Assembly (NCBI GenBank): GCA_039715015.1 | Contig: JBDLIE010000006.1 | Location: 1 to 64,000 of the forward strand | DNA length: 64,000 bases | Direction: 5' to 3' | Origin: Thermodesulfobacteriota bacterium | GTDB taxonomy: Bacteria > Desulfobacterota > Desulfobulbia > Desulfobulbales > SURF-16 | In this document: positions 1-64,000 of the stretch, in pieces | Layout of the letters: each line of letters begins with the position of its first letter | Position numbering within the stretch: the stretch's first letter is position 1 | Position numbers and translations under genes: made by a program | Notes under the pieces: model-generated | The model's database searches: none | What the model was told of the DNA's origin: nothing | What the model saw: only the letters and a program-made list of their open reading frames with translations

Positions 1-78
1 AAGGTCATTAACGTCTTGTTTTTTCTGTAAAAGAAGAAGGAGGAAGAGATGACCACGTCAAGCAGCATCAAAGAGGAA

Positions 79-336
79 TTAGCGGCGCCGCTTGTTTTTT
101 TCGGCGCTGTTTCGTTTTGAACCAGAGGCGGTAAAGGCCTTGCTGATCATTTTATAATAGCTGCCCTTATCAATGCCCACGGGCCGTCCGCAACGGCAAT
201 GCATCTTGCCCTCTTTTTCTTCACAACCATAGACCTTATCAACTCTCGCCTTATGGCAGCGCAACAGTTCGCCCTGGCCTATTTTATCGTAGCGCCAGAG
301 CTTTTTCTTACAGGCGGCACATTTCAATACCAGCAT
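79..336 (-). CDS. small Cys-rich hypothetical protein (possible Zn-binding)
   Basis: 85 aa with CAAC, RCH and CRCG motifs; GGGAAG-like SD; follows trxC on the same strand. Confidence 0.7.
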   Translation of the reverse strand: MLVLKCAACKKKLWRYDKIGQGELLRCHKARVDKVYGCEEKEGKMHCRCGRPVGIDKGSYYKMISKAFTASGSKRNSAEKNKRRR

Positions 337-356
337 CTCTCTTTTCGTCTTCCCTG

Positions 357-788
357 TTAGATATGTTGACGGGTCCAGCGAATAATGTCGTCTTTATCCA
401 TGGCACCTGACTGCCTTGCCGCCTCTTTGCCATTTGTGACCAGCACCAAGGTTGGGATGGAGCGAATATTCCAGCGCCGGGCCATAATAGGCTCATCTTG
501 GCTGGACAATTTCAAGAGACGAACATGGGGCTCCAGGTCCTTTGCTGCAGCAGCAAAGGCTGGCCCCATCATCTTACAGGGACCGCACCAGGAGGCCCAG
601 AAATCAATGAGTACCGGAATATGGCTCCGATAGACATGTTTTTCGAAAGTATCAAAGCTTACACTGAGCGGCGCATTTTGAAAGAGCAACTCTTGGCAAT
701 GGCCGCATTTCGGGGCAGACGTTAACTTGTCTGCCGGCACCCTGCTGGTCTTATGGCAGGCTGGGCAGACTATATGCAAATTCTCCAT
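357..788 (-). CDS. trxC: thioredoxin 2 (Zn-finger thioredoxin)
   Basis: N-terminal CPAC...CGHC Zn finger; DFWASWCGPC active site; IRSIPT motif. Confidence 0.93.
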   Translation of the reverse strand: MENLHIVCPACHKTSRVPADKLTSAPKCGHCQELLFQNAPLSVSFDTFEKHVYRSHIPVLIDFWASWCGPCKMMGPAFAAAAKDLEPHVRLLKLSSQDEPIMARRWNIRSIPTLVLVTNGKEAARQSGAMDKDDIIRWTRQHI

Positions 789-876
789 GGATCATCACCT
801 GAAGGGCAAAATTTATTGACACTCCTTGCAAACGGGCTATTGTTGTCAGACTTATCAATCAAACACCTTCCCTTCC

Positions 877-1419
877 ATGTTTAGTAAACTTCTCCACCTC
901 TATAGCGTTGTCGACCAGGCAGTGGCACAGATCTGCAGCCAGTTCCCCGATGAGGTGAAATGCGGTCCAGGGTGCGCTGACTGCTGTCACGCCGTTTTTG
1001 ACGTGTCCGCCATTGAGGCGGCCTATCTTGCCGGTCTGTTAAGCAAGGAGCAAGGTAAGGAGCTTAGGACTTCTGCCCACGCGGCCTCGGCAGAATTTGC
1101 CAAACTCATGGAGGACAAAAAAAATCCTGCAGAGGCGCGGATCCGCTGCCCTCTCCTCGGTCCTGAAGACACCTGTCTCTGCTATGAGGGCAGGCCTGTT
1201 AACTGCCGGACCTACGGTACCCCCACCGTCATCCATGGCCAGGCCCATGTCTGCGGCCTCTCCGGTTTCGATAAAGGTCTATCCTATCCCACCATCAACC
1301 TCGAGCCCCTCCAGCAGAGTCTCTATGAATATTCTGTGGAGTTCTTCGGTCCTGACCTGGGCAACCAGCGTTTTCCCCTGGCCCTGGTTATTCTGGATCC
1401 CAATAAATTTTGTAAATAA
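877..1419 (+). CDS. YkgJ-family (CxxCxxCC) cysteine-cluster protein
   Basis: CGPGCADCC, CPLL, CLCYEGRPVNCRTYG motifs; ATG at 877 preferred over TTG at 826. Confidence 0.88.
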   Translation: MFSKLLHLYSVVDQAVAQICSQFPDEVKCGPGCADCCHAVFDVSAIEAAYLAGLLSKEQGKELRTSAHAASAEFAKLMEDKKNPAEARIRCPLLGPEDTCLCYEGRPVNCRTYGTPTVIHGQAHVCGLSGFDKGLSYPTINLEPLQQSLYEYSVEFFGPDLGNQRFPLALVILDPNKFCK

Positions 1420-1446
1420 TCCCAAAGTGGCATCTACCTTCTTCGC

Positions 1447-2460
1447 CTACCTGTTTCTGTGCAGAAGGGACTTAAGAGTTCCAACAATGACAACAAGCAA
1501 CAGGAGGTTGAGAGTAGCAGCCAATGGCCTGTTCTCCAGCAGCCAGGGGTAGAGTTCAACAATTGCAAAACGCTGCAGTCTGTCGTCAACCCTATAGCCG
1601 ACCTGTAACGGTATAATTTTCTTTGAGACAAAATCCTGGCCGACAGTGATCAGCAGTCCGTGCTGAAATTGGCCGTAGGGATTCTCGTCCAGATGTTTCC
1701 CAGCGGTACCGGTGACAATATATGCTGTTGCACCTTTTTTAACATGGGCATCCCCGTGATAATGGCCGGAAAAGACATAATCCACCTCAAAATCTACAAA
1801 TAAGCGCTCAAAACTCTTGGGAGCTGCAAATTTATAGTTCGGCAAAACCTGCGGAGGCACGTGCTGAAACACAAAGATCCTGCGGTAGCTATTACCGGCT
1901 TGCCTGAGAACTCTCTCCAGATACTGTTGACTCGCCAAAGTGGAGGATCCCTCTCCCTGGACACGTAGGCCAATAAAAAGACAATTTTGATAAACAAAGG
2001 AAAAAAGTGATGGCCCAAAATTTTCCTCAAACCGATCCAGGGGGAGTGCTTTCACATCCTGGTTTCCCTGGACGAAAAAGACGGGAAAGGGCATGGCAAG
2101 CTTTTTTTGCATCATGTAGCGAAAATGGGGATAGGTCCTGGCGTCAAAGGCATCACCGAGATGGACGGCAAAATCAACGGGTTCTTGGCGCAACTTCTTT
2201 GCCAACAGGGCATAAGGGCTGCCCCCTTCCGTATCGCCAAATACGGCAAAGGAAAACTCCTCTTTAGGCTCTGCCTTTTCGAGGCTGTCCTGTATTCGGG
2301 TAAAATTTCCAAAGTGTGGTGGCAATGGCCTGCGACTCTCCCTCTCGGCCAGCACAGCAAAAATCTCAAAACCCGCTACTGCCGCAAGCATTCCAACTAA
2401 AAAGATTTTGAGACCAATCTCCTTTGCTGATCTTTTACGGCCAAAAATTCTTCTACCCAT
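1447..2460 (-). CDS. membrane-anchored calcineurin-like metallophosphoesterase
   Basis: FGDTE, HLGD, GNQD, FQHVP and SGHYH motifs; hydrophobic segments at both ends. Confidence 0.88.
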   Translation of the reverse strand: MGRRIFGRKRSAKEIGLKIFLVGMLAAVAGFEIFAVLAERESRRPLPPHFGNFTRIQDSLEKAEPKEEFSFAVFGDTEGGSPYALLAKKLRQEPVDFAVHLGDAFDARTYPHFRYMMQKKLAMPFPVFFVQGNQDVKALPLDRFEENFGPSLFSFVYQNCLFIGLRVQGEGSSTLASQQYLERVLRQAGNSYRRIFVFQHVPPQVLPNYKFAAPKSFERLFVDFEVDYVFSGHYHGDAHVKKGATAYIVTGTAGKHLDENPYGQFQHGLLITVGQDFVSKKIIPLQVGYRVDDRLQRFAIVELYPWLLENRPLAATLNLLLLVVIVGTLKSLLHRNR

Positions 2461-2634
2461 ATTTTTTTTGCAACCCTGCCCGCTCTTTTTATTTATCCGT
2501 AAGATGTAATTGGGAAAACCTTAACGCTGTAATCATACTTAGCACAACTTTTTTTTATCCTGCCCATTGTCCGTGAAAAGTTATTTTCCCCTTATGCGAT
2601 TTTATTGCTACGCCTAAAACAGTGAAGTGACGAC

Positions 2635-2826
2635 ATGAAAGATGTCAGCCAAAAGGGCAGTCACCAATCACTGCTCTGGATCCGCGCCAAAGACGGTAAA
2701 CAGTTTGCTTGTGCCATTGCTGCCCTTAGAGGCAATGTTAAGGAAATCTCTGAGCTATGGCAAGCGGAGAAGGCTCAATGTATGGTTGTTACTCTTCTGG
2801 CGGCTAGTGAGCGCTGGACATATTAA
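2635..2826 (+). CDS. small hypothetical protein
   Basis: 63-aa ORF in an otherwise empty intergenic space, followed directly by a terminator. Confidence 0.55.
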   Translation: MKDVSQKGSHQSLLWIRAKDGKQFACAIAALRGNVKEISELWQAEKAQCMVVTLLAASERWTY

Positions 2827-2840
2827 CTCGCTTCCAAACT

Positions 2841-2876
2841 AAAAAGCCCCCTCTCAGATTTGAGAGGGGGCTTTTT
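2841..2876. terminator. bidirectional rho-independent terminator
   Basis: AAAAAGCCCCCTCTCA-GATT-TGAGAGGGGGCTTTTT between convergent genes. Confidence 0.9.
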
Positions 2877-2902
2877 AATTACTTACGTGAAATTCGTGCA
2901 AT

Positions 2903-3403
2903 TCAGTTTGATAGCGCCTGCAAAGCTGCCTGGTAATCTGGCTCCTGGGTAATTTCAGCAACCTGTTCCGTATAAACCACCTTGCCATTTTCATCGATAA
3001 TGACCACTGCCCGGGAAAGCAGGCCTGCAATGGGGCCATCAGCAACAGTCACTCCATAATCACTACCAAATTGTGATCGAAAAACCGAAACCGGGACAAC
3101 ATCTTCAAGTCCTTCCGCCTCACAGAAACGGGAATGGGCAAAAGGCAGATCAGCTGAAACGCAAAGAACAACCGTGTTGTCCATAGAGCTTGCATCCTGG
3201 TTAAAACGGCGCACAGAGGCAGCGCACACTGAAGTATCAATACTTGGGAAAATATTGAGCACCAGCTTTTTGCCGCTATATTCCTCTAAGGTTTTTTCGG
3301 ATAAATCAGTTGCCGTTAGACTGAATAGCGGAGCCTGATTGCCTGCGCCAGGCAACTCGCCAACTGTTTTAAATGGGTTTCCTTCCAAGGTGATCTGGGC
3401 CAT
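2903..3403 (-). CDS. tpx: thiol peroxidase (atypical 2-Cys peroxiredoxin)
   Basis: NIFPSIDTSVC, SADLPFAHSRFC and EPDY motifs. Confidence 0.95.
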   Translation of the reverse strand: MAQITLEGNPFKTVGELPGAGNQAPLFSLTATDLSEKTLEEYSGKKLVLNIFPSIDTSVCAASVRRFNQDASSMDNTVVLCVSADLPFAHSRFCEAEGLEDVVPVSVFRSQFGSDYGVTVADGPIAGLLSRAVVIIDENGKVVYTEQVAEITQEPDYQAALQALSN

Positions 3404-3510
3404 AAGTTATTACTCCTTGCTTGAGTATGGGGTAAAAAATTTAATCGATGTATCAGCAAAGTATGAACTCTTTGCCGGCGAGTCAAGAGAAGCAAATTTT
3501 TCTCATCAGG

Positions 3511-3550
3511 CCAAAAAGAGGAGGAGACAGTCGCCTCCACCTCTTTTTGG
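3511..3550 (-). terminator. rho-independent terminator of the DUF2202 gene
   Basis: CCAAAAAGAGGAGGAG...CCTCCACCTCTTTTTGG hairpin just after the stop at 3552. Confidence 0.7.
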
Positions 3551-3551
3551 A

Positions 3552-4214
3552 TTAACGACCTAAAATGGTGTCAACCTCTTCCTGGGTAAGGACCTGGGCA
3601 ACATAATTTCCGGCGCCGATAACATTTTCGATATTTTGGACATACGAACGAAGATGATCTTTTGAACCATCCACCAAGTGGCTATACATGCTCTGAAGGT
3701 CTTTCTCGTCAGTATACTCAAGACCACACTGGCCTGCGTCAATACCATTATCGGTCTCCACAATTACTTTAGGGCAACTAATGATATCATGCATATCAAG
3801 CTCCTCAATGAAGGCCCCTACATAAAGAGCATCAAGAACGCTCTGGGATCCCCAGTCGACCAGGAGGTCATACTTTTCGGTGAAATACCAGCCATAATCT
3901 GCGCCGGTGAAAACACCGATACTCTCAGGCAGCAGATTGGTGTCCGGATTGGGATCGGCGATACCATGCTTCTCCAGCATATCACGACAGGTGTCTGTGT
4001 GAGTTTGCTCTGAATTGTCGCCAATATTTGAAAATACAGCCTCATCGGGGTACTGGGCGCTCAAAGTCATGTAGACATCGCGGGCCAATTTCTCTTCTTC
4101 ACGCATGAAAATGAGATGGGTGGCTTCACCATCATCAAGGCGGGCAGCCAGGGCAACGGATGGGGCGGGACCAACTAAGGCGGCAAACAACAGAGCAGTT
4201 ACAAATTTTTTCAT
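3552..4214 (-). CDS. secreted ferritin-like DUF2202 protein
   Basis: Signal peptide; MREEEKLARDVY, SEQTH, IEELD and GSKDHLRSY motifs. Confidence 0.85.
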   Translation of the reverse strand: MKKFVTALLFAALVGPAPSVALAARLDDGEATHLIFMREEEKLARDVYMTLSAQYPDEAVFSNIGDNSEQTHTDTCRDMLEKHGIADPNPDTNLLPESIGVFTGADYGWYFTEKYDLLVDWGSQSVLDALYVGAFIEELDMHDIISCPKVIVETDNGIDAGQCGLEYTDEKDLQSMYSHLVDGSKDHLRSYVQNIENVIGAGNYVAQVLTQEEVDTILGR

Positions 4215-4382
4215 GATTTTCTCCTTACGTGAGATTTACACCAAAAGGTGTTTAGTAATAATTACTCTTTGCAAAAGAGAATACAGGGAAAAATTCAAGC
4301 TGCAATATGGTAAATTGTCGCACCCAAAACACGTGAGGCACCATGTCACACGAGGGATATACCCATAAGAAGGAGAGAAGAA

Positions 4383-4646
4383 ATGGTTAATTATATTGCC
4401 GCAAAAGAGTTTAGCCTCCCTTCCAGAACAGTCATCAAAGGGCTCGCTGACGGGAATTATGCCCGGATCATGGACCGGAAAAACCGGATCATCATGGCTG
4501 ACGGCAGGAAGATCCTAGAAAAGGCCAACCAGATCGCCCTCAAAAAACCAGGGGCAAAGGTTTGTCTAAAAACATCAGCGCCAGTTTGTGGAAAAACTGG
4601 CCAATTTCTTGCACAGCATGGAATAACTCTTCACATCCTTAGCTGA
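4383..4646 (+). CDS. hypothetical protein
   Basis: 87-aa ORF with AAGGAG SD upstream. Confidence 0.65.
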   Translation: MVNYIAAKEFSLPSRTVIKGLADGNYARIMDRKNRIIMADGRKILEKANQIALKKPGAKVCLKTSAPVCGKTGQFLAQHGITLHILS

Positions 4647-4956
4647 GAATGAAAAGACCACTAAGAACACTGCAATGGCCAAAACAAGGCTTGCTCGTTT
4701 TCTTCCAAAAAACGCCAAAGAGTCCTTCCTGAAGAGCGGACCGACCTGAAAAGATACTTTTTTAAGTGAGGTAAAAATAATGCTGCGGCGCCATGCCTTC
4801 CTTTTTCTTCTGCGACAATTTGTCACCCTAAGAAGCAAAATTTCCGCCTAACCGGAGCCAGTATCAAAAAAAATATCAGCACATACTTTTCTTTTAAAAT
4901 TAAGTCGATAGCACCTCAAGCATATAAAAAAAATAAATTTCGCAAATTAATACTTC

Positions 4957-4999
4957 TTGACTTAAGTCAACGATCTCTTGCTTCATTTAAATATAGAAT
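4957..4999 (+). promoter_or_regulatory. Crp/Fnr-family box plus -10 element for the octaheme cytochrome gene
   Basis: Perfect palindrome TTGACTTAAGTCAA (4957-4970) and TAGAAT (4994-4999); box centre about 42 nt upstream of the predicted start site. Confidence 0.7.
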
Positions 5000-5089
5000 T
5001 ACCGCGAACAGGTTTGCCGTTTCTGGAAACCTCAAGAAGATATGCCCTAGGCATATAAATTTTCAACCAGAACAAACAGGAGCGCGAAG

Positions 5090-6415
5090 ATGAAGAAATC
5101 CATGGGCATAGCCCTCATCCTGGCAACAGCACTACTGGGATACGGGGCAACGCAGGCACTTGCGGGAGACAAGTGTGTTTCCTGCCACAAAAAGGACAAT
5201 CCAGGCCTCTATAAACAGTGGAAGAATTCCACCCATGCCAAGGAAGGGGTCGGCTGTTTTGATTGTCACGAGGCAAACAAGAAGGACATTGACGCCTTCG
5301 AACATCACGGCGCCAGCATTGCAACCTTGGTAACTCCCAAAGATTGCGGCAAATGCCATGAGGCTGAAGCCGAGCAAACCACCAAATCATACCATGCCCA
5401 TGCCGGTGAGATTCTGGAGTCCAAGGATGCCTATCTTGCCCACGTGGCTGGCGGTAACCCTGTGGTTATCACCGGTTGTGCCACCTGCCACGGTTCTAAA
5501 GTCAAGATTGATCCCAAGGCACCAAACAAGCTTGCCAAGGAAACCTGGCCCAACTCCGGTATCGGCCGGATCAACCCAGATGGTTCAAAAGGCTCCTGTA
5601 ACGCCTGCCATGGCCGCCATTCTTTCTCAGTGGAGCAGGCCAGACAGCCTGAAAACTGCGGCAAGTGTCATCTCGGCCCTGATCACCCGCAAAAGGAGAT
5701 TTATGAGGAATCCAAACATGGTATCGCCTACTTTGCCCACAAGGACAAGCTTAACTTAGACAGTGACAAGTGGGTTGTCGGTAAAGACTATTACGAGGCA
5801 CCTTCCTGTGCCACCTGTCATATGTCTGCAACCAGCAATCAGAAGATCACCCATGATGTGGGCGATCGTATTTCCTGGACCCTGCGTCCGCCTGTCTCCA
5901 AATTCAAGGACAACTGGCAGATGAAACGCGGCAACATGAAGGATGTTTGCCTCAACTGTCACCAGCAACGTTTTGTGGATGGTCATTACTACCAGTATGA
6001 CGCCCTGGTGGAACTCTATAATGAAAAATTTGCCAAGCCTGCCGGCGCGATCATGAAGATCATCAAAAAGAAAAAGCTCATGGAGCGTCCCGCCGCCTTC
6101 TCAAATACAATTGAATGGGAGTATTGGGAACTCTGGCACCATGAAGGCAGAAGAGCACGAATGGGTGCAGCCATGATGGGACCTGATTACACCTGGTGGC
6201 ACGGCATCTATGACGTGGCCCACAACTTCTACTTCAAGTTCCTCCCGGAGGCACGCCATTATAACGATCCGGATGTCAATGCCTATATCGACAAGCTGCT
6301 CAAGAATGACCCCATGCACACCTGGTTGGAAAAACCAACCAGTGAGCTAAAAGCGTCCATCCGCAGCGGCGAGTTACAGCAGGTGTACCAGAAGATGTTT
6401 GAAGAGAAGAAATAA
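5090..6415 (+). CDS. periplasmic octaheme cytochrome c, hydroxylamine oxidoreductase (HAO)-like family
   Basis: Signal peptide; 8 CxxCH (CVSCH, CFDCH, CGKCH, CATCH, CNACH, CGKCH, CATCH, CLNCH); GPDHPQ.EIY.ESKHG and PDYTWWHG motifs. Confidence 0.9.
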   Translation: MKKSMGIALILATALLGYGATQALAGDKCVSCHKKDNPGLYKQWKNSTHAKEGVGCFDCHEANKKDIDAFEHHGASIATLVTPKDCGKCHEAEAEQTTKSYHAHAGEILESKDAYLAHVAGGNPVVITGCATCHGSKVKIDPKAPNKLAKETWPNSGIGRINPDGSKGSCNACHGRHSFSVEQARQPENCGKCHLGPDHPQKEIYEESKHGIAYFAHKDKLNLDSDKWVVGKDYYEAPSCATCHMSATSNQKITHDVGDRISWTLRPPVSKFKDNWQMKRGNMKDVCLNCHQQRFVDGHYYQYDALVELYNEKFAKPAGAIMKIIKKKKLMERPAAFSNTIEWEYWELWHHEGRRARMGAAMMGPDYTWWHGIYDVAHNFYFKFLPEARHYNDPDVNAYIDKLLKNDPMHTWLEKPTSELKASIRSGELQQVYQKMFEEKK

Positions 6416-6440
6416 GCAACTCTTAGCTTCAGATACTTCC

Positions 6441-6484
6441 AACAGAAAAAGAGACGTCCGGTTTCGGACGTCTCTTTTTCTGTT
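6441..6484. terminator. bidirectional terminator
   Basis: AACAGAAAAAGAGACGTCCG-GTTT-CGGACGTCTCTTTTTCTGTT. Confidence 0.9.
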
Positions 6485-6581
6485 TCTTAAGGGGAGCGGG
6501 ATAGGCCAATTTGCCATTAGCTTGATTCTGCTGAACCGGCAACGACTCCTCCCCAAATCATATTTTTTCAAGGCAGTTGGC

Positions 6582-7217
6582 TCAGAAATCAGTATCCTTG
6601 CGCGGCCCGGCAGTGATCAAAAAAATTCCGTACGTGGCCCGCCAATCAGGGAGAAAACTGACAATGTTTCCTTTTTCCTCATGATGATGACTGTTGATCG
6701 CCACCTCTTTGACGATCTTGGCGTTGATGGTTGAAATAAATTTGCGAAAATCCTTCATGGTAATGACCCTGATATTGGGACTGTTATACCATTCATAAGG
6801 GAGCTGGTCATTTTTGGGCGCCAGTCCGGTAAAAAGAAGCTGCAAGCGGACCCACCAATGGCTGAAATTAGGGAAACTGACAATCACCCTGGTGCCGATG
6901 GTGAGGAGGGTGTGGATCAACTCTTCCGGTTTGTAGACCTGCTGCAGGGTTTGGCTGAGGACGACATAGTCAAAATGGTTGGCCGGATAATCAAGAACCT
7001 CCTCGTTAAAATTTTCCTGCAACACCGATAATCCCCGGCTGATGCACTCTGCTGCTTTTTCTTCATCAGATTCAATGCCCACCCCTTGAACATTTTTTTG
7101 GCTCTGAAGATAGTAGAGCAGATCACCCTGCCCACAACCCAGATCAAGCACCCGGCTCTTTGGCTCAATCCACGAAGAGATGACCTGCAAATCAAAACGC
7201 ATTTGAGTTTCAGTCAT
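6582..7217 (-). CDS. metW: methionine biosynthesis protein MetW
   Basis: VLDLGCGQG SAM motif, LSQTLQ, VSFPNF, LPYEWYNSPNI; adjacent to metX. Confidence 0.93.
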   Translation of the reverse strand: MTETQMRFDLQVISSWIEPKSRVLDLGCGQGDLLYYLQSQKNVQGVGIESDEEKAAECISRGLSVLQENFNEEVLDYPANHFDYVVLSQTLQQVYKPEELIHTLLTIGTRVIVSFPNFSHWWVRLQLLFTGLAPKNDQLPYEWYNSPNIRVITMKDFRKFISTINAKIVKEVAINSHHHEEKGNIVSFLPDWRATYGIFLITAGPRKDTDF

Positions 7218-8343
7218 GTGCCATCACTCCATCCAAGAAACCGCTGATCATCTCTTTCAGGCGGTCATTTTCAATCAAAAAAGCGTCATGGCCACAATCA
7301 GCTTTAATCTCACAAAAACTGACGTTGAGGCCATCTCTCTTTAAGGCGCGCACCAACTCTTTTGACTGGTAGGTGGGGTACAGCCAGTCAGAGGAAAACG
7401 AAATGACCAGGAAACGAATTTCAGCTCCGGCCAGGCCGAAAATCCCCCCTTCTTGATTACCGGTCAGATCAAAATAATCAGCCGCCTTGGTGATATAAAG
7501 CACGGAATTGGCATCAAAACGGCGAACAAACTTGGCTCCCTGGTAACGCAGATAGCTTTCCACCTGAAAATCGCTTTCAAAATTAAACGAAAAATCATTA
7601 CGATCATGAAGCCTGCGGCCAAACTTGCGGCGCATGGCCTCGTCGGAGAGATAGGTAACATGGCCAATCATCCGGGCCACGGCCAGGCCCAACTCAGGAG
7701 GGTTGTCACCATAGTTCCCCTGCTGCCAGTTGGGATCAACCATGATGGCCTGGCGGGCTATTTCGTTAAAGGCTATGGCCAGGGCTGAATGGCGCATGGT
7801 GGTGGCCAAAGGGATGGCCGAGCGCACCATTTGCGGATAGCTCACGCACCACTGCAGGGCCTGCATGCCTCCCACCGAGCCGCCGATCACGGCCAGCAGT
7901 TTACTGATTTGCAGGTGGTCGATGAGGGCCTTCTGGGCCCGAACCATATCAGCAATGGTCACCATGGGAAAATCGAGGCCATAAGGGGCCTTGGTGGCTG
8001 GATTTTCAGACCCCGGCCCGGTGGACCCCAGGCAGCTCCCGAGAATATTGGAGCAGATTACAAAATAGCGTTCGGTATCAATGGCCTTGCCCGGCCCCAC
8101 CATTACCTCCCACCAGCCAGGGTCTCCGGCTTCTCCCTCCTGGCTCGGATGGGAGGCAACATGGGCGTCGCCCGAAAAGGCATGGAGGATGAGAATGGCA
8201 TTATCCTTGTCAGCGTTTAAGGAACCATAGGTTTCATAGGCCAGGGTCACCGGGCCGAGACGGCCGCCGTTGTCAAGCTCCAAACCTTGGCCATCATCGG
8301 CAAAGGTAAATTTTTTTCTGCCGTTGTCCTGCACAGGTGCCAC
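7210..8343 (-). CDS. metX: homoserine O-acyl(acetyl)transferase
   Basis: HAFSGDAH, GGSVGGMQ nucleophile elbow, SSDWLYP and GHDAFL. Confidence 0.94.
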   Translation of the reverse strand: MAPVQDNGRKKFTFADDGQGLELDNGGRLGPVTLAYETYGSLNADKDNAILILHAFSGDAHVASHPSQEGEAGDPGWWEVMVGPGKAIDTERYFVICSNILGSCLGSTGPGSENPATKAPYGLDFPMVTIADMVRAQKALIDHLQISKLLAVIGGSVGGMQALQWCVSYPQMVRSAIPLATTMRHSALAIAFNEIARQAIMVDPNWQQGNYGDNPPELGLAVARMIGHVTYLSDEAMRRKFGRRLHDRNDFSFNFESDFQVESYLRYQGAKFVRRFDANSVLYITKAADYFDLTGNQEGGIFGLAGAEIRFLVISFSSDWLYPTYQSKELVRALKRDGLNVSFCEIKADCGHDAFLIENDRLKEMISGFLDGVMAHD

Positions 8344-8346
8344 CAG

Positions 8347-9624
8347 TTAAGAGGAGGCCGCCAAGGCGTGATCGAGATCGGCCAGGATATCGTCGATATT
8401 TTCGATACCAATGGAAAGCCGTATCATGGCCTCTGACAGGCCAGAGGCCTGAAGCTGCTCGGCGCTCATCTGTGAATGGGTGGTCGTGGCCGGATGGATG
8501 GCCAGAGATTTTGCGTCACCGACATTGGCCAGATGGGAAAAGAGCTCAAGCGCCTCAATAAATTTTTGGCCGCTGTCGCGACCTCCCTTCACCCCAAAGG
8601 CCACCATACCCCCAAAACCGTTTTTTAGATATTTTTGGGCCACAGCACTGCTGCCACGGCCAGGATACTTCACCCACTCCACCAGCGGATGCTTCCCAAG
8701 ATGGTCGGCAACCGCCATGGCATTAGCACAATGGCGCTCCATACGGAGGGCCAATGTTTCAAGGCCCTGCAGAAAACACCAGGAATTATCCGGGGAGATA
8801 CAGGCCCCCAGGTTACGCAAGGCAACCAGGCGCATCCGCAAGGCAAAGGCCACCGGGCCCAAATCACCAAGATCATGGCCATAGCGCAGGCCGTGGTAAC
8901 TGGAATCGGGTTCATTGTAGAGCTTAAATTTCGGGTCGGTCCAGTCAAAGCTGCCGCCATCAACGACAATACCGCCAATGGCTACGCCATGGCCCCCCAT
9001 CCATTTGGTCAGGGAATGGACCACGATATCCGCACCATATTCTAAGGGCCGCAGCAGGCAGGGGGGGGTAAAGGTGGAGTCAACGATGAGCGGCAAATGA
9101 TGTTCCTTGGCAATTTTGCTCACTGCCTCCAGGTCTGTCATCTCCAGTCCTGGATTACCGATGGTCTCACAATAAATAACCCTGGTCTTGTCATTAATGG
9201 CTCTGGCAAAATTATCAGGATCACTGGGATCGACCAGCCGCACTTTAATCCCCAGCTGCGGCAAGATGGCGTCAAACTGGGTATAGGTTCCGCCGTAGAG
9301 GTTGTTGGCGGCCACCACCTCATCACCCTGGCTGCAGATATTGATAATGGAATAGAAGATGGCTGAGGTGCCGGAGGACAGAGCAAGTGCGGCAGCCCCG
9401 CCTTCCAAGGCTGCCACCCGCTGTTCCAGAACATCCTGGGTGGGATTCATCAGCCTCGTATAGATATTGCCCATCTCTTTCAGGCCAAAAAGGTTGGCTG
9501 CATGTTCGGTATCTCGGAAGAGATAGGAACTGGTGCGATAAATTGGGACCCCCCGGGAAAGGGTATCACTGTCAACCGTGTGGCCAGCATGCAGGGCCAA
9601 GGTCTCGAACTTTAAATTGTCCAT
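8347..9624 (-). CDS. metY: O-acetylhomoserine aminocarboxypropyltransferase (sulfhydrylase)
   Basis: GNIYTRLMNPT, HSLTKW PLP lysine, HLANVGDAKSL.IHPA.TTH. Confidence 0.94.
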   Translation of the reverse strand: MDNLKFETLALHAGHTVDSDTLSRGVPIYRTSSYLFRDTEHAANLFGLKEMGNIYTRLMNPTQDVLEQRVAALEGGAAALALSSGTSAIFYSIINICSQGDEVVAANNLYGGTYTQFDAILPQLGIKVRLVDPSDPDNFARAINDKTRVIYCETIGNPGLEMTDLEAVSKIAKEHHLPLIVDSTFTPPCLLRPLEYGADIVVHSLTKWMGGHGVAIGGIVVDGGSFDWTDPKFKLYNEPDSSYHGLRYGHDLGDLGPVAFALRMRLVALRNLGACISPDNSWCFLQGLETLALRMERHCANAMAVADHLGKHPLVEWVKYPGRGSSAVAQKYLKNGFGGMVAFGVKGGRDSGQKFIEALELFSHLANVGDAKSLAIHPATTTHSQMSAEQLQASGLSEAMIRLSIGIENIDDILADLDHALAASS

Positions 9625-10064
9625 CCAAAATCCTCCTGAGGCGAAAAAGCCGTTTTGATTACCAAATGCTAAATGTTGCTGAAGCCAACCAAGGAACGAA
9701 AAATCATTGTATGAAATTTGGACATCGCGTGTGACAATTATTTTAATTTCTCCATAAAAAACAGTGCAATAGGCTGCAATTGCCCAGGCAGGAGGTTAGG
9801 GCGCCAAAAACCTACAAATGCGGGTTTGCAAAATTGCGGGAACGAGACAAGCCCGCGGGTAGAAACGATAAAAAAATGGAAAAAAAGGCCAGGGGTGTCG
9901 GGGTGCCTTTTCGCCTGTTTCACTGGCTGCGTTACTTTTTTTTGGCAAGTAGCAGCCAAGCGGCCGAAAAGGAACAAAACGATATTCGCAGCAAGAAAGA
10001 CAATATTGGCAACAAGCCGTCCCACTGTAATCTATGATGGACCTTTTAAAGGAAGATGCGTCTT

Positions 10065-11174
10065 TCAGGCATTGCCTCTATCTTTCATGGCAATCTGGTG
10101 CTTTTTGGCAAAATCCATCATCCGCTGGATGGGAATCACCGCCTTCATGCGGATCTCTTCATCAATGGTGATTTCATCGGTGCCAGACTCCAACACTTGG
10201 GCCAGGTTACGCAGTCCATTCATCGCCATCCAGGGGCAGCGCAGGCAACTCTCACAGCTGCCACCAGCGCCGCCAGTGGGTGCCTCAAGAAAGGTCTTGT
10301 CCGGTGAGCCCTGCTTCATCTTGTAAAAAATACCAGGTTCGGTGGCAACAATGAACTCGTTGACCTCAGGATTCAAGGTGGCCTTGATCAAGCCGGTGGT
10401 GGAGCCAACCACATCAGCCAGATCAACCACCTCTGCCGGGGATTCGGGGTGGACCAGAACCTGGGCATTGGGATACTCTTTTTTAAGTCTCCTGATCCCC
10501 TCGGCCCTAAATTTCTCGTGAACCACACAACTGCCCGGCCAGATCAACATTTCCACCCCGGTCTTGCTCTGCACATAGGAGCCAAGATGGCGATCCGGGG
10601 CCCAAAGAATTTTCTCATTTCGGCTGGCCAGGTACTCGACAATGGGCAGGGCAATGCCGGAGGTCACCACCCAGTCTGCCCTGGCCTTGACCGCTGCACT
10701 GGTATTGGCATAGACCACGCTGGTGTAATCCGGATGGGCATCACAAAACTCGGCGAAAAGCTCTGCCGGGCATTCCAGATCCAAGGAGCAGGTGGCCCGG
10801 GCATCAGGCATCAGCACCCTTTTTTCCGGGTTAAGTATCTTGGCAGTCTCCCCCATAAAACGGACCCCGGCCACAATTAAGGTAGAAGCTGGATGTTCAT
10901 TACCAAAACGGGCCATCTCCAGGGAGTCGGCCACATAACCGCCGGTCTCCTCAGCCAACTGCTGCAGATCAAAGGCGGTATAATAATGGGCAACCAACAC
11001 CGCATCCTGCTCCTGCAAGCGCTGTTTAATGCTTTCAAGCAAAGCCTCACGTTCACCAGGCGCAAATTCAGCACCCTGACAAACCGCCTCGGCCCGGGCC
11101 TGATCAAGCTGAACCTCATCAATAGTGGGTATGGTCGGAAACGGGACAGGAGGATTCTTTGCATTTGCTGTCAT
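10065..11174 (-). CDS. nadA: quinolinate synthase
   Basis: [35 protein letters not shown] and CPWM motifs. Confidence 0.95.
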
Positions 11175-11354
11175 AATCTTTCCTCAAAAAATTTTTAAGC
11201 AAAGTATGTATGTATAATGGCACGGGAGCATCGCTTCGTGCAACAAAGCTTTCACTCTTCTTTTTCGCCGGCACAAACAAACAAAAGGATGTTCGGAGCT
11301 AGAAAGTTAACATTGTGACTAATTTCCCACTCCACTCTAATCCGTGATAAACCA

Positions 11355-11392
11355 AAAAAAAGGGGTCCTGCCGTCACCGGCAGGACCCCTTT
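11355..11392 (-). terminator. terminator of the glutamate synthase operon
   Basis: AAAAAAAGGGGTCCTGCCG-TCAC-CGGCAGGACCCCTTT. Confidence 0.88.
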
Positions 11393-11424
11393 GATTCAAA
11401 CTCCGTTAAAAAATGAAGCGGTAA

Positions 11425-13758
11425 TTAAAACGGTTGCATCACCCAGATACCACAAGGACAGGTATCGGAGCAGAAGCCGCAGGCAATACATTTGTCATCA
11501 TCGGAGACGTACTGGAAGGTACCGTCGGGCAGCTTCTCACGAGTGATGGCCTGGGTCGGACAGATGGTCTCGCAGAGGTGGCAGTCGCGGCAGGTACCGC
11601 AGCTCATACAACGCTCCGCCTCAGTACTCTCGGAAACACCACATTGTTCAGGGACATAATGGGCATGGGTCAGGCTGGCTTGAGGGATAAGATCCTTGGC
11701 AAAGCCATGCCATTCCTCCCCCTTGAACTCAGCCAACAGGGCCTCTGCCGTATTCTTACCGGCACCAAGGGCATTGGTAGCAAGACCGGGACGCTCCACG
11801 TCACCAATGGCAGAGATCTTAGGATCAGAGGTGCGGCCGGCAGCATTACACTTGACCCAGGCAGCACCACCCACGGTGACAACCTCCACAGAGTCGGGCA
11901 GAAACTTCAGGGCCGGGACATCACCAATGGAGATGATCACGGTCTGGGCCGGAATGAGCTGACCAGCAGCGTCCACCAGGCCTTCCTCGGTGACTTCCTT
12001 GGTCTGCACCGGCCATTTGAACTTGGCGCCCAAGGCCTCGGCAGCAGCTTTCTCCTTACCAAAGGCAAGGGGCTTCTGGATATCCACCAGGGTCACCTGC
12101 TCGGCTCCCAGCTTGTAGGCATCGCAGGCCACGTCACAGCCAACATTACCGGCACCGATGATCACCACTTCCTTACCTACCTTGGAAGGATTATCGCTCT
12201 TGGCATCTTTCAGGAAATCAAGGGCAGGGATCACTGATTCATGACCTGGGAAGGGGATGGTGCGCGGCTGGTGGGTACCGACTGCGACGATCACGTGGTC
12301 ATAGTCCTTCTTCAGCTCGGCAAACTTCTCCTTGGTCATGGCAACCTCGAAATTAACCTTGATATTCGGCACTTTCATGAAGCGGTCAATCTCAGCGTCC
12401 CAGATGGCCTGCGGCATCCGCTCCCAGGGGATAACCTGGGCCAGCTTGCCGCCGAGCTTGGTATCTTTTTCAAAGATATGGGCCTCAATACCGGCTTGGG
12501 CCAAGTGCCAGGCGGCGTTCATACCAGCAGGACCACCACCGATAATGGCCACCTTTTTGCCGGTGGCCTCAGCCTGGGCAGGCGATTTGGCATCCTTGGC
12601 AGCCCGACCAAGCATCTGAACATCAATCTTCTCATCCACCGTCTGACGCGAACAATTCTGCATACAGAGATTGGGGCAGATATGACCACAGATAGAGGCG
12701 GGCAGCGGCGTGTAGTCCATCAACATCTCATACGCCTCTTCCGCCTTACCCTCCCGCATCAAACGGAGGCGGTCAATGGTGGGGATATGGACCGGGCAGT
12801 AATAGGAGCAGGGCGCAGCCTTGTCGCGGTTGGCCCAAAAGGGCTTCTTGCGGCGCAGATCACCACTCTCAACCATGCCGATCACCGAACGATCCAGGCC
12901 AGGGGCCAGATCGCGGATGGGGTCGCCACCGCCGAAACCAGGATTCCAGACGGTGCGTTTAAACTCCTCCATGGACATGGGGCTGGTCTTCATCAGGGCC
13001 CTTTCCTGGGGAGGAATGGCATCGAGCATGGACCACTGATCACGCTTGGAGAGTTCATCAAGCAATTCCGGGCGACCGATCTCGTTTAGATAGTTGGGGA
13101 GGCGGTCCAGCAGCCACTGCCACTGCTCATCATCTGGTAAAACCGCCTTGACATTGATCTGGGAGTAAGAACCGTCGATCTTGCCGCGGTAATAGATGGA
13201 ACCGCCAACCATACCGACGCAGGGCCGGTAGCCCAGAACATTGTCGGGATTCTTGGCGTCCACACCGCAGACCACGGCGATACCGCCGCAGTTAAACTCG
13301 GCAAAGGAGTCACCGCAGGAACCAAGAACCCAGAGCTCCGGCTTCTTATATTCAGGGTTCCACTTGGTCATGGTCAGGCCGCGGGCGCCGATGGAACCGC
13401 CGATATAGACCTTGCCCTCGGCCATGGCGTTACAGATACCGTTGGTGGCCTCACCCTTAACGGTGATATCCGCACCAATATTCAACCAGCCGACATCATC
13501 GGAGGCCGGGCCGTTGCAGACGATCTTGGTGCCGGGCATACCCATGCAGCCCAGCCGCTGACCGCAGGGACCGTTGATCTCAATATTAACCGGCTCGCCG
13601 CCTGACTTGAGGCGGCCGCCGACATTATGCTGACCATAGGTTTCAAGAACCAGGTCATGGGACTTGGTGAAGGCCTCCTGCACCAGATTTTCAAAATTCT
13701 GGGTGCTGATCCGCTGGCCGTTTTCATCCAGTCCTTTTACAGTTATTTTCGTACTCAT
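11425..13758 (-). CDS. glutamate synthase subunit: GltB C-terminal (GXGXG) domain fused to a GltD-like FAD/NAD(P) oxidoreductase and ferredoxin
   Basis: N-terminal Gly-rich beta-helix; CP...CGHICPNLC cluster; IGGGPAG and IGAGNVG.D; two C-terminal CxxCxxCxxxC. Confidence 0.88.
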   Translation of the reverse strand: MSTKITVKGLDENGQRISTQNFENLVQEAFTKSHDLVLETYGQHNVGGRLKSGGEPVNIEINGPCGQRLGCMGMPGTKIVCNGPASDDVGWLNIGADITVKGEATNGICNAMAEGKVYIGGSIGARGLTMTKWNPEYKKPELWVLGSCGDSFAEFNCGGIAVVCGVDAKNPDNVLGYRPCVGMVGGSIYYRGKIDGSYSQINVKAVLPDDEQWQWLLDRLPNYLNEIGRPELLDELSKRDQWSMLDAIPPQERALMKTSPMSMEEFKRTVWNPGFGGGDPIRDLAPGLDRSVIGMVESGDLRRKKPFWANRDKAAPCSYYCPVHIPTIDRLRLMREGKAEEAYEMLMDYTPLPASICGHICPNLCMQNCSRQTVDEKIDVQMLGRAAKDAKSPAQAEATGKKVAIIGGGPAGMNAAWHLAQAGIEAHIFEKDTKLGGKLAQVIPWERMPQAIWDAEIDRFMKVPNIKVNFEVAMTKEKFAELKKDYDHVIVAVGTHQPRTIPFPGHESVIPALDFLKDAKSDNPSKVGKEVVIIGAGNVGCDVACDAYKLGAEQVTLVDIQKPLAFGKEKAAAEALGAKFKWPVQTKEVTEEGLVDAAGQLIPAQTVIISIGDVPALKFLPDSVEVVTVGGAAWVKCNAAGRTSDPKISAIGDVERPGLATNALGAGKNTAEALLAEFKGEEWHGFAKDLIPQASLTHAHYVPEQCGVSESTEAERCMSCGTCRDCHLCETICPTQAITREKLPDGTFQYVSDDDKCIACGFCSDTCPCGIWVMQPF

Positions 13759-13773
13759 TGTATATTACCTAAA

Positions 13774-13810
13774 TTTACGGTTTCCAGTTTACAGTTTCCG
13801 GTTAACGGTT
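13774..13810. repeat. left arm: tandem heptamers forming an inverted repeat with 14155-14184
   Basis: TTTACGG TTTCCAG TTTACAG TTTCCGG TTAACGG TT; 13787-13810 is the exact reverse complement of 14155-14178. Confidence 0.95.
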
Positions 13811-14152
13811 CAACGAATTCACCAATGATTGCAGCATGCGAGTAATTGCCTTCACCTCGTCTATCCACTTTTGGGCCACATCATCACTAATTGTTTTTGA
13901 TTCCCTGGCAATATAGAGCTGTGTTCTTAACTCTGCGGCAGAACCTAGGGCGATATACAAAAAACGACTGAAATCTTTAGCTGTATTTCGCTCTGATCCC
14001 TCGGCAATATTACTAGGGATAGAAACGGCTGAACGAATCATCTGATCTCGCAGAGCATAGACCTTGCACTTAGATACCCCCTGAGTAAGAGCAACTGCAA
14101 GTCGACACGCTGCTTTCCAGACATCCAGATCTTCAAACGATCTACTCATCAT
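13802..14152 (-). CDS. four-helix-bundle protein (23S rRNA intervening-sequence protein family, Avd-like fold)
   Basis: SFEDLDVWK, DQMIRSAVSIPSNIAEG, RFLYIALGSAAELRTQL family motifs; 116 aa. Confidence 0.92.
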   Translation of the reverse strand: MMSRSFEDLDVWKAACRLAVALTQGVSKCKVYALRDQMIRSAVSIPSNIAEGSERNTAKDFSRFLYIALGSAAELRTQLYIARESKTISDDVAQKWIDEVKAITRMLQSLVNSLNR

Positions 14153-14154
14153 TC

Positions 14155-14184
14155 AACCGTTAACCGGAAACTGTAAACCGTCAA
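14155..14184. repeat. right arm: tandem heptamers, inverted relative to 13774-13810
   Basis: AA CCGTTAA CCGGAAA CTGTAAA CCGTCAA. Confidence 0.95.
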
Positions 14185-14197
14185 CCTCCTTCCTTAT

Positions 14198-15835
14198 CTA
14201 ACAAACATATCTAATATTCAGGCGATCAGCCGCGTCCTTATCAGCAATACCCAGGGCATCAGACATTCCAATGGGCAGACTCTGAGAGCGGCCCAGGGGC
14301 GCCATGGTCTTCTTGACCTCGATCTGGATGGCCTGGAAGGTCTCCACCACACGCTGGGCCACATCATCGGGATCAAGGCGGCGGTAGATCTTGGCGTTCT
14401 GGCTGGTAATTCCCTTGGGGCAGATACCAACGTTACAGACGTTACAGCGATTCCGTTCAGAACCAAGACAACCGGCCGCTGACTGCATGATGAACTTGCC
14501 CATGTGGACACCGGAGGCACCCAGCATGATAAGGGCCAAGGCATTCTGGACCACGTTGCCGTTCTTACCGACACCGCCGGCCGCAAAGATGGGAATCTCA
14601 TTCTGCTTGCCCTGCTTACAGAGATCAAGGTAGCAATCGCGGACATTGGAGGCGATGGGGTGGCCGGTGGCATTCAGAGAAATGTCATAGGCCGCGCCCG
14701 TTCCACCGTCAATACCGTCGATCATCAGCGCTGAGGCATAGGGATTACGGACAAGATTGTTCAACACTGACTTGGCTGAGGTGGACCCGGAGATCTTCGG
14801 ATAGACCGGTACTTTGAAGTTCCAGGCCATGGACATGGACTGGATCATCTTCATTACAGATTCCTCAATGGAATACAAGGTCTGATGAACCGGCGGGCTG
14901 GGCAGATCAACACCCTCAGGCACACCGCGCAGACGGGCGATGAGCTTGGAGACCTTGAACCACTGGAGCAGACCGCCGTCGCCGGGCTTGGCACCCTGGC
15001 CATACTTGATCTCAATGGCGGCCGGATCGCATTGCATCTCGGGAATGGCGCGGATGATCTCATCCCAGCCAAAATATCCGGAAGCGACCTGGAGAATGAT
15101 ATATTTCAGAAAGGGGCTCCTCAGTACCCAGGGAGGACAACCGCCCTCGCCGGTGGCCATGACCACCGGAATACCGAGCACCTCATTACAATAGGCCACC
15201 CCCTGAAGGAGACCGAGCCACATATTAGGTGACAGAGCGCCAAAGGACATGGAACCGATGATAAAGGGGAAGATCTCCCGCACCGGCGGAATCCACTCAC
15301 CGCTCAGCTTACGCTTTACATACTCCTCAGGGGGGAGGACGCGGCCAAGCAGGGTGTTATAAGAAAACTCATGACGACCGGCATCAAGGGCCGGATCGGT
15401 GAGCATGGAGATCCGGTTAAAGACGATGCGGTCAAGCAGGCTGCCACCCGGCTCGTTGCGGCGACCACCGCGCTTGGCGGCATCACCGCCAGCCGTGGCC
15501 TGAAAACGGTAACGGTCGCTATCATTAAAGCTCGGGGCAATGGCCTCGTTGGGGCAGACCATGGCGCAGGAACCGCAGCCGATGCAACGCCGGCCGACAT
15601 CGGTGTTCTGACGGATGCCGACAAAGGTTTTGTATGAGCTTCCCCGTTCCGAGGAGCTTAAAACTATCTTAGGCATGCGCTTGCGCATGTAGGTTAATTT
15701 AAGGGTATTCACCGGACAGACAGCCGCGCATTTCCCACAGAGGGTGCAGCGGTCTTCGCGGTGATTAATAATCCACGGCAGGTCGTTGGGACTTAAGCTG
15801 CCTGGTTGAGAGGAAATTGATCGAATTGAGACCAT
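14198..15835 (-). CDS. glutamate synthase FMN-binding (synthase) subunit with N-terminal ferredoxin
   Basis: CTLCGKC...CP and CIGCGSC...CP; GSMSFGALS, TGEGG, QVASG.FG, EIKYGQGAKPGDGG, GGTGAA; C-x7-C-x2-C-x4-CP. Confidence 0.9.
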   Translation of the reverse strand: MVSIRSISSQPGSLSPNDLPWIINHREDRCTLCGKCAAVCPVNTLKLTYMRKRMPKIVLSSSERGSSYKTFVGIRQNTDVGRRCIGCGSCAMVCPNEAIAPSFNDSDRYRFQATAGGDAAKRGGRRNEPGGSLLDRIVFNRISMLTDPALDAGRHEFSYNTLLGRVLPPEEYVKRKLSGEWIPPVREIFPFIIGSMSFGALSPNMWLGLLQGVAYCNEVLGIPVVMATGEGGCPPWVLRSPFLKYIILQVASGYFGWDEIIRAIPEMQCDPAAIEIKYGQGAKPGDGGLLQWFKVSKLIARLRGVPEGVDLPSPPVHQTLYSIEESVMKMIQSMSMAWNFKVPVYPKISGSTSAKSVLNNLVRNPYASALMIDGIDGGTGAAYDISLNATGHPIASNVRDCYLDLCKQGKQNEIPIFAAGGVGKNGNVVQNALALIMLGASGVHMGKFIMQSAAGCLGSERNRCNVCNVGICPKGITSQNAKIYRRLDPDDVAQRVVETFQAIQIEVKKTMAPLGRSQSLPIGMSDALGIADKDAADRLNIRYVC

Positions 15836-16935
15836 ATCTCTAACTCCTGTCTATCTGGAGGAATAATAACTGTGTGTTCACGCATGGGCTGGAAGTCTTT
15901 GGAAGGGTCCCGGTCCGGGATCATGGCATCCACCCCGCATATCTCAGAGGCCACGGCCCACTCGCCAGGCTTACCGCCAATGGTGGCCGGACGCAGCTTC
16001 TTGGCATCCATGGTCAAAAGGCAGGTCTCGTCGGGCAGGGAGCCGATGATGGCGTTGGGGCCATCAATAATAAGACGACGGCAGACATCACGCAGGCCAC
16101 GCAGGAAATCGCCCTGGGGATGGTCAGCCAGCTCCTTGTTTTGCAGCGGTGTCATCACATGCTTATAGGCCTGGAGGGGCAGCTTGAGCTGCTTGGTAAC
16201 GTAATGGAGGATATGGGCAAAGACCTCGGAATCTGATTGATAGCCCATATAACCGGGGAAACCCTTGCCGGACAGCCAGTCCTTAATCGGTACAAAGGCG
16301 GTATTCTCACCATTGGTCATGGTGGCCACACCTTCAATGAAGAAGGGGTGACAGGCGTAGAGGTTGATACCGTAGTTGGTGTTCTGACGGCCCTGGGCAA
16401 AACAGATGCGCGACTTGACCCGGTCGTTATTAAGGCCAAAGGCCTGACCGATTTCCAGGGGCCAACCAACCTCTTTGATCATGGCCACATCAGGCCACAG
16501 CGAGAAGGCGGTGAGGTCGGCGCCATGCTCCTCGCCATCCTTGCGGATACCGAGACGGGTCAACATCAACTCATGGCCCACCTCATCTTCGGAAAGAGAG
16601 TCCCAGGCCTTGGGCTGTTTATAGACGCGGAGAACATATTTATGGCGGTCTTTTGCCTCGATCATCGAGCGTTTCACCTCAAACTCATGATCATACTTCA
16701 ATTCAAAACCCTTGCTGTCCATAATCTCGTTGAGACGATGGAGGGCCGCAGGGGTGTGGGCAATTCCCGATAGAATCGGGTCCCCGGCCTTGTACTTGTA
16801 ATCTGAAAATTCCAGACCACGAAGCAATAAGCCGAGACCGCTGCCGTCATATCCCTCCTGCATGGACTCCATACCTTCCAAGACAGTAAAGGGAGAAAAC
16901 GCCTCACTCGCGGTTTTCATAGCTAACCGGCACAT
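15793..16935 (-). CDS. glutamate synthase amidotransferase subunit (class II GATase)
   Basis: N-terminal MC nucleophile; QGRQNTN, CHPF, NGE, SDSE and DGP motifs; AAGGAG SD. Confidence 0.9.
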   Translation of the reverse strand: MCRLAMKTASEAFSPFTVLEGMESMQEGYDGSGLGLLLRGLEFSDYKYKAGDPILSGIAHTPAALHRLNEIMDSKGFELKYDHEFEVKRSMIEAKDRHKYVLRVYKQPKAWDSLSEDEVGHELMLTRLGIRKDGEEHGADLTAFSLWPDVAMIKEVGWPLEIGQAFGLNNDRVKSRICFAQGRQNTNYGINLYACHPFFIEGVATMTNGENTAFVPIKDWLSGKGFPGYMGYQSDSEVFAHILHYVTKQLKLPLQAYKHVMTPLQNKELADHPQGDFLRGLRDVCRRLIIDGPNAIIGSLPDETCLLTMDAKKLRPATIGGKPGEWAVASEICGVDAMIPDRDPSKDFQPMREHTVIIPPDRQELEIWSQFDQFPLNQAA

Positions 16936-17174
16936 GTGTTACTCCTTAAATATTAAATAGATAACGTTACAGCACTAAATACCGTGACGCATTTTAAAAA
17001 AATTACATTCTTGTAACCTTCAATTTCCACCCAAAAAGGGGAATTTGGCAACGGATTCAATTACTCCACTAGACTACAATTGTCAAGGACTCAGCTGATA
17101 TTTGCACAGTAGAAAATTAAACCAAAAACTCCTCTCAAACGAACTGGTCGCCACATACAGAGAGTCTTGCCAAT

Positions 17175-17220
17175 AAAAAAAGGAGAAGGCCGTAATATCG
17201 ACGCTTCTCCCTTCTTTTTT
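17175..17220. terminator. probable terminator hairpin
   Basis: AAAAAAAGGAGAAG...CTTCTCCCTTCTTTTTT. Confidence 0.6.
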
Positions 17221-17352
17221 GTTCCCTAAACAGCTTACGGGGTAGGGCTCAGCAGCTTACAAACTTGAAAAGGTGATCTTTCAGCTCACCCCTGTGACAT
17301 GGTCAGAGGGCAGCCCAAGGGCTGCCAGAATAATTCGCTGTGTAAAATCCAG

Positions 17353-17811
17353 CTACTTGTCACTCTGCACAATAACTCCAATCAGATCGGCCTTGCCGAT
17401 CACCCCAACCAATTTACCGTCTTTAAGCACAGGCAGAGTGTGCACCCCCTTTTCAGAAATAAGGCTGGCGATTTCTTCAAGGCTGGCATCGTCTTCCACG
17501 GTAAAAAGCTGCTCTGAGCAAACGTCACGAACCTGGGAGCCGGTCATCTTTTTAATCTCCTTTTCAAAGGTCGCAGCGCTGTCAAGAAAGATGACGGAGT
17601 CAAGAAAAGAAACCATGGTGGGGATATGAAGCTTCTTATTTTGGTCAATGAGATCGTTTTCTGTGACCACCCCGACAACCTGGCCCTCATCATCAACCAC
17701 AGGCACGCCGCCAATCTTATTAGTATAAAGGAGAGTGGCGAGCTCTTTTACCGGCATATCTGGATGGGCAACCTTTACCTCGGATGTCATAATTTCCTTG
17801 GCTGTAATCAT
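17353..17811 (-). CDS. CBS-domain pair protein
   Basis: AKEIMT, GVPVVD, GVVTENDL, LPVL...GVIGKADL. Confidence 0.92.
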   Translation of the reverse strand: MITAKEIMTSEVKVAHPDMPVKELATLLYTNKIGGVPVVDDEGQVVGVVTENDLIDQNKKLHIPTMVSFLDSVIFLDSAATFEKEIKKMTGSQVRDVCSEQLFTVEDDASLEEIASLISEKGVHTLPVLKDGKLVGVIGKADLIGVIVQSDK

Positions 17812-18132
17812 TATATTTTTCTCCTATATTTTTTTTATTACCTCTTAATTCATCATAGCAGAAAATCCTCCACCGCAAATCTTTTCCGACATGGCTTTGA
17901 CAACACGAAAAAAGAGAACAAGCAGTACGCCTGAAATGCCCCGTATCACTCAGAAAACCCAAGCCCCACAACGACCATTTCTCCTTGACAAAAAAAAACA
18001 AACCAGTTAGGGAATCTTGTTCCAGAGAGGTAGAAAAATGCTTTTATTTTGAGACGTCCATTGTCCCATAAATAAAGCACTCCGTAACGCAAATTATGTC
18101 GCCAAAACTGGCAAGAATATCAAGTACCTATC

Positions 18133-19452
18133 ATGACATCTTTATTGACATTCCCTAAGGGCGGCGTCCATCCCCCGGAATCAAAAAAACTCACCGCAGG
18201 TCTAGCTATTGAGGTGATGCCGGTTCCCGATGAACTTGAAATTATTCTGGGTCAGCATATAGGCGCGCCCTGCACCCCCACCGTTGAAAAGCGGGCGGAG
18301 ATCCAGGAAGGCGACCAGATCGGCGAGGTCAAAAAAGGCCTGGGAGTACCCCTTCATGCCCCAATGGCCGGCAAGGTCAAAGCCTTTGGCATGTCTGCCC
18401 ACCCCATGCGGGTATCTGCCCCTTCCATTACTATCCAGACAGATAAAGAGGCCCCGGCTCCGAGCTATTCAAAAATTGATTGGTCAAGCCTGAGCGCTGA
18501 TGAGCTTAAGGCCAAGGTCCATGGCGCCGGTATTATCGGCATCGGCGGTGCCGGTTTCCCCTCCCATGTCAAGCTCAGTCCGCCACCCAATAACCCCATT
18601 GACACCCTGATTTTAAACGGCGCCGAATGTGAGCCTTACATCACCGCAGACCACCGCCAGATGCTGGAAAGAAGTGCTGATATTGTTGAGGGTGCCAAGG
18701 TTATCCTGAAGATTCTCGGCATTAAGAATTGTTATATCGGCATTGAAAACAACAAGCCCGATGCCATTGCCGCCATGACCGAGGCCGCCAAGAACGGCTC
18801 CACCTCCGAGTTTTCCGTTACGGTGAAACCCCTGCAGGTTAAATACCCCCAGGGCTCGGAAAAACAGCTGATCCAATCCATCACTGGCCGCAAGGTTCCA
18901 GGCTTTGCCCTGCCTTCTGCGGTGGGGGTGGTTGTCCATAACGTCTCCACCACCGCCGCCATCTTCGATGCCGTGGTTATGGAGAAACCCCTTTATGAAA
19001 AGGTGGTGACCATCTCCGGCAAGGGTATCAAAAAACCCGCCAATCTCCTGGTTAAGGTGGGCACCAAAATCAGTGACATCGTCGAATACCTCGGCGGCGT
19101 TACTCCGGAGCTCTCGAAAATCATCATGGGTGGGCCCATGATGGGCTTTTCAGTTTCCAACCTTGATATCCCGGTGACCAAAACCACCTCGTCAGTGCTC
19201 TTTTTGGCCGAGGATGAAATTGACAGTAATCCCCACTCCCAGTGTATCCGCTGCGGCTGGTGCTTGGATGCCTGCCCCATGGGTCTTGAACCCAAAGAAA
19301 TCGGCATCCATGTCGAGGCCGGTCACCCTGAAGACACTAAACAGTTTGGTGTTTTTGAATGTTTTGAATGTGGCTGCTGCTCCTTTGTGTGCCCAGCCAA
19401 ACGACCGCTGGTCCAGTTTATCCGCCTGGCCAAGATGAAAGCAGCAAATTAG
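18133..19452 (+). CDS. rnfC: Rnf complex subunit C
   Basis: GGVHP, QHIGAP, GIGGAGFPSHVK, NGAECEPYITAD, YPQGSEK, GGPMMG; two 4Fe-4S motifs. Confidence 0.96.
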   Translation: MTSLLTFPKGGVHPPESKKLTAGLAIEVMPVPDELEIILGQHIGAPCTPTVEKRAEIQEGDQIGEVKKGLGVPLHAPMAGKVKAFGMSAHPMRVSAPSITIQTDKEAPAPSYSKIDWSSLSADELKAKVHGAGIIGIGGAGFPSHVKLSPPPNNPIDTLILNGAECEPYITADHRQMLERSADIVEGAKVILKILGIKNCYIGIENNKPDAIAAMTEAAKNGSTSEFSVTVKPLQVKYPQGSEKQLIQSITGRKVPGFALPSAVGVVVHNVSTTAAIFDAVVMEKPLYEKVVTISGKGIKKPANLLVKVGTKISDIVEYLGGVTPELSKIIMGGPMMGFSVSNLDIPVTKTTSSVLFLAEDEIDSNPHSQCIRCGWCLDACPMGLEPKEIGIHVEAGHPEDTKQFGVFECFECGCCSFVCPAKRPLVQFIRLAKMKAAN

Positions 19453-19530
19453 ATTTTCATTGTTTCAACAAATGCGTTTTTTTGTCCGCGACCAAAAAGC
19501 CATTTAAAAATAGTTTTAAGGAGAAAAACC

Positions 19531-20595
19531 ATCAAACAGCAAGATCCAAACAACCTGACGCCTCAGGCGCCACGCGGGTTATGGAAAGTTTCCGTTTCCC
19601 CCCATGTGCGCAGCAATGAGTCGGTTGAAAAAATCATGTGGACCGTGGTGGCCTGCCTGGTACCGCCACTGCTCTTGTCGGTCTTTATTTTCGGTATCCA
19701 GACCCTGATTATTACCGGTGTTTCAGTGCTAAGCTGTGTTGCCATGGAGGCCATTAGCCAGAAGGCTTTGGGTCGCAAGGTAACTATTAAAGACGGTAGC
19801 GCCGTTATCACCGGTATGCTGATCGCCTTTATTATTCCCCCCGGCGTCCCCTATCTGCTGCCCGTACTTGGCGCAGTGATGGCCATCTATATCGGCAAAC
19901 ACCTCTTGGGCGGCATCGGCTATAATATCTTTAACCCCGCCCTCTTGGCCCGCGCCTTCCTCCTTGCCACCTTCCCGGTTGCCATGACCTCTTCCTGGCT
20001 CCCGCCTTTGCAAGGCACCAAGATTTTCAGCTATCTCGGCACCTCCATTGACGCGGTCTCAACCGCCACCCCCCTTGCTGTTTTAAAAGAGCAGGGCATG
20101 GCAGCCTTTGTTGAGACCTTTGGCGCTGCTCCTAATTTTTACACCGACTTTTTCTTAGGCTGGCGGCCCGGCTCCATTGGTGAGACCTCCGGTCTGCTCA
20201 TCGTCCTCGGCGGCCTCTACCTGATTTACCGCGGCTATATCACCTGGCATATCCCGGTGAGCATGCTGGCAACCATCGCCCTCCTCACCTGGGCCTTTGG
20301 CGGCGAAACCACCTTCACGGGCGACCCAATCCTGGCCGTACTCTCCGGCGGTGCACTCCTTGGCGCCTTTTTCATGGCCACCGATTATGTCAGCAGCCCC
20401 ACCAATAAAAAATCACAGCTCATCTATGGCATTGGCATTGGCGCCCTCACTGTTCTTATCCGCCTCAAGGGTGGTTACCCGGAAGGTGTGTGCTACGCCA
20501 TCCTCCTGATGAACCCGGTGAGCTCGGTGCTTGACTCCTGGTTCAGGCCTGTACGATTTGCAGCGCCGCTGCCTCCCCAAGGAGGTGACAAATGA
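19531..20595 (+). CDS. rnfD: Rnf complex subunit D (start probably non-canonical ATC at 19531; ORF track uses GTG 19606)
   Basis: VSPH motif upstream of the GTG; GG.GYNIFNPA, DAVSTATPL FMN site, GSIGETS, FFMATD, GGYPEGV. Confidence 0.93.
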   Translation: MKQQDPNNLTPQAPRGLWKVSVSPHVRSNESVEKIMWTVVACLVPPLLLSVFIFGIQTLIITGVSVLSCVAMEAISQKALGRKVTIKDGSAVITGMLIAFIIPPGVPYLLPVLGAVMAIYIGKHLLGGIGYNIFNPALLARAFLLATFPVAMTSSWLPPLQGTKIFSYLGTSIDAVSTATPLAVLKEQGMAAFVETFGAAPNFYTDFFLGWRPGSIGETSGLLIVLGGLYLIYRGYITWHIPVSMLATIALLTWAFGGETTFTGDPILAVLSGGALLGAFFMATDYVSSPTNKKSQLIYGIGIGALTVLIRLKGGYPEGVCYAILLMNPVSSVLDSWFRPVRFAAPLPPQGGDK

Positions 20596-21488
20596 AAAAT
20601 ATAATCACCATTATCATCCGTCTCACCCTCTCCTGTATTCTGGCCGGCGCGGTGATGGGTACCACCTATATCTTCACCAGCAATGCCAAGAAGCATAATG
20701 AGCATGTCAATGAGCAGAAGGTTATGTACGGCCTCCTTGGTTACAATAAGGATAAGCCAGCGCCTGAGACCACGGTCATGCACGAGGTCTATCGTTACGT
20801 AGTCACCGAAGGCGAGGCCCTGACCTTGGGCTACCTGGTGCCACTCCAAGAACATGGCTTCAGCTTCATTACCATTGACCTGGACGGCAAATTTCTGGCC
20901 TCTACCCCTGTTGAGGTCAGCCATGAACTGGTCATTGACGGTACCGAGCGTAACAAGATAATTGCTGCCACCCTGGGCACTGAGAAATCGCTGCGCTACG
21001 CCGACAAGACCATCATTGTTACTGATAATGGCAAGCGTCAGGCCTACCTATTGCCCGGCGCCTTCCCCGGCTTTAAGACCTTTATCTCGGTGATGCTGGC
21101 TCTTGACCCATCCTTTACCATTCTCGGCCTGGAGGTCATGGAGCATGAGGAGGATCCCGGCCTGGGCGGTGAAATTATCCAGGATTACTTCAAGAACCAG
21201 TTTAAGGGCAAGCCCTTTGAGGTGCTCAATAAGCTTGATGTGGTGAAGACCCCCATCCCTGCCGATTATCTTAAGGCCCTGGAGGCCAAGAAATCAGGAA
21301 TGAGCAAGGCAGACGTTGCCGCCATCCAGGAACAGTATAAGGATAAGGATATCTATGCACTCACCGGTGCCACCATCTCAAGCCGGGCCGTGACGAGCGG
21401 CGCCAAGGGCATCGTCAAGAAATTCGCCTATCGCATCTCGATCCTTGATAACGTTCTTCAAGAGCAACAGATCGCCGTACCCTTTTAG
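20592..21488 (+). CDS. rnfG: Rnf complex subunit G (extended, 298 aa)
   Basis: N-terminal TM helix; EDPGLG; LTGATISS FMN-attachment motif; operon position. Confidence 0.9.
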   Translation: MKNIITIIIRLTLSCILAGAVMGTTYIFTSNAKKHNEHVNEQKVMYGLLGYNKDKPAPETTVMHEVYRYVVTEGEALTLGYLVPLQEHGFSFITIDLDGKFLASTPVEVSHELVIDGTERNKIIAATLGTEKSLRYADKTIIVTDNGKRQAYLLPGAFPGFKTFISVMLALDPSFTILGLEVMEHEEDPGLGGEIIQDYFKNQFKGKPFEVLNKLDVVKTPIPADYLKALEAKKSGMSKADVAAIQEQYKDKDIYALTGATISSRAVTSGAKGIVKKFAYRISILDNVLQEQQIAVPF

Positions 21489-21626
21489 TGTCTTAGAAAC
21501 CATTTTTAAAGTAACCTCATGAAACGACAAAGGATGACTAATCATACAAGTCGAAAGCAACTGTTAAGGCACGTATCCTCAATCGGTGGGCAAAGCCCAC
21601 TGCGTCAGGGTTAGAGAGAGAATATC

Positions 21627-22241
21627 ATGGCTACCGATAAATCAAATTTTCAGCTGATCACAAACGGCATCTTAAACGAGAATCCCATATTTCGTCTGGT
21701 TCTCTCCATGTGTCCTGCCGTTGGTATCAGCACAACGGTAATGAATGGCCTGATGCTGGGCATTGCAGTGCTCTTTGTCCAGGTCTTTTCCAGCGTCACC
21801 ATATCCATCTTTAAAAACGTCATTCACCCTCGGATCCGCATCCCCACCTACACCCTGGCCATTGCCACCTGGGTAACGGTTATTGACTTGGTGCTGGCTG
21901 CCTATCTACCCGAGGCCTATGCCAAGATGGGCATCTTTGTTAAACTCATCGTGGCCTTTGCCATTATCACCATGCGCCTGGAGATGTTCGCCTGTAAGGA
22001 ATCGGTGAACGCCTCCTTCTGGGATGGTATCGGTATGGGCCTGGGCTTCATGGTCGGCATGATGGCCATCGGTTTTGTCCGCGAGCTTCTCGGCTTAGGC
22101 AGCCTGATGGGCTATGACCTCCTCGGCTTTAAACCACTGCTCTTCTTTGTCCTGCCCAGCGCCGGCTTCTTTGTGGTGGGCTTGATGATGGCGTTCTTCA
22201 ATTACATAGAAATTGCCTATAAGAAGGCGAAGCAGGCATAA
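21627..22241 (+). CDS. rnfE: Rnf complex subunit E
   Basis: ENPIF..VLSMCPA, RIRIP, DGIGMGLGF, RELLG, LPSAGF. Confidence 0.92.
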   Translation: MATDKSNFQLITNGILNENPIFRLVLSMCPAVGISTTVMNGLMLGIAVLFVQVFSSVTISIFKNVIHPRIRIPTYTLAIATWVTVIDLVLAAYLPEAYAKMGIFVKLIVAFAIITMRLEMFACKESVNASFWDGIGMGLGFMVGMMAIGFVRELLGLGSLMGYDLLGFKPLLFFVLPSAGFFVVGLMMAFFNYIEIAYKKAKQA

Positions 22242-22251
22242 GGTGAAAGCT

Positions 22252-23193
22252 ATGAAAAACATCATGACACGCCATATCTTGACGCTCCTGATCCTCTGTG
22301 TCCTGCCCGGTTTGGCCCAGGGCCAGGATCTGGTGACCGGCAAGAGCTTTGGGACAGACAATGAAATCATTGTTACCTTCAGCCAGGCCGTTGACCAAAA
22401 CGCGGCAGCAAATACCGCCAATTACACGGTCTACGAAGAGCCGGACCCTGACATTCGTCTCGCTGTGAAAGAGGTCATCTTAGCCAGCGACCAGATGAGT
22501 GCCTCCCTGCTCTTTACTGAGCCTCTCAACACCACTCAGACCCATGTGGTGAGCATTGCCAATCTGATACCAGCCCAAGCCCCGGAGACCTTTACTGTGG
22601 CTAAGTCCTACCTGGGCTACCTTATCGGCATTCTGGTTTCAGCCCTGCTCATTAACAACTTTGTCTTTACCAAGTACCTTGGCCTCTGCGTTTTCTTCGG
22701 CACCTCAAAGCGCAAGGACACTGCCAAGGGCATGGGCTTTACCTTTACCATCGTTATGGTGGTATCGGCCATTATGAGCTGGTTTTTCTACCAGTACATC
22801 TTAAAGCCCTTTAACCTGAACTTCCTGCAGATTGTTATCTTCATTGGCCTGGTGTCTCTTACTGTCCAGGCGGTTGATACCATTTTGCGTAAGGTGAACC
22901 CAGCCCTCTTTAATTCCTTTGGTGTCTACCTGGTATTGGTGATCGCCAACTGTGTTATCATCGCCGTGCCCCTTATTCTGGCCGACAATGAGTATAATTT
23001 CTTTGAGACCTTCATGCTTTCCCTGGGTGCCGGTGGTGGTTTTCTCCTGGCCCTCTACCTGATGAGCTCTGTCCGGGAGCGCATGGAGCTTGCAAACATT
23101 CCGCCCACCTTTAAGGGTGTGCCCATTGCCTTTATTGTCGCAGGCCAGTTTGCCTTGGCATTCCTGGGATTTTCAGGATTACAAATTTTCTAG
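22252..23193 (+). CDS. rnfA: Rnf complex subunit A with an N-terminal secreted beta-rich extension
   Basis: C-terminal NNFVFTKYLGLC.F.G, LVIANC, RERME...P..FKGVP; N-terminal signal peptide plus about 110-aa soluble domain. Confidence 0.9.
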   Translation: MKNIMTRHILTLLILCVLPGLAQGQDLVTGKSFGTDNEIIVTFSQAVDQNAAANTANYTVYEEPDPDIRLAVKEVILASDQMSASLLFTEPLNTTQTHVVSIANLIPAQAPETFTVAKSYLGYLIGILVSALLINNFVFTKYLGLCVFFGTSKRKDTAKGMGFTFTIVMVVSAIMSWFFYQYILKPFNLNFLQIVIFIGLVSLTVQAVDTILRKVNPALFNSFGVYLVLVIANCVIIAVPLILADNEYNFFETFMLSLGAGGGFLLALYLMSSVRERMELANIPPTFKGVPIAFIVAGQFALAFLGFSGLQIF

Positions 23194-23259
23194 TCTCGAA
23201 GTTTGAGCATATTTAAATGAAGTAAATCATTTCGGTTTTTCTCCGAAATAGGTGAAAGT

Positions 23260-24132
23260 ATGGATCCAGCATTAGTAAAATTAGCCCTCGGCGGCATGGC
23301 CTTGCTCGCCTGCATCGGCCTGTTTTTTGGTATTGGTCTGGCCTTGGCGGCCCATAAATTTGCTGTTGAGACAGATCCTCTTATTGAAGAGGTTCTTGAG
23401 TCCCTGGCAGGCGCCCAATGCGGTGGTTGCGGCTACCCCGGTTGTGAGGGCTACGCCATTGCCGTGGTCAATGACTCAGACGTGTCCCCCAATCTCTGTT
23501 ACCCAGGCAAGGAGAAGGTGGCGGAACGGGTGGCGGAACTCACCGGCAAGAAAATGGCCGAGATGGAGGACATGATTGCCCTTGTCCGCTGTTCACGCCT
23601 TGAAGGCCGGGTGAGCCATAAGCACGAGTATATCGGCTTTGCCTCCTGCACAGCGGCCAACCTTGGTTTTGGCGGCCCCTCTGCCTGCAACTACGCCTGT
23701 ATTGGTCTCGGTGAATGCGCCCAGGCATGTCCCTTTGACGCAATTACCATGGTGGACAGCTTTCCGGAGGTTAATCCGGACAAATGTGTTAGTTGCGGCA
23801 CCTGCGTAAAAACCTGCCCTAAACAGGTCATTGTTCTCCAAAGCCTGAAGGCCAGGGTCTATGTACCCTGCTCCACCAAGGACCTTGGTAAAAACGTTAA
23901 AAAGGTATGCGAGGTGGGTTGCATCTCCTGCCTGATCTGTGTGAAAAAATGCCCGGCCGGTGCCGTGCGTCACGAAAATGGTCTGATCCAAATTGATCAT
24001 GAAAAATGCCTCGAATACGGGCCTGATTGTTGTGAAATTTGTGTTGAGAAATGCCCCCGTGATATCTTCAGAAGATACGAGGGGCGCAAGGTCCTTAAAC
24101 GCACTGATGCCGGCCTGAAGATGGCAAGCTAA
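23260..24132 (+). CDS. rnfB: Rnf complex subunit B
   Basis: TM anchor; CGGCGYPGC; several CxxCxxCxxxCP motifs. Confidence 0.94.
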   Translation: MDPALVKLALGGMALLACIGLFFGIGLALAAHKFAVETDPLIEEVLESLAGAQCGGCGYPGCEGYAIAVVNDSDVSPNLCYPGKEKVAERVAELTGKKMAEMEDMIALVRCSRLEGRVSHKHEYIGFASCTAANLGFGGPSACNYACIGLGECAQACPFDAITMVDSFPEVNPDKCVSCGTCVKTCPKQVIVLQSLKARVYVPCSTKDLGKNVKKVCEVGCISCLICVKKCPAGAVRHENGLIQIDHEKCLEYGPDCCEICVEKCPRDIFRRYEGRKVLKRTDAGLKMAS

Positions 24133-24169
24133 GAAATTCCCCTTTGATATAGAAAAAATAGAGGAAGAT

Positions 24170-25213
24170 ATGAAAACTCCAAAAACATGCCACTGTGACG
24201 AGCAGAGAAGATCCTTCATAAAGACTGCAGGCCTCTTGGGTCTTGGTGCTGCGTCAGCCACCCTCCTTCCTGCCCAGCGGGCCGAAGCGGTTCTTTTTGG
24301 CAACAAAGAGTATAAGGTTTCCAAGACTAGACTGACCATGGGCACCTATGTCGCGATGACGGCCATCCACCCCTCTCGTGATGAGGCGGAACACGCCTTT
24401 GGCCTTGCCTTTGCCGAGATTGATCGCCTAAACAAGCTGCTAAGCCGCTACGACGTCGACTCGCCGATCTACCAGCTCAATAACAAAGGTGCTCTGAACA
24501 AGGCTCCTCAAGAGATCCTGGAGCTTGTTGCTCGTTCGCTTTACTATCATGGCCAGACTAACGGTGCCTTTGACATCACGGTTAAGCCCCTGATCGACCT
24601 CTACAAAGAGAATTTCGCCACCGGCAACAAGCCCTCGGAAGCACAGATCCAAGCTGCACTCAAGAATGTCGGCACCGGCCATCTTCGTTTTGCCGGCGGC
24701 AATATCAGTTTCAACAATTCAGAGATGGGTATCACCCTGGACGGCATAGCTAAAGGCTATATTGTTGACCGCGCCTCCGAAATTTTGACCAGAAACGGCA
24801 TCAGCAATCATCTGATCAATGCTGGCGGCGACATCCGCACCAACGGCTCGGCTGCCAAGGGCAAACCATGGACCATCGCTGTTCAGGATCCGGCCAAAAA
24901 CAAGGAGTACCCCGATGTCATCACCATGATGAGCGGCGCCATTGCCACCTCCGGCAATTATGAGATCTTCTACGATAATGAAAAGATGTTCCACCACATC
25001 ATTGACAGCCGTACCGGATATTCTCCTGAACTTTCCGCCAGTGTTACTGTCCAGGCCCCGACGGTGATGGATGCAGACGCCCTTTCCACCAGCGTCTTTG
25101 TCATGCAGCCTACTGCCGGTGTGAACTTTATCAATGGCCAACACGGCTGTGAATGTTTCGTCGTTGAAGCAGGCGGCACAACCCACAAGTCTCTCGGCTG
25201 GAAAGCCGCCTAA
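24170..25213 (+). CDS. apbE: FAD:protein FMN transferase (ApbE/RnfF), Tat-exported
   Basis: RRSFIK twin-arginine; GAFDITV, DGIAKGY, NAGGD, ATSGNYE, HHIID, ADALST. Confidence 0.94.
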   Translation: MKTPKTCHCDEQRRSFIKTAGLLGLGAASATLLPAQRAEAVLFGNKEYKVSKTRLTMGTYVAMTAIHPSRDEAEHAFGLAFAEIDRLNKLLSRYDVDSPIYQLNNKGALNKAPQEILELVARSLYYHGQTNGAFDITVKPLIDLYKENFATGNKPSEAQIQAALKNVGTGHLRFAGGNISFNNSEMGITLDGIAKGYIVDRASEILTRNGISNHLINAGGDIRTNGSAAKGKPWTIAVQDPAKNKEYPDVITMMSGAIATSGNYEIFYDNEKMFHHIIDSRTGYSPELSASVTVQAPTVMDADALSTSVFVMQPTAGVNFINGQHGCECFVVEAGGTTHKSLGWKAA

Positions 25214-25238
25214 TTTTAATTCAGGCATAATCATCCCC

Positions 25239-25274
25239 AAAAAAGGAGGCTGTTTTCAACAGTCTCCTTTTTTT
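25239..25274 (+). terminator. terminator of the rnf operon
   Basis: AAAAAAGGAGGCTGTT-TTC-AACAGTCTCCTTTTTTT. Confidence 0.85.
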
Positions 25275-25578
25275 ATTGGATTGCCCAGAAACGCTTTTTC
25301 TTCGTACCCCAAGACAATCCTTCAACGCCACACAGGTGCGGCAACTTTACCCGCCTTGCCGATTCCACATCGGCCCTGCCAATACCGTTTCTGACCTCTC
25401 ATCCCACTCCCTGCTCAGAATCGCAGCCGACCATTACCAGAAATTTCATTGCTATTTCAAGGCAATACCCCTAAAATTTTTTTGTAAACGACATGTATAC
25501 AAATATTTTGCAGGGAGCCGTCTCTCATGGGTTTAGGGGAGAAGAAGGCTTAATGATCTTGCCAACACATCCAGAAAC

Positions 25579-27726
25579 ATGCTGAAAAAAGAAAAAAAGG
25601 TTGCCCTTTTAATGACCGCCATCAACCAGCTTAACCTCAAAGAGAAGTTTAAATACTTGATAGGCATTTCCGCCCTGGTAATCTTCTCTCTTTCAAGCCT
25701 TGGTTTTTGGCGTTACAGCCAGTTTTCAAATCAAAAAAAACTCATCCAGAACTCTTCACAGATATTACTTGCTGAGTTGGAGGATAATTTCGCCACCTCC
25801 CAGCTCATGGGTGACGTTGAGGCGGACCTCACCACCTTCATGCAATCTGGACATCCTGAGACAATCACCGGGCTAACCATGAAGGCTCAGAAACTTGCCG
25901 GCCAACTCCCCGATGAGGCCAAGGAGTCCCTTCTCCAGTTTCTAAACAAGGTCGGCAAGCTTGAGATCCGGATGGAGAGCCAACGAAAGAACAATAAAAC
26001 TGCTCTCCTGGCCGCGTCCGAAATTCATGAAAAACTTGATGACAATAGTGTCTGTGCTCGCACCAGCAGCTGTCTTGATTCATTTCATCGTGCCCAGGAG
26101 ACCCTGCGATCCGTAAACCTTCTTTATATCACGGGCGTCAGTCATACCCAGCTGAAAGAACTTGAAGAAGCCCGTACGGAGATATCAGACACCTTGGCAG
26201 AGTTTGATGGATACCTCCAGAAAACAATCCCTGGCCTCACCCCCAAGCAGTCACTTTACCTTGCCGGCGTGCAAGAACTTTTCTATGACCTTGATGATGC
26301 CATTACCACTGTGGCAGCTATTCGCCACCGAGTAATTGCTAGTGAACAGGAGGTATTATCCCACTCCAAAAAGATTAAAGATCTGCTGGCCACCACCTCC
26401 ATCAGCCAAAGCCAAAAGGCCGTGGATCTTGCCGACCAGGGCCTGAAGCTAGCTACAAGCTATGTATATCTGATGTTTGCAAGCCTGGGCGTCATGACTA
26501 TTCTTTTTCTCGTCCTCAGTGCTTTCATGTCCCGTTCCATTATTACCCCACTTGTTGTTTTAGTTGATCTGCTTAAGAGGTTTTCTCACCTTTTGGCCAC
26601 GGTGCGCCGTCAGTCCATTGCCGGCGGAGATCAATTTAAGAAAATCCATTCCCAAATCACCAAAAGGCGTGATGAAATCGGTGACGTGGGCCGAGCCACT
26701 AAGGAGTTGATGGAACACATCCAGGGCATTTCAGAATTCCGCCGCAAAATTGAGGATGATACGACAACCCAGGAGGTCTACTCGCGTCTGGCAAAGATCT
26801 TCACCGACCATCTCAAGCTGGCAAGCTTTGTCATCTACGAGAGAAGTGTTGATGATTCAATGCCCATTGTATATTCAGAACCTCATAGTATTGACGAGAT
26901 TATGCCCGAATTCACCACTGCTGATATGTGTCGGGCCAAAAGAACAGGGGCCTTTGTTTCCTCGTTTAACGACCCGGACATCTGCAAAATTTGCCCGATT
27001 AATGATGTGCTCAACCATTATTGCGTACCCATGCTGGTGGGCGGCCATGTTATTGGTGTTATTCAATTTATTCTTCCCATTGCAACAGATGATCAGCAAA
27101 AGAAAGAGCAGGCAGATGCCTTAAACGAGGCCCGAAATTATATTGAAGAGGCCCTGCCGGTCCTGCAGGCAAAACGTTTTGCTGCCAAACTTGAAGAGAT
27201 GGCAACCAAGGACCAGTTAACAGGCCTCTATAACCGCCGCTATCTTGAAATCTCCCTGCAGCAGATTGTTGCGGGCATCAAACGCCGTAAGACAAGGCTT
27301 GGCGTCCTCATGTGCGACATGGACTTCTTCAAAGAAGTCAATGATACCTATGGCCACGATGGCGGAGATGTTGTCCTTGCCGAATTAGCCGCTATTCTCC
27401 AGCACCACGTCCGCACTTCTGATCTTGTTATCCGTTATGGTGGTGAAGAGTTCCTTATCCTTCTTTATGATATCGAGGATGGCACCTCGACTATGGTGGC
27501 CGAGAAAGTACGGGCCGCTGTGGAGTGTCACCAGTTTAATATTCCCGGTGCCGAAATCCAGAAAACCCTGAGCATCGGCGTAGCGGAATACCCAGATCCC
27601 TCCATGTCAAAAGGAATCTGGCAGATTATCAAACATGCCGATGTTGCCCTTTATAACGCCAAAAATGGCGGTCGTAACCAGGTTGTCACATTCAACCAGG
27701 ATATGTGGTTAGAGCAATCATATTAA
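25579..27726 (+). CDS. membrane sensor diguanylate cyclase (TM-periplasmic-TM-HAMP-GAF-GGDEF)
   Basis: DQLTGLYNRR, DMDFFKEVNDTYGH, RTSD I-site, RYGGEEF. Confidence 0.93.
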   Translation: MLKKEKKVALLMTAINQLNLKEKFKYLIGISALVIFSLSSLGFWRYSQFSNQKKLIQNSSQILLAELEDNFATSQLMGDVEADLTTFMQSGHPETITGLTMKAQKLAGQLPDEAKESLLQFLNKVGKLEIRMESQRKNNKTALLAASEIHEKLDDNSVCARTSSCLDSFHRAQETLRSVNLLYITGVSHTQLKELEEARTEISDTLAEFDGYLQKTIPGLTPKQSLYLAGVQELFYDLDDAITTVAAIRHRVIASEQEVLSHSKKIKDLLATTSISQSQKAVDLADQGLKLATSYVYLMFASLGVMTILFLVLSAFMSRSIITPLVVLVDLLKRFSHLLATVRRQSIAGGDQFKKIHSQITKRRDEIGDVGRATKELMEHIQGISEFRRKIEDDTTTQEVYSRLAKIFTDHLKLASFVIYERSVDDSMPIVYSEPHSIDEIMPEFTTADMCRAKRTGAFVSSFNDPDICKICPINDVLNHYCVPMLVGGHVIGVIQFILPIATDDQQKKEQADALNEARNYIEEALPVLQAKRFAAKLEEMATKDQLTGLYNRRYLEISLQQIVAGIKRRKTRLGVLMCDMDFFKEVNDTYGHDGGDVVLAELAAILQHHVRTSDLVIRYGGEEFLILLYDIEDGTSTMVAEKVRAAVECHQFNIPGAEIQKTLSIGVAEYPDPSMSKGIWQIIKHADVALYNAKNGGRNQVVTFNQDMWLEQSY

Positions 27727-27829
27727 AAGAGAATTGATCATCAGCAGATCTTCGGATACTGTCGAGGACTCTTTTTTCCTGATGACAAGTATCGTTTAAA
27801 GCCAACTCCGCCTTTCGAGACCTCCAACC

Positions 27830-29962
27830 ATGCCCCAGAATGAGACCAAGCACTCCCCATTGATCCATTTGAGTTTACAGGGCAGGTTTCAACTCCTCAT
27901 GTGGCTAACCATCATGGCAGCTTTCTTTGCCACCATCATCGGTGTCTGGAAGTACAGCCAGTTCTCGCAAAGCAAAAAGATCATCGACCAGACATCTGCA
28001 ACACTGGTGGCAGAGCTGGAGCACACCTTCAAAGACTCTTTGCTGGTGGGCGAGATCCAGGCTGATCTTATCCTGTTTATTCAGACTGCCCACCCGGAGA
28101 CCATGCAGGAGATAACCCAAAAGTCTCTAGACCTCTTAAGCCATCTCCCAGAGCAGGCCAGGCCCCTGCTCAATCAATTTTTGGAACAGACCGACACCCT
28201 TGAAATCCGCATGGCCAGTCTACGCCTGAACAACAACAAAGTGTTAAGCACCGGCAACACAATCATGGAAGCTCTTGAGCAAAACTCTCTCTGCAAAAAA
28301 AAGGCGCGCTGCCTGGAGGGAGTAAAACAGGCTGGTTTAACATTCCGCCAAGTCCACCCCCTCTATATGAATGGCATCCTCATTGGCCAACCCCACGAGC
28401 TCACGGCCACAAAACAAAAAATCTCCCTGCTTTTAAGTGCACTCAAAAAGGACCTGCATAACCATGCCCAGGAACTTGGGCCGCAACAATCACGCTACCT
28501 CTTAAGTTTTATCGATCTTTTTTATGAGCTTGATGAGTCCATATCAACTGTTGCTGCGATTAGGGAAAGGGTTGTTACCAGTGAAAAAGAGGTGGTTAAC
28601 CTCTTTCACTCTTTGAAAATGCAGCTTGGCGAGATCTCCATTTCCCGCAACAAACAAGCCTTGACCCTGGCCGACCAGGGCCTCAAGCTGGCCACCAACT
28701 ATGTTTTCCTGATGTTTGCCGCCCTGGCCCTGGTCACCATCTTCAGCATCGCGGCCTTTGCCTTTATGTCCAACTCTATCTTAACTCCCCTGGGCTCCTT
28801 GTTGGATTTATTGAAAAAATTCACAACCCTGCTGCGCGGAGTTCGCACCCTCTCTAATTCCGAAAAGCTGCAATACCACGAACTTCATGAAAAAATCATC
28901 AACCGCCATGATGAGATTGGCGCTGTGGGCCGGGCCACCGAAGCCCTGCTCAATCATATCCATAGTATCTCTGAATTCCGGCGCAAAATTGAAAATGACA
29001 CCACCTGCCATGATGTCTATGTCCGGCTGGGGAAAATCTTCAGAGATGAACTGCTCTTGCCAAGCTTTGTTATGTACGAGACCTCCAAAGACAAACCCAT
29101 GGAAGCTGTCTATTCCTACCCTCCTCAACTCAAAGAGGAAATGCCCGATTTTTCCGTAACCGATACCTGCCGGGCACAACGAACAGGCGTTGTGGTGCAC
29201 TCCTTTCATGACCCGGACATCTGTCCCATATGCCAGATCAATGATGCCCTGGACTATTTTTGTCTGCCCATGCTTGCCGGCAGCGAGATGATTGGCGTTA
29301 TTCAGTTTCTATTGCCTGTTGCCCGTACAGTGAGGCAGAAAAATTCCTTTCAAAAACGTCTCCATGAGGCGCAAAATTATATTGAGGAAGCCCTGCCCAT
29401 CATGCAGGCTAAACGTTACGCCCGGAAGCTTGAAGTGATTGCCACCCAAGACCAGCTCACCGGCCTTTATAACCGCCACTATCTTGAAATCACCCTCCCT
29501 CAACTTGAGGCGGGGATTAAACGGCGCAAGACCTCCCTGGGCATTCTCCTTTGCGACATGGACCATTTCAAGGCTATCAATGATACATACGGCCATGCCG
29601 CCGGTGATCTGGCCTTGAAGGAACTAGCTGACGTTTTCCGTGACACGTTAAGGGGATCAGATCTGATAATCCGCTACGGTGGTGAAGAATTTCTTATTCT
29701 TCTGCTTGATATCGAAGAGAAAGAAGAGCTGGCTGTGGCTGAAAAAGTGCGCCAGGCCGTGGCCAATCATTCATTTGAGCTTCCGGATAATGCCAAGCAA
29801 CAGACGATCAGCGTCGGTGTTACTGAATTTTCAGGCAGTAAGCCTGAGGGTGGTATAGAGAAAGTATTGCGTTACGCCGACATTGCCCTTTATAAGGCCA
29901 AGGAAAAAGGCCGCAACTGTGTGGTCAAATTTGATAAAGAAAACAGCAATAGCACGGTTTAA
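27830..29962 (+). CDS. membrane sensor diguanylate cyclase, tandem paralog of 25579-27726
   Basis: Same architecture; RGSD I-site, RYGGEEF; shared blocks such as LADQGLKLAT and SEFRRKIE. Confidence 0.93.
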   Translation: MPQNETKHSPLIHLSLQGRFQLLMWLTIMAAFFATIIGVWKYSQFSQSKKIIDQTSATLVAELEHTFKDSLLVGEIQADLILFIQTAHPETMQEITQKSLDLLSHLPEQARPLLNQFLEQTDTLEIRMASLRLNNNKVLSTGNTIMEALEQNSLCKKKARCLEGVKQAGLTFRQVHPLYMNGILIGQPHELTATKQKISLLLSALKKDLHNHAQELGPQQSRYLLSFIDLFYELDESISTVAAIRERVVTSEKEVVNLFHSLKMQLGEISISRNKQALTLADQGLKLATNYVFLMFAALALVTIFSIAAFAFMSNSILTPLGSLLDLLKKFTTLLRGVRTLSNSEKLQYHELHEKIINRHDEIGAVGRATEALLNHIHSISEFRRKIENDTTCHDVYVRLGKIFRDELLLPSFVMYETSKDKPMEAVYSYPPQLKEEMPDFSVTDTCRAQRTGVVVHSFHDPDICPICQINDALDYFCLPMLAGSEMIGVIQFLLPVARTVRQKNSFQKRLHEAQNYIEEALPIMQAKRYARKLEVIATQDQLTGLYNRHYLEITLPQLEAGIKRRKTSLGILLCDMDHFKAINDTYGHAAGDLALKELADVFRDTLRGSDLIIRYGGEEFLILLLDIEEKEELAVAEKVRQAVANHSFELPDNAKQQTISVGVTEFSGSKPEGGIEKVLRYADIALYKAKEKGRNCVVKFDKENSNSTV

Positions 29963-30645
29963 CCCCTCTCTCCCCAGTTGCCGCGCCGGGTGGTCTTTTT
30001 CAAACTGGCCTGCAGGAGCCGGCTGAACTCCTGGCCGCTTATCTCGCGGGCGCCAAGCCTGACCAGGTGACTGGTGTGCATCTGGCAATCGATGAGATCG
30101 AAACCCCAGGCCTCAAGCTGCCCAGCTAAAGAGGCAAGGGCCACCTTGGAACTATTGGCCATCTCACTGAACATCGACTCTCCAAAGAAAAACCCGCCCA
30201 GAGATACGCCATACAGCCCCCCCACCAGCTTATCTCCCTGCCAACATTCCACAGAATGGGCCCACCCCTCTTCATGGAGACGGATATAGGCCTCCTGCAT
30301 CTCCGGGACGATCCAGGTCCCATCATGACCAGGCCGGGGAGCTGCGCAGCCTTCTATAACCTGAGAAAAGGCCTGATCAAAAGTAACCCTGAATACTCCC
30401 TGGCGCAGGGTGCGGGACAACCGGCGGGAACAATGAAATTCTGAGGGCACCAAAACCAAACGGGGATCAGGTGACCACCAGAGAAGAGGATCGCCCTCGG
30501 AATACCACGGAAAAATCCCCAGGGAATAGGCCAAGAGCAGGCGTTCCACCGACAGGTCACCGCCCACGGCGAGTAAGCCGTCATCGCGGGCCAGCATAGG
30601 CGGCGGAAAGAGAAGTTCTTCTGAAAGTTTAAAAATCATCGACAC
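29959..30645 (-). CDS. aat: leucyl/phenylalanyl-tRNA--protein transferase
   Basis: GLLAVGGDL, GIFPW, WWSPDPR, AHSVECW, GGLYG, FFGESMFS, DCQ. Confidence 0.96.
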   Translation of the reverse strand: MSMIFKLSEELLFPPPMLARDDGLLAVGGDLSVERLLLAYSLGIFPWYSEGDPLLWWSPDPRLVLVPSEFHCSRRLSRTLRQGVFRVTFDQAFSQVIEGCAAPRPGHDGTWIVPEMQEAYIRLHEEGWAHSVECWQGDKLVGGLYGVSLGGFFFGESMFSEMANSSKVALASLAGQLEAWGFDLIDCQMHTSHLVRLGAREISGQEFSRLLQASLKKTTRRGNWGERG

Positions 30646-30757
30646 TTATAACACCACATGACATACCTTGACACCGCAAACAAGGGCCTATAAACTGAGT
30701 AGGTTGCCACAAAAAGGCGCCTTTTACAGCTGCCAAACCTCTGCTGATTACAATACC

Positions 30758-30994
30758 ATGGATAGAAAAAAACACGCCTGTCCCTATTGCCAGGAACATA
30801 TCTACGTAAACGCCATTGTCTGCCGCTACTGCTCACGGGACCTGCCGCCCAATATTCCGCACCTGGAATACCGTTCCTCGACGCCATGGATCCCCTTACT
30901 ACTCACCTCTGCCTTGGTTATAGGTGCCGCAGCCATTTTTAAAAGCGATCTGATGCGGGAGCGTTTAGGACGGCCAGAGGACAACGACGAATAA
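30758..30994 (+). CDS. small zinc-ribbon membrane protein
   Basis: CPYC.E.I...A.VCRYC ribbon followed by a TM helix; ATG at 30758. Confidence 0.7.
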   Translation: MDRKKHACPYCQEHIYVNAIVCRYCSRDLPPNIPHLEYRSSTPWIPLLLTSALVIGAAAIFKSDLMRERLGRPEDNDE

Positions 30995-31025
30995 GGCCGG
31001 AAAACTCGAAGACAAAGCGCCGCCA

Positions 31026-31697
31026 CTAGCTCCAGCCCTTGCGGGCCACCAAAACCACAAAGCCTGCATCATTACTCCAACCATCTCGAGAAGGCTCAAA
31101 CTCCGTCAGGGCCTCAGGCTTCTGGTACAATGAAGAGCGCTGTTCCACCACCTCTAAGCCGGCTGCCGTAAGCCATCCTTCTATCTCTGTTATCTCATAA
31201 AACGTGGCGTATTGATAAAAGGGATGACCGTCCTCTTTTTTGGCTTGAAGCGCCCGGCCCCATGGTCCACTGGCCGGGATCACTCCCAAAACGAGATGGC
31301 CCCCGGGCCGTAGAGCCTGGCCAACCTGGGTCAGCACCCGGGCTGGCCGGCGGGTAAAACAGAGGGTAAAGAGGATGAAACAGGTCCCTATCCCATGACG
31401 AGCAAGGGGGAGGTCCTCGCCAACCCCCTGGCAGACTCCAACAATACGCTGGGTAGCAATGGTTAGAGGAGCCCGGGCTGGATCAATACCAAGGGTGACC
31501 CCCAGCTCGCTGGCAAAACGGCCTGGCCCGACACCGATCTCAATCCGTGGCTCGCTGAGTTCTGTCTCCAGTTCCTTTAAAGCGGCGAGCTCAATGGCAA
31601 AGAGGAGACTCTCATCGTACCAGCTGTCATACTCCACAGCCCGCTCGTCAAAAACCTGGGATGCTTTCTGCCAAAATGGCCTGCGATCATCACTCAT
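31026..31697 (-). CDS. class I SAM-dependent methyltransferase
   Basis: EYDSWY, EIGVGPGRFA, LRPGG motifs. Confidence 0.88.
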   Translation of the reverse strand: MSDDRRPFWQKASQVFDERAVEYDSWYDESLLFAIELAALKELETELSEPRIEIGVGPGRFASELGVTLGIDPARAPLTIATQRIVGVCQGVGEDLPLARHGIGTCFILFTLCFTRRPARVLTQVGQALRPGGHLVLGVIPASGPWGRALQAKKEDGHPFYQYATFYEITEIEGWLTAAGLEVVEQRSSLYQKPEALTEFEPSRDGWSNDAGFVVLVARKGWS

Positions 31698-31918
31698 CGG
31701 TCAACACATCCTTACCTAAATTATTAGACAATTATTTCTTTGGAGTGCAGCATGGATGACCGTTATCCCCATCTAATCCAGTTCTCTGAGCTTGCCGAAG
31801 GGTGCGGGTTTCTCGCTATCCCCCAACACAACCCATAATGAACCTTTTTTGCCGTTTTCCTCCATGAAAAAAACCGGGAATCCTTTTTTATCTTCCGGGC
31901 CTGGGGTATCATGGTTTC

Positions 31919-33499
31919 ATGTTCACGCAAGCAATCAACCATGGCCGTTTCAAGAAATCCATTAGTGACCCTGATGATTTCACCCTCTCCTTTGAGCTTG
32001 TCCCTGGCCGAGGCGGTCGTTCCACGGTGCACGCCAAGGCCCTTGACCAGGCCCGCAACATGGCGGCTGATGGCCGGATCTGCGCTGTGTCCATCACCGA
32101 CAATGCAGGAGGCCACGCAACCCTGGCTCCGGATGTCATCGGTCAAGAAATCCTGGCCATGGGACTTGACGTTATCAGCCATTTCTCTTGCAAGGATAAA
32201 AACCGCAACAAGATGGAGAGCCTGCTCTATGGTTGGGACCGCATTGGCCTCCACAATCTGCTGGTCATTGCCGGTGACTATCCCCAAAAAGGTTTTTGCG
32301 GCCACCCGAAACCTGTCTTTGACCTTGACACCGTCCACCTCATCGATCTAGTCAGCCATCTCAACAGGGGTGAAACCGCGCCTGGTGTGCAGCCCACTTC
32401 ATTTCATATCGGGGTGGCCATCTCACCGTTTAAATACTCGGAAGCCGAGCAGATGATGCAGTATTACAAGCTGAAACGTAAAATTGCCGCTGGTGCCCAC
32501 TTTGGCATCACCCAGCTTGGTTTTGACGCCCGTAAATACCATGAGGCCCTTCTCTATGTTGAGGAGCATGATCTCGGCATCCCCCTCCTGGGCAACCTCT
32601 TTATCCCTAATATCCATGTGGCCCGCCTCATGCACAAACGGGTCATTCCGGGCTGCCTGATTCCAGACCATCTTTTCGCCCGCATGGAACAGGAATCAAG
32701 ATCTGCAGACAAGGGGAAAAAGGCGCGGCTTGAGCGGGCCGCAAGCCAACTCGCCGTTCTGCGCGGCATGGGCTATAACGGTGTTCACATTGGTGGTCCC
32801 GGGCTTAAGATGGATGATATTGACTTTATCCTTACTGAGTCCACAACAAGAAAGGATCACTGGCCCGACCTTCTTCCTGAATTTCAACCAGACACGGCCC
32901 AGGGTTTTTATTTTTTCCAGAAAGACCAGGACACCGGCCTAAACCGGCAGAAAAAGAGCCCTATCCAGGAAAGCACAAGCCAGCCCCTGCTCTACCATTT
33001 CAGTAATCTCATTCACAACCTCGCCTTTGAACCACAAGGGGCGCTTTATAATTCTGCCCAAAAATGCTGCCTGGCTCTGGATAAAACCATGCTGCGCCGC
33101 CCCCTTTTTTGGCTCGAACATCTCTCCAAATTTATCCTCTTTGCCTGCCGGAACTGTGGCGACTGCACCCTGGCCGAATATGGCTATATCTGTCCCCAGT
33201 CAGGCTGCGCCAAATATCTGCTTAACGGCCCCTGCGGCGGCAGTGTTGATGGCTGGTGCGAGGTGTACCCAAACCAAAAACTCTGCCATTATGTCTTTAC
33301 GTACCAACGTCTGAAATCTCAGGGAAATGCCGATGATTTCGGCCACGGCTATATTCCGCCGCGGGACTGGAGTCTCAAAGGGGCCTCTTCCTGGGTGCAT
33401 TTTTATGCCGGCCTCGACCACACCAACCGCCAATGCGGCACAGCAGAAAGTCAATCTCCGCCTAAAAAGGCTTCATCCGACTCAAAAAAGAAGAGCTGA
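31919..33499 (+). CDS. metF: methylenetetrahydrofolate reductase fused to a C-terminal MetV-like Cys-rich domain
   Basis: FELVP, SITDN, HFSCKDKNR, AGD, KIAAGA..ITQ; C-terminal CRNCGDC...CP..CAK..LNGPCGG...CEV. Confidence 0.85.
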   Translation: MFTQAINHGRFKKSISDPDDFTLSFELVPGRGGRSTVHAKALDQARNMAADGRICAVSITDNAGGHATLAPDVIGQEILAMGLDVISHFSCKDKNRNKMESLLYGWDRIGLHNLLVIAGDYPQKGFCGHPKPVFDLDTVHLIDLVSHLNRGETAPGVQPTSFHIGVAISPFKYSEAEQMMQYYKLKRKIAAGAHFGITQLGFDARKYHEALLYVEEHDLGIPLLGNLFIPNIHVARLMHKRVIPGCLIPDHLFARMEQESRSADKGKKARLERAASQLAVLRGMGYNGVHIGGPGLKMDDIDFILTESTTRKDHWPDLLPEFQPDTAQGFYFFQKDQDTGLNRQKKSPIQESTSQPLLYHFSNLIHNLAFEPQGALYNSAQKCCLALDKTMLRRPLFWLEHLSKFILFACRNCGDCTLAEYGYICPQSGCAKYLLNGPCGGSVDGWCEVYPNQKLCHYVFTYQRLKSQGNADDFGHGYIPPRDWSLKGASSWVHFYAGLDHTNRQCGTAESQSPPKKASSDSKKKS

Positions 33500-33710
33500 C
33501 AACTAAAATTTTTTAAGAATTCGGTCAGTTTCGTCGTTATTTAAAAAAAAACTTAAATATTCTTTGCGTCGCCAAATTAAAGGGGGTAAATTATTCACTT
33601 TTTTTCAGGGGAAAAAATTATTGACCTTATTTAATTATTTATTGTCTCCCATTTATGTTTCAAAGAGACTTTGAAAGGTCGATAAAATATTTTTTCACCA
33701 TAGCACAAGG

Positions 33711-35138
33711 ATGACAGGCATGGGCAAGCAAGCCTCTTTACGCCCGAAGGAAGAATGTGGAATCTGCGGTATTTTTGGCCATCAGGATTCTGCCAAACTC
33801 ACATATTTCGGGCTTTACGCCCTCCAGCACCGTGGCCAGGAAAGTGCCGGAATTACCACATCAGACGGCAAAAAAGTCTCTGAGCATAAAGACATGGGCC
33901 TGGTTTCCGAAGTCTTTAAAGAGCAGGACTTTGAGCATCTCCAGGGCCACCTGGCAATCGGCCATGTGCGTTACTCCACCACAGGCGCCTCCAACCTCGT
34001 CAATGCCCAGCCCTTTACCGCCAACCATCGTGGTGAGACCTTTGCCGTGGCCCATAACGGCAACCTGGTAAACATCCGCAAACTCCGCGATACACTTGAA
34101 GAAAAAGGCTCCATTTTTCAATCCACCATGGACAGTGAGGCCGTAGTCCACCTCATGGCCAGAGAGTGCTGCAGTAAAGGCCTGAAAGAGGCCGTCCACG
34201 AGGTGGCCTGCCAGATCAAGGGGGCCTACTCCATTCTGCTCATGACCCGCACCCACATGGTGGCCATGCGCGACCCCCAGGGTTTTCGGCCTCTTTGCCT
34301 CGGCAAACTCCCCAACGGCGGCCATGTCCTTGCCTCTGAGACCTGTGCCCTTGATCTCATTGAGGCCGACTATGTCCGTGATGTTGAACCGGGCGAGGCC
34401 CTGATTATCAGCGAGGAAGGCATTGAGTCTTTTTTCCCCCAGGGGAAACAAAAATCAAGCTTCTGTATCTTTGAACAGGTCTATTTTGCCCGGCCAGACA
34501 GCGATATCTTCGGGCTCAATGTCTATAATTACCGCAAACGCACAGGAGAGATCCTGGCCAGAGAATGCAAGATTGATGCTGATTTCGTCATGCCCTTTCC
34601 AGATTCCGGCAACTATGCGGCGATTGGCTACTCCCAGGCCTCAGGAATTCCTCTGGAGTTTGGCGTCATCCGCAACCATTACGTGGGCCGGACCTTTATC
34701 CAGCCTTCTCAATCCATGCGCGACTTTTCGGTGCGGGTGAAACTCAATCCAGTTCGTTCTTTTTTAGAGGGAAAGCGGGTTATTATCATCGAAGACTCCA
34801 TTATCCGCGGCACCACCGGGCGAAGCCGGGTCAAATCATTGCGCAAGGCCGGCGCCAAAGAGGTGCACATGCTTATCAGCTGCCCGCCCACCCGTAATCC
34901 CTGTTATTACGGTATTGATTTCCCTGATCGTAGCCAGCTCATTGCCGCCCAAAAGTCCATAGAGGAGATCCGCCAGTACCTTGATCTTGACACCCTCTAC
35001 TACTTAACCGTTGATGGTCTTGTAGAAGCCTCCGGCATGCCAAAAGACGCCTTTTGCCTGGCCTGCTTTAATGGAGAATATCCAGTGGCGCCGGACCTCA
35101 ATTTCCACAAAAATACCTTGGGGTGTGGCTGTGGCTGA
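33711..35138 (+). CDS. purF: amidophosphoribosyltransferase
   Basis: EECG, LQHRGQES, HVRYST, HNGN, YVGRTFI, EDSIIRGTT, YGID. Confidence 0.97.
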   Translation: MTGMGKQASLRPKEECGICGIFGHQDSAKLTYFGLYALQHRGQESAGITTSDGKKVSEHKDMGLVSEVFKEQDFEHLQGHLAIGHVRYSTTGASNLVNAQPFTANHRGETFAVAHNGNLVNIRKLRDTLEEKGSIFQSTMDSEAVVHLMARECCSKGLKEAVHEVACQIKGAYSILLMTRTHMVAMRDPQGFRPLCLGKLPNGGHVLASETCALDLIEADYVRDVEPGEALIISEEGIESFFPQGKQKSSFCIFEQVYFARPDSDIFGLNVYNYRKRTGEILARECKIDADFVMPFPDSGNYAAIGYSQASGIPLEFGVIRNHYVGRTFIQPSQSMRDFSVRVKLNPVRSFLEGKRVIIIEDSIIRGTTGRSRVKSLRKAGAKEVHMLISCPPTRNPCYYGIDFPDRSQLIAAQKSIEEIRQYLDLDTLYYLTVDGLVEASGMPKDAFCLACFNGEYPVAPDLNFHKNTLGCGCG

Positions 35139-35258
35139 TGCTATCGCATCAGCGAATGTAGAAAATTAAGAGAAGGTAAAAAAAATAGCGTATGACACCT
35201 CTTCTTTACCTCCTATAACGACTCTAACTCCCTTAACTTTTTTATTTATCAACAAAAA

Positions 35259-36233
35259 ATGTCTTCACTTGTCCGCGCCAAAGAGGTTTTGCAGATCGAA
35301 GCAGAAGGTATCACCGCTGTCATTGACCAGCTAGATGCCGATTTCGACAAGGCCATTGAACTTATTCTGGCCTGCCCCACCCGGCTCATCATCACCGGCA
35401 TTGGCAAATCAGGCATTATTGGCCAAAAAATTGCTGCCACCCTTAATTCCACCGGCACCCCAGCCCTCTTCCTTCACCCAGTGGAGGCCATGCATGGCGA
35501 CCTGGGCATTGTTGATCCCCAGGATGTGGTATTAGCTATTTCATACAGTGGCGAAACTTCGGAACTCAACCTGTTGATGCCCACTCTCAAAAACAGGGGG
35601 GTGAAGACCATCGCCCTCACCGGCAACGGTGCTTCCACTCTGTCTGGTTTTGCCGATGCCACCCTGCGCGCTGCTGTACCCAAGGAGGCCTGCCCTCTTG
35701 GCCTTGCTCCCACCTCGAGCACAACTGCCGCCTTGGCCATTGGCGATGCTCTGGCCGTTGTCCTTATTGATAGAAAGAATTTTGCCGCCAGCGATTTCCG
35801 CAAAAATCATCCAGGAGGCAGCCTGGGGGAACGGCTCAAGGTAAAGGTGTCCGAGGTAATGATGACTGGCGCAGAGATGCCCATTGTTTCCCCACTCACA
35901 AGCTTTGCTGAGGCTGTTGCCATTCTTAATGAAAAAAATATCGGTGCTGTCCTTGTTCTTAACGATGACGGCCTGCGCGGCATTATCACAGATGGCGATA
36001 TCCGCCGCCTGATCAGCGCCAATAAAACTGACTTGGTTGATATCACATCCAGCCAGGTGATGACAGCTTCGCCAAAGACCATTGATGAAAGCCTGTTGGC
36101 TGCCGATGCCCTCAGCATTATGCAACGCCATGAAGTCACTGCCCTACCGGTGACCGACTCCAAAGGTAATCTCTGCGGCCTGCTCCATCTCCACGACCTC
36201 CTTGGCAAGGGTGAGTTTCGCCTCCTGGTTTAA
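35259..36233 (+). CDS. kdsD: arabinose-5-phosphate isomerase (KpsF/GutQ, SIS + CBS)
   Basis: GIGKSG, STGTP, EAMHGDLG, EACPLGLAPT.ST, HPGGSLG; CBS pair. Confidence 0.93.
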   Translation: MSSLVRAKEVLQIEAEGITAVIDQLDADFDKAIELILACPTRLIITGIGKSGIIGQKIAATLNSTGTPALFLHPVEAMHGDLGIVDPQDVVLAISYSGETSELNLLMPTLKNRGVKTIALTGNGASTLSGFADATLRAAVPKEACPLGLAPTSSTTAALAIGDALAVVLIDRKNFAASDFRKNHPGGSLGERLKVKVSEVMMTGAEMPIVSPLTSFAEAVAILNEKNIGAVLVLNDDGLRGIITDGDIRRLISANKTDLVDITSSQVMTASPKTIDESLLAADALSIMQRHEVTALPVTDSKGNLCGLLHLHDLLGKGEFRLLV

Positions 36234-36331
36234 GCCTATTATTCTTTGAGAGCGTTCAACTGCAAGGCACAAAGGCCCGTACAACTACCTAAATTAAGGG
36301 AGAAACAGAACTATTACACCTTGAGATTAAC

Positions 36332-36361
36332 TTGACAAAGAGGGCTCGCTTCTGGTAGCTT
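36332..36361 (+). promoter_or_regulatory. probable sigma-70 promoter of the hdrC-like/mvhD/metV operon
   Basis: TTGACA-18 nt-TAGCTT with an extended TG. Confidence 0.55.
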
Positions 36362-36542
36362 CTTCCTCTGCCTTTTCCCTTCGCCAACCGCTGGGAGTGG
36401 CAGAAACTCGACACACTCAGTGAGTGTACTCCATACCTACCCCCGAGCTTCTTGAAGGGTCGTGTATCACAGTAAGTCACTGCACTGTCTATGCAAAAAA
36501 TAATCTTCAAATTTTATTTGATTAGTTTTTAACGAGGAAATT

Positions 36543-37100
36543 ATGGCAATCACCAATAAAGAGATCAATGCCGCCTTTGGTGCTGAAATAACAGCTCTTC
36601 CCGGTGGTGAATATCTCAACTCTTGCTTTTCATGTGGGGCCTGTAGCGGCGCCTGCCCCGTCAGTCAGGCCATCCCTGAATTTGACCCCCGCAAGATCAT
36701 CCACATGGTCCGTATGGGCTTGAAAGATCAGGTCCTCCAGGCCGACCTGCTTTGGTACTGTTCTCAATGCCAGGGTTGTATCTTTGTCTGCCCTCAGAAC
36801 GTGCGCTTTGCTGCTATCATGACAGCCATTCAAAAAATGGCCATGAAAGAGGGCATTATCAGCGAGCAGGATCTGCGTGAAAAAGGTAAGATCGCCTGGG
36901 TCGAGCGTGACCAATGCGTTTCCTGCCTTACCTGTGTCAGGGTCTGCCCATTTGAAGCTCCGGCCATTGATGACAAGGGCGTTGCCTTTATCGACGCTGA
37001 AAAATGCCGGGGCTGTGGAATCTGCGTAACCGAATGCCCGGCCCAGGCCATCCAGCAAAACCAGGGTGAGGACGAACGCCTCATCGCTGCTGCCGGCTGA
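36543..37100 (+). CDS. HdrC-like 4Fe-4S protein fused to a 2x[4Fe-4S] ferredoxin resembling the HdrA C-terminus
   Basis: CFSCGACSGACP, DPRKIIH, LWYCSQCQGC..VCPQ; CVSCLTCVRVCP and CRGCGICVTECP. Confidence 0.85.
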   Translation: MAITNKEINAAFGAEITALPGGEYLNSCFSCGACSGACPVSQAIPEFDPRKIIHMVRMGLKDQVLQADLLWYCSQCQGCIFVCPQNVRFAAIMTAIQKMAMKEGIISEQDLREKGKIAWVERDQCVSCLTCVRVCPFEAPAIDDKGVAFIDAEKCRGCGICVTECPAQAIQQNQGEDERLIAAAG

Positions 37101-37160
37101 TAGTCAGCACTAAATGATTAACTCCCCGCTTTGCGGGTTACTTTTTTTACGGAGAGTTAG

Positions 37161-37580
37161 ATGAGCTTTACTCCAAATATCCAAGCATTTTGTTGCCATT
37201 ACACCTCCCAGCAGAGCCTTGCTGAAGGAGCAGAGGCCCTGAAGGCCGATGGCATGCCTGAAAATGTCACCATCAATCGCCTGGTTTGCGGTGGAAAACT
37301 GCAGGAGACCACCCTGCTCAAGGCTTTTGAAGAAGGTGCTGACGCTGTTTTCTTCGTGGGCTGCCCCCTTAACGAATGTCACAACAAAAAAGGCAGCGAA
37401 AGGGCCGCTAAACGTGTTCTGGCACTGAAAAAATCATTGCAGGAACTTGGACTGGGCGAAGACCGGGCTGAAATGTTCCACAGTGAGCGCGGTTTCCATC
37501 ACGAATTTATCGAGGCAGCCCAGTTAATGAATAAGCGCATTACCGCCATTGGCCCTGCTTTTGAGGGAGGCTCAAAATGA
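37161..37580 (+). CDS. mvhD: hydrogenase iron-sulfur subunit MvhD-like
   Basis: AFCC, R.VCGGK, AFEEGAD, GCP..ECH...G. Confidence 0.85.
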   Translation: MSFTPNIQAFCCHYTSQQSLAEGAEALKADGMPENVTINRLVCGGKLQETTLLKAFEEGADAVFFVGCPLNECHNKKGSERAAKRVLALKKSLQELGLGEDRAEMFHSERGFHHEFIEAAQLMNKRITAIGPAFEGGSK

Positions 37581-38245
37581 TTATTGCTGAACGTAAACCC
37601 ATGGGTGAAATCCTTGACATGGTTAAGGATGCCAAAAAAATTCTTGTTCTGGCCTGCCGGGGCTGTGTTTCTGTCTGCTCCGCCGGAGGTGAACGCGAGG
37701 CGGAAATTCTCGCCTCCCTAATTCGTATTGGTCTTAAAAAGGAAGGAAAAAAGGCCAAGGTCACCACCGACTCTCTGGTTCGCCAGTGTGATAAGGAATA
37801 TATCGATAGCATTGACCAATGGAAAGGCAAGTATGACGCCATTGTATCAACCGCCTGCGGCGTGGGCGTGAACTTCATCGCCAACCTTCGCCCCAAGGAT
37901 ACCGTTTATCCAGCACTGAACACCTCTTTTATGGGTGGTTCTGCTGAACAGGGTATCTGGGCCGAACAATGCGGCGGTTGCGGTGACTGCGTTCTTCATC
38001 TCACAGGTGGTCTCTGCCCTGTGGTGCGCTGCGCTAAGAGTCTGATGAACGGCCCCTGCGGCGGTTCTGTTGGCGGTAGCTGCGAGATCCACTCCTCAGT
38101 TGAATGTATCTGGCAGTCCATCCATGACCGGATGAACCGTATCGGCCAGGCCGAAGGTATGGATCGTATCGCCCCTATTCGGGATTGGTCCACCACCACC
38201 CACGGTGGCCCTCGCAAAACTGTGCGGGACGACCTCACCGTTTAA
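37577..38245 (+). CDS. metV: MetV (methylenetetrahydrofolate reductase small, Cys-rich subunit)
   Basis: MIIAERKP, CRGCVSVC, RQCD.EY, ACGVGV, CGGCGDC...CPVVRCAKSLMNGPCGG, RDWS. Confidence 0.88.
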   Translation: MIIAERKPMGEILDMVKDAKKILVLACRGCVSVCSAGGEREAEILASLIRIGLKKEGKKAKVTTDSLVRQCDKEYIDSIDQWKGKYDAIVSTACGVGVNFIANLRPKDTVYPALNTSFMGGSAEQGIWAEQCGGCGDCVLHLTGGLCPVVRCAKSLMNGPCGGSVGGSCEIHSSVECIWQSIHDRMNRIGQAEGMDRIAPIRDWSTTTHGGPRKTVRDDLTV

Positions 38246-38265
38246 CGGTTGACAACTGAACATCA

Positions 38266-38308
38266 CCAATAAAAAAAGGCTGCCGTTTCGGCAGCCTTTT
38301 TTTATTGG
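38266..38308. terminator. bidirectional terminator
   Basis: CCAATAAAAAAAGGCTGCCG-TTT-CGGCAGCCTTTTTTTATTGG. Confidence 0.92.
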
Positions 38309-38319
38309 AAATACTCACT

Positions 38320-38398
38320 GTAGGAGCCCGGCCCTCCGGGCGATAAAACAGAGACCATTGGCAGCTGGCAACTATCGCCCGGAGGGCCGGGCTCCCAC
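38320..38398. repeat. GTAG-type REP doublet (REPIN-like)
   Basis: GTAGGAGCCCGGCCCTCCGGGCGATA (38320-38345) and an inverted copy with one mismatch (38373-38398); 27-bp spacer. Confidence 0.85.
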
Positions 38399-38443
38399 CC
38401 AAACATTCTTAAATGCGGGGTCCTCCATTTGAGCACCTAAAAA

Positions 38444-38930
38444 CTAAAAATCCTCAAAATCATGGTCAGCAAAAGATTTAATGTTTTCGGCCGCATTTGT
38501 GGCAGCTTTGGCCTCTGGTCTGGAAGCACTACGAGGGGCGGATGGGAGACCCATATTCGGTGCTGCAGGCTGAGAAGCGGCAACAGTCCTCCTGCTTGCT
38601 GCCATTAACGGCGCAGCTCCTACGGCACCACCTCTGCCTTCCACAAAGGCTAAGAGATCGCCAACAAAGCTCTTCATCATGGCGGCCTGACCGGTGAGCT
38701 CCTCCGAGGCGACTGCCGCCTCTTCCGCTGCACCGGCATTGGACTGGGCAACATTTTCAGTTTCCTGCAGAAAGCCATTCATCTGGGATAATGCTGAGGC
38801 CTGCTCAGTTGCCGAGCTGGTAATTTCTGAAATCAACATGGCAATACGGTCTGTGGCCTCTGTTACCGAGCCAAAAGGCTGAGTGGTTTCATCAAGCAAA
38901 TTTGTGCCAACCTCAACCTTATGTAAATCT
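38444..38930 (-). pseudogene. C-terminal remnant of a methyl-accepting chemotaxis protein
   Basis: EI.SSATEQ...QM, QSNAGAAEEAAVASEELTGQA methylation helix, DFEDF terminus; no sensor or signalling-tip region; 5' boundary approximate. Confidence 0.75.
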
Positions 38931-38961
38931 GCCCATACCCTTACCCTTGCAGAAGTAAACA

Positions 38962-39636
38962 ATGGCCAACTCCTTGTTCTCATGCCACAGCAACATCCTG
39001 TTCGACCTTGACGGCACCCTCAGTGATCCACGCCAGGGTATTTTCAACTGTTTCAACCGGACATTAGCCTCCTTAAAAAGGGGCCCTGCAAGTCATGATG
39101 AGCTTACGGCCTGTATCGGCCCGCCCTTGGAGGCGAGTTTTAGCCAGCTTCTCGACACTACGGATGTCAAGAAGGTGGCCGGAGCCGTAGATGCCTTTCG
39201 TGCCTGCTACGGCAAGGGCGGCCTCTTTGAAAACATTCTCTACCCAGGAGTCTCTCTCTTCTTAAAATCCCTACACCAGGGAGGCTGGCAGCTCTTTGTG
39301 GCCACTGCCAAGAAGGAAGAATTTGCCCGAAAAATCCTTCGCCATTTTCAGATCGATAGTTTCTTTACCGACATAATCGGGGCAGGTGGTCGCCAATCAG
39401 GAGACAAGGGAAACCTCATTGCCGAGATTATCCAGCGCCATACATTGTCGGCGGCAGAGACCATCATGATCGGTGATCGCAGCCACGATATTGTCGGTGC
39501 CCGGGCCAATAAGATACAAAGCTATGGGGTACTCTGGGGTTTTGGAAGCCACAAAGAACTTGAGGAGGCTGGAGCGACAAAGACCTTCGTCACCCTAAAT
39601 GAGCTACAGGAGTTTTTACTGGCGCCCAACGCCTGA
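38962..39636 (+). CDS. HAD-superfamily phosphatase
   Basis: FDLDGTL, IGPPL, VATAK, MIGDRSHD, GVLWGFG. Confidence 0.9.
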   Translation: MANSLFSCHSNILFDLDGTLSDPRQGIFNCFNRTLASLKRGPASHDELTACIGPPLEASFSQLLDTTDVKKVAGAVDAFRACYGKGGLFENILYPGVSLFLKSLHQGGWQLFVATAKKEEFARKILRHFQIDSFFTDIIGAGGRQSGDKGNLIAEIIQRHTLSAAETIMIGDRSHDIVGARANKIQSYGVLWGFGSHKELEEAGATKTFVTLNELQEFLLAPNA

Positions 39637-39698
39637 AAAGCGGCAAGATAAGCAGGTGGGGCTGTTACATGGAAGGCTGCATAACAGCACACATCATT

Positions 39699-40307
39699 TT
39701 AGGGGCGCAGGAGCAGGTCCGCCTCTTTTTGGGCGGCTAGGATGGAGTACATGTTGGAGACAAGGCCAACCTCAACCTTATCATCCAAACCAAAATGTTT
39801 GAGGCAGACGCCGCAGGCCACAAACTGAACCCCCAGCTTTTCCAGCTCCTGGGCCTCGGCCAGCACCGGCGAGCCCTGGGCAATAAGTTTTACCCCGGAG
39901 TTTACCAGGGTAACATGGGTGATATTTTCGGCAAACTGGGCCAGGGTATCAAAATAGGCGAGCATCAACCGGGCCCCGAGCCCATCATCGCCCCGTCCCA
40001 TGAATTCAGAGGAGATATGGACAACAATACGTTTTTTACCCCCTGGCAGAGGACATTCAACGGCTGGTTCGTCCTGAATTTCGCCACCCGCGCCAATGGA
40101 AACCAACAGTTCAAAGTTATCTGCCGCCGGGGATATGACAACGCCATGGCCCTGACTCTCGGCAAAGCGCCTGACATTATCGCGGGAAGCCTCATTATCG
40201 ACGATGACAAGAAGCTCCCCTTCTGCCATTTCTGCCAGGGTGTCCTTCGTCTGTATGACCGGTTGCGGGCATGGAAGCCCCACACAGTTTAGAACCTGCT
40301 TTGACAT
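39699..40307 (-). CDS. yedF: sulfurtransferase-like selenium metabolism protein YedF (TusA + DsrE-like domains)
   Basis: GLPCPQPV, VDN, MGRGD..LG..LM, NSGVKL, CGVCL, SNMY. Confidence 0.85.
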   Translation of the reverse strand: MSKQVLNCVGLPCPQPVIQTKDTLAEMAEGELLVIVDNEASRDNVRRFAESQGHGVVISPAADNFELLVSIGAGGEIQDEPAVECPLPGGKKRIVVHISSEFMGRGDDGLGARLMLAYFDTLAQFAENITHVTLVNSGVKLIAQGSPVLAEAQELEKLGVQFVACGVCLKHFGLDDKVEVGLVSNMYSILAAQKEADLLLRP

Positions 40308-40530
40308 AATTTGTCACCATCGACATAATTTCTGGCCTGAGACAAAAGACCTTCACCTGCAAAAAACCAAATAATTTCAGCTTCTAAAATAGTGTATAAA
40401 GACAAATAAACACAATAGGTAATCCCAATCTAACAGCGCCATTCTATTTGCTTTTCAGAAAATCCTCCCGTATCTTAAATACAATCGCAGCCGCTACGGC
40501 TTATCACCTCTTCCCACCACGCAAGAAACC

Positions 40531-41793
40531 ATGACTCTTTTGCACCCCCTCAACAACTGGCTCCAGGAACAGGATATCTCTCCTTTTTTCATTGAGGCCA
40601 TTAATTTTGCCACGGCTGTTGTTCTCCTGATCGTTCTTGGATTCTTGCTCTCCTGGATTGCCCGCCGTTTCCTGGCCCCCTGGTTCGAAAAGCTTGTTTT
40701 TAGAACCAGTCTCCATTGGGATGATACCCTTGCCCATGTCGGTTTTTTCAAGCGCCTGACCCTGCTTGTGCCTCTGCTTGGCTGTTACAGTGCCGTTGAC
40801 CTCCTTTTTGCCAGCCAGCCGGCCTTTTTAGCGCTTTTCAAACGCCTTATCATTGCCTCCCTGGTCTTGATTACCGTTGGCATCTTTAACTCCCTCCTGC
40901 AGGCGATACAGACCATCTATGCCTCTTCGGGCCGGGCCAAAAATCGACCCATCCGCAGTTATCTCGATGCCCTGCAGATCATCTTCTATGTTTTGGCCGC
41001 TATTTTCATCGTGGCCATCATTGCTGATCAATCAGCCTGGGGGATCTTGAGTGTCCTCGGCGGCCTGACCGCTGTCTTTCTCCTGATATTTCGCACCTCG
41101 CTGCTGGGCTTTGTCGCCAATTTACAGCTCACCAATAATAACATGATGCAGGTGGGGGACTGGATCACCATGGAGAAATTTGGGGCGGACGGCGATGTGG
41201 AAGACATCTCCCTGCATACCGTCCGGGTCAGAAATTGGGACAACACATACACCTCCATCCCCACCTATGCCTTCATGGAAGACTCCTTCCAGAACTGGCG
41301 TGGTATGGCGGAGTCTGGGGGCAGACGCATTAAGCGCTGTCTCTATATTGACATGAATACGGTGACCTTCTGCAGCCCTGAGATGCTTGGCCACCTGCAA
41401 AAATTCCAAGTCCTCCACAACTACTTAGCCACAAAGAAAGAGGAGATTGCCGCCCATAACGCCCAGCACCCTGACCAGACATGCAATGGCCGCCGACAAA
41501 CCAACCTGGGAATCTTCCGGGCCTATGTGGAGGCCTATTTACGGAGCAATGAAAATATCAGCACCGAGCTGACCTTCCTTATTCGCCATCTGGCGCCTAC
41601 CTCACAGGGCCTCCCCCTTGAGGTCTATGTTTTTTCCAAAGACAAGGTTTGGGCCAACTATGAAAGAATCCAGGCTGATATCTTCGATCACCTGCTGGCA
41701 ATAATTCCGGAATTTGGCCTCCGGGTCTTCCAGTATCCCTGTGGAGCTGACCTGCAACACGTATCAGCCATGGATAAAAAAAGTTGCCCATAA
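40531..41793 (+). CDS. mechanosensitive channel, MscS family (YbdG-like)
   Basis: GDWI.M..FGADG.V, NWDNT...IPTY, FQNWRGM.ESGGRRIKR, QADIFDH. Confidence 0.92.
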   Translation: MTLLHPLNNWLQEQDISPFFIEAINFATAVVLLIVLGFLLSWIARRFLAPWFEKLVFRTSLHWDDTLAHVGFFKRLTLLVPLLGCYSAVDLLFASQPAFLALFKRLIIASLVLITVGIFNSLLQAIQTIYASSGRAKNRPIRSYLDALQIIFYVLAAIFIVAIIADQSAWGILSVLGGLTAVFLLIFRTSLLGFVANLQLTNNNMMQVGDWITMEKFGADGDVEDISLHTVRVRNWDNTYTSIPTYAFMEDSFQNWRGMAESGGRRIKRCLYIDMNTVTFCSPEMLGHLQKFQVLHNYLATKKEEIAAHNAQHPDQTCNGRRQTNLGIFRAYVEAYLRSNENISTELTFLIRHLAPTSQGLPLEVYVFSKDKVWANYERIQADIFDHLLAIIPEFGLRVFQYPCGADLQHVSAMDKKSCP

Positions 41794-41883
41794 TTTTGCC
41801 ATGCTCCTTCCTCTGCCACCTGTGCTACACTGAAGTAAAAAGTGCACCGCTATTCTTGATGTCACCCAAACATTTTTGAAAAA

Positions 41884-43149
41884 ATGGCAGAAAACAACCT
41901 CCCTCAACGCATCGGCAAATACACCGTCCTAGGTCTTCTGGGCCGCGGGGCCATGGGGGTTGTCTATAAAGGTCTTGATCCTCTTATCCAGCGGCCGGTT
42001 GCCCTTAAGATTATTCGTAAGGCCGCTTTTGACGATGACGAGCTGACTGAGGCCCTGGGCCGCTTTAGACGCGAGGCCCAAGCAGCCGGGCGCCTCATCC
42101 ATCCTAATATCGTTACGGTCTATGAGTATGGAGAGGAGAACGACACGGCCTTTATCGCCATGGAGTATGTCGAGGGAAAAAGCCTCAAGGAGGTTTTAAA
42201 AGACAAACAGAGCTTCACCCTGGCTGAGGTGGCCGATATCATCAGGCAACTTGTCACGGGGCTGCACTACGCCCACCGCAGCGGTATCGTCCACCGGGAC
42301 ATTAAACCGGACAACCTCATCTTTGCCCAAGACGGCACCCTGAAGATTATGGACTTTGGTATTGCCCGCCTGGAATCTTCCAGCCTGACCATGGCAGGCA
42401 GTGTGATGGGAACACCTTCTTATATGGCGCCGGAACTTTTCAGCGGTGAAGAAGTAGACCAGCGCAGCGATCTGTTTTCAGCCGGCATTATCCTGTACCA
42501 GCTTCTCACCGGCCGCAAACCCTTTGCAGGCTCCTCCATGACCACCATTATGCACCAGGTGGTTAACATCATGCCGCCCAAGCCTTCCCAGCTTGACAAC
42601 CGCCTTCCAGCCCCCTTGGACAACCTCATCCAGACCTGCCTGGCCAAGAATCCGGATATTCGTTTTCAAAACGGCGCAGATTTTGGTGCCGCCCTTGACA
42701 GGGCCTTTAGCAAGGTAGACTCCACCCTTGTCACCCTGGCTTGCCATGGCAGAGCAAATTCTGACCAGGAGGCTACTCTCTATGAGCCAGGTCTGAAACC
42801 TGCCCCGCAACAAGCGATCCTGGATAAGATCAAACACCATTCCCTGCCCATCTCCATAGGCTTTGCTGCGGCATTTATTGTCATTGTCCTTTTTTTCCTT
42901 TTAAGGGCTGATGAGCCATCACTTGAGGTGGATGCTGGGCAAACGGCAATCAGCAGCCAGCATAAAAAAAGCGCTGTCCCAAAAACACTCTCGCCAAGCG
43001 CCGCCAAGAAAAAGACGGCTTCTCAGCCTGCTAAACCCCGCACCGGCATTGCCATCACCACCCCCAACCCAGGAAAACGTAAAAAAGATCAGACAGATCG
43101 CCCTGCCTCACGAAACGCCATCACCATCACCGTTCCTGATCGACGTTAA
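41884..43149 (+). CDS. Hanks-type Ser/Thr protein kinase with a TM helix
   Basis: LGRGAMG, VALK, HRDIKPDN, DFG, GTPSYMAPE, SDLFS. Confidence 0.95.
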   Translation: MAENNLPQRIGKYTVLGLLGRGAMGVVYKGLDPLIQRPVALKIIRKAAFDDDELTEALGRFRREAQAAGRLIHPNIVTVYEYGEENDTAFIAMEYVEGKSLKEVLKDKQSFTLAEVADIIRQLVTGLHYAHRSGIVHRDIKPDNLIFAQDGTLKIMDFGIARLESSSLTMAGSVMGTPSYMAPELFSGEEVDQRSDLFSAGIILYQLLTGRKPFAGSSMTTIMHQVVNIMPPKPSQLDNRLPAPLDNLIQTCLAKNPDIRFQNGADFGAALDRAFSKVDSTLVTLACHGRANSDQEATLYEPGLKPAPQQAILDKIKHHSLPISIGFAAAFIVIVLFFLLRADEPSLEVDAGQTAISSQHKKSAVPKTLSPSAAKKKTASQPAKPRTGIAITTPNPGKRKKDQTDRPASRNAITITVPDRR

Positions 43150-43247
43150 TCCGAGGCTTCAGGGCTCTTCATTCTTTGCTGTTAACCGGAGAGATGTTAT
43201 GGTGCCTGAAAATAAATCAACCACTGCCTGTACTCTGAGTAAAAAAT

Positions 43248-45134
43248 ATGAAACCCAACTTTACCGATTATCTGCGCGACAAGGTCCTTCTTGGCGACGG
43301 CGCCATTGGCACCTATCTCTACAGCAAAGGCCTTGAGCTCGGCAAAGACACCGAAAGACTGAACCTCAGCGAACCGGATCTGATCTACTCCATCCATGAG
43401 GAGTATATCCGGGCCGGCAGCCAACTCATTGAGACCAACACCTTTGGCGCTAACCGCTATAAACTTCAGGAGTCTGGTTTAGACAGTAAGATCCGCGATA
43501 TTAACCTGGCCGGGGTGCAACTGGCCAAGCGGGCTGCCGGTCAAGACGTTTATGTGGCTGGCTCCATAGGTCCTTCCGGGATGGATTTTCCCCTATCCAC
43601 CGGCGAGGCCGACGAAGAGAGCCTGCAGGGTATCTTCCGCGAACAGATTGAGGTGCTGCTCGAGGGCGAGGTTGACCTTCTCCTTTTTGAGACCTTCACC
43701 CATCTTGACGAATTGGTGCTGGCCCTTAATACGGCCCGGACCTTGACCGGTATTGCCATAGTTGCCCAGATGGCCTACCCCTCCGGTGGGAAAACTGCAG
43801 CAGGAGTCGATGCCCTCACCTGTGGCGAAGCCGCTTTGGCAGCAGGTGCCAACGTGGTGGGCGGCAATTGTGGCCGCGGTGTCTCATCACTGCTTAGCGC
43901 CATTGAGCACCTTTCGCCCCTGCGCGACCAGGTCCCTCTGTCCGCCTTTCCCAACGCCGGCTTTCCCGAGATTGTCGGCCATCGCATGGTCTATCCAGCC
44001 GAGCCTGCCTACATGGTCAAGGCCCTGGCGGAAATGATGAAATTAGGGGCACGGTTGCTGGGGGGCTGCTGCGGTACCACACCATCGCACATCCACGAAT
44101 TCCAGCAGCACCTAAAAATTAAAAGACGTCCCTTGGTTCGTTCAGCCGACATCCAGGGCGATAGCAGCCAGAAAAGCGCAGAAAAGAAGGCGAGCCATAT
44201 TAATGGTGCCTTGTTAGAAAACCTGCCTGGAGATCAACTCCCCATTATTGTCGAGCTTGACCCTCCCACCCACCTTGCTGTGGATGGCGTTATTGAGGGG
44301 GCGCGGGTACTGAAAGAAAGCGGCGCCAACGCAATTTCCCTTGGCGAAAATCCTTTGGCTATTCTGCGGGCCGACAACCTGTCCCTGGCCCACCTCATCC
44401 ATGAAAAATTGGCTATCCAGACCATTATCCATCTGACCTGCCGGGATCGAAATATCCTCGGCCTGCAGTCACAGATCATGGGTGCCCATCTTCTTGGAAT
44501 CAGCGGCATTCTGGCCATTACCGGCGACCCGGCCACCTCCAGCGACCAGCCCGGCACCAGTGGTGTCTTTGATCTTAAGTCCTTTGGTCTGATCAGGATG
44601 ATTGACCTTTTCAACCAGGGTCATAATCTGGCCGGCAAGGCCATGAAGACAGAGACCAATTTTTCCATTGGCGGCGCCTTTTCCTTCAGACCGTCTCGGC
44701 CGGAGGTGCAGATCAGACGCCTAGAGCGTAAAGCAGAACTGGGCCTGAAATTTGTTATGACCCAGCCCATCTTTGATTCCGCTGAAATCGAGCAGATGAT
44801 GGAGGCGGTCAACCATCTTGACCTTCTCATCCTGCCCGGCATCTTCCCGCTCATCTCAGCCCGCAATGCCGACTTCCTCCATAATGAGGTGCCCGGCATC
44901 TCCATTCCGGAGAGCTTACGCAAAAAGCTTTGGCAATATGAAAAGGTGGAGGACCAACGCAAATGCGCCCTGGACTACACCAGACAGCTGATGGGTGATG
45001 TTTCAGATTTTGTCGACGGACTTTACCTGATCAGCCCCTTGAACAAGTGGGAAGTAACAGCCGAACTGACCAGGGAAATCCGGGAGGCCGGCTGGCAGGG
45101 CAGCGGCAGGGTGAAAAATTTTACTAAAGGTTAA
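43248..45134 (+). CDS. bifunctional homocysteine S-methyltransferase / methylenetetrahydrofolate reductase (YitJ-like)
   Basis: DGA.GT, ETNTFGAN, GGNC, PNAG, GGCCGTTP.HI; VELDPP, HLTCRDRN, ITGD, MTQP. Confidence 0.92.
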   Translation: MKPNFTDYLRDKVLLGDGAIGTYLYSKGLELGKDTERLNLSEPDLIYSIHEEYIRAGSQLIETNTFGANRYKLQESGLDSKIRDINLAGVQLAKRAAGQDVYVAGSIGPSGMDFPLSTGEADEESLQGIFREQIEVLLEGEVDLLLFETFTHLDELVLALNTARTLTGIAIVAQMAYPSGGKTAAGVDALTCGEAALAAGANVVGGNCGRGVSSLLSAIEHLSPLRDQVPLSAFPNAGFPEIVGHRMVYPAEPAYMVKALAEMMKLGARLLGGCCGTTPSHIHEFQQHLKIKRRPLVRSADIQGDSSQKSAEKKASHINGALLENLPGDQLPIIVELDPPTHLAVDGVIEGARVLKESGANAISLGENPLAILRADNLSLAHLIHEKLAIQTIIHLTCRDRNILGLQSQIMGAHLLGISGILAITGDPATSSDQPGTSGVFDLKSFGLIRMIDLFNQGHNLAGKAMKTETNFSIGGAFSFRPSRPEVQIRRLERKAELGLKFVMTQPIFDSAEIEQMMEAVNHLDLLILPGIFPLISARNADFLHNEVPGISIPESLRKKLWQYEKVEDQRKCALDYTRQLMGDVSDFVDGLYLISPLNKWEVTAELTREIREAGWQGSGRVKNFTKG

Positions 45135-45165
45135 AAGTGAGGCATCCACTTTTAAGAATTTGAGC

Positions 45166-45253
45166 AATAAGAATGTGAGAAATAAGTAGAAGGAAGAGTT
45201 GTTAATTAAGAAAAGTACCTTCTTCTTAAATTCTTATTTCTCACATTCTTATT
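45166..45253. repeat. AT-rich 21-bp perfect inverted repeat built from alternating 7/8-mers
   Basis: AATAAGAATGTGAGAAATAAG (45166-45186) / CTTATTTCTCACATTCTTATT (45233-45253). Confidence 0.9.
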
Positions 45254-45262
45254 TCTGCTTTT

Positions 45263-45544
45263 TCAGTCCAGCCATCCCTGTAATGCATCAACGATCTTCT
45301 GGGCCTGGGCCGGGCTGGAGATATTGAAGTGTGACTTCTTCTGATATTCACCATCCCTTTTTTGATAGCGCCTGATGGTGTAACGATCCGGGCCATACTC
45401 CTCTTTCTTCTTGTCCCATTGCTGGTACCGAAAAATAATGGTGCTCCAGGCTCCCTTGGTGAGGACAACCTTGTCAATTTCCTTCCAAACCAGGATGCCA
45501 TCTTCCTCAAAGTCGATGGTCAATTCTTCAATGTTTTCAGCCAT
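45263..45544 (-). CDS. hypothetical protein
   Basis: 93-aa ORF with protein-like composition and a purine-rich upstream region. Confidence 0.75.
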   Translation of the reverse strand: MAENIEELTIDFEEDGILVWKEIDKVVLTKGAWSTIIFRYQQWDKKKEEYGPDRYTIRRYQKRDGEYQKKSHFNISSPAQAQKIVDALQGWLD

Positions 45545-45635
45545 TTTCTCTTACCTATTTCTTTTTTTCCCTGCTTAGGGGGTGAAAAATTGTAGTTTTG
45601 CCTCACAAAACCAGCCCCACCATACAAAATACCAA

Positions 45636-45670
45636 CAAAAAAGCCAGGGCAAAATGCCCTGGCTTTTTTG
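45636..45670 (-). terminator. terminator of the OTR-like cytochrome gene
   Basis: CAAAAAAGCCAGGGC-AAAAT-GCCCTGGCTTTTTTG. Confidence 0.88.
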
Positions 45671-45724
45671 TTTCATGGGTACTCATCCCTGCCTAAAAGG
45701 CAGGAGGGGTAAAAAAAGAAACTC

Positions 45725-47143
45725 TTAGAAACGAGCTGCTCCTCTTTTCACCATTGGATCGCCCTTATAGCCAAGAGCTTTCCAGTCAAGACGGCCTTTG
45801 TCGCCATGGCAGTCAAGACATTGCAGCGAGCCTTCCTTGCTGTTAACCATATGGTTAATGGGCCAGTAGGTCTCGGTGGGGGCAAAATCATACTCGCCGG
45901 AGAATGGAAGACCGGTGGCCTTCATACCAGCGGTGGCTGCCTTCACCCAGTCAAAGTTTTTCCAGAATGCCTCTTTGTCGCCCTTGAAGCCAAAGACCTT
46001 GGGGGTAACAAAATACTTGTTCTTGCTGTCATAGATCTGCTTGCCGGTGTGAATCTTGAACGGCATGATCTTAGCATTCTTGTCCTTCTTGTTACCTAAG
46101 GGGTAGTTGAGCTTAGTAACCTTCTTGGGGTTAATCTTATCACCCAAGTTGTACGCCCCGGCCGTACCGTTATACCAGCGGTAAGTAGGGGTGACATTAT
46201 CCTCATAGGTAAAACGCCCCTTCTTGGCGATAAACACCTTGTGGCCATGCTCCTTCTCAACCTGCTTGTCCTTGGGCAGTTTCTTGGCCTGAGACCAGTC
46301 CCAGCTCATCTTGGTGCCATGAACTTTGGCAAAGGTTGGAATATGACAGGTCTGACAGGCAACGGTCTTGGCATGGTTGTTCAGAATAGACTCGCCATGG
46401 GGAGTTGCATCATGACATCCTTCACAGGTGACCGGTGTGTTGCCGCCCGGAGATACAATAAGGGAGTTACCAGCGATCTGGTGCTCGCTTGTGGTATGAC
46501 ATTCCTGACAGGCAAAATTGAGGCTGTCGGTACCCATATGGAAGTCCACGGCCTTGGTGGGCTTGATCAGCGAGGTGTCAATGTCACCATGCTTAACATT
46601 GTTACCACCACCGCCGTTAGCGTGGCAGCGCAGACAGTCGTCACGCTCAGGCTTGCCGACATTCTGGGCCACCTTAACAAGATCGACAGGCTTCTTGTCC
46701 ATGCTGGCCTTACCGGTATAACCTGCGGGCATACCAGCACCGGCACCCGGCTTCTTATAGGTACCCGTGGTGTCATGACAGACAAGGCAATCAACCCGAG
46801 ACTCATCACTGAAATCGAAGCTGGCATCCTTCCAGCCATAGCTCACATGACAGCTGGTACAGCGGGGCCAGTTGGAGTTAATGGAGATACAGAAATTGTT
46901 CATGGCATTTTTCTTACCGCGCTTCATCTTCTTGCCGTTAACAACCTGCTCGCTTTCCCATGTCCAATGACTGGTTGCCATCATCTGTTTGGAGGCATCC
47001 TCATGGCACTCGAGGCATTTTTTTGTCACATCCATAGGAGTGGCAAAGGGCCCGGTGATCTCATGATGGTCGTTGGCGGTTACCATGGATGCCCCGGCCA
47101 ATAGGGCCAAAGCTGCCGTGGATAAAATCATATACTTTTTCAT
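45725..47143 (-). CDS. octaheme tetrathionate reductase (OTR)-family cytochrome c
   Basis: Signal peptide from ATG 47143; 8 CxxCH; HWTW, GKKNAMNNFC, CTSCHVSYG, GGGG..VKHGD, WDWS, WPINHMV. Confidence 0.9.
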   Translation of the reverse strand: MKKYMILSTAALALLAGASMVTANDHHEITGPFATPMDVTKKCLECHEDASKQMMATSHWTWESEQVVNGKKMKRGKKNAMNNFCISINSNWPRCTSCHVSYGWKDASFDFSDESRVDCLVCHDTTGTYKKPGAGAGMPAGYTGKASMDKKPVDLVKVAQNVGKPERDDCLRCHANGGGGNNVKHGDIDTSLIKPTKAVDFHMGTDSLNFACQECHTTSEHQIAGNSLIVSPGGNTPVTCEGCHDATPHGESILNNHAKTVACQTCHIPTFAKVHGTKMSWDWSQAKKLPKDKQVEKEHGHKVFIAKKGRFTYEDNVTPTYRWYNGTAGAYNLGDKINPKKVTKLNYPLGNKKDKNAKIMPFKIHTGKQIYDSKNKYFVTPKVFGFKGDKEAFWKNFDWVKAATAGMKATGLPFSGEYDFAPTETYWPINHMVNSKEGSLQCLDCHGDKGRLDWKALGYKGDPMVKRGAARF

Positions 47144-47309
47144 ACTTCTCTCCCCAAGTAAGTAATTCGTTCTACTTAAGCCGGCTGGCACGACATAGGT
47201 AGTTTTTCTTATTCCATTTTCTGCACTAAAACGAGGCAGGAATGGTCGGCTTGCTCTTCGCCCTTCACAAACAAAAGGACTCCCGACACCAGCACACGAC
47301 TATATACCA

Positions 47310-47324
47310 GCAAGGAACGTGCCA
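47310..47324 (-). promoter_or_regulatory. sigma-54 (-24/-12) promoter of the OTR-like gene
   Basis: TGGCAC-GTTCC-TTGC on the minus strand, exact consensus. Confidence 0.88.
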
Positions 47325-47375
47325 GTGCGCCAAGGTGCTGTTGTGCCGTCATTCCAGTTTTAAACAGTGGATAAA

Positions 47376-47443
47376 GTTAACAGAAACAGTTAACAAAAGC
47401 GCAAACAGTGTTAACGCAAAATTAACGTTAGCATTTTGTTAAC
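47376..47443. promoter_or_regulatory. cluster of GTTAAC palindromes, probable enhancer (UAS)
   Basis: GTTAAC at 47376, 47389, 47410, 47438 and ATTAAC at 47421, between the sigma-54 promoter and the divergent activator gene. Confidence 0.6.
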
Positions 47444-47500
47444 ATTTGTTTTAAATTGGCAGATGCTGTTCACCTGAGATGAAAAAGAGTGGAGAATTCA

Positions 47501-48895
47501 ATGCCCCAACATACCGTTTTTGAAGATTATTTTTGCAACAACTGGAAAGATGTCATTGACAAGATGACTGAAGGGTTGATGCTCGTTGACCCCACAGGGA
47601 AAATCCTCTTTGTTAACGCAGCTATGGAAGAGCTCCTTCTCTACAAGCGCGAAGAACTGGTTGGTAAACGTTGTGATTTTCTCGAATGTAATAGTTGCAT
47701 AGATCAACGCCAAAAAGAGGGCAATAAACATTGCGCTCTTTTCCAAAAAGGTGACGTTAGAAATCTCAAATGCACCTTCAAACGCAAGGACGGCAGTCGG
47801 GTCAACGTCCTGAAAAATGCCACCGTTCTCACCGACGAAAGCGGCCAGATAGTGGCAGGTGTTGAAAACCTCACCGACCTCACCGCCCTTGTCACCCAGG
47901 AACGGGTTATCACCGACCTACGCAATCATATTGCCAAGGATGATGGTTTCCACGGCATTATTGGCAAAAGCCTGGCCATGACGCAGGTCTTTGAGCTAAT
48001 AAAGAGTGCGGCCCAGTCTGACGCGCCGGTGGTGATCTACGGCGAGAGCGGCACAGGAAAGGAGCTGGTGGCAAGCGCCATCCATAAGTTAAGCAAGAGA
48101 AAAGACGCCTCCCTTATTAAGGTTAACTGTGCGGCCCTCAACGAGAACCTGCTGGAGAGCGAACTTTTCGGCCATATCAAAGGGGCCTTCACAGGCGCAG
48201 ACCGCACCAGGGTAGGCCGCTTTGAAGCGGCAAATAATGGCGTCATCTTTCTTGACGAGATAGGCGACCTGCCCCTTGCCACCCAGACCAAGTTACTCCG
48301 GGTTCTCCAGGAGCAGGAGATTGAAAGGGTTGGCGACCATCATCCCATTGCCATTGATGTCCGGATTATTGCCGCCACCAACAAGGATCTCGGCAAACTC
48401 ATGGGCGAAGAGAAGTTCCGCGACGACCTCTATTACCGCATCGGCGTTATCCCTATCATCTTGCCCCCCCTGCGTAAACGCCAGGAAGACGTACCCAGGC
48501 TCATCGAGACCTTTCTTGATCGGGCCCGCTTGAAAACAGGCAAGGATATCAAAGCCATTAATAAGGCTGCCCTGGACCTCATGGTTACCTATCCCTGGCC
48601 CGGCAACATCAGGGAGCTTATCAATGTTATTGAATACGCCTTTGTCATCTGCCCCGGCGGCACCATCACCCCGGACCACCTGCCCCTCCACTTTACCAGT
48701 GCAGACGGCAAACCAGCCAGTCCAGGCACCTTTAGAAGTGACCCGAGCAGTGATCGGCGCCAACTCCTGCTCGACACCTTAAAGCAAACAGGCGGCAACA
48801 AATCAGAGGCGGCCCGCATCCTCGGCATAAGCAGAGTGACCCTGTGGAAGCAGCTTAAAAAATACGAAATTACGGTGGGTAAGGCCATTCGCTGA
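47501..48895 (+). CDS. PAS-domain sigma-54-dependent transcriptional activator
   Basis: PAS with CDFLECNSC...HC; GESGTGKE, ESELFGH.KGAFTGA, FLDEIG, WPGNIREL; Fis HTH. Confidence 0.95.
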   Translation: MPQHTVFEDYFCNNWKDVIDKMTEGLMLVDPTGKILFVNAAMEELLLYKREELVGKRCDFLECNSCIDQRQKEGNKHCALFQKGDVRNLKCTFKRKDGSRVNVLKNATVLTDESGQIVAGVENLTDLTALVTQERVITDLRNHIAKDDGFHGIIGKSLAMTQVFELIKSAAQSDAPVVIYGESGTGKELVASAIHKLSKRKDASLIKVNCAALNENLLESELFGHIKGAFTGADRTRVGRFEAANNGVIFLDEIGDLPLATQTKLLRVLQEQEIERVGDHHPIAIDVRIIAATNKDLGKLMGEEKFRDDLYYRIGVIPIILPPLRKRQEDVPRLIETFLDRARLKTGKDIKAINKAALDLMVTYPWPGNIRELINVIEYAFVICPGGTITPDHLPLHFTSADGKPASPGTFRSDPSSDRRQLLLDTLKQTGGNKSEAARILGISRVTLWKQLKKYEITVGKAIR

Positions 48896-48926
48896 CATTG
48901 GCCTTTTCCCTACATGGAGTTTCTAG

Positions 48927-49073
48927 ATGGAAGAATGGATACTTCGCCATATTAGCGGTCTGCTCGACTGGCTGCTGGTTTTTCTCTTTGTGGCGGCCAT
49001 GGTCTTTGGCTGCCAGTTCATGATCAACTTCTTAAAAGATCCAGACAGCCAGGAAAGCGATGGCGAGCAGTGA
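48927..49073 (+). CDS. 48-aa single-pass membrane protein (absent from the ORF track)
   Basis: GGAG SD; MEEWILRHISGLLDWLLVFLFVAAMVFGCQFMINFLKDPDSQESDGEQ. Confidence 0.55.
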   Translation: MEEWILRHISGLLDWLLVFLFVAAMVFGCQFMINFLKDPDSQESDGEQ

Positions 49074-49499
49074 GGGAACCCAGGGGCCCTTCTTGATCTT
49101 GTGCCTGGCCATCCTTAGCGCCTCATCCGACCACTGACAGCACGGGCCTCTGTAGACTTGCGACACAGGTGGCAAGCTTCTTTGTAATCGCTGCCAAAAA
49201 ATCACTTTTTTCAGGCCACCCAGCAACGCCTTGACCCCATACCAACATTTTTCAGTTAAACGCTCCTCCATCTTCACCTTTGCAACATATTGCCGAAAAC
49301 AGATAACCTGAGCCTGCTATAGAGGCACCACCCCTCCTACCTGATTACACAACCTCATATTTATGCCCCAGGGTATTTGCCTGGCGGCACACGCGGGCAC
49401 TCCCAGAGATCGACCTCCCATATCTCCTTGATCACGCCCTTCAAACAGGGGATGAAAGAGCAACCGGTTGTATTGAACATGAAGGGGCAATAATTTTCC

Positions 49500-49550
49500 T
49501 TGACTTAGTGTCAAACTGACACTAAAGTAAAAGTGTAAAATGAACACTAA
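49500..49550 (+). promoter_or_regulatory. sigma-70 promoter overlapped by two NrtR operators
   Basis: TTGACT-17-TAAAGT; TTAGTGTCAAACTGACACTAA (49505-49525) and AAAGTGTAAAATGAACACTAA (49530-49550), both with a GT-N7-AC core. Confidence 0.88.
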
Positions 49551-49561
49551 GGGAGCATGCC

Positions 49562-50251
49562 ATGCCAGTTTCATATGAATATCCCCACCCAGCCGTGACT
49601 GTTGACTGTGTGGTTTTTGGTCTGGATGAGGAGGACCTGAAAGTCCTGCTGATCAAACGCAACCTCGACCCCTTTCAAGGTAGGTGGGCTCTGCCCGGCG
49701 GTTTTGTCCGCCTTGAGGAAAACCTTGAGGAAGCCGCCCGTCGCGAACTGTTTGAAGAGGCCGGTCTCTCGAATATCTTTCTTGAGCAGCTCTACACCTT
49801 TGGCGAGGTGGGCCGCGACCCCAGGGAGCGCGTCATTACGGTGACCTATTATGCCCTGGTCAACATTAGTGACCATAGGGTGCGGGCCGCCACAGACGCC
49901 AAAGATGTCGCCTGGTTTTCGGTTACCGACATACCGGGCCTGGCCTTTGATCACGACCAGATTCTGGATACGGCCCTGACCCGGCTCAAGGGCAAGGTGC
50001 GCTATCAGCCCATCGGTTTTGAACTCTTGCCGCCCAAGTTTACACTCACCCAGCTCCAAAAACTGTACGAGACCATTCTCGAGCGTTCACTTGATAAACG
50101 GAACTTTCGCAAAAAGATCCTCAAAATGAAAATTCTCGTCGAACTTGATGAAATCCAACAGGATGTGGCCCATCGGGCGGCGCGACTATACAGCTTTAAC
50201 AAGCAGAAGTATGAAAAGCTTGTCCGGGATGGCTTCAATTTTGAGATTTAG
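49562..50251 (+). CDS. nrtR: NrtR family Nudix-related transcriptional regulator
   Basis: [16 protein letters not shown]...[12 protein letters not shown] Nudix box, RDPR, LAFDH; w[19 protein letters not shown]. Confidence 0.93.
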
Positions 50252-50290
50252 AAACCACCCCATGAACTCCCTGAGATAAGGAGGTGTACC

Positions 50291-51325
50291 ATGTTTGGAA
50301 TCAACTACATTAAAGCCCAGCCAACAACCTATCTGATGCAGTACAGCAATGGCACCATAAAGCGTCAGGGCGCCGGACTTTCGTTCTGTTATTTTGCCCC
50401 CACCACCTCCCTGGTGGCGGTGCCCCTGGAGAGCAATGAAATCCCCTTTATCTTTGCGGAAAGCACCGCTGACCACCAGGAAATTACGGTGCAGGGATAT
50501 GTGACCTACCGCATTGCCGAGCCGGAAAAAATAGCGGCCCTCCTGAACTTCAGCCTGTCTCCGAACGGCAGGAGATATCTGGCAGAGGATGCGGAAAAAT
50601 TGCCGCAACGGATCCTGCAGGTTATCCAGGTGCAGGTGCGGGGCGAAGTCCAAAAGCGGTTACTCCGGCAGGCCCTTGTTTCTTCAGATGAAGTTGGCGA
50701 CCAGGTTTTTGAGGCTGTGTGCACTGCCCCTGAAATAATCCGCCTCGGCCTGGAAATCCTTGGGGTCTCTATCCTTGCCGTCAAACCCGCACCCGAAACC
50801 GCCCGGGCCCTTGAAGCGGAAGCCAGGGAGCAGCTGTTGCTTGAGGCGGATGAGGCGATCTATAGCCGCCGCAAGGCTGCCGTTGAGCAGGAACGGGCCG
50901 TGAAGGAAAGCGAGCTTAACACCGAAATCGCGGTGGAAAAGAAAAAGCGGCAGGTCAAGGAAGAAAAAATGGCAGCGGAAAAATCCGTACAGCGCATGCG
51001 TTCACAGATCATGGACCAGAAGCTGGAGGCGGATATTGACCTGGAAGAAAAAAGAAAGGCGCTGGTGGAACGGGCTGGGGACAACGCCAAAACAGAGGCC
51101 GATGCCAAGGAATATGCCCTGGCTGCCGTTGTCAAGCCTCTGGCCAAGCTCGACACCAAAACACTGCAGTCCCTGGCCAGCGTCGGCATGAACCCGAGCC
51201 AGCTCATTGCTCAATCTTTCCAGAGCATGGCGGAAAATGCCGACAAGATAGGCCAGCTCAATGTATCTCCGGACCTGCTCCGGGAACTCATGGAGGACCG
51301 TAGCCAATATGGCGCCAACAACTGA
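50291..51325 (+). CDS. SPFH/Band 7 domain protein (NrtX-like)
   Basis: G.SF.YFAP, T.D.QEITVQG.VTYRI..P; long EA/EQ-rich coiled coil. Confidence 0.85.
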   Translation: MFGINYIKAQPTTYLMQYSNGTIKRQGAGLSFCYFAPTTSLVAVPLESNEIPFIFAESTADHQEITVQGYVTYRIAEPEKIAALLNFSLSPNGRRYLAEDAEKLPQRILQVIQVQVRGEVQKRLLRQALVSSDEVGDQVFEAVCTAPEIIRLGLEILGVSILAVKPAPETARALEAEAREQLLLEADEAIYSRRKAAVEQERAVKESELNTEIAVEKKKRQVKEEKMAAEKSVQRMRSQIMDQKLEADIDLEEKRKALVERAGDNAKTEADAKEYALAAVVKPLAKLDTKTLQSLASVGMNPSQLIAQSFQSMAENADKIGQLNVSPDLLRELMEDRSQYGANN

Positions 51326-52247
51326 CAATAAAATCATTCTCATTACCCGGAAGACCCGGCTGGATGAGCTGATTGCCCGGTTCAACACCCTGGAGCAGGC
51401 CAGATTTTACATTGAACACTCAGGCGCTGACTTTGACGATTACCTGAATGAACATGAGCAGTATGCTCTGGCAGTGCGGACCGCAACCGCCCACCTGAAA
51501 ACCTGGGGCCAAGTCCAGGCCCTGGACCGCTATTTTCTCCCCAACTTCGTCTTTGGCCCCAGGGACATGGTTATTGTCCTGGGCCAGGACGGGCTGGTGG
51601 CCAACACCATGAAGTATCTTGACGGCCAGCCGGTCATCGGCGTCAATCCCGAGCCGGGCCGCTGGGACGGCATCCTGCTTCCCTTTACAGTTGAAGATCT
51701 GGCCATGATTGTCCCGGAAGCTTTGACAAGGAAAAGGGCCATCCAGGAAGTCAGCATGGCCAAGGCAACGTTGAACGACGGCCAGGTGCTCTACGGGGTG
51801 AATGACCTGTTCATCGGGCCCCGCTCCCATACCTCGATCCGCTATACCATCCAGGTCGGCAAAGTGCGAGAGAATCACTCGTCAAGCGGGATCATCGTCT
51901 CCACCGGACTGGGCTCCACCGGTTGGCTGAAAAGCCTGGTCACCGGTGCCCAAGGCATTGTTCAGGCCCTGGCGGGCAAGGAGATCCAGATGCAGAATCC
52001 CACCGGCTTTGCCTGGGAAGCTGACTCTCTCTACTTTACCGTCCGTGAGCCGTTCCCAAGCCGGACCAGTACGACAGACCTGGTATTCGGCCAGATAACC
52101 GGACAAAACACCTTACTGCTTGAATCCAAAATGCCCGAGGATGGGGTCATCTTCAGCGATGGCATTGAAAGTGATTTTGTCGCCTTTAACTCCGGCAGCC
52201 AAGCCGTTATCGGCCTTGCCGAGAAAAAAGGGGTCATGGTGGTCTGA
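51309..52247 (+). CDS. NAD kinase-like protein (NrtY-like)
   Basis: VLGQDG (variant of GGDG), PVIGVN, VND, SSGIIVSTGLGSTGW; overlaps the end of the SPFH gene. Confidence 0.8.
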   Translation: MAPTTDNKIILITRKTRLDELIARFNTLEQARFYIEHSGADFDDYLNEHEQYALAVRTATAHLKTWGQVQALDRYFLPNFVFGPRDMVIVLGQDGLVANTMKYLDGQPVIGVNPEPGRWDGILLPFTVEDLAMIVPEALTRKRAIQEVSMAKATLNDGQVLYGVNDLFIGPRSHTSIRYTIQVGKVRENHSSSGIIVSTGLGSTGWLKSLVTGAQGIVQALAGKEIQMQNPTGFAWEADSLYFTVREPFPSRTSTTDLVFGQITGQNTLLLESKMPEDGVIFSDGIESDFVAFNSGSQAVIGLAEKKGVMVV

Positions 52248-52285
52248 TTTTTCGAGCAGCTGCGTACTAAGCGAGGCGTATCACT

Positions 52286-53356
52286 ATGGACAGAAGAAAA
52301 AGAAATCAACAGAACATTTCTGGCTGCATTTTAGGAACCGCGGTGGGCGATGCCCTGGGCCTGCCATACGAAGGCTTGAGCAGGCGACGGGGGCGCAAGC
52401 TCTTCCCTGACCCCGGCAGACATCATCTGCTTTTGGGGCGGGGCATGGTGTCGGATGACACCGAGCACACCTGTTTCGTGGCCCTGGCGTTGATAGCATC
52501 AAAGGGAGAGCCAAAAAAATTCCAAAACAACCTGGCCCGGTCATTGCGCTGGTGGCTGCTGGGGTTGCCCGCCGGGGTCGGCTTTGCCACCCTGCGGGCC
52601 ATCCTGAAACTGTGGCTTGGCGCTTCACCGGCAAAGAGCGGCGTGTTTTCTGCCGGTAACGGCCCGGCCATGCGCAGCCCCATCTTGGGGCTGGTGTTTG
52701 GCCGCGACCCTGAAAAACTGCGGGAAATGGTAAAAATCTCCACCCGCATCACCCATACCGACCCCAAGGCCTTTTACGGCGCCTATGCAGCGGCCCTGGC
52801 TGCCCATTACAGTGCATCTGAAACAACAATCCCCCCTGATATTTTTTACTCCAAGGTCCAGGAAGCCCTCAAAGACGAAGCGGCTGATGAATTTGTCGAC
52901 CTGCTGCAACAGGCCGTGGAGTCGGCCAAGCGTGGGGAAAGCACGGCCCATTTTTCGGCATCCATTGGCGGCGCAACAGGCATTTCCGGCTATATTTATC
53001 ACACCGTGCCCAGCGTCATCCAGACCTGGCTCCGCCATCAAAATAATTTTGGCGGCGCTATCGAAGAAATGATCCTGGCCGGCGGCGACAGCGACACCAC
53101 GGCGGCAATCCTGGGCGGCATTTCGGGTGCGCGGGGGATCCAGCATATCCCAGCCGCCTGGATTAACGGCATCATCGACTGGCCCCGCAGCACACAGTGG
53201 ATGGCAAAGGTCGGGGATGCGCTTTTTCAGACAATGGAGAACAGGCGGGAGATGCAGCCGCCAGGCTATTTTCTACCCGGCCTGTTATTAAGAAATATTT
53301 TTTTTCTCATCGTTGTATTACTGCACGGTCTTCGTCGTTTAGCCCCACCCTACTGA
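52286..53356 (+). CDS. ADP-ribosylglycohydrolase (DraG/ARH family)
   Basis: GTAVGDALG, SDDTE, GNGPAMR, ITH, GGDSDT. Confidence 0.93.
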   Translation: MDRRKRNQQNISGCILGTAVGDALGLPYEGLSRRRGRKLFPDPGRHHLLLGRGMVSDDTEHTCFVALALIASKGEPKKFQNNLARSLRWWLLGLPAGVGFATLRAILKLWLGASPAKSGVFSAGNGPAMRSPILGLVFGRDPEKLREMVKISTRITHTDPKAFYGAYAAALAAHYSASETTIPPDIFYSKVQEALKDEAADEFVDLLQQAVESAKRGESTAHFSASIGGATGISGYIYHTVPSVIQTWLRHQNNFGGAIEEMILAGGDSDTTAAILGGISGARGIQHIPAAWINGIIDWPRSTQWMAKVGDALFQTMENRREMQPPGYFLPGLLLRNIFFLIVVLLHGLRRLAPPY

Positions 53357-53530
53357 CAAGGCTTTGCAAGAGGCAGCCTCAAGGCAGGCCTCTGTGCAGT
53401 ATTGGCCTGATCCACCGGCAACAGGCGCGCAGAACGATCTACCCTTTTGATGAGCTTGCAGAAAGGCAAAGCTTTTTGAAAACAAAGTCCGGAGTTGGCA
53501 TTTAATAAGTATCGACAGGCCGCCAGCCAC

Positions 53531-54862
53531 CTACTCTTTCTTGATCTGGTGCTTGCCCATCTTATAGCGCAGCACCCGCTCGCTGATACCAAGGGCCTCG
53601 GCGGCCCTGGTCTGCACCCAGTCATGCTGGCCCAAGGCATCAACAATCATCTGCCGTTCAACCTCCATCAACCGTGAACCAAGATCGCCTTCGCCTGTGG
53701 TCTGATTCATCCGAATTTCTCTAGGCAGATCAGCTGGCATAATCTTTGTTGACCGGGCCAGGGCAACGAGCCGCTGGATGAGATGCTCTAGCTCTCTGAT
53801 ATTGCCGGGAAAAGGATATTTGACCAATATGTCAAGGGCTTGGCGGCTGACAGTCACGGGCTGAAAGCTGTATTTTTCAAGGAAGAAATCAACCAGGGCA
53901 GGGATGTCCTCCTTACGGCGCCGCAAAGGAGGAACCTCAAGCTCAAGGACGTTGAGGCGATAAAAAAGATCCTCCCTGAATTCTCCTTTTTCCACCATCA
54001 TTTTGAGATCCCGGTTGGTGGCGGCCACCACCCGGACGTCCACCTCAATATCCTGTTCGCTGCCCACCCTGCTGATTCTGTTTTCCTGAAGGGCGCGCAG
54101 CAGTTTGGCCTGCAGATTCAGGGGCAATTCGCCAACCTCATCGAGAAAAAGAGTACCGTTCTGGGCCAGTTCGAAACGGCCCTTACGCCTGCTGTCTGCT
54201 CCGGTGAAGGCCCCCTTTTCATGGCCGAAGAGTTCTGATTCAAAGAGATTTTCAGGCACTGCCGCACAGTTAAGCTCGACAAAGGGAGCAGACTGACGGG
54301 GGCTTAACGTGTGAAGAAGACGGCCGACAAGCTCCTTGCCGGTACCGGTTTCGCCGCGCACAAGAACCGTCCAAGGTGTTCGTGCCATACGGCGCACCAA
54401 GGATAAAAGCTCCTTCATGGCCGGGCTGTCGCCAATAACGTGCAGGGGCAAGGCTCCCTCCTCTAAAATTTCAGCGATCTCTCCGGCATCCTCCTCCACA
54501 GCAAGCTGAGAAGCAATGGCCTCGATCTTGTCGAGGAGAAGGCGCAGGTCCACCGGTTTTTCAAGGAAATCGTCGGCACCAAGACGCATGACCTTCACGG
54601 CCGTATCCACACTGGCATAGGCAGTGATCATAATGGCACGGACAAGGGGGTTCTTCTTTTTCAGCAGGGCAAGGAGCTCATCGCCACTCATGCCCCCCAT
54701 CTTCTGATCGAGCAAAGCAAGATCAATGGCTTCGTTATTGAAAATAGCAAGACCTTCTTCTCCGGAAGAGGCGGCAAGGACTTGGAACCCCTGTTTCTCA
54801 AGAAAACCTCGCAGCATATCGCGCTGCATCTCTTCATCATCAACAATCAGAATCTTCATCAT
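53531..54862 (-). CDS. sigma-54-dependent response regulator (NtrC/ZraR-like)
   Basis: REC (VDDE, LLDQKM, ITA, EKP); GETGTGKE, GAFTGA, FPGNIREL; HTH. Confidence 0.95.
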   Translation of the reverse strand: MMKILIVDDEEMQRDMLRGFLEKQGFQVLAASSGEEGLAIFNNEAIDLALLDQKMGGMSGDELLALLKKKNPLVRAIMITAYASVDTAVKVMRLGADDFLEKPVDLRLLLDKIEAIASQLAVEEDAGEIAEILEEGALPLHVIGDSPAMKELLSLVRRMARTPWTVLVRGETGTGKELVGRLLHTLSPRQSAPFVELNCAAVPENLFESELFGHEKGAFTGADSRRKGRFELAQNGTLFLDEVGELPLNLQAKLLRALQENRISRVGSEQDIEVDVRVVAATNRDLKMMVEKGEFREDLFYRLNVLELEVPPLRRRKEDIPALVDFFLEKYSFQPVTVSRQALDILVKYPFPGNIRELEHLIQRLVALARSTKIMPADLPREIRMNQTTGEGDLGSRLMEVERQMIVDALGQHDWVQTRAAEALGISERVLRYKMGKHQIKKE

Positions 54863-55069
54863 GACTCTCTAAAAATGGACTGCCGGACAATTTCCCAAAA
54901 TCATGGCGAAAGAGAAAAAATTGGTCAGGCATCACTTTCAATTTGAGTTTAAGGATTTATTTTAGCTATACTTTGAAAAGGAAAAAATACCCCTTCCGGC
55001 AAACAAAATAAGTGTGTTTCATCGCTCTTTTTAAAAAGTTTAGTCACAGACCTCCAGGAGAACAGTATT

Positions 55070-55861
55070 ATGGCGTATCACACCCTTAATTTTCAGGATG
55101 ACGCTGAAAATCTTATTCAGGACGCTGAACAACTTCTTCTTGCCCTTGAAAAAAAACCGGACGAACAAGATCTTATCTGTAATTGCGCAAACTCCTTGCG
55201 CACCATCCGGGGGGTCGCCAACCTTTTCAATCTCGACAACATTACCCGACTAGCGGCTCTGGCGGCCGGCGGATTTGACGTCACCTGCAAACTAAAAGAG
55301 GAAGCAGACCCTGCCCTCATTTCCTCTACCATTGAACTCCTTGGCAATCTGCGCCAAAGCGGGCCGCACGACCTTGATGCCCGGGCCACCCATAATCTTA
55401 CCGCCACCCTGGCACCCTTTGCCACCAAAACCATCCGGAGCCTCATGCCTGACCGTAACCCGGCAGACACAAAAATATTAATTGTGGATGATGAGGTGGT
55501 AAACCGCGTCTTACTTGAAGAATTCATCAGAACCTTCAACAAAGATATTCAGGTCATTTCAGTGGATTCTGCCTCCGAGGCAATTTACTATTATCTCACG
55601 GAGAAATTTGACCTCGTCTTCCTCGACATCATGATGCCCGATGTCGACGGCAACCATTTCATTTCAATTGTCGAAAAAAACAGGGCCGCCCATAATATTG
55701 CCGGTGAGCCCAATATCATTGTCCAGACTGCAGTGCAATCACTGGAAGAACTTCTCAACATTGTCCAAAAAAATAGTGTTTTAGAAGTCATCCGCAAGCC
55801 CATCCCCAGGGAGCGTATCTGCACCTGTATTGAACGCTATTGTCCAGCATTCCGCCCATAG
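55070..55861 (+). CDS. response regulator with an N-terminal Hpt-like domain
   Basis: N-terminus resembles CheA P1 (F..DA..L....EQ.LL.LE); REC with VDDE, FLDIMMP, QTA, RKP; AGGAG SD. Confidence 0.82.
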   Translation: MAYHTLNFQDDAENLIQDAEQLLLALEKKPDEQDLICNCANSLRTIRGVANLFNLDNITRLAALAAGGFDVTCKLKEEADPALISSTIELLGNLRQSGPHDLDARATHNLTATLAPFATKTIRSLMPDRNPADTKILIVDDEVVNRVLLEEFIRTFNKDIQVISVDSASEAIYYYLTEKFDLVFLDIMMPDVDGNHFISIVEKNRAAHNIAGEPNIIVQTAVQSLEELLNIVQKNSVLEVIRKPIPRERICTCIERYCPAFRP

Positions 55862-55927
55862 GCGGCGAAACAAGCAACAGATTGCCAAACCACGGCAGGC
55901 ACTCTTCCTTTGCCATCTCAGTTTTTT

Positions 55928-57433
55928 TCACATCTCCGCTATGGCGGGAAGCCAAACGCTGACCCGGAGTACTCCCTTTTCGATTTCCTCAAAGTCTAAG
56001 CTGCCGTTATGGGCCTCAACAATCTTGGCGCAAACGGCCAGGCCCAGGCCGCTGCCCCGTGTCTTGCCGGTAAAATAGGGTTCAGCAAGCCTGTCAATTT
56101 CAGCCGCCTTTACAAAACCGCTATTTTCAAAAAGGACCAGCGGCCCCTGATCCAGCTTACTACTCAGCACCCTTAACCAACCGCCTGCAGGCTGGGCCTC
56201 AATGGCGTTCTTAATGATGTTATCAAAGAGCTGGGCAAGAAGATCAGCATCAGCGAGCACCTCCCCGCCAAATCCCGGTGAGAAATCGACCTCAATGTTT
56301 TCATGGGTACACTGGGGCTGACGCAGAAGAAGCTGCTGGGCCAGCACTTTATCAATCTCAACAGGCGCATAACTGGGCACAAGGGGCCGGGAATAGCGCA
56401 GCAGTCCTTCGACAATGGTGTTGGTTCTTTTCATTGCCGTCCCCATGGCCCCCAGCAAGTCCCTATGCTCATCACCAAGTTCTGCCTCCAGATCTATTCT
56501 TTGTAGACCAAGACCGATGGCGTTCAAGGGGTTCCTCACCTCGTGGGCAATGGTGGCGGCAGCCCTGCCCAGGGCCGCATCCTCCTGTTCTCGGGCAAGC
56601 GCCCTTTCAAATCGCATGATCTCGGCGATGTGCTGCTGCTGCAAACGATAGACAATAAAGGTGAGAAGGAGACCAAATCCGGCAAAAAAAGCGGCATAGA
56701 GAATAAAATTCTGCCAAATTCTCCGCACCCGCTCTCGATAGCGGCCAGTATCGAAACCAAGGACCACCTCATGGCCTTGAAGCTGGAGATATTCAACTGC
56801 TACCTCCTGGCCTAAAGTGCTGTAATCGCGACGAGGATCTACAACCTCAAGAAAGGCTATCCCAGGTGAAGAGGACAGAAAGGAGAGGATGGATGTCAGG
56901 GAGAACTGTTGGTGCAACCTTTGCAGCTTATTGTCAGGGTAGCCAATGAGTACACAGCCCCCTTGCGGTCTAGGCCATGAGAGGAGAAAGATAGCCGGCT
57001 TCTTAGTCAACAAATCATCACCACCGGCACAAACCTGGTCGGCTGGCAGCCAGCTGTCTGGCCCACTGACCCTTCTTTGTGACGGCTCAACAATGGCGAC
57101 CCCTGCCAAACCATTTTCATCTGCAAAACTGGCAAGCTCCTGTTTCTGAAAGGGTTCCACTTCGTTGAGAAAGTTGAGAAAGCGGGCAGTATTGCCTAGA
57201 AAAAGAAAAATAGTATCGTTAAGGGCATCTTCGGCCAGGGAGCTTAGCTCTGTCTGGCGGTTCACGGCATTAAGCACCATTTGCCGATTATCCCGGAGAT
57301 GGCTTTTAAGGGTCTGACGCAGATAATAAACCTGGCCCAGGGAGTAGAGGAGTACAACCACTGTTACCAGGCAGAAGACCAGAAGATTTAACTTCCAGGC
57401 CCACCCTTTCCGGGCCGGCTTTTTCTTACTCAT
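55928..57433 (-). CDS. membrane sensor histidine kinase
   Basis: Two TM helices; AHEVRNPL H-box, NIIKNAIEA, PYFTGK..GSGLGL. Confidence 0.93.
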   Translation of the reverse strand: MSKKKPARKGWAWKLNLLVFCLVTVVVLLYSLGQVYYLRQTLKSHLRDNRQMVLNAVNRQTELSSLAEDALNDTIFLFLGNTARFLNFLNEVEPFQKQELASFADENGLAGVAIVEPSQRRVSGPDSWLPADQVCAGGDDLLTKKPAIFLLSWPRPQGGCVLIGYPDNKLQRLHQQFSLTSILSFLSSSPGIAFLEVVDPRRDYSTLGQEVAVEYLQLQGHEVVLGFDTGRYRERVRRIWQNFILYAAFFAGFGLLLTFIVYRLQQQHIAEIMRFERALAREQEDAALGRAAATIAHEVRNPLNAIGLGLQRIDLEAELGDEHRDLLGAMGTAMKRTNTIVEGLLRYSRPLVPSYAPVEIDKVLAQQLLLRQPQCTHENIEVDFSPGFGGEVLADADLLAQLFDNIIKNAIEAQPAGGWLRVLSSKLDQGPLVLFENSGFVKAAEIDRLAEPYFTGKTRGSGLGLAVCAKIVEAHNGSLDFEEIEKGVLRVSVWLPAIAEM

Positions 57434-57857
57434 GCATCTCTCCACCCCTATGGCGCATCATTTTACGACGGTGATGCTGAAAGCGGGAGCGCACTCCGGT
57501 GGGGTCATGACCACCACCTCCACGGCAGGGAAAGACATCTTCAGCCACAAAGAGGTCTCTGCTCTGGGGGGCAAATTCGCCCCGGGCATAGATCTCTGCC
57601 CCATCAGCAAGGCACCGGGGGAACCAGGCTGCCTTGACAATGATGTTCTTTTGTTTTCCGTCTTGTTCGCTGTTTTCCAGATCAAGGGAGTCATTGTCGC
57701 CGGCATGCCGGCAATGTCCCTCTTTGGAAAGGCTAATTTCAATCTCTCCCTTATCATGATCAATACGCACCACCCTGCCCTGCAGATATTCGGCCATGAC
57801 TGGCGACACCGGAGCAAGGAGGAGAAGGCAGAGTATGATGAAAGGAAGTGGTCTCAT
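57426..57857 (-). CDS. secreted hypothetical protein (possible OB-fold)
   Basis: Signal peptide; G.VV.ID; HDPTGVRSR and a His/Met-rich tail. Confidence 0.7.
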   Translation of the reverse strand: MRPLPFIILCLLLLAPVSPVMAEYLQGRVVRIDHDKGEIEISLSKEGHCRHAGDNDSLDLENSEQDGKQKNIIVKAAWFPRCLADGAEIYARGEFAPQSRDLFVAEDVFPCRGGGGHDPTGVRSRFQHHRRKMMRHRGGEMHE

Positions 57858-57868
57858 GGTTTTTAATG

Positions 57869-57910
57869 TAGCCAAGAGGACAGAGGCTCAAGCCTCGGTC
57901 CTCTTGGCTA
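57869..57910 (-). other. intercistronic hairpin
   Basis: TAGCCAAGAGGAC-AGAGGCT-CA-AGCCTCG-GTCCTCTTGGCTA. Confidence 0.75.
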
Positions 57911-57934
57911 ATGAAGAAAAGAGAAGAATGTTTT

Positions 57935-58297
57935 TTACAACTTGGCTGGCTCGCCACCCTTGCCGCTATCTGGGTGGAAATCACAGATACCGTCACCATC
58001 CTTGTCGACAAAGCCACCCCGTCCTTGACCCGGGCCATGACCTCTGTGATGCTGCCCCTTGCCCTGACCAGGACCATTGCAGTTACGAAAATGGCCCCGC
58101 CAGTGGTGGCCGCGTCCCTGGCCAGGGCCGTAACAAGGTGCGTTGTTATTAGCATCCTGTTCCATCATCTGCCCCCCGGTTGTTCCAGGTGCCGGACCAG
58201 TACCGTCACCGCCGGCAGCACCGGCGATGGGCATGCTCAAAAGAGCGACAAGGGCAAAGCCAGCTGTACCTGCAGCGATTTTAGATAAAGTGTTCAT
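57935..58297 (-). CDS. secreted Gly/His-rich low-complexity protein with a DKDGDG loop
   Basis: AGGAGG SD; signal peptide; three GPGQG(R/K)G repeats; FVDKDGDGICD. Confidence 0.82.
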   Translation of the reverse strand: MNTLSKIAAGTAGFALVALLSMPIAGAAGGDGTGPAPGTTGGQMMEQDANNNAPCYGPGQGRGHHWRGHFRNCNGPGQGKGQHHRGHGPGQGRGGFVDKDGDGICDFHPDSGKGGEPAKL

Positions 58298-58394
58298 GGT
58301 GATCCTCCTTAAGTAAGAAATGATAAACTATGTCCCCTTCTTTTTCCAGAGAAGCCTGGAGGAGAAGGATCCGTTGTTGTTATCACTCTCTTAT

Positions 58395-58410
58395 TGCAGC
58401 AGGTATGCCA
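58395..58410 (-). promoter_or_regulatory. sigma-54 promoter
   Basis: TGGCATACCTGCTGCA (GG-N10-GC) upstream of 58297. Confidence 0.72.
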
Positions 58411-58531
58411 TTGAAGGATTTCCATATTTAATATTTTCCTAAAATTATCGTAACGTATTAATATAAATGGATTAAAAAACAGACATGCGACATGGCCACT
58501 TTTCAAAAAGCCCCTGTCAATGCTCTTAAAT

Positions 58532-58570
58532 TTCGACAATCCACAGCTCTCCTTCGACAATTTTGTCGAA
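58532..58570. promoter_or_regulatory. probable enhancer site for the NtrC-like regulator
   Basis: Palindrome TTCGACAA-TT-TTGTCGAA (58553-58570) plus a half-site TTCGACAAT (58532-58540). Confidence 0.6.
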
Positions 58571-58635
58571 ACCCTGCGCCTTGACATGGAAGCACCTTTT
58601 CTCTATAAAACAAGAACCTGCATCAAGGAGAGAGC

Positions 58636-59073
58636 ATGTCAGAAAATCCAGCCAATGTCCTTTTTCTCTGTACCGGAAACTCCTGCCGCAGCCAGATGGC
58701 TGAAGGGTGGGCTCGTTTTTTCTGGCCCGACCTTCTCAACGCCTTTTCGGCAGGGGTGGAAACCCACGGCATGAACCATCTGGCCGTTAAGGCCATGGCC
58801 GAGCGAGGGGTGGATATCAGCAGCCAGCAATCGAAGCTCCTCAGTGAGCTTGATGATATTTCTTTTGATCTGGTGATTACCGTCTGTGACCATGCTGCTG
58901 AGGCCTGTCCGCACTTTTCAGGCACTGCTAAGGTTATCCATCACCAGTTCCCTGACCCGCCCCGACTGGCCCAGGGCAAACCTGAACAAGAAAGCCTCGT
59001 CATTTATGGCGGGGTGTGTGATGAGATAAAGGAATTCATCATGCAGCTTCCTGAACTTCTCTCTTGCCGATAA
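58636..59073 (+). CDS. arsC: arsenate reductase (thioredoxin-dependent, LMW-PTP fold)
   Basis: CTGNSCRSQMAEG P-loop, TVCD....ACP resolving cysteines, DP. Confidence 0.85.
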   Translation: MSENPANVLFLCTGNSCRSQMAEGWARFFWPDLLNAFSAGVETHGMNHLAVKAMAERGVDISSQQSKLLSELDDISFDLVITVCDHAAEACPHFSGTAKVIHHQFPDPPRLAQGKPEQESLVIYGGVCDEIKEFIMQLPELLSCR

Positions 59074-59710
59074 GGGTCTCCAAGGCCGTATCATGCCTGC
59101 TTCCTAAAAGGATCAGGCTGGCAAGGGCACCAAGCAAGGCCAAGAACATATCCCACTGGGTATCCCAGGCATCTCCCTGGCTACCCAGGAAATCCTGGGA
59201 CAGATTGTCATACAGGAGGGCAACCCACCACTCGACAAGTTCGTAAAAAGCGCTGAAGGATAAACAGACGCAAAGAACGAGATAAAAGAGCCATTTCCCC
59301 GGCACCAGCGGTGAGCGGCGCAGAAGAATTTCCCGGGCCAGAATAGCGGGAACGAATCCCTGGGCAATATGGCCAAGCCGATCATAATGATTGCGGCTGA
59401 GATCAAAGAGGTCCTGAACCCAGAACCCAAGGGGCACCCGGGCATAGGCGTAGTGGGCCCCGAGAACGAGAATCAGGGCATGGAGGGCCAGGAGGCGATA
59501 GAGCAGCATGGTAAGTGGAAAAGAACTGCGGGTTGCCACCAGCAAAACAGCACCAATTATCACCGGCGAAACCTCAAGAATCCAGATCTGAAAGCTAAAT
59601 GGCCTTACTGCCGACAGCATAAAGGCAAAGGCCACAACAGCAAACAAGATGCCTGGTTCCCAAGACCTGAAAAGCGTCAAATATCTGGGCTGGCTAAGAT
59701 CTTTCACCAT
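59039..59710 (-). CDS. DUF2238 (YjdF-like) inner membrane protein
   Basis: GAHYAYARVP, RNHYDRLGH..QG, YELVEW, FLGSQGD.WD.QWDM. Confidence 0.88.
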   Translation of the reverse strand: MVKDLSQPRYLTLFRSWEPGILFAVVAFAFMLSAVRPFSFQIWILEVSPVIIGAVLLVATRSSFPLTMLLYRLLALHALILVLGAHYAYARVPLGFWVQDLFDLSRNHYDRLGHIAQGFVPAILAREILLRRSPLVPGKWLFYLVLCVCLSFSAFYELVEWWVALLYDNLSQDFLGSQGDAWDTQWDMFLALLGALASLILLGSRHDTALETLIGKREVQEAA

Positions 59711-60105
59711 TTCTTATCTAACTCCATTTTTTGAGCCAAAATAACATAAAAGCAGGGACAGTTGGCACCGCAACAATCATCCTACTTTAACTCATTATTA
59801 AGGCTCTGGTTTCAAATATTATCCGGAGTCTCTCTCCAGTTACCCTTTCAGCCAAAAGATCTCGAAACAACCAGATCAGTTTTTGACCACCTCTCCACCA
59901 GAAAATGATGCGTTTTTATTGTCTCTCCAGGTAGATAATAAACTATTTTTCTTTCATATCAGCACATTACCATCTGCAGGCCGTGTGGCTTTATTTTTGC
60001 TATTACACCCTATGAAGGTTTTCAGAACAAATTTTTATAACAGCATAGACCCCAACAGCCCTGAAGGCTTAGCGGTTATGCCCAACACCATGTCCATCTG
60101 AGTTC

Positions 60106-60850
60106 ATGAAAAAGAAAGATGAGCGCCGCCACTTCACCAGAATGCCTTTCAACCTCAGTTTACGACTACGTGAAAGCAAGAGCAACCTCACCTTTCCAGC
60201 CATAACTACTGACATACATGCCGCAGGCATCCAGATAGAAACGGATGCCCCTATATCCCCCTCCATGGATATTGAGTTATGGCCTGAAGATTATGGGCTT
60301 GATGGCCATTATGCCCATGGCGAAGTTTGCTGGGTCAAACCTCCGGCCAACGGCACTAAAAAACATCGCTGCGGCGTGAGCTTTAAACGCCATATTGACT
60401 GGCCCATTCCCCTGCAAGTTTTGACAGATAGATACTCTACCTATAAGGGCGACACAGCCCCTGCCAAATTCACCCTCGACAGTATCGTCGACGGCATCTT
60501 TACCGTTGACCAGAACAGAAGAATCACCTCCTTACGAAAAAACGTGACGTATGGGGTGTTTCCGAGGAGGCGTTAGGCATCCTCATGACCTATGATTTCC
60601 CCGGGAACATCAGGGAGTTACAAAATATCGTCGAGTATGCCTCCATTCTCTGCCTAAGCGGTATGATCCAGAGCCAGCACCTTCCCCCGCCCTTATTGCC
60701 GATCAATAGGGGCACAGCACGCCCCAGTTCCTCACAAAAAATACTGGTAATCCGACACCCGTTAGTGTTTTGTAAAGTAATGGTTTTTTTTTGCAAAGTC
60801 CTAAGGAGACCTTAAGCAGCAAAGGCGGGCATTTCAGCAAAAACTGCTGA
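60106..60850 (+). pseudogene. relic of a PilZ-PAS-sigma-54 activator with an internal deletion; the PilZ ORF 60106-60576 is still open
   Basis: ERRHFTR and DIHAAG PilZ motifs; LDSIVDGIFTVD..RRITS PAS start, then a stop; YDFPGNIRELQNIVEYA..C...HLP AAA+ end in another frame; 3' boundary approximate. Confidence 0.75.
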
Positions 60851-60925
60851 TATCTTTCACCTGCTGGCACCAGCAATCCAGAGACATGTTTTGAGATAAT
60901 TCCACGAAACGCAAAGGGAGCCCAT

Positions 60926-62098
60926 ATGCCACGCCAAGACAGGTTTGATGATGACCAAAAAGAGTTTAGCGACAGCAACAAATCGCCCGACATCTGGTAC
61001 AAGCTGCGCTCTGCCGGAGGAATAGCCACCGCTGTCATGGTTGCCGTTATTGGCTCCATTGGCTCTTGCGTCATGAATAAGCAACAGACCCTTTCGACGC
61101 GCGCTCAACTTTACACCGAGCTCATGAGCCAGCGGGAAAACGCTGAAAGCGCAGTCCGCAAAGACATGTTTCAACAAATTCTTTCTTCTTTCCTTACAAA
61201 ACAAACCGGCTCTGAGTGCATAATTGACCAAATAGATGCAGAGCTACTCCGCCTTGAGTTGCTGTCGAGAAACTTCCATGAAATGCTCGACATGGAACCG
61301 CTTTTCTTACACGTGCTGCTTAAAATCGTCCGAGAAATCCCGCCACTGAAAGAACCCTCCCCTCCCTCCCCCCAAGACAACAAAGAAGAGCAATTGATGC
61401 CTTCCCGGCAAGACCGACTTTATGGTCTCTGGAAGCGAACCTCACGTAGTCTCTGGCGACAAATCCCAGATGACAAGAGAAAGGAGAAATTCAATGTCGA
61501 GACAGACATGATGAACTGGGCAGACTTTAAGAAAACCATGAGGCAAAAGAGACTTGAACGTCTCATGAAAATCGCCAAACGTATCACCAAAAAACAAATT
61601 GAAAGTCTAAGCAGTGTCCAAATGAGGCAAAGACTCATCATTGATTTATCCAAGACCAACCAGAACGTGCGTCCCAACGAAGAACTGGGCAAAGAAGGGG
61701 ACAAAAAAGAAGGGCGGAACACCTCAGAGTTCACCATGAAAATAGAGGGTGCCACGCGTGCCTTCACGGTATCAGTAGACCACTCTTACCCCGATTGGAA
61801 TCAGGTCAGAGTGAAGGTTGAAGTCAAAAAAACAAAAAATGAGAAGAAAGCTGACCAAAACGGTAAAGACGTCCATACTGCAGAATTCTGGCTGGGTTAT
61901 TTTGATTTCCCCCTGGCGGAAAACACCTTCCTTTCAGGCAAAGAGAGATATGCTGTGGTCCTGGACAAGATTGATCGTACCAAACAAGAAGCGCATCTCT
62001 CCCTGCTCTATTTCCCCGCCTCCTATGCCGGACTGAAAGAAAAATCATTTTACCAACAAAAACTTATCAGCACTCTCTTAGAACAAAAAAGCTTTTGA
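60926..62098 (+). CDS. hypothetical protein with an N-terminal TM helix
   Basis: 390-aa ORF; GGGAG SD; no family recognised. Confidence 0.8.
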   Translation: MPRQDRFDDDQKEFSDSNKSPDIWYKLRSAGGIATAVMVAVIGSIGSCVMNKQQTLSTRAQLYTELMSQRENAESAVRKDMFQQILSSFLTKQTGSECIIDQIDAELLRLELLSRNFHEMLDMEPLFLHVLLKIVREIPPLKEPSPPSPQDNKEEQLMPSRQDRLYGLWKRTSRSLWRQIPDDKRKEKFNVETDMMNWADFKKTMRQKRLERLMKIAKRITKKQIESLSSVQMRQRLIIDLSKTNQNVRPNEELGKEGDKKEGRNTSEFTMKIEGATRAFTVSVDHSYPDWNQVRVKVEVKKTKNEKKADQNGKDVHTAEFWLGYFDFPLAENTFLSGKERYAVVLDKIDRTKQEAHLSLLYFPASYAGLKEKSFYQQKLISTLLEQKSF

Positions 62099-62209
62099 CT
62101 AAAATTACCCCTGCCTCTTGCAATTCGGCACAATCGTTATGGATATAACGTTGACAGAACAATAGGACAAACGACAAGCCCCACCACCCACCCAAGGAGG
62201 TCGAAAACC

Positions 62210-63247
62210 ATGAAAAAACGAATTGTAATATGTGCTGATGGCACCTGGAACAAACCTGAAAAAGACTTAAAAGAAGACTTCCCCACCAATGTCCTTTGCC
62301 TCGCACGGGCAATTAGACCTTTGGGGGGCGACCACACTCCCCAACAGGTGTTCTATGACTGGGGAGTGGGATCTTATTACGATCCAGTTATCGGTGGCGC
62401 AACAGGGAAAGGCGTCCATAAAAACATCATGGACGATTACCGTTATATCGTTCAAAACTATTCACCAGGAGATGAAATATATTTGTTCGGCTTCAGCCGT
62501 GGGGCCTATACAATCCGTAGTCTCTGTGGCCTTATCAACAACTGTGGAATCTTAAAACGACCTGATGCCAACCTGATACAAATGGCTTTCAATCATTACA
62601 AAAAAACGGGTAGAAATTGTGCCCCAGAAGGTCAACACTCCCTGAAATTCCGTGAAAACCATTCACATCCATCACGCGACATCACCTTTGTTGGTGTCTG
62701 GGATACCGTTGGCGCAATGGGGATCCCAAGCTCATTCCTTGGGTTGTTCGACGACAAGGACGAATTTTATGACGCAAAACTCGGTCCAAATATCCGTATA
62801 GCAAGACATGCTTTGGCGATTGATGAACATCGCAGCGACTTTGAACCAACTATTTGGACCCCGAGGGCAAATATTGATCTCAAACAGGTTTGGTTTGCAG
62901 GTGCTCATTGTGACATTGGTGGAAGCTACAAACCAGACAAGGATGGATCTGTCCTTTCTGACAACTCATTAAGCTGGATGATCAGTGAAGCAGAAATTTC
63001 AGGACTCTCAATAGAGTCGCATCTACCTCAATCCTTAAAAAAGAGCCCAACAGCCACACTGCATAACTCAAGACGCAGCTTTTACAGGGTCAAGAAAAAA
63101 TACCTTAGAAAAATTGCCCATGATAACGGCAAGGTGTTCATCCACGAATCTGTAAAAAGACGTTGGGAGAAAGACTTAAAATATCGGCCTGCAAATTTAG
63201 TCGAATATATTGAAGAGCATGGCTGGCCAGATGACCTTGTGTCGTAA
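62210..63247 (+). CDS. DUF2235 alpha/beta hydrolase (Tle1-like catalytic domain)
   Basis: CADGTWN, PTNV, FGFSRGAY, VGVWDTV, HALAIDE.R..F, WFAGAHCDIGG; AAGGAGG SD. Confidence 0.92.
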   Translation: MKKRIVICADGTWNKPEKDLKEDFPTNVLCLARAIRPLGGDHTPQQVFYDWGVGSYYDPVIGGATGKGVHKNIMDDYRYIVQNYSPGDEIYLFGFSRGAYTIRSLCGLINNCGILKRPDANLIQMAFNHYKKTGRNCAPEGQHSLKFRENHSHPSRDITFVGVWDTVGAMGIPSSFLGLFDDKDEFYDAKLGPNIRIARHALAIDEHRSDFEPTIWTPRANIDLKQVWFAGAHCDIGGSYKPDKDGSVLSDNSLSWMISEAEISGLSIESHLPQSLKKSPTATLHNSRRSFYRVKKKYLRKIAHDNGKVFIHESVKRRWEKDLKYRPANLVEYIEEHGWPDDLVS

Positions 63248-63276
63248 CTACTCTAAAAACTGTCCGAGGGACTTCC

Positions 63277-63999
63277 CTACCTCGCCAAGAAAGCCTCGCA
63301 CATCTCGCCGGCCTCGTCAAACTTACAGGCCAGGGTGTCCGGGTCGTGATAAAAAAGAAACCAGGCGTCCTTGGCTTTGGCCTGGGCCAGGATCTTCTCC
63401 TTGGCAGCCACCGAGTCCAGAGGGAAGTTGTCATAGGCTGTGATCCACAGCGGATTGGTAAAGGCCGTGTTGGGCAGCAGATCGCCGCAATGGAGGGCGG
63501 TCTCCTGCCCTGAGGTCAGCCAGACCAGCTGATGGCCGCGGGTATGGCCGCCGGTGAGCACGCAGCGTACGCCGGGCAGGATTTCGGCCTCGCCATCAAT
63601 GAGGTTCAGATTTCTGCCCTCTTCCAGGCCCTGAAAATTCACAGGCCAATAGGTGCTGTCCGAGCGCCGGTTGGGATGGCAGACATCCCACCACTCCTTG
63701 CTCTGGATGTGGTGCATGGCGGCCGGAAAAGTGAGTTCCACCTCGCCCTGATCGTTATGCATGGTGATGCCGCCGGCATGGTCGAAATCACAGTGGGTAA
63801 GAATGACATGGTGGACATCCGCACGGTTTAAGCCCAAGCGCCCAAGCTCGGCCGGAATATCCCACTCCTTACCGAGACGAAAGATCTTTTTCTGCTTGTC
63901 GCTCAGCTTGTTGCCGAGCCCCGTCTCAATGAGGACATTGCCCTCCGGGGTTCGCACCAGAATGGCCGAATCGGCCAGGGTCACATAATTGTCGGCATT
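63277..63999 (-). CDS. MBL-fold metallo-hydrolase (YtnP-like), 5' end outside the window
   Basis: LIETG.G, THCDFDHAGG, TGGHTRGHQ, GDLLP, YHD; frame open to the window edge. Confidence 0.88.
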   Translation of the reverse strand, partial: NADNYVTLADSAILVRTPEGNVLIETGLGNKLSDKQKKIFRLGKEWDIPAELGRLGLNRADVHHVILTHCDFDHAGGITMHNDQGEVELTFPAAMHHIQSKEWWDVCHPNRRSDSTYWPVNFQGLEEGRNLNLIDGEAEILPGVRCVLTGGHTRGHQLVWLTSGQETALHCGDLLPNTAFTNPLWITAYDNFPLDSVAAKEKILAQAKAKDAWFLFYHDPDTLACKFDEAGEMCEAFLAR

Positions 64000-64000
64000 G

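Follow-up and report, generated by a model that had tools for sequence, protein, structure and literature searches.

The cassette and its host operon

In the window, by which we mean the whole 64,000-nt stretch of DNA that was analysed, an open reading frame (ORF) for a four-helix-bundle protein lies between two glutamate-synthase-type genes, and all three are co-directional on the minus strand. The ORF is enclosed by inverted arrays of 7-mers, with which it forms a cassette. The features, in the order of transcription, are as follows (evidence in brackets).

14198-15835, minus strand: host gene, 545 aa, glutamate synthase FMN domain preceded by a 4Fe-4S domain at the N terminus (PF01645, E 4e-56)
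14185-14197, minus strand: purine-rich, Shine-Dalgarno-like 13-nt spacer from the upstream stop codon to the first heptamer (sequence, junction comparison)
14150-14184, minus strand: upstream (5') arm, four heptamer units at 14157-14184 and one degenerate in-register unit
14155-14178, minus strand: right half of a perfect 24-bp inverted repeat (sequence)
13802-14152, minus strand: four-helix-bundle ORF (PF05635 / TIGR02436), 116 aa (profile matches, model, structure match)
13774-13815, plus strand: downstream (3') arm, inverted, five units at 13774-13808 and one degenerate unit
13787-13810, plus strand: left half of the perfect 24-bp inverted repeat (sequence)
13759-13773, minus strand: 15-nt spacer that likely holds the downstream gene's ribosome-binding site (junction comparison)
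11425-13758, minus strand: host gene, GXGXG fused to a GltD-like pyridine-nucleotide oxidoreductase, 777 aa (domain matches)

The earlier note, made from the sequence alone, had seen a 116-aa ORF between two glutamate synthase genes of the same direction and had thought it more AT-rich than its neighbours. Both observations are borne out, as the profile matches place the genes at 14198-15835 and 11425-13758 on either side of the ORF, and its GC content is 44% compared with 56-57% in the neighbour genes (GC3 0.40 compared with 0.66-0.67). The downstream host product combines GXGXG and Pyr_redox domains, and its GltD-like matches score under the equivalog cut-offs. The first gene of the cluster (15793-16935, minus strand) matches nothing in Pfam or NCBIfam at 0.001; its N-terminal Cys and its position suggest that its product may be the amidotransferase part of a split glutamate synthase. 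Promoter and terminator scans gave chance-level results only, and Rfam has zero matches within 13000-15000. A single Logan contig spans 13382-14345 with zero mismatches, and the run concerned is possibly the one from which this DNA came.

The anatomy of the arms also agrees with the earlier description of tandem degenerate 7-mers, five on the left and four on the right, when up to two mismatches are allowed per heptamer. One more degenerate in-register unit, read from the sequence, lies inside each arm (13809-13815 and 14150-14156). The stop codon of the ORF (13802-13804) falls inside the fifth left unit and its ATG is the end of the unit at 14150-14156, matching the claim that one arm holds the stop codon while the other abuts the start. 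The perfect 24-bp inverted repeat (13787-13810 and 14155-14178) is exactly as claimed, and nowhere else in the 3.0-Mb genome does a perfect 24-bp inverted repeat have its arms spaced 100-1500 nt apart. Long direct repeats are absent within 13400-14600. The 5' arm also contains, as read from the sequence, an 11-codon frame that starts with TTG and whose stop codon overlaps the cassette ATG. In the spacer at 13759-13773, the AGG-to-ATG spacing is identical to that of the empty 12-nt junction of a relative (G028).

The ORF product scores above the curated cut-off of both family profiles (113.3 bits compared with 33.8, and 113.7 compared with 24; PF05635 / TIGR02436), and its structure model contains four helices with a pLDDT of 93.9. 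The model matches Xcc0516 (2GSC) with a TM of 0.86-0.91 and, more weakly, Avd with a TM of 0.67-0.77 at 13-16% identity, so the fold shared with Avd that the note had named is seen in the model. The predicted pI is 9.3, and the conserved residues include W12, Q37, R40, S44, N48, E51, G52, R55 and E74. We recognised no nuclease or transposase motif in the protein, which matches PF05635 only; this genome yielded no GxxExxY/PDDEXK_3 partner, and six Y1_Tnp matches are all on other contigs, without a shown link to the cassette. The homologue structures 2GSC and 2RLD contain five chains each, from which the cassette protein would also be a pentamer; a four-copy complex prediction gave a median of 0.40 against a mark of 0.42, the proposed ring having five copies. 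In the accessible part of a study of a diversity-generating retroelement (DGR) structure, one RNA stem-loop is touched by each of the five Avd protomers, and the crevices between the protomers hold flipped-out bases, the ligand being RNA (10.1101/2023.10.23.563531).

The junction in relatives and copies at other sites

We read the glutamate synthase junction at 50 loci (30 including this genome, plus 20) from ~52 strongly matching genomes among 61 searched; one junction (G007) runs into a contig end and was excluded, leaving 48 relatives. The cassette is present in two of the 48, G025 and G010, whose proteins are 77% and 62% identical to the cassette ORF and which both carry the unit type of this copy. 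In seven of the 48 the junction consists of a 12-15-nt spacer only, which gives a net insert of 427 nt at this site. Within the same genus, none of the six genomes with a complete junction carries the cassette; in five of them the place is taken by a different hairpin, ~114 nt long, and the sixth is empty. Other relatives have, at the same junction, gene-less arrays of 7-mers or 9-mers that belong to several further unit types. This junction has, then, been occupied repeatedly by distinct small elements. The note had proposed a cassette like an intervening sequence (IVS), perhaps mobile and transposase-free, and had named empty sites as a check; the bare spacers, and a close relative of the cassette at another operon junction, support a discrete, optional, transposase-free cassette with the IVS layout.

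Two details of the other occupants are worth recording. The ~114-nt hairpin (L005, L007, L008, L009, L162) lies directly after the stop codon with TAA at both ends and leaves the ribosome-binding site intact, and a 71% homologue is found elsewhere in this genome (C73:3672-3789). At the junction of genus g9 (L030, L032, L143, L145), the gene-less heptamer is the arm unit of two cassettes of the four-helix-bundle type, L051 and L052, located elsewhere in G015 and G033.

The three cassette-filled genomes belong to three genera of one clade in which empty genomes are interleaved. The trees of both flanking genes leave this clade partly open, and the G010 copy has no supported placement as sister to this copy. 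Compared with the G025 copy, the ORF has a dN of 0.144 and a dS of 1.67, and with a dN/dS of ~0.09 it is under long-term purifying selection. Its dS (1.6 or more) is at least that of the flanks (0.8-1.7), suggesting that this copy may go back to an old inheritance, accompanied by losses, and may not be actively mobile. A single ancient gain followed by several clean losses is possible, as are several independent gains. Import by flank recombination was considered and rejected, as third-position identity to G025 and G010 does not rise near the junction beyond noise. A target-site duplication is not visible at the three filled sites, which are all old (dS ~1 or more).

Six genomes, out of 401 from the order, contain a match to the cassette protein at E <= 1e-33. 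The copy in G227, second in closeness at 66% identity, has the same unit type and lies between zwf and pgl, and the copies in G090 and G071 (57%) have a closely related unit and lie between ispG and proS, the neighbour names having been assigned by reading translations. By the same kind of reading, the C-terminal tails of several top homologues resemble translated arrays of the same unit class. A sample of 61 genomes around this one has the PF05635 family in 46, with 0-8 matches per genome.

This genome has two further family copies. The one at C5:7363-7720 (L002) has an ORF that is frameshifted after about residue 75 and an inverted AGAAG-type array on both sides; the other, on C34, is cut by the contig end and has a heptamer array downstream. 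Examining paralog flanks had been another check named in the note, and both paralogs are repeat-flanked, the C34 copy being truncated. Gene-less arrays matching the arms of these two copies occur at several sites, often within 10 nt of a stop codon, while gene-less arrays of at least three units of the present unit type are absent from this genome. One gene-less inverted AGAAG-type array, with the unit seen around the broken C5 paralog, lies in the window at 45153-45256, and similar copies are at C5:17200-17380, C9:36600-36780, C29:18770-18950 and C68:11000-11110. A fatty-acid synthesis operon (C5:9983-11560) has 7-mer and 9-mer arrays at three consecutive gene junctions. Contigs end at or beside 7-mer or 9-mer arrays at C34:1-380, C31:1-45, C89:6375-6425, C1:50-110, C88:6387-6436, C36 and C51. 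With so many contig ends in or near arrays, further cassettes may be unassembled.

Family-wide anatomy of the arms and the RNA readings

The family set comprised 199 loci, of which 185 with full flanks and distinct proteins were kept. Inverted arms of 7-9-mers are the rule around PF05635 genes across many phyla: an inverted-repeat score of at least 14 is reached by 112/185 family loci, compared with 0/300 host ORFs and 7/300 cross-paired arms, and the best repeat period is 7 in 151 loci, 8 in 24 and 9 in 4. In the 138 period-7 elements, the unit has the consensus T-K-N-N-M-R-G, in a register chosen by our own iterative alignment, with a final G in 96%, and its polarity is fixed relative to the ORF, with the G-type before and the complement after. 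The base profile is equal on both arms (last-position G 95% and 93%). Under a relaxed rule, 4-5 units were counted in 84/138 elements in the 5' arm and likewise in 84/138 in the 3' arm. Two loci (L064 and L076) have, besides the downstream arm, a complete gene-less hairpin of their own unit on the upstream side of the ORF. Of 62 loci held out as a separate set, 58 were usable: 33 have 7-mer arms, 19 have a best period of 8-9, four have period 6 and two are array-less. The viral collection yielded only two family loci.

Unit similarity climbs with protein identity between elements, a trend that co-inheritance alone would lead one to expect. In training on 98 representatives, significant associations were those of residue 102 with base 6, residue 5 with base 1 and residue 54 with base 2. 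A residue-to-base code was rejected because these associations were not replicated in 33 held-out elements (19 dereplicated; p 0.10-1.0), and a test on independent pairs had 2-5 pairs only, too few for significance.

Several of these properties bear on the possibility that the gene is a domesticated post-transcriptional regulator, whose pentamer would bind G-type heptamers in single-stranded mRNA after stop codons and tune the translation or decay of its host operon and of other array-bearing operons. Binding to periodic RNA repeats is familiar from TRAP. The long-term purifying selection on the ORF fits such a role, as does the placement of the elements by crude ORF calls, the 5' array starting at most 20 nt from the upstream stop codon in 60/93 and both neighbours being co-directional in 68/92; in the accessible parts of the sources, Avd binds RNA (10.1101/2023.10.23.563531) and a regulatory role is proposed for TAACTGA repeats before start codons (PMC4679880). 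However, the 3' arm keeps the opposite-strand motif equally strictly, which binding to single-stranded mRNA would not need. In addition, the host genes are unrelated between sites, most close relatives lack the cassette at the glutamate synthase operon, and there are no further targets of this unit type in the genome. We consider a regulator of this kind unlikely.

The pairing of the arms speaks to a different possibility, that the cassette is an intervening sequence of the mRNA whose arms are kept for RNA pairing, RNase III cutting the stem so that the ORF is released and the glutamate synthase transcript is broken in two. The long transcript stem proposed in the note does hold as a fold, since the sense RNA of this copy folds with z = -6.5 (0/100 shuffles were equally good), its helix can run for 26 bp uninterrupted, and three identical units follow one another alike in the two arms (with the unit pools given, p 0.025). 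The host genome encodes RNase III, with which cleavage of the 24-26-bp stem would be physically possible. In the accessible text of PMC4990558, which also cites a Leptospira S23p IVS, the 23S rRNA IVS of Coxiella burnetii carries an S23p ORF and has a 28-bp stem that is cut by RNase III in vitro.

As a selected functional part, the stem does not have family-wide support. Selection for pairing of the arms within the transcript should leave more G·U than A·C among their mismatches on the sense strand. In the unit register of 134 elements, which like all elements in these statistics are related and not independent, we counted 94 G·U and 102 A·C (fraction 0.48, CI 0.41-0.55), with 70 and 78 after dereplication and 67:74 in local alignments, a comparison subject to the caveat that strict Watson-Crick selection would purge both alike; the weak pairing of most elements argues against such strict selection. 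The control stems of this genome do prefer G·U, with 12 G·U and no A·C in the acceptor stems of 38 tRNAs (Fisher p 0.0004 vs arms) and 39 G·U and 18 A·C in 209 terminator-like hairpins (Fisher p 0.007 vs arms). The arm duplex energy is better on the sense strand in 61 and on the antisense strand in 64 of the 134 elements (p 0.69), the median longest helix is 13 bp on the sense and 14 bp on the antisense strand, and a helix of at least 20 bp is found in 33/185 loci on the sense strand compared with 44 on the antisense strand.

The order of the units gives the same picture. Mismatches number 349 in order compared with 370 (p 0.014), and this apparent pairing excess was rejected because the reversed-order control matches it (351). 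At least three identical units in order occur in 5/76 elements, compared with 4.2 expected, and this copy is among the five. The sister copies at the glutamate synthase junction (G025 and G010) reach a longest pairing of only 12 bp, indicating that the perfect 24-bp stem is peculiar to this copy; it possibly arose by template switching. With these results, the RNA-stem reading of the arms is weakly supported, and we regard an mRNA intervening sequence as quite unlikely. The lack of an RNA-pairing signature across the family suggests instead that the arms are likely DNA end-sites.

Least probable is that the gene is a passenger between separate slippage-prone or mobile repeats with which its protein does not interact: gene-less heptamer and nonamer hairpins of several types do occupy the same junction in relatives, intergenic heptamers are abundant in Xanthomonas, Nostoc and Beggiatoaceae with the protein unmentioned in the main texts (PMC4679880, PMC4692102), and no residue-to-base code was replicated, but inverted arms are the rule around PF05635 genes and almost absent around host genes, the two arms share their own unit to a degree that cross-paired arms reach in 7/300 only, and the polarity of the unit is fixed relative to the ORF.

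A DNA end-site reading and known systems

We favour a strand-symmetric reading of the arms as DNA sites because both carry the same motif on opposite strands and the pairing signature is missing. That the arrays are the DNA end-sites of a 427-nt insertion cassette, likely bound by the encoded five-subunit ring, has in our judgement an even chance of being right. The cassette lies in the gap that separates a stop codon from the ribosome-binding site that follows, and the protein would be expressed from the host operon transcript. Each subunit crevice would likely hold one unit, a model that fits the one invariant G per unit and the 4-5 units per arm. The arrays would probably be bound as single-stranded DNA, and an enzyme, of the host or acting in trans, might then take over the bound ends and carry out the insertion or removal of the cassette and the gene-less copies. 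The inverted ends would give rise to the long RNA hairpin, and to RNase III excision of a cassette that lands in 23S rRNA, as a side effect, and the 23S rRNA IVS would be one landing site of the same element. Counting against the DNA-site reading, no catalytic motif, partner enzyme or target-site duplication was found at this locus, and the known ligand of Avd, in the accessible part of its source, is RNA and not DNA. The high dS of the ORF, the absence of gene-less arrays of this unit type from the genome and the failed replication of the residue-to-base associations count against it as well.

A bolder generalisation, which we think less likely than not, is that these are widespread transposase-free elements in which a non-catalytic pentameric ring reads 7-9-base end arrays and drives insertion between stop codon and ribosome-binding site, the rRNA IVS and the intergenic heptamers being its landing sites or gene-less offspring. 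The strand symmetry shifts the first question from RNase III processing to DNA binding, and it raises a decidable one, namely whether the protein binds its own repeat as single-stranded DNA, double-stranded DNA or RNA. The cassette links a very large protein family of unknown function to the heptamer repeats of bacteria, which have long lacked an explanation, and to the intervening sequences of rRNA, and one junction supplies filled, empty and differently filled alleles.

In REPIN/RAYT systems and MITEs, gene-less inverted-repeat copies lie between genes along with a rarer gene-bearing copy that has the same repeats. The present family is similar in having gene-less copies and a rarer gene-bearing copy with its own flanking repeats. 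As in insertion sequences and MITEs, presence-absence polymorphism and unrelated sites are found, while an encoded or cognate transposase is not; unlike in REPIN/RAYT and MITE systems, the gene is neither an HUH nor a DDE transposase, and each end is a periodic 7-9-mer array instead of a hairpin REP or a terminal inverted repeat with a duplication. The cassette protein's model shares its four-helix fold with Xcc0516 (2GSC), BT_0352 (2RLD) and Avd (4DWL, 8UB7). In contrast to Avd of DGRs, the cassette is flanked by glutamate synthase genes, and no reverse transcriptase or template repeat adjoins it. The family is reportedly often found outside rRNA, according to the TIGR02436 notes. In the literature covered, mainly papers outside subscription, we found no description of a gene-plus-arms cassette in operons outside rRNA. 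In the accessible parts of the sources, PF05635 genes are placed between cas genes (PMC3936711) or the protein is named as an annotation only (PMC5524665, PMC8700078), and the ProPhylo paper (PMC3226654), considered as a possible earlier description and rejected, gave zero term matches.

The Coxiella IVS, as described in the accessible text of PMC4990558, resembles the cassette in its PF05635 ORF, its terminal inverted repeats, the tandem heptamers before the ORF and its size (428-444 nt compared with 427 nt), and its unit GACAGAT rotates into the T-K-N-N-M-R-G register with equal polarity. An enclosing inverted repeat with a long stem is likewise present here (24-bp repeat and 26-bp helix; 12 bp in the sisters). 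In contrast to the Coxiella IVS, the cassette lies between two protein genes, outside rRNA and without an Rfam match, a location that excludes it from the rRNA IVS class. The Coxiella ORF is said to be decaying (PMC4990558), and that of the cassette is intact and evolves under purifying selection. Across the family, the arms show no selection for RNA pairing.

Gene-less intergenic heptamers have been described as TAACTGA in Beggiatoaceae (PMC4679880) and as GGGAATC in Xanthomonas and Nostoc (PMC4692102), with their origin left open in the main texts, where 'helix bundle' and 'S23' have 0 matches (main texts only, supplements aside). As described there, they are like the cassette arms in their 7-base period and intergenic position and in having the G-rich strand directly after stop codons and its complement directly before start codons. 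They often form convergent pairs, as in the cassette arms, and both rotate into the T-K-N-N-M-R-G register. The complement of TAACTGA itself occurs among the arm units of three elements of the family (L110, L169 and L176).
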